A stretch of 14,294 nucleotides of DNA, taken from contig JAGWLG010000052.1 of assembly GCA_028864975.1 (NCBI GenBank), positions 1 to 14,294 on the forward strand, in the 5' to 3' direction. The stretch is from Thermoplasmata archaeon (GTDB lineage Archaea > Thermoplasmatota > Thermoplasmata > Lutacidiplasmatales > UBA184). This document shows, one piece after another, positions 1 through 14,294 of this stretch. Below the pieces are notes generated by a model. That model saw nothing but the letters and a program-made list of their open reading frames with translations, made no database searches and had not been told where the DNA came from. Each line of letters opens with the position of its first letter. Position 1 is the stretch's first letter. Position numbers and translations under genes: made by a program.

Positions 1-3000
1 GCCGGGGGAGGCGGAAGCGTCGGGGCTTGCTGCGCCTCCCACGGGTTGGACGGCTCGGGCGGGGCGGGCGGCTCCGGGGGAGGAGGCGCAGGGGAGGCTT
101 GCTCCTCCGGCGGTGGCGATTCTTCCACCGGCGGAGGCGAGGGTGGGGAGGGGGGGCTGCTGTGGGTCGCATCCGTCCCTTGCGAAGCGCAGACGAAGCA
201 CTCTGACCTAGCGGAGGGCAACGGGGATCCGCAGTTCGGGCACCGGGGGAACTCCGACTCCTGGGGGTGGGGTTCGTCCTCGCCGGCGACCGCGGCTTCC
301 AGCAACTCCGGGGAGGTTCCCGCCGGAATGACACCGCCTTGGGGTTCGACAGCGGGCGCAGGAGCTTCCACGACCGGGGGAGGCGGCTCTTGTGGCGGCA
401 GGCCAACCTCCGGCGCCGGGCCCACAGGGACGGGCCCGGGCTCCTCCTGCGGGGGGCTTTCGAGGGCGGGAGGGGCCGGTGGGGGGGGCGGAGGAGGCGG
501 CGGGGGTGGAGGTGGTGCCACCGGGGTCAGCGGAAGCTCCGCAGCCTCTGGGGGCGGAAGCTGCGGTGGCAGGATCTCCGTCACCTCAGGGGTCAGGTTC
601 GCTTCCGGAGTGCCTTCGGGGGCGCCGCTCGTCGGTGGGGGCACGGGGGCCATCAGGTCGGCCCCTGCCGAGGTTTCCGTGGCCCCGGTCAGGGTCGCCG
701 TCGGCTCCGACGTTGCCTCGACACTCGCCTGGGGCTGCTTCTTCCTCCGACGGAGGAACAACACCAGCAGGAGGAGGGCGATGACGGCGGCGAGCGCGAG
801 CGCAAGGAGCGTGAGCGGGAACCCTCCACCGGTCGGATGCGGCCGAGTCCCGGAGGGCACGGCCGTCACTACCAACTTCACCTGCAGGGAGACGGCAGAG
901 TTCCCGCGCGCATCGGTCACGGTGACCTGGAAGGTGTAGTTCCCGGCTCCACGGGGCGTGAAGTTGAAGAACGCACCGCTGGCTCCGGAAAGAGCGGAGC
1001 CGTTCAGGGTCCAGTGATAGACGAACCCCGCCGTGCCTTGGGCGACGGAAGCTTGAAGCCCTACCACCCAGCCGACTTTCGCGCTCGTGGTGTTGGCCGT
1101 CAGCGAAACGGTCGGGAGGGCATTCACCACCACCGACACCGTCGACGTGGAACTCGTCCCTCCGAGCGCGTCGGTCACCACGACCTGGACACGGTAGGTG
1201 CCGGCGGCCGTCGGAGCGTAGGCAAAGGTCGGGGTCGAGGTCCCCGGAGCCGACCACGCCACCCCGTTCAGCGACCAGGCGAGCGTGAACGGCCCGCTGC
1301 CTCCCGTGATGGAGACGTTGAGCCACGTCGTGCCCCCCACGTCGATGGGTGAGAGCGGGGCACCGAGGGCCGCGGCGACCGCCGGGACCACGCGGAACGT
1401 CGTGCTGGCCGATCCTTTGACGTTGCCCGAGTCCGTCGCCGCTGCGAGGATTGTATGGCTCCCGCTGGTCGTAGGCCGGTACACGAGGGTCGAGGTGGTG
1501 TCGCCGCTCACCAAGTTCCCGTCGATGAACCACGCGTAGAGGTAGGGTCCGGCCCCTCCCTGACCCTGGGCGGTGAACGTCGAGGAGATACCGACCTCAC
1601 CGCCCCCCGTCGGCGAGGTGAGAGATACCGAGACGCTCACGACCTGGACCGAGACGTTCACGGAGGAGGCCCGGAGCCCGATGCCGTCGATCAGGACGAC
1701 TTGGATGGTGTACGTCGCGCCATGCGAGCTGGAGAAGGCGAAGGATGCGCTGGAGGTCCCCGCCTGGAGCGTGCCGTTGACGTACCAGGCGTAGGAGGTC
1801 GGAGGCGCCCCACCTGTCGAGGTGGCGTTGAAGTTCATCACGGAGCCGACACCGACCTCGGTCGTGGTGCTGGGGGAGATGGCGACGAAGGGGCGCGCAT
1901 AGACCGTGGCGGTGACGTTGAACCAGAGGACGTTACCATGGCCATCGCCGAGCCGCAGGGTGAGCGCGAAGCTCCCCGCTCCGGTCGGAGCGAGCTGGTA
2001 GCTGCCGGTGACCTGGCCTGCCAAGACCGACCCGTTGAGATACCACTGATAGGAATAGGGGGACGCCCCGCCGCCGACGGTGGCGGCGAAGGTCTGCGAC
2101 ATGCCCACGTCCATCGTGGCGCTCGTGGGACTGACGGAGGCGACCAGGGGCGGGCCGGCGACGACCGTCGCGTTTGCCCAGGCGGTCATGGGGCCCGAGG
2201 CGGAGTCGGTGGCCCGGAACCCGATCCAATATATCCCTCCGCGCGCGGAGGAGAACATGTAGGCCGTGCAGCTCGTCGCTCCCGCAAGGGTCGTATTGTT
2301 GAGCGACCACTGGCAGGTGAAGGGGCTCGAACCGCCCGACACGGCGGCCGCCAGCGTCACCGATTGACCGGCGTCAACGCTAGAGGTGGAGGGGGTCTCT
2401 GTTGCGGTCGGGACCGCCGCGACCGAGATGGTAACTGGCGTTGAGGAAGTCGACCCACCGAGCGCATCGACGACGGTCGCGTTCACGCTGAGGCTCCCAG
2501 GCGCACTCGTGGCGATGTCGACCCCGGCGCAGTTGCTCCCGGACTGGCGGACCGAGTTCACGTACCACCGGCAGATGGTCGCTCCGGTCCCTCCGCTAAC
2601 GACCCCCGTAACGTTCGCGGTCTCCCCCACGTCCACCATCGGGGTCGTCACGGTCAAGGCGACCGTTGGTAGAGCCTTCACTGTAATCGCTACCGAGGTG
2701 CTTGCGGTGTTGAACGAGTCATTGTACCATGCCCAGCATACGAGGGAACCCGGCACGAGGAAGGCGTGGTTCGGGCTCTGGGAAGTCGAGGTGAAGCCGT
2801 CGGTGCAGTGCCAGGCGTATGTCGTGGGGGCGGTGCCTCCTGACCCGCTGGCAACGAGGCTCACGATCATCCCCACATCCACTGGGTCGGGCGAGGCGCT
2901 GGCAGGACCGATGGAAGGGGCGACGTTGAGGGTGAGCGTCACGCCCTGAGATGCCTGGTTCCAAGTGTCGTTAAACCAGACCTCACACATCTCGCTCCCC

Positions 3001-6000
3001 ACCGCCGTGAATGTGTGTGTCGGGTTCTGGGAGGAGGATTGGAAGCCATCGGTGCAGTGCCAAGAGTACAGGGCCGACGTGCCCCCCGTTCCGCTGGCCA
3101 GGAGGGTCACCGGTGTGCCGGCGTCCGTGGGGTTGGGGGAGGCTGATGCGGTGACCGATGGGAGCCCGTTGACCGTGACGGTTATCGAAGATTGGGAGGT
3201 GAGCCACGTGTCGTTGTACCAGGTCAAGCACGTCACGCTCCCTGCGGCGGTGAACGTGTGGGTCGGGTTCTGCGACGCTGAAGTGAAACCGTCGGAACAG
3301 TGCCACGCGTAGGTCGTCGGCGCGGTCCCCCCGGACACGGTCATGCCCAAGTTGACGAGCACCCCAACGTCGACCGGGTTTGGACTCGCGGTCGTCCCGG
3401 TGATGGCGGGAATGGAATCCACGGTGACGGACATCGCGTTCGTCGAACCTAGGAACGAATCGTTGTACCAGGACCTGCAGAGATAGACCCCGGTGGCGGC
3501 GAAGGCGTGGCTCGGGCTCTGGAGCGCGGAAGAGAACCCATCCGCACAGTGCCAGGCGTAGGTCTGCGGCGAGGTCCCACCGCTTCCAGTCGCGGACAGC
3601 GCGACCAGCACGGTGGGGTCGACGGGGTTGGGAGACGCCGAGATCGCGGGAAGCGTCGGGGCCGCGTTGATCGTGAGCGAGACGGAGCCGGCCGAAGAGA
3701 GCAGGGAATCGTTGTACCACGCAGTGCAGGTAGGGTTCCCCGGCTGGGAGAACGGGTGAGTGGGGCTCTGGGAGAGGCTCGTGAAGCCATCGGTGCAGCG
3801 CCAGGCGTAGCTCGTGGGGGCACTGCCCCCCGTGCCGATTGCGGAGAGGACGACGCCCACCCCAACGTCCGTGGGGCTCGGAGCGCCGGTGACCGAGGTC
3901 ATCGCAGGGTCACCACTTATCGTTACCGACACGCTCGAGGAAGATTGGTACCAGGTATCATTGTACCACACCCAGCACGTGGCGGCTCCCGGGGCGCTGA
4001 AGGTGCGGACGTCGTCCTGCGTGACGGCCGTCGCCCCATCGCTGCAACGCCAGAGATAGCTTGCGCCAGTTCCACCGGCCCCCGCTCCGTGGAACGTGGT
4101 GGGTACCCCGACGTCCGTGGGGGAAGGGCTCACCGATGCGACCACCGACGGGATCGCACCGACGACCTCGGACATCGTGGCCTGCGAGTCCGCGCTCGTG
4201 GAGTCGTTGACCCAGAAACGGACCACGAACGTTCCCGAAGCGTTGAAGGTGTGCGTCGGCGAGATGTAGTGCGAAGGAGTAAGGGACCCGTCGCCGAATC
4301 GCCACGCGTACGTGTAGGGGCTAACCCCCCCGCTCACTCCTCCGGAGAAGGCGACCGGGATGCCCACGTCGACCGGGTTCGGGGTCGCCGCAACGCTGGC
4401 CGCCAAGGTGGTAACGGTTACGCTGACCGTCGAGCTCATGCTCACACCGACAGAGTCGTTGACCCAGAAGCGGACCACGAAGGTGCCCGTGGCGTTGAAG
4501 ACGTGCGTGGGGTCCTGATAGCCCGAGGGGGTCAGAGAACCGTCGCCATACCTCCAGGCGAAGGTGTAGGGACCTGTGCCTCCGGTGAACCCGCCATTGA
4601 GCACCGTACTGGCGCCGGTCCCGGTGGGGTTCGGGTTCGCGGTAGGCATGGGATTGGGGTCGGCATGGACCACGACACCGTCCCCTGAGGAACACTTCGT
4701 AACGGGGGTCTGCGCACTGTCCGTGACCGTGTAGGTGTACGTCGTGTTGGCCGTAGGGGAGGCGACGTAGGTCGGTCCCGTTTGGCCCGTCAAAATGTTC
4801 GTGCAGGAAGCCCCCGAATACCACTGCAGAGCATAGGGGCTGGTCCCTCCCGACGGGTTCGCGGTCAGTGTGACCGATTGGCCACTGTCGATAACGGGGG
4901 AGGGTGGAGCGATCGCTCCAGCGACGAGCGTGGGGTTCACGGTGATGACCACAGGGCTGGCGGTCGTCGTGGTCACTGCCCCCGCCCCGCTGCTGTCTGT
5001 CACGGCGACGCAAAAGTATGTCGTGGAAGAGGGAGACAGTGCGGTGAACGCCTGTGGGCTAGTGGCTGAGGCGACCGTCTGAACCACCGTGAGCCCGATG
5101 CACGATGAGCCCGAGGTGGACGTGTCCAGCCTCGCGGTGAACGAGGTGGTGCCCCCGGTCCAGCTGGCCGTGAACGCGACCGTCTGCCCGTTGTCGATGG
5201 TCTCCGAACCCGGTGCGAGAGTCGGGGCACTCAACGTGGGATTCACCGAGAGCGTTACCGGGGCCGCAGTCGTGGTGGTCACCGCTCCTGCCCCGCTACT
5301 GTCGGTGACCGTGGCGCAGTAGAAGGTCGTCGAAGCCGGAGCGACCGCAGCGAATGCCTGGGGGCTCGTCGCGGGCCCAATCGTTTGCACCAACGTCAAT
5401 CCCATGCACGAAGTGCTGGAAGTGGAGGTGTCCAGCTTCGCCGTGAAGGAGGAGGTGCCGCCCGTCCAACTGACCGCAAAGGCGACCGACTGCCCGTTGT
5501 CGATCACCTCGGAAGCCGGAGAGAGCGACGGGACGCCGAGCGCTGGGCTCAGCGTGACGACCACGGGCGCCGCCGTGGTCGTGCTAACGGCCCCCGCCGC
5601 ACTGCTGTCCATGATCGTGGCACAGTAGTACGTCGTCGAGGAAGGAGCTACCGCGGCGAAGACTTGGGGGCTTGTGGCGGCAGCGATGGTCTGCAACGGG
5701 GTCATTCCCGTGCACGACGTGCTGGACGTGGAGGTCTCGAGCTTGGCATTGAACGAGGAGGTGCCTCCCGCCCAGGACGCGGAGAAGGTCACCGTCTGCC
5801 CGTTGTCGATGGTTTCTGAGCTCGGTGAGAGCGTGGGCGCGGAGAGCGCGGGGTTCACGGAGATCGTGACCGGGCTTGCCGTGGTGGTCGTCACCGGCCC
5901 CGCCCCGCTGCTGTCCGTGATCGTAACGCAGTACGAGGTCGTCGACGTGGGCGACACCGCCGTGAAGGACTGAGGACTGACCGCCGTCGAGACCGTCTGC

Positions 6001-9000
6001 AACATCACGAGCCCCGTGCACGAGCTGGACGAGGTGGAGGTGTCCAACTTCGCCGTGAACGAGGACGTGCCCCCGCTCCAGCTCGCAGAGAAGCTCACGG
6101 ACTGTCCACTGTCGATCGATTCCGACCCGGGCGAGAGCGTCGGCGCCGAGAGCGCCGCGTTCACCACCACCGTGTCCGTCGAGGAGTAGACGCTCACGGC
6201 TCCCGCGGCACTGCTGTCCGTCACGCGATAGCAGAAGTAGTAGGTCCCCGCGGACAGGGTGTTGGGAGTGGTGTAGGTCGGTGAGGTCGCTCCCCCGATG
6301 GCCGGAGAGGTCGCCGAGCAGGTGCCCGAGGTCGTGGGGTCGTACCACTGCCACGTGAAAGGAGAGGTCCCTCCCGTCGCCGCATTCGTTAGCACCTCGG
6401 TCTGGCCCGCGTCGATGGCAACACTCGTGGGTGTCGGGACCGCGGCCGCCAGCGCCGCGTTCACCGTGATCACCACCGGGCTCGCCGTCGTGGTCGTCAC
6501 CGCTCCCGCTCCGCTGCTGTCCGTGATCGTGGAACAGTAGTACGTGGTCGAGGTCGGCGCGACCGCGGTGAAGGCCTGGGGACTGCTGGCGGGCGCAATC
6601 GTCTGCACGACGACCAGGCCTGTGCACGACGCGGACGAGGTCGAGGTGTCCAGCTTCGCCGTGAACGAGGAGGTCCCTCCCGCCCAGCTCTCCGAGAACG
6701 CCACTGATTGGCCGCTGTCGATCGCCTCCGATCCCGGGGAGAGCGTGGGCGCAGAGAGCGCGGCGTTCACCGTGATCACCACCGGGCTCGAAGTCGTCGT
6801 GGTCACCGCCCCGGCTCCACTGCTGTCCGTGATCGTGGAACAGTAGTACGTGGTCGAGGTCGGCGCGACCGCGGTGAAGGTTTGTGGGCTGCTGGCAGAC
6901 CCTATCGTCTGAACCACCGCCAAGCCTGTGCAGGTAGAACTGGAGGTCGACGTGTCCAGCTTCGCCGTGAACGAGGAGGTCCCTCCGGTCCAGCTCACCG
7001 AGAAGGTCACGGACTGCCCACTGTCGATGGTCTGTGACCCCGGTGAGAGCGTCGGGACCCCCAGGGCAGAGTTCACCGTGATCACCACCGGGCTCGCCGT
7101 CGTGGTCGTCACCGCCCCCGCCCCGCTACTGTCCGTGATCGAGGCACAGTAGTACGTCGTCGAGGTGGGCGCGACTGCGGTGAAGACTTGGGGACTGCTG
7201 GCCGACCCAACCGTCTGCACCACCACCAGCCCCGTGCATGAGGAGCTCGAGGTCGACGTGTCCAGCTTCGCCGTGAACGAAGCGGTCCCTCCCGTCCAAC
7301 TCGCGCTGAAGCTGACCGACTGACCATTATCGATGGTCTCCGAACCTGGCGACAACGTCGGGGCGCTCAAGGCCGCGTTTACGGTGATGACGACAGGCGT
7401 CGTCGTGGTGGTCGTCACCGCCCCGGCCCCGCTGCTGTCCGTGATCGAGGCACAGTAGTACGTCGTCGAGGTGGGCGACACCGCGGTGAAGGACTGCGGG
7501 CTCACGGCAGACGTGATCGACTGGACGAGGACCAGACCTGTGCAGGAAGCGCTGGAAGTCGACGTGTCTAGCTTCGCCGTGAACGAGGAGGTGCCCCCGC
7601 TCCAGGTCGTGGAGAAGCTCACGGACTGGCCGCTGTCAATCGACTCCGATCCGGGCGAGAGCGTCGGTGTGGTGAGCACCGCGTTCACCACCACCGTGTC
7701 CGTCGAGGAGTAGACACTCACAGCTCCAGCGGCACTGCTGTCCGTCACGCGATAGCAGAAGTAGTAGGTCCCCGCGGAAAGCGTGTTGGGAGTAGTGTAG
7801 GTCGATGACGTTGCACCCCCGATGGCCGGAGAGGTCGCCGAGCAGGTGAGAGAGGTCGTGGGGTCGTACCACTGCCACGTGAAAGGAGAGGTCCCTCCCG
7901 TTGCAGCATTCGTCAGCACCTTGGTCTGGCCCGCGTCGATGGTGACGCTCGTGGGTGTCGGGATCCCCGCCACGAGCGCTGCGTTCACCGTGATCACCAC
8001 CGGGCTCGCCGTTGTGGTCGTCACCGCCCCCGACCCACTGCTGTCCGTGACCGTGGCACAGTAGTACGTCGTCGACGCGGGAGAGACCGCCGTGAACGAC
8101 TGCGGGCTCGTCGCCGACGGAACGGTCTGAACCGTGACCAGCCCCGTGCACGAGGAGCTTGAGGTCGACGTGTCCAGCTTCGCCGTGAATGCCGAGGTAC
8201 CTCCCGACCAACTGGCCGAGAAGGTCACCGACTGGCCGCTGTCGATCGACTCCGATCCCGGGGAGAGCGCGGGCACGGACAGCGCGGCGTTCACCGTGAT
8301 CACCACCGGGGTCCCTGTGGTCGTGGTCACCGACCCCGCCGCACTGCTGTCCGTGATCGTGGCACAGTAGTACGTGGTCGAGGTGGGAGCGACCGCTGTG
8401 AAGGCTTGGGGACTGCTTGCGGACGCGACGGCCTGCACCACCACCAGACCCGTGCATGAGGAACTGGAGGTCGAGGTGTCCAGCTTCGCCGTGAACGAAG
8501 CGGTCCCTCCCGTCCAGCTCGCGCTGAAGCTGACCGACTGACCACTGTCGATGGACTCCGACGTCGGCGAAAGAGCAGGGTTCGTGAGCGCAAGGTTCAC
8601 CGAGACCGTATCGACCGCCGAGCACACGCTGACCGGGGATGACGCACTATCGGTCACCTTGTACGAGTACGAAGTGGTGCTGGCCGGGTTCGCATTGTAC
8701 GTCGAACCCGTCGCGCCCGTGATCGCGGTTCCGCACGCGGTTCCGGTGAACCATTGATAGGCCGAGTATGGAGTCGTCCCGCCGGCTGGATGAGACGTGA
8801 GAAGAAGGAACTGCCCGCTATCGATGGTCGGAGAGGCAGGCGTGATCGGGCCCGCGACCAGAGCGGGATTGACGACGTACGTGATCGACCCTGAGGCCGT
8901 CGCGCCGTTCCCGTCAGTCACCTTGACGGTGACGGTGTAGGTTGAGGACGCGCTCGGGGAACAGCTATCGGTCGACGTGAGGGAGTTGGTGCAGCCCGTC

Positions 9001-10448
9001 GGGAGCGATGTCCATGAGTAACCGTACGGCGAAAGTCCCCCGCTCGGGACCGCGCTGGTGAACGTGATGGTCTGCCCGAGGTCCGAAGGGCTCACGGGAG
9101 AGGCGGTGGGGGCCCCGATGGTCAGTGCTGGCGAAACTGTGACCGTGATGACGTTCGACGGGCCGTAACGGTTTGCAGCGGCATCATACGCGAGTGCGTA
9201 GATGGTGTACGTGCCGGCCGACGCAGGGGTCCAGACCCAGGCACCTGTAGTGGCGGTCTGGTACACATCGTTCAGGTACCAGTAGTATCCTGATGGCGAG
9301 CCTCCGGAGGCGCTCGGAGTGTAGGATAGGGCCTGCGAGACGTCCCCACCCGTCGGTCCGGAGATCGAGGGCACGATGGGTGTGGCGGGAGTGCAGTCCG
9401 TGCAGACCTGCCAGTAGTAGTTGACGTTGACATTGGAGATGTTCGTCACGGCCTCCCAGTGAGGGCCGTAGCCATAGGGCCCGGTGGACTGGTAATAATG
9501 GGCGTTGTTGTCCGCCGGTGCGAGCACCTGGAGCGGCCCGTCGTTGATGTAGCAGGTGCTCATGCCGGACTGGAACTCGTCGGACCACGGGATGTACTCG
9601 GTAATGTGGGACCCGGAGGCCCACTGGTACGTCATCGCGGGGAGCGAGGTGTAGCTCAGGCACGACGCCGCCGTCGTGTCGACGACCTCCGTCATCGGGC
9701 CCGTGAAGTATCCGTGGGAGTCCGCGGCGGTGCCCATCATTTCCATGTAGTTGTTCTGGGGTGTTGAGCCCGGATCCGGCTGGTTCACGCAGTCCGTGCT
9801 TGCGCCCAGCGTGGCGTAGTCGTACACTTCCATGCACACCTGGTAGGGACTCGTGGTGGCGACGTAGATGTCCAGGGCCACGCTGTCGCCTGCGCTCATC
9901 GCGCCTACGTTTGGGTCACACGAGGTGCCAAGGTTGGACCCCGCGGCGTTCCAATCGGAGTAGAGCATCTCGAATCCCGCGTTACAACCTGGCCAGTTGT
10001 CCCCAACGATGGCTTGGTACCAGTCCCCGGTGTTGGATCGGCCGTTGAACTCGTAACCGGTGGCGTAGGGGCTCGTGGCGAGGGTGATGGTGAAGTACCA
10101 CCCAGAGACCCCCGCGTAGTAACCATGGTCCATCTCGGCCAGAGTCGCCCCTTCTTGGAAGTAGTAGGGATTGGCACTGGTCTGCGGCGCGGCGCTACCG
10201 ACCACCCCGGGGGACATGGGAGCCGGGGCGAGAGCGGCGGAGAGGTCTGGTGACTCTCCCTCCAGGGAGACCCCATGGTGGGGGAGGGCGACTGACGGAG
10301 GCGATGCTCCCTGGGAGAAAGACGGGGACATCGTCAAGAGCGCGATGAGTGCTAGAAGGGGGATCGGTCCAAACGGGCCCAAAGGTGCCTTCGACCCAAT
10401 CCCTCGACCCCGTTCCCCCTGTGAGGGAGAATCGTTGACCCCACCCAT
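1..10448 (-). CDS. Giant (>=3482 aa, 3'-truncated by the window edge) single-pass surface protein: signal peptide, putative glutamic-peptidase-like head, about 31 Ig/PKD-like repeats, TM helix, Pro-rich cytoplasmic tail with zinc ribbon
   Basis: Hand translation of the minus frame from ATG 10448 (MGGVNDSPSQ...PLLALIALLTMSPSFSQGA...) gave coherent protein in the stretches I decoded, ending ...PSNPWEAQQAPTLPPPP at position 3. No ORF in the track terminates in this frame, which fits a frame that is open to the window edge. The many short plus-strand V/T/A/P ORFs all share one register and are its antisense shadow. The upstream in-frame stop is TAG at 10614-10616, so alternative GTG starts (10463, 10538) are possible. 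Confidence 0.95.
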   Translation of the reverse strand, partial: MGGVNDSPSQGERGRGIGSKAPLGPFGPIPLLALIALLTMSPSFSQGASPPSVALPHHGVSLEGESPDLSAALAPAPMSPGVVGSAAPQTSANPYYFQEGATLAEMDHGYYAGVSGWYFTITLATSPYATGYEFNGRSNTGDWYQAIVGDNWPGCNAGFEMLYSDWNAAGSNLGTSCDPNVGAMSAGDSVALDIYVATTSPYQVCMEVYDYATLGASTDCVNQPDPGSTPQNNYMEMMGTAADSHGYFTGPMTEVVDTTAASCLSYTSLPAMTYQWASGSHITEYIPWSDEFQSGMSTCYINDGPLQVLAPADNNAHYYQSTGPYGYGPHWEAVTNISNVNVNYYWQVCTDCTPATPIVPSISGPTGGDVSQALSYTPSASGGSPSGYYWYLNDVYQTATTGAWVWTPASAGTYTIYALAYDAAANRYGPSNVITVTVSPALTIGAPTASPVSPSDLGQTITFTSAVPSGGLSPYGYSWTSLPTGCTNSLTSTDSCSPSASSTYTVTVKVTDGNGATASGSITYVVNPALVAGPITPASPTIDSGQFLLLTSHPAGGTTPYSAYQWFTGTACGTAITGATGSTYNANPASTTSYSYKVTDSASSPVSVCSAVDTVSVNLALTNPALSPTSESIDSGQSVSFSASWTGGTASFTAKLDTSTSSSSCTGLVVVQAVASASSPQAFTAVAPTSTTYYCATITDSSAAGSVTTTTGTPVVITVNAALSVPALSPGSESIDSGQSVTFSASWSGGTSAFTAKLDTSTSSSSCTGLVTVQTVPSATSPQSFTAVSPASTTYYCATVTDSSGSGAVTTTTASPVVITVNAALVAGIPTPTSVTIDAGQTKVLTNAATGGTSPFTWQWYDPTTSLTCSATSPAIGGATSSTYTTPNTLSAGTYYFCYRVTDSSAAGAVSVYSSTDTVVVNAVLTTPTLSPGSESIDSGQSVSFSTTWSGGTSSFTAKLDTSTSSASCTGLVLVQSITSAVSPQSFTAVSPTSTTYYCASITDSSGAGAVTTTTTTPVVITVNAALSAPTLSPGSETIDNGQSVSFSASWTGGTASFTAKLDTSTSSSSCTGLVVVQTVGSASSPQVFTAVAPTSTTYYCASITDSSGAGAVTTTTASPVVITVNSALGVPTLSPGSQTIDSGQSVTFSVSWTGGTSSFTAKLDTSTSSSTCTGLAVVQTIGSASSPQTFTAVAPTSTTYYCSTITDSSGAGAVTTTTSSPVVITVNAALSAPTLSPGSEAIDSGQSVAFSESWAGGTSSFTAKLDTSTSSASCTGLVVVQTIAPASSPQAFTAVAPTSTTYYCSTITDSSGAGAVTTTTASPVVITVNAALAAAVPTPTSVAIDAGQTEVLTNAATGGTSPFTWQWYDPTTSGTCSATSPAIGGATSPTYTTPNTLSAGTYYFCYRVTDSSAAGAVSVYSSTDTVVVNAALSAPTLSPGSESIDSGQSVSFSASWSGGTSSFTAKLDTSTSSSSCTGLVMLQTVSTAVSPQSFTAVSPTSTTSYCVTITDSSGAGPVTTTTASPVTISVNPALSAPTLSPSSETIDNGQTVTFSASWAGGTSSFNAKLETSTSSTSCTGMTPLQTIAAATSPQVFAAVAPSSTTYYCATIMDSSAAGAVSTTTAAPVVVTLSPALGVPSLSPASEVIDNGQSVAFAVSWTGGTSSFTAKLDTSTSSTSCMGLTLVQTIGPATSPQAFAAVAPASTTFYCATVTDSSGAGAVTTTTAAPVTLSVNPTLSAPTLAPGSETIDNGQTVAFTASWTGGTTSFTARLDTSTSGSSCIGLTVVQTVASATSPQAFTALSPSSTTYFCVAVTDSSGAGAVTTTTASPVVITVNPTLVAGAIAPPSPVIDSGQSVTLTANPSGGTSPYALQWYSGASCTNILTGQTGPTYVASPTANTTYTYTVTDSAQTPVTKCSSGDGVVVHADPNPMPTANPNPTGTGASTVLNGGFTGGTGPYTFAWRYGDGSLTPSGYQDPTHVFNATGTFVVRFWVNDSVGVSMSSTVSVTVTTLAASVAATPNPVDVGIPVAFSGGVSGGVSPYTYAWRFGDGSLTPSHYISPTHTFNASGTFVVRFWVNDSTSADSQATMSEVVGAIPSVVASVSPSPTDVGVPTTFHGAGAGGTGASYLWRCSDGATAVTQDDVRTFSAPGAATCWVWYNDTWYQSSSSVSVTISGDPAMTSVTGAPSPTDVGVGVVLSAIGTGGSAPTSYAWRCTDGFTSLSQSPTHPFSQPGNPTCTAWYNDSLLSSAGSVSLTINAAPTLPAISASPNPVDPTVLVALSATGSGGTSPQTYAWHCADGFSSALQSPSHAFAATGVYLCRSWYNDSFLGSTNAMSVTVDSIPAITGTTASPNPVDVGVLVNLGMTVSGGTAPTTYAWHCSDGFTSASQNPTHTFTAAGSVTCLTWYNDTWLTSQSSITVTVNGLPSVTASASPNPTDAGTPVTLLASGTGGTSALYSWHCTDGFQSSSQNPTHTFTAVGSEMCEVWFNDTWNQASQGVTLTLNVAPSIGPASASPDPVDVGMIVSLVASGSGGTAPTTYAWHCTDGFTSTSQSPNHAFLVPGSLVCWAWYNDSFNTASTSVAITVKALPTVALTVTTPMVDVGETANVTGVVSGGTGATICRWYVNSVRQSGSNCAGVDIATSAPGSLSVNATVVDALGGSTSSTPVTISVAAVPTATETPSTSSVDAGQSVTLAAAVSGGSSPFTCQWSLNNTTLAGATSCTAYMFSSARGGIYWIGFRATDSASGPMTAWANATVVAGPPLVASVSPTSATMDVGMSQTFAATVGGGASPYSYQWYLNGSVLAGQVTGSYQLAPTGAGSFALTLRLGDGHGNVLWFNVTATVYARPFVAISPSTTTEVGVGSVMNFNATSTGGAPPTSYAWYVNGTLQAGTSSASFAFSSSHGATYTIQVVLIDGIGLRASSVNVSVQVVSVSVSLTSPTGGGEVGISSTFTAQGQGGAGPYLYAWFIDGNLVSGDTTSTLVYRPTTSGSHTILAAATDSGNVKGSASTTFRVVPAVAAALGAPLSPIDVGGTTWLNVSITGGSGPFTLAWSLNGVAWSAPGTSTPTFAYAPTAAGTYRVQVVVTDALGGTSSTSTVSVVVNALPTVSLTANTTSAKVGWVVGLQASVAQGTAGFVYHWTLNGSALSGASGAFFNFTPRGAGNYTFQVTVTDARGNSAVSLQVKLVVTAVPSGTRPHPTGGGFPLTLLALALAAVIALLLLVLFLRRRKKQPQASVEATSEPTATLTGATETSAGADLMAPVPPPTSGAPEGTPEANLTPEVTEILPPQLPPPEAAELPLTPVAPPPPPPPPPPPPPAPPALESPPQEEPGPVPVGPAPEVGLPPQEPPPPVVEAPAPAVEPQGGVIPAGTSPELLEAAVAGEDEPHPQESEFPRCPNCGSPLPSARSECFVCASQGTDATHSSPPSPPSPPPVEESPPPEEQASPAPPPPEPPAPPEPSNPWEAQQAPTLPPPP
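189..242 (-). other. Cytoplasmic zinc ribbon (CxxC-x10-CxxC)
   Basis: CPNCGSPLPSARSECFVC matches the zinc_ribbon_2/DZR-type spacing. Confidence 0.85.
477..515 (-). repeat. Poly-proline tract (13 consecutive Pro) in the cytoplasmic tail
   Basis: 13 consecutive NGG triplets on the plus strand correspond to CCN codons on the minus strand. Confidence 0.9.
738..821 (-). other. Transmembrane anchor with positive-inside stop-transfer
   Basis: FPLTLLALALAAVIALLLLVLFL followed directly by RRRKK. Confidence 0.9.
850..2675 (-). repeat. Seven divergent membrane-proximal Ig-like modules
   Basis: Period of about 85 aa with GG..W-x-[LVI]-[ND] cores: CRWYVN, CQWSLN, YQWYLN, YAWYVN, YAWFID, LAWSLN, YHWTLN. 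Confidence 0.75.
2676..4661 (-). repeat. Eight PKD-like modules (81-84 aa)
   Basis: The W-x-x-x-D-G core has its Trp codon at 4554, 4302, 4050, 3801, 3552, 3303, 3060 and 2811 (WRYGDG, WRFGDG, WRCSDG, WRCTDG, WHCADG, WHCSDG, WHCTDG, WHCTDG). Units also carry P-T-H-x-F-type and W-[VYF]-N-D-[ST] motifs, resembling the PKD WDFGDG signature. Confidence 0.85.
4929..8588 (-). repeat. Tandem array A-A-B-A-A-A-A-B-A-A-A-A (A = 306 nt/102 aa x10; B = 300 nt/100 aa x2)
   Basis: The A anchor (tccagc or a variant; protein FTAKLDTS) occurs at 8479, 8173, 7567, 7261, 6955, 6649, 6043, 5737, 5431 and 5125, with spacings of 306 or 606. B units lie at 7677-7976 and 6153-6452, 1524 nt apart. The total of 3660 nt equals 10x306 + 2x300. 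Confidence 0.95.
8589..9389 (-). repeat. Three N-proximal Ig-like modules
   Basis: Each has D-x-[GS]-Q near its start, GG-x-x-P then W, and a Y-x-x-x-x-x-D motif (SGGSPSGYYWYLN, SGGLSPYGYSW, AGGTTPYSAYQW). Confidence 0.75.
9390..10172 (-). other. Non-repetitive head domain (about aa 93-353), putative glutamic peptidase G1-like / ConA-like beta-sandwich
   Basis: YEFNG..GDWYQ(145), MSAGDSVALDIYV, VCMEVYDYATLG and YFTGPMTE(254) are collinear with the family G1 pattern WVGIDG..LQ / ISxGDxIxxxV / ATLxNLTTG / AExIxE, compared from memory. The domain has 8 Cys and is rich in Tyr and Trp. Confidence 0.5.
10305..10448 (-). other. N-terminal signal peptide of the giant protein (aa 1-48)
   Basis: Basic n-region (ERGRGIGSK), hydrophobic core IPLLALIALLTM and a small-residue c-region SFSQGA. 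Confidence 0.7.
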
Positions 10449-10460
10449 GCTTTCGCAGCT

Positions 10461-10474
10461 CACACTAGAGTGTG
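10461..10474. promoter_or_regulatory. Inverted repeat CACACT-AG-AGTGTG, candidate operator upstream of the giant gene
   Basis: Perfect 6-bp arms lie 13 nt upstream of ATG 10448 and just downstream of an AT-rich TATA-like patch (minus-strand GATATAC, about 10480-10486). Confidence 0.4.
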
Positions 10475-10609
10475 TATGGGTATATCGTCCTATCAACAGG
10501 GCACGAGGAGCCGCTCGCGGGCCGTTCCCCCCCTCCACGGGGCGAGCGTGGATCGCGCCTGGGGCAAGAAGGCTCGAGAGTGGGCAGCACCCGATATCCG
10601 CGCCAGTTA

Positions 10610-10625
10610 GTCTCTAAATAGAGAC
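10610..10625 (+). promoter_or_regulatory. TATA-like box (TAAATA) inside the inverted repeat GTCTCT-AAAT-AGAGAC; probable promoter of the hesB-MOSC operon
   Basis: TAAATA at 10615-10620 is about 25 nt upstream of ATG 10645, typical archaeal spacing for a leaderless or near-leaderless mRNA. It is a rare AT-rich spot in GC-rich DNA. Confidence 0.6.
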
Positions 10626-10644
10626 GGCCCCCCTATCCGTTCGT

Positions 10645-11019
10645 ATGTCCGGCTCCCTGATCCAGCTCGGCGGGACCATGCCGCCCCCGACCGAGGTCAA
10701 CCTGACCATCACACCCTCGGCGCGCGAGCAGCTCCTCAAGCTCCGCGCGCAGGCCCAGGCAGAGACCAAGGGGCTGCGCCTGTTCGTCCAGGGAGGCGGC
10801 TGCTCAGGCCTGACCTACGGAATGCAGTTCGACGACGCGGGGGAGGGTGACCAGGTGCTCGACGTGGGGGACGGGCTCAAGGTCATCATCGACCCCGCCA
10901 GCGCCCCCGTGCTCAACGGCGTCACCGTGGACTTCCTGCTCTCCCTGGAGGCGTCGGGGTTCAAGATCAAGAACCCCAACGCGAAGAGCACCTGCTCCTG
11001 CGGGAAGAGCTTCGCCTGA
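10645..11019 (+). CDS. A-type Fe-S cluster carrier/assembly accessory protein (HesB/IscA/SufA/ErpA family)
   Basis: Canonical motifs LRLFVQGGGCSGLTYGMQFD, GVTVDF, GFKIKNPN and CSCGKSF. The alternative start is ATG 10678. Confidence 0.95.
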   Translation: MSGSLIQLGGTMPPPTEVNLTITPSAREQLLKLRAQAQAETKGLRLFVQGGGCSGLTYGMQFDDAGEGDQVLDVGDGLKVIIDPASAPVLNGVTVDFLLSLEASGFKIKNPNAKSTCSCGKSFA

Positions 11020-11029
11020 AGCGACCGCC

Positions 11030-11503
11030 ATGCCCCTTCCAAAGCGGGCCCGAATCGTTCAGGTCAATACCTCTTCCCGCGGAGGGATGCCGAAGCTGCC
11101 CGTCGGGGGGAGTGTCTGGGTTAGCCGCGAGGGTCTGGAAAGGGATCACAATCGCTACCGCACCGAGAAGCTTCGGGGCGATCCGGACTCCGCGGTTCTC
11201 CTTCTCGCCCTTTCGTCCATCCAGGCCCATGCCGAGGCGGGGTTCCCCGTGGGGCCGGGTTCGATGGGAGAGAACCTGACGCTCTCCGACCTCGTCGAGA
11301 CGGAGATGGCCCCGGGTCAGCGCTGGAAGGTCGGGAGGGCCGTGGTCCAGATCTCTCGAGCCTGCACTCCCTGCCACAATCTGGACATCTACGGAACCGG
11401 ATTGCTCAAGCAGGCGATCGGCCGGCGAGGCTGGTACGCGCGGGTCCTCGAGGAAGGGCCAGTAAAGGCGGGCGACGAGGCCGTGCTACTAGCTGACGTG
11501 TAG
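11030..11503 (+). CDS. MOSC domain-containing protein (YiiM-like, putative sulfur carrier / Moco-associated)
   Basis: IVQVN..GGMPK, GLERD, PGSMGENLT, GQRWKVG.AVVQIS..CTPC and RRGWYARVLEEGPVKAGD. The start is placed at ATG 11030, 10 nt after the hesB stop. The track's 10847 start overlaps hesB. Confidence 0.9.
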   Translation: MPLPKRARIVQVNTSSRGGMPKLPVGGSVWVSREGLERDHNRYRTEKLRGDPDSAVLLLALSSIQAHAEAGFPVGPGSMGENLTLSDLVETEMAPGQRWKVGRAVVQISRACTPCHNLDIYGTGLLKQAIGRRGWYARVLEEGPVKAGDEAVLLADV

Positions 11504-11523
11504 CTTCTCCGTCAACTGGGTGC

Positions 11524-11530
11524 TTAAATA
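11524..11530 (+). promoter_or_regulatory. TATA box (TTAAATA) for the second HesB-family gene
   Basis: Consensus archaeal TATA 31 nt upstream of ATG 11561, inside the MOSC-hesB2 intergenic gap. Confidence 0.65.
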
Positions 11531-11560
11531 CCGCGGCGTCGTGATTTGCTTGGAACGAAC

Positions 11561-12022
11561 ATGGTGTCCCGTCTCGACTCCGCGAAGCCCGAACCTGTCT
11601 CGGTGACGAGCGCCTTCGACATGGTGGTCTCGGACCCCGCCCTCGAGCAGATCAAGGGGCTCCTCAAGGGTCAGAAGCCCGGCATGGCTGTCCGGGTCTT
11701 CGTCCAGATGGGGGGAGGGGGCGGCTGCTGCGGCGGCGGCTCTGGTCCCGCCTTCGGCATGGCCTTCGACAAGCCCAAGAATGGCGACGAGGTCGTGAAG
11801 CGCGACGGCGTCAACTTCGTCGTGGATCCCTACAGTGTCGATTTCTTGAACGGGGCCAACGTGGACTTCGTCAAGGAGAACGGAGACTCCGGTTTCAAGA
11901 TCACCAACCCCACCCTCCCCATGAGCGAGGCGGGGAGCGGCGGGGGCTGCGGCTCCTGCGGTGCCAGCTCGGACAACGGCGGCAGCTGCGGCTGCGGGTC
12001 CGGCGGCGGCGGCTGCTGCTAG
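11561..12022 (+). CDS. Atypical HesB/IscA-family protein with a CC motif and a Gly/Cys-rich C-terminal extension
   Basis: The HesB scaffold is recognisable (VRVFVQ..G.C, FGMAFD, D.V...DGV.FVVDPYS..FLNGANVDF, SGFKITNP). The usual GGCSG is replaced by GGGGGCCGGG and the tail reads GCGSCG..GSCGCGSGGGGCC-stop. ATG 11561 is preferred over TTG 11546 on TATA spacing. Confidence 0.85.
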   Translation: MVSRLDSAKPEPVSVTSAFDMVVSDPALEQIKGLLKGQKPGMAVRVFVQMGGGGGCCGGGSGPAFGMAFDKPKNGDEVVKRDGVNFVVDPYSVDFLNGANVDFVKENGDSGFKITNPTLPMSEAGSGGGCGSCGASSDNGGSCGCGSGGGGCC

Positions 12023-12040
12023 GCCAGAAGGTCGCGCCCA

Positions 12041-12068
12041 GCGCGCTTCGGTCGCTACCGTCGCGCGC
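12041..12068 (+). other. GC-rich hairpin downstream of the second HesB gene
   Basis: GCGCGC-TT-CGGT-(CGCT)-ACCG-TC-GCGCGC forms a 6+4 bp stem with an internal loop. There is no U-tract, so it is not called a terminator. Confidence 0.35.
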
Positions 12069-12098
12069 GGAAGAAGAGCAACGCTAATCTTCCCCTAC

Positions 12099-12136
12099 AC
12101 CGCTCCCGTTCCTCCCTGAACAGGAGCGGAAGCGGT
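12099..12136 (+). promoter_or_regulatory. Stem-loop occluding the SD of the coiled-coil gene
   Basis: CCGCTCC (12100-12106) pairs with GGAGCGG (12123-12129) and GTTC pairs with GAAC. ACCGCT can alternatively pair with AGCGGT (12131-12136) next to ATG 12138. Confidence 0.4.
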
Positions 12137-12137
12137 C

Positions 12138-13100
12138 ATGGCCAAGTCAAAGCCGAAGCCCAAGCCCGCGGCAAAGAAGTCGAAGCCCGTCCCGAAGAAG
12201 GCTCCAGCCCCTCGGCCCAAGCCCGCGGCTCCGAGGAAGCCGAGCCCGGCCGACGAACTGAAGTCGCGGGAAGAGGCCATCCTCGAGAAGGGGAAGGAGC
12301 TGGTCTCGGCGTACAAGGAGCTCGCCGAGCACCAAGAGGAGTTCGACGACCGGCTCAAGCACCTCGAGACCAAGGAGCACCAGGTCGCCGCTCGGGAATC
12401 CACGCTGGGCTCCCTCGAGAAGAGGCTCGCGGACGCAGGCGTGGTCGAGGCCACGGCAGAAGAGATCGGAAGGGCCCGAGACCGTCTCAAGTCCCTTGAG
12501 GAGAAGCTCAAGGCCATGCGCGCCGATGTCGAGAAAGAGAAGCACGAGATCAAGGAGTGGCGTGAGGCCCTCGCGGGACGTGAAGAGAAGCTCGGGCAGT
12601 CCGAGAAGCTACACCTGACCCGCGAGAAAGGGCTCCTCGAAGAAGAAGAGGGCGTCAACCAGAGGAAGGCCGCCCTGGCCGAGGAAGAGGCCCGCCTGCG
12701 GAAGATCAACGACGACGCCGTTCGGGACCTGCACGACCGGGCCGCCCGGCTCGAGGAGCGCGAGCGCTCCCTCACGAACCTTCAGCAGGAGACCGAACGT
12801 CGGCTCTCCGAGTTCGCGCAACGGGAGAGCGAGGTCTCCCGCGTGGAGGCCGAGGCGCGCCAGCGACGGTCGGACGCGGAGAGTGCGCAGAAGGTCGTCG
12901 AAGAGGCCCGTATGGGCCTGGACGTGCGTGAGCAGTCTCTCCAGGAGCACGAGTCCACGCTCCTCGGGCACGCGGAGGCCCTGGAGCCCCACGAAAGGGC
13001 CCTGGAAGAGGCGGAAGGGCAGGTCCGCGCCCACCGCGAGAAGCTGGCGAAGGCTCGTGAGGCGCTCAAGTCGCACGTGGCCTCGCACCAGGCCAGGTAG
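12138..13100 (+). CDS. Long coiled-coil protein with Lys/Pro/Ala-rich basic N-terminus, function unknown
   Basis: 320 aa with GGAG upstream. Residues 1-37 contain 11 K, 2 R, 12 P and no acidic residue. The remainder is an E/K/R/L/A-rich helical region with recurring L-x-x-R-E heptad-like motifs. No TM or ATPase motif is visible. Confidence 0.85.
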   Translation: MAKSKPKPKPAAKKSKPVPKKAPAPRPKPAAPRKPSPADELKSREEAILEKGKELVSAYKELAEHQEEFDDRLKHLETKEHQVAARESTLGSLEKRLADAGVVEATAEEIGRARDRLKSLEEKLKAMRADVEKEKHEIKEWREALAGREEKLGQSEKLHLTREKGLLEEEEGVNQRKAALAEEEARLRKINDDAVRDLHDRAARLEERERSLTNLQQETERRLSEFAQRESEVSRVEAEARQRRSDAESAQKVVEEARMGLDVREQSLQEHESTLLGHAEALEPHERALEEAEGQVRAHREKLAKAREALKSHVASHQAR

Positions 13101-13298
13101 ACCCATCTCTGGGCAACCGCTCCGGGGTCTCCGACGCCCGGGGCGGCACGGGTCGTCGCGGGGCCGGCGGAGAGAAGGGGCAACTGGCCGATCATCCCCC
13201 CCTTGCCTGGCAGGCTCGGGACCATGACGGAGAATCGTGGCTAGAGCGAAAGCGTCCCTCTACCGCAAGCATGAAGAGCCACGTGCTTCCCCGAGAGC

Positions 13299-13347
13299 TG
13301 GCGATGAAGTCCGCCACAAGCGCCCGCCCGGGGCTGATGACTTCTAC
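13299..13347 (+). ncRNA. Fluoride riboswitch (crcB motif RNA)
   Basis: TGGCG-ATGAAGTC-CGCCA forms P1, a GC stem at about 13322-13334 forms P2, and the conserved GCTGATGACTTCTAC end gives the pseudoknot GAAGTC/GACTTC. It lies directly upstream of crcB. Confidence 0.93.
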
Positions 13348-13376
13348 TTCGAGCCGGGCGACCCGGAGTGGCGGAC

Positions 13377-13781
13377 ATGGACACCCAGCAGCAGCTGAGA
13401 CTTGTGGCGCTCGTGGCAACCGGCGGAGCGATCGGTAGCGTCCTTCGATACGGCGTGAGCGGCGCGCTCTCGCGGACGGACTTCCCTTGGGGGACCTTCG
13501 CCGTGAACTTCACCGGGACCTTCCTGCTCGCCCTGCTCTTCTTCCTCTCTCTCGAGCGGGGTCTTTTCTCCCCCGAGCTCCGTGCGCTGCTGTTCGTCGG
13601 AGTGTTCGGAGGCTACACCACGTTCTCAACCTTCGGGCTCGAAACGGTCACCCTCCTACGGGGTGGAGAGACCTTGCTGGGGGCGTTCAATATCCTGCTG
13701 AACGGTGGGATATGTCTGGGGGCGGCGTTCTTGGGAGCCGGTGTGGGCTTGCTCCTGGCGGGAGGACAGACGTGGAGCTGA
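13377..13781 (+). CDS. crcB: Fluoride channel Fluc/CrcB
   Basis: GGAIGSVLRY, FPWGTFAVN and GGYTTFSTF signatures with four hydrophobic segments. GGAG (13365-13368) is 8 nt before ATG 13377. The track's GTG 13368 start overlaps the SD. Confidence 0.96.
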   Translation: MDTQQQLRLVALVATGGAIGSVLRYGVSGALSRTDFPWGTFAVNFTGTFLLALLFFLSLERGLFSPELRALLFVGVFGGYTTFSTFGLETVTLLRGGETLLGAFNILLNGGICLGAAFLGAGVGLLLAGGQTWS

Positions 13782-14101
13782 ACGAGAAGGCTGTCCGACT
13801 GAAGATCTACCTCGGGGAGTCCGACCGGTTCCAGGGGCGCCCAGCTTACCAGGTGGTCGTCGAGAGGCTCCGCGCGCGTGGCTTCTGGGGTGCGACGGTG
13901 TACCGAGGCATCTACGGGTTTGGGAAGCGGAGCTTGCTGCACTCGGCCTCGGTCCTCCGCCTCAGCGAGGACCTCCCGCTCATCATCGAGGTCGTGGAAG
14001 CCGAGGAGAAGGTCACGGCCATCGTACCGGAACTCAGCGAGATGGTGAAGGGCGGCCTCATCACGGTCGAGGACGTGAAGGTCCTTCGCCACCTTGGGTA
14101 G
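13772..14101 (+). CDS. DUF190 family (PII-like) protein
   Basis: LKIYLGESDRF.GRPAY, GATVYRGIYGFG and LRLSEDLPLIIEVVE. GGAGG at 13761-13765 precedes GTG 13772, which overlaps the crcB stop by 10 nt. DUF190 is a common crcB neighbour. Confidence 0.92.
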   Translation: MELNEKAVRLKIYLGESDRFQGRPAYQVVVERLRARGFWGATVYRGIYGFGKRSLLHSASVLRLSEDLPLIIEVVEAEEKVTAIVPELSEMVKGGLITVEDVKVLRHLG

Positions 14102-14183
14102 TCGGGGACCCGAACAAGCGCAGCGCGCTCCGTTCCTGGGGAGCCGGTTCGAGCTCCGGCGATGTTGGAAGAACAGACCGGAA

Positions 14184-14294
14184 CTATCCTGCCTTTCCGA
14201 CGTCGTAGGACGTGAGAAGCGCCTTCACCGAGGCGGAACCGGATCGGTTCAACACCGTGGGGGAGGGCAAGGCCTTGCGGTGGGACTCGGCCGC
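14184..14294 (-). CDS. 3' end of an unidentified convergent gene (partial)
   Basis: The frame from the window edge reads AAESHRKALPSPTVLNRSGSASVKALLTSYDVGKAG-stop with GC-typical codons. It is too short to assign. Confidence 0.4.
   Translation of the reverse strand, partial: AAESHRKALPSPTVLNRSGSASVKALLTSYDVGKAG

Follow-up and report, generated by a model that had tools for sequence, protein, structure and literature searches.

The window, as the whole stretch of 14,294 nucleotides that was analysed is called here, is contig C85 of a metagenome-assembled genome of 3.6 Mb with 67.4% GC and a completeness of 89.6%. Two genes of the HesB/IscA family lie on its forward strand, separated by a gene for a MOSC-domain protein (Table 1). 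The upstream one, HesB1, encodes a canonical A-type carrier (P0125), and the downstream one, HesB2, encodes the cysteine-rich protein studied here (P0001), whose translation holds exactly eight Cys in 153 residues and ends at a TAG stop. The ATG assigned as the start of HesB2 is supported by its close homologues, because these also open with MVSR.

Table 1. Features in and around the HesB genes, with positions counted from the first nucleotide of the window
Feature	Position	Strand	Remarks
ORF of more than 3512 aa	3..10538	-	runs off the window end
Canonical A-type carrier gene HesB1 (P0125; GGGCSG...CSCGKSFA)	10645..11019	+	TIGR00049 110.7 bits, full profile
MOSC-domain gene	11030..11503	+	PF03473 E 8.8e-20; 10 nt past the HesB1 stop
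TATA-box-like element TTAAATAC	11524..11531	+	begins 37 nt before the ATG of HesB2
Cys-rich A-type carrier gene HesB2 (P0001)	11561..12022	+	153 aa, stop included; PF01521, TIGR00049, 435 homologues
IscA/HesB beta-sandwich core (aa 21-117)	11621..11911	+	AlphaFold2, Foldseek, phmmer
Expanded Gly loop GGGGGCCGGGSGP with vicinal C56-C57	11711..11749	+	site of the first canonical ligand Cys
Vicinal pair C56-C57, within GGGGGCCGGG	11726..11731	+
Flexible Gly/Ser/Cys tail (aa 118-153)	11912..12019	+	CGSC, CGC, terminal CC
CGSC (C130/C133)	11948..11959	+
CGC (C143/C145)	11987..11995	+
Terminal pair C152-C153	12014..12019	+
Gene for a 320-aa coiled-coil protein	12138..13100	+	no Pfam family
Fluoride riboswitch RF01734	13291..13353	+	49.6 bits vs gathering score 34
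DUF190 (PF02641) ORF	~13790..14101		after the fluoride riboswitch

The cysteine load of P0001 exceeds chance. Cysteine averages 1.02% genome-wide, a content of at least 5.2% is reached by only 18 of 2748 crude ORFs, only three of these 2748 carry at least six Cys within their last 30 residues, and the motif C..C.{9}C.C occurs a single time in the genome, in P0001 itself. Six of the eight Cys fall within 32 residues of the tail (19% Cys), where CxC, CxxC and CC motifs are set in a Gly/Ser matrix. An earlier note made from the letters alone had described a HesB paralogue with eight Cys next to a canonical copy, a vicinal CC, a CGSC, a CGC and a terminal CC, and all of this is borne out by the translation and by the match to PF01521. 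The loss of the usual SF ending is likewise real, P0001 ending in CC and its canonical neighbour in CSCGKSFA.

Both family models and fold place P0001 among the A-type carriers. PF01521 matches residues 23-119 with an E-value of 5.3e-14 (52.8 bits vs a cut-off of 26.3), and it is the sole family found by the Pfam scan, with no metallothionein match and no PF01106 domain. TIGR00049 is reached with 61.9 bits vs a cut-off of 58.8, the alignment covering only profile positions 3-94 of 106, so that the C-terminal canonical ligand segment falls outside it, which counts against the interpretation favored below; members of class B, one of the three groups of homologues described further on, score under this cut-off. 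The scores stay far from the equivalog models of ErpA (NF010147, 56.8 vs 117), IscA (TIGR02011, 50.3 vs 150.6) and SufA (TIGR01997, 44.6 vs 136.2), and NfuA models score well under their cut-offs and cover the A-type part only. Membership of the HesB-like selenoprotein family was considered and rejected, given NF038090 at 56.0 vs 85, TIGR01911 at 40.8 vs 66.35 and no in-frame TGA. Against the PDB, phmmer matches P0001 to the structures of IscA, SufA, HI1723 and AQ_1857 with E-values of about 1e-11 to 2e-11. AlphaFold2, run with 121 homologues, assigns the core a pLDDT of 74-85, whereas the loop (residues 52-60) and the tail (residues 122-153) fall below 50, consistent with the flexible tail proposed in the earlier note; as the model gives no structure to loop and tail, it provides no geometry for a putative four-Cys site, a further point against the interpretation favored below. 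In Foldseek the core aligns with IscA 1R94 (TMt 0.80, probability 1.00) and 1S98 (TMt 0.80), with SufA 2D2A and the [2Fe-2S]-bound IscA 1X0G, and also with DsrR, an IscA-like protein from a sulfur-oxidation operon. A-type carriers are defined by the signature Cys-Xn-Cys-X-Cys, which binds a transient cluster (PMC7144353). This signature is present in P0001 as C57...C143-G-C145, conserved at 98-100% with extra Cys interposed, and its spacing is n = 85 vs 63 in the canonical neighbour, to which P0001 is 39% identical and whose GGGCSG aligns with the expanded Gly loop. By family and fold P0001 is thus a true A-type carrier, in which both ligand-bearing segments are expanded and flexible.

With ErpA, IscA and SufA (1R94, 1S98, 2D2A, 1X0G) P0001 shares the PF01521 fold, a ligand Cys in a Gly-rich loop, a disordered tail with a CxC motif and the character of a small soluble protein. 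It differs from them in carrying 6-8 Cys instead of three, in a loop that is 3-4 residues longer and contains a vicinal CC, and in a tail about 25 residues longer that has an added CxxC and a terminal CC and no SF ending. E. coli NfuA, where a degenerate A-type domain is combined with an Nfu domain that holds a CxxC cluster site, resembles P0001 in joining an A-type domain and an extra CxxC pair in one polypeptide. This is an analogy of layout only, since P0001 has no PF01106 domain, its CxxC lies in a disordered Gly-rich tail and its A-type domain retains its own Cys. A layout that recalls NfuA, with a degenerate A-type domain and a second module, is seen in the third PF01521 gene of the genome (L003 1099-1797, minus strand, contig C35 of G000), which encodes a Cys-less HesB-like domain followed by a C-terminal part that we take to be a DUF59/SufT-type Fe-S assembly domain.

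A word-indexed search returned 435 homologues of P0001, every named one from Thermoplasmata, and conservation was computed on the 121 best. All of these retain C57 and C133, while C56, C143 and C145 each occur in 98% and C130 in 95%, compared with a mean column identity of 44%; the strict pattern of a loop CC plus a C-x2-C-x9-C-x-C tail is kept in 94. The tail pattern begins 12-13 residues past FKITNP, and the residues between its Cys pairs (135-139) match P0001 in only 4-64% of sequences. The earlier note had let its proposal stand or fall with the conservation of the tail cysteines in close orthologues, and this conservation is found for CGSC and CGC, as well as for the loop CC (95-100%), and is missing for the terminal CC (7%). 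The extra Cys are confined to the two segments that bear the canonical ligands. The loop can be read as GGC extended to GGCC, with a run of CGCG units in a sister clade, and the tail as the C-terminal C-x-C extended to C-x2-C-x9-C-x-C, with a third Cys pair in the genus of the window (CGCG, or CC in the window's own species). The tails thus look like two to three iterations of the canonical GGCGCG, and the loops like iterations of GGC, so that the description of the tail as metallothionein-like needs to be revised: it resembles a repeated canonical C-x-C ligand motif and not a foreign module, and the tail CGC, formerly counted as an addition to the A-type ligand set, belongs to that set. Judged from these alignments, the ligands appear to have been multiplied by expansion of GGC/TGC codons and then fixed by selection.

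Three groups are resolved in the tree, each with SH-aLRT values of 89-99, which support the monophyly of each group and do not bear on the order among them or among the canonical copies. The window clade (12 sequences) contains P0001; class C (89 sequences, about 130 aa) has the loop CC and the tail motif as in the window clade, without the terminal pair; and class B (19 sequences) has a loop enlarged to 3-4 Cys in CGCG-like units and tails of the type CGCGSGGCGCG or ...GGGGCC, in front of which His-Gly stretches are common. The number and placement of the Cys thus vary by clade (6, 7-8, 7-8). The earlier note had suggested searching for HesB proteins that combine a CC with a Gly/Cys tail. A homologue search at a threshold of E <= 1e-18 yields a compact subfamily, which occurs in 123 of the 132 genomes that represent the window's GTDB family (or 120 of 129 when the unpublished G515-G517, all three positive, are set aside), in none of the six genomes of the order's two sister families and in one of 391 genomes elsewhere in the phylum Thermoplasmatota. 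That single outlier, G066, is the only strong match outside the window's family; it encodes a 157-aa HesB (L090 2581-3054, minus strand, contig C4) with the loop GGGCCG and a tail in which HG repeats are interleaved with CGCG, and its genome also contains an Nfu gene. The subfamily is also compact in a library of representatives at 50% identity, since only five clusters reach E <= 1e-30. Window-clade genera carry one Cys-rich copy per genome, two matches are often found in two other genera, and several MAGs hold one class-B and one class-C locus. In a species-representative collection, the 80 best loci come from Thermoplasmata MAGs, except for one titled only 'bacterium'; many bear soil or peat isolate names, and among them are Candidatus Lutacidiplasma silvani and a record named as a Lutacidiplasmatales archaeon. 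The window's GTDB family presumably corresponds to the order described as Lutacidiplasmatales, whose members are aerobic or facultative and limited to environments below pH 4.5 (PMC9287336). An archaeal form of this kind is not described in the phylogenomic papers on A-type carriers, which use the three-Cys definition (PMC2682760, PMC7144353), and the 2009 survey detected A-type carriers in only a few of the archaeal genomes then available. A search of the literature on archaeal A-type carriers, on Cys-rich or metallothionein-like HesB and on Thermoplasmata/Thermoplasmatota found no description of the subfamily, and the source annotations of the homologues are generic.

The Cys-rich gene is linked to a canonical one in two of the three groups. 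The order HesB1-MOSC-HesB2, followed by the coiled-coil gene, is kept in the window clade wherever the fetched DNA extends far enough (L004-L006, L084-L086; L007 is cut off upstream of MOSC), and a canonical HesB lies directly upstream in all 22 class-B loci, as classified by tail motif, with a gap of 79 bp in L089, the sole class-B locus with called genes. Only the window clade has MOSC inserted between its HesB genes; the class-B tandems lack it. The window clade and class B have different flanking genes, so that the linkage of HesB1 with HesB2 persists through local rearrangement, although its weight is inflated by shared ancestry because all loci belong to a single taxonomic family. No canonical HesB was seen within the fetched flanks of any of the 28 loci with a class-C tail. 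In class-C loci (for instance L087 7001-12300), genes for an ABC-2-type transporter, SUI1, a rhodanese and a GcvH/TusA-like protein adjoin in 23-37 of 38 cases. In L089 (6185-13048) a complete gene cluster for haem biosynthesis (GlutR, PBGD, HEM4, ALAD, a chlorite-dismutase-like protein, GSA aminotransferase and URO-D) follows the tandem, an arrangement not seen in the other class-B loci. SufB, SufD and a NifU_N scaffold are encoded on another contig of the window's genome, so that biogenesis machinery exists to feed the carriers.

The earlier note had also ascribed to HesB2 a TATA box of its own, and the element is indeed conserved: a T(T/C)TAAATA / TTATATA block (TTTAAATA/TTATATA) is invariant in six related window-clade loci, in a spacer with a mean identity of 58%, and it stands out as AT-rich against the GC content of the genome. 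A similar TCTAAATA is found about 31 nt upstream of the ATG of HesB1, with which the MOSC gene is probably co-transcribed. These positions fit a separate transcription of HesB1-MOSC and HesB2. A scan with bacterial promoter and terminator models found nothing, a result that is uninformative for an archaeon.

Family membership and fold are observed, as are the conservation of the Cys, the distribution over lineages, the gene linkage and the conserved TATA element. On this basis it is proposed, with moderate confidence, that P0001 carries Fe-S clusters (or Fe) on a multiplied set of ligands and would cooperate with the canonical carrier encoded next to it. The core would dimerise as IscA or SufA do, and the 6-8 thiolates of each protomer would ring the normal cluster pocket, so that a single protomer could ligate a cluster completely, or hold a second cluster or extra iron. 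The outcome would be a carrier of higher capacity, or a more protected one, comparable in function to an A-type domain with an Nfu-like CxxC site attached. Expressed from what looks like a promoter of its own, the Cys-rich carrier would probably pair with the upstream canonical one, either in a two-carrier relay or in a heterocomplex as in ISCA1-ISCA2 or IscA-ErpA. With these mitochondrial and bacterial pairs the locus shares two diverged A-type carriers that are encoded together and conserved as a pair; the known partners, however, have no multiplied Cys, and here a heterocomplex or relay is what the gene pairing suggests. A bolder form of this proposal, which is given only a slim chance, is a self-sufficient carrier that would form [4Fe-4S] clusters, holding two [2Fe-2S] or one fully ligated cluster per protomer and using its own CxxC or vicinal dithiols as two-electron donor. 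If true, it would provide Nfu-less, aerobic, acidophilic archaea with a ferredoxin-independent route from [2Fe-2S] to [4Fe-4S], passed on via the canonical HesB. PF01106 was not found anywhere in the 89.6%-complete genome. A complementarity with Nfu was considered and dropped, since PF01106 is absent from all nine members of the window's family that were sampled, but also from many neighbouring families without a Cys-rich HesB (0 of 48 in f2, 0 of 26 in f4), and since G066 has both Nfu and a Cys-rich HesB; no signal specific to a replacement of Nfu is therefore left.

The same thiols could instead serve metals other than a cluster. E. coli IscA has itself been proposed as an iron chaperone, and P0001 might be a metal buffer or metallochaperone in which the HesB core anchors a metallothionein-like Gly/Cys tail (with His in relatives) that binds Fe2+, Zn2+ or Cu+ through thiolates, either donating iron to cluster assembly or serving as a soft-metal sink in strongly acidic, metal-rich soils. 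With its 19% Cys and its CxC, CxxC and CC motifs in Gly/Ser, the tail has the look of a metallothionein or metallochaperone tail; EGHGHG-type stretches occur in class-B tails and HG repeats in the tail of G066, tail length and Cys number differ by clade, unrelated A-type carriers bear similar Gly/Cys/His tails, and the reported habitats of the hosts have a pH below 4.5 (PMC9287336). Since the Cys counts vary by clade and the tails of class B and G066 are His-rich, a looser metal-binding tail fits as well as a defined cluster site. On the other side, the fixed x2/x9/x1 spacing and the near-invariance of the four tail Cys suggest a defined site over a sponge, nearly every genome of the family has the gene, which is linked to a HesB of housekeeping type, and neither the window nor the annotated loci that were fetched showed genes for resistance to copper, mercury, arsenic or zinc. 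Metal buffering is therefore considered unlikely, although it is given more weight than the other alternatives. P0001 as a metallothionein proper was rejected, because no Pfam family other than PF01521 matches and the Cys-rich part is a 32-aa appendage of a folded domain; the metallothioneins differ from it in that its tail sits on a folded Fe-S carrier domain and keeps four Cys at a spacing fixed across the family. In a search of residues 110-153 against proteins of 269-2000 aa for the tail as a portable module nothing was found, which is weak evidence. For the tail as a RiPP precursor, or its C-terminal CC/CXC as a Rab-like prenylation signal, the annotated loci offered neither a maturase nor a transferase gene.

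A relay of sulfur is a further use to which vicinal and CxxC thiols could be put: the extra Cys would carry sulfane sulfur, as persulfide or polysulfide, from a sulfurtransferase (MOSC here; rhodanese and TusA near class C) to acceptors. The position of the MOSC gene between both HesB genes in the window clade, the rhodanese and GcvH/TusA genes within 5 kb of the class-C gene in 23-27 of 38 loci and the presence of DsrR among the fold matches speak for it. MOSC is missing, however, from class-B tandems and class-C loci and thus is not a core partner, and the best NCBIfam matches of the MOSC protein, all sub-threshold, are to MoaC/MOSC-domain and 6-hydroxyaminopurine-reductase (YiiM-type) proteins, not to a sulfurtransferase. 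The class-C genomes probably belong mostly to a few closely related genera, whose relatedness may explain the synteny, which also includes the unrelated SUI1 and ABC-2 transporter genes. Such a relay is regarded as quite improbable. Equally doubtful is the opposite view, that the Gly/Cys residues beyond the six conserved Cys, especially GSGGGGCC, are neutral low-complexity drift by GGC/TGC slippage in a 67% GC genome, with no function of their own. It draws on the terminal pair, which the earlier note had compared with the C-terminal Cys-Cys of MerA, used for metal hand-over; this comparison is not supported, as only 7% of the 121 homologues end in CC. The three other species of the window's genus end in CGCG (...GGGGCGCG, ...CGCGSGGGGCGCG), their DNA reading GGC-TGC-GGC-TGC-GGT-stop vs GGC-TGC-TGC-stop in the window; sister genera end in CGCGSC, CGCGSGGCGG or CGCGS, that is, with one or no extra Cys, and the length of the Gly run varies freely. 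Under the favored reading, too, the terminal CC is a recent, species-level variant of the CGCG end at trinucleotide scale and not a conserved functional hallmark, and it may be largely the product of neutral slippage. Nevertheless, at least one further Cys lies past the first CxC in most window-clade and all class-B members, and the CC ending recurs independently in class B (L033, L034, L042, L056, L060, L069) and in class C (P0019), which points to a degree of selection for keeping a terminal thiol pair.

A ligand-multiplied carrier would be of interest beyond this locus, as a whole archaeal family keeps a canonical carrier together with one or two copies with a doubled ligand set. If the extra Cys alter cluster type, stoichiometry, robustness to oxygen or acid, or iron handling, this would amount to a natural experiment on the tuning of carrier capacity, and a protein of 130-153 aa with defined Cys to mutate offers a compact test system. 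For annotators it is a warning that distinct subfamilies are hidden under the name 'iron-sulfur cluster assembly accessory protein'. Judged from their sequences, Cys-rich appendages seem to recur on the A-type fold, with the caveat that the query profile itself favors such tails: in the library of representatives at 50% identity, many unrelated metagenomic A-type carriers (P0133-P0274), one of them from Candidatus Heimdallarchaeota, have a loop CC and/or Gly/Cys/His tails ending in CC, CGC, CSH or CGH. They resemble P0001 in these traits but are distant relatives at most, with E-values of 1e-14 to 1e-27, compared with at most 1e-33 for the five representatives of the subfamily; in many, the canonical CGCGxSF precedes the extension, and the C-x2-C-x9-C-x-C tail is found in none. 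Gly/Cys/His extensions on unrelated carriers may thus be an undescribed recurrent theme.

The giant ORF that diverges from the HesB cassette takes up three quarters of the window. The 320-aa protein encoded past HesB2 combines a basic N-terminus, rich in Lys and Pro, with a long coiled coil; all window-clade loci encode it after the Cys-rich HesB, at 44-77% identity. Further downstream, an archaeal genome is seen to carry a fluoride riboswitch, scoring above its gathering score and followed by the DUF190 ORF.
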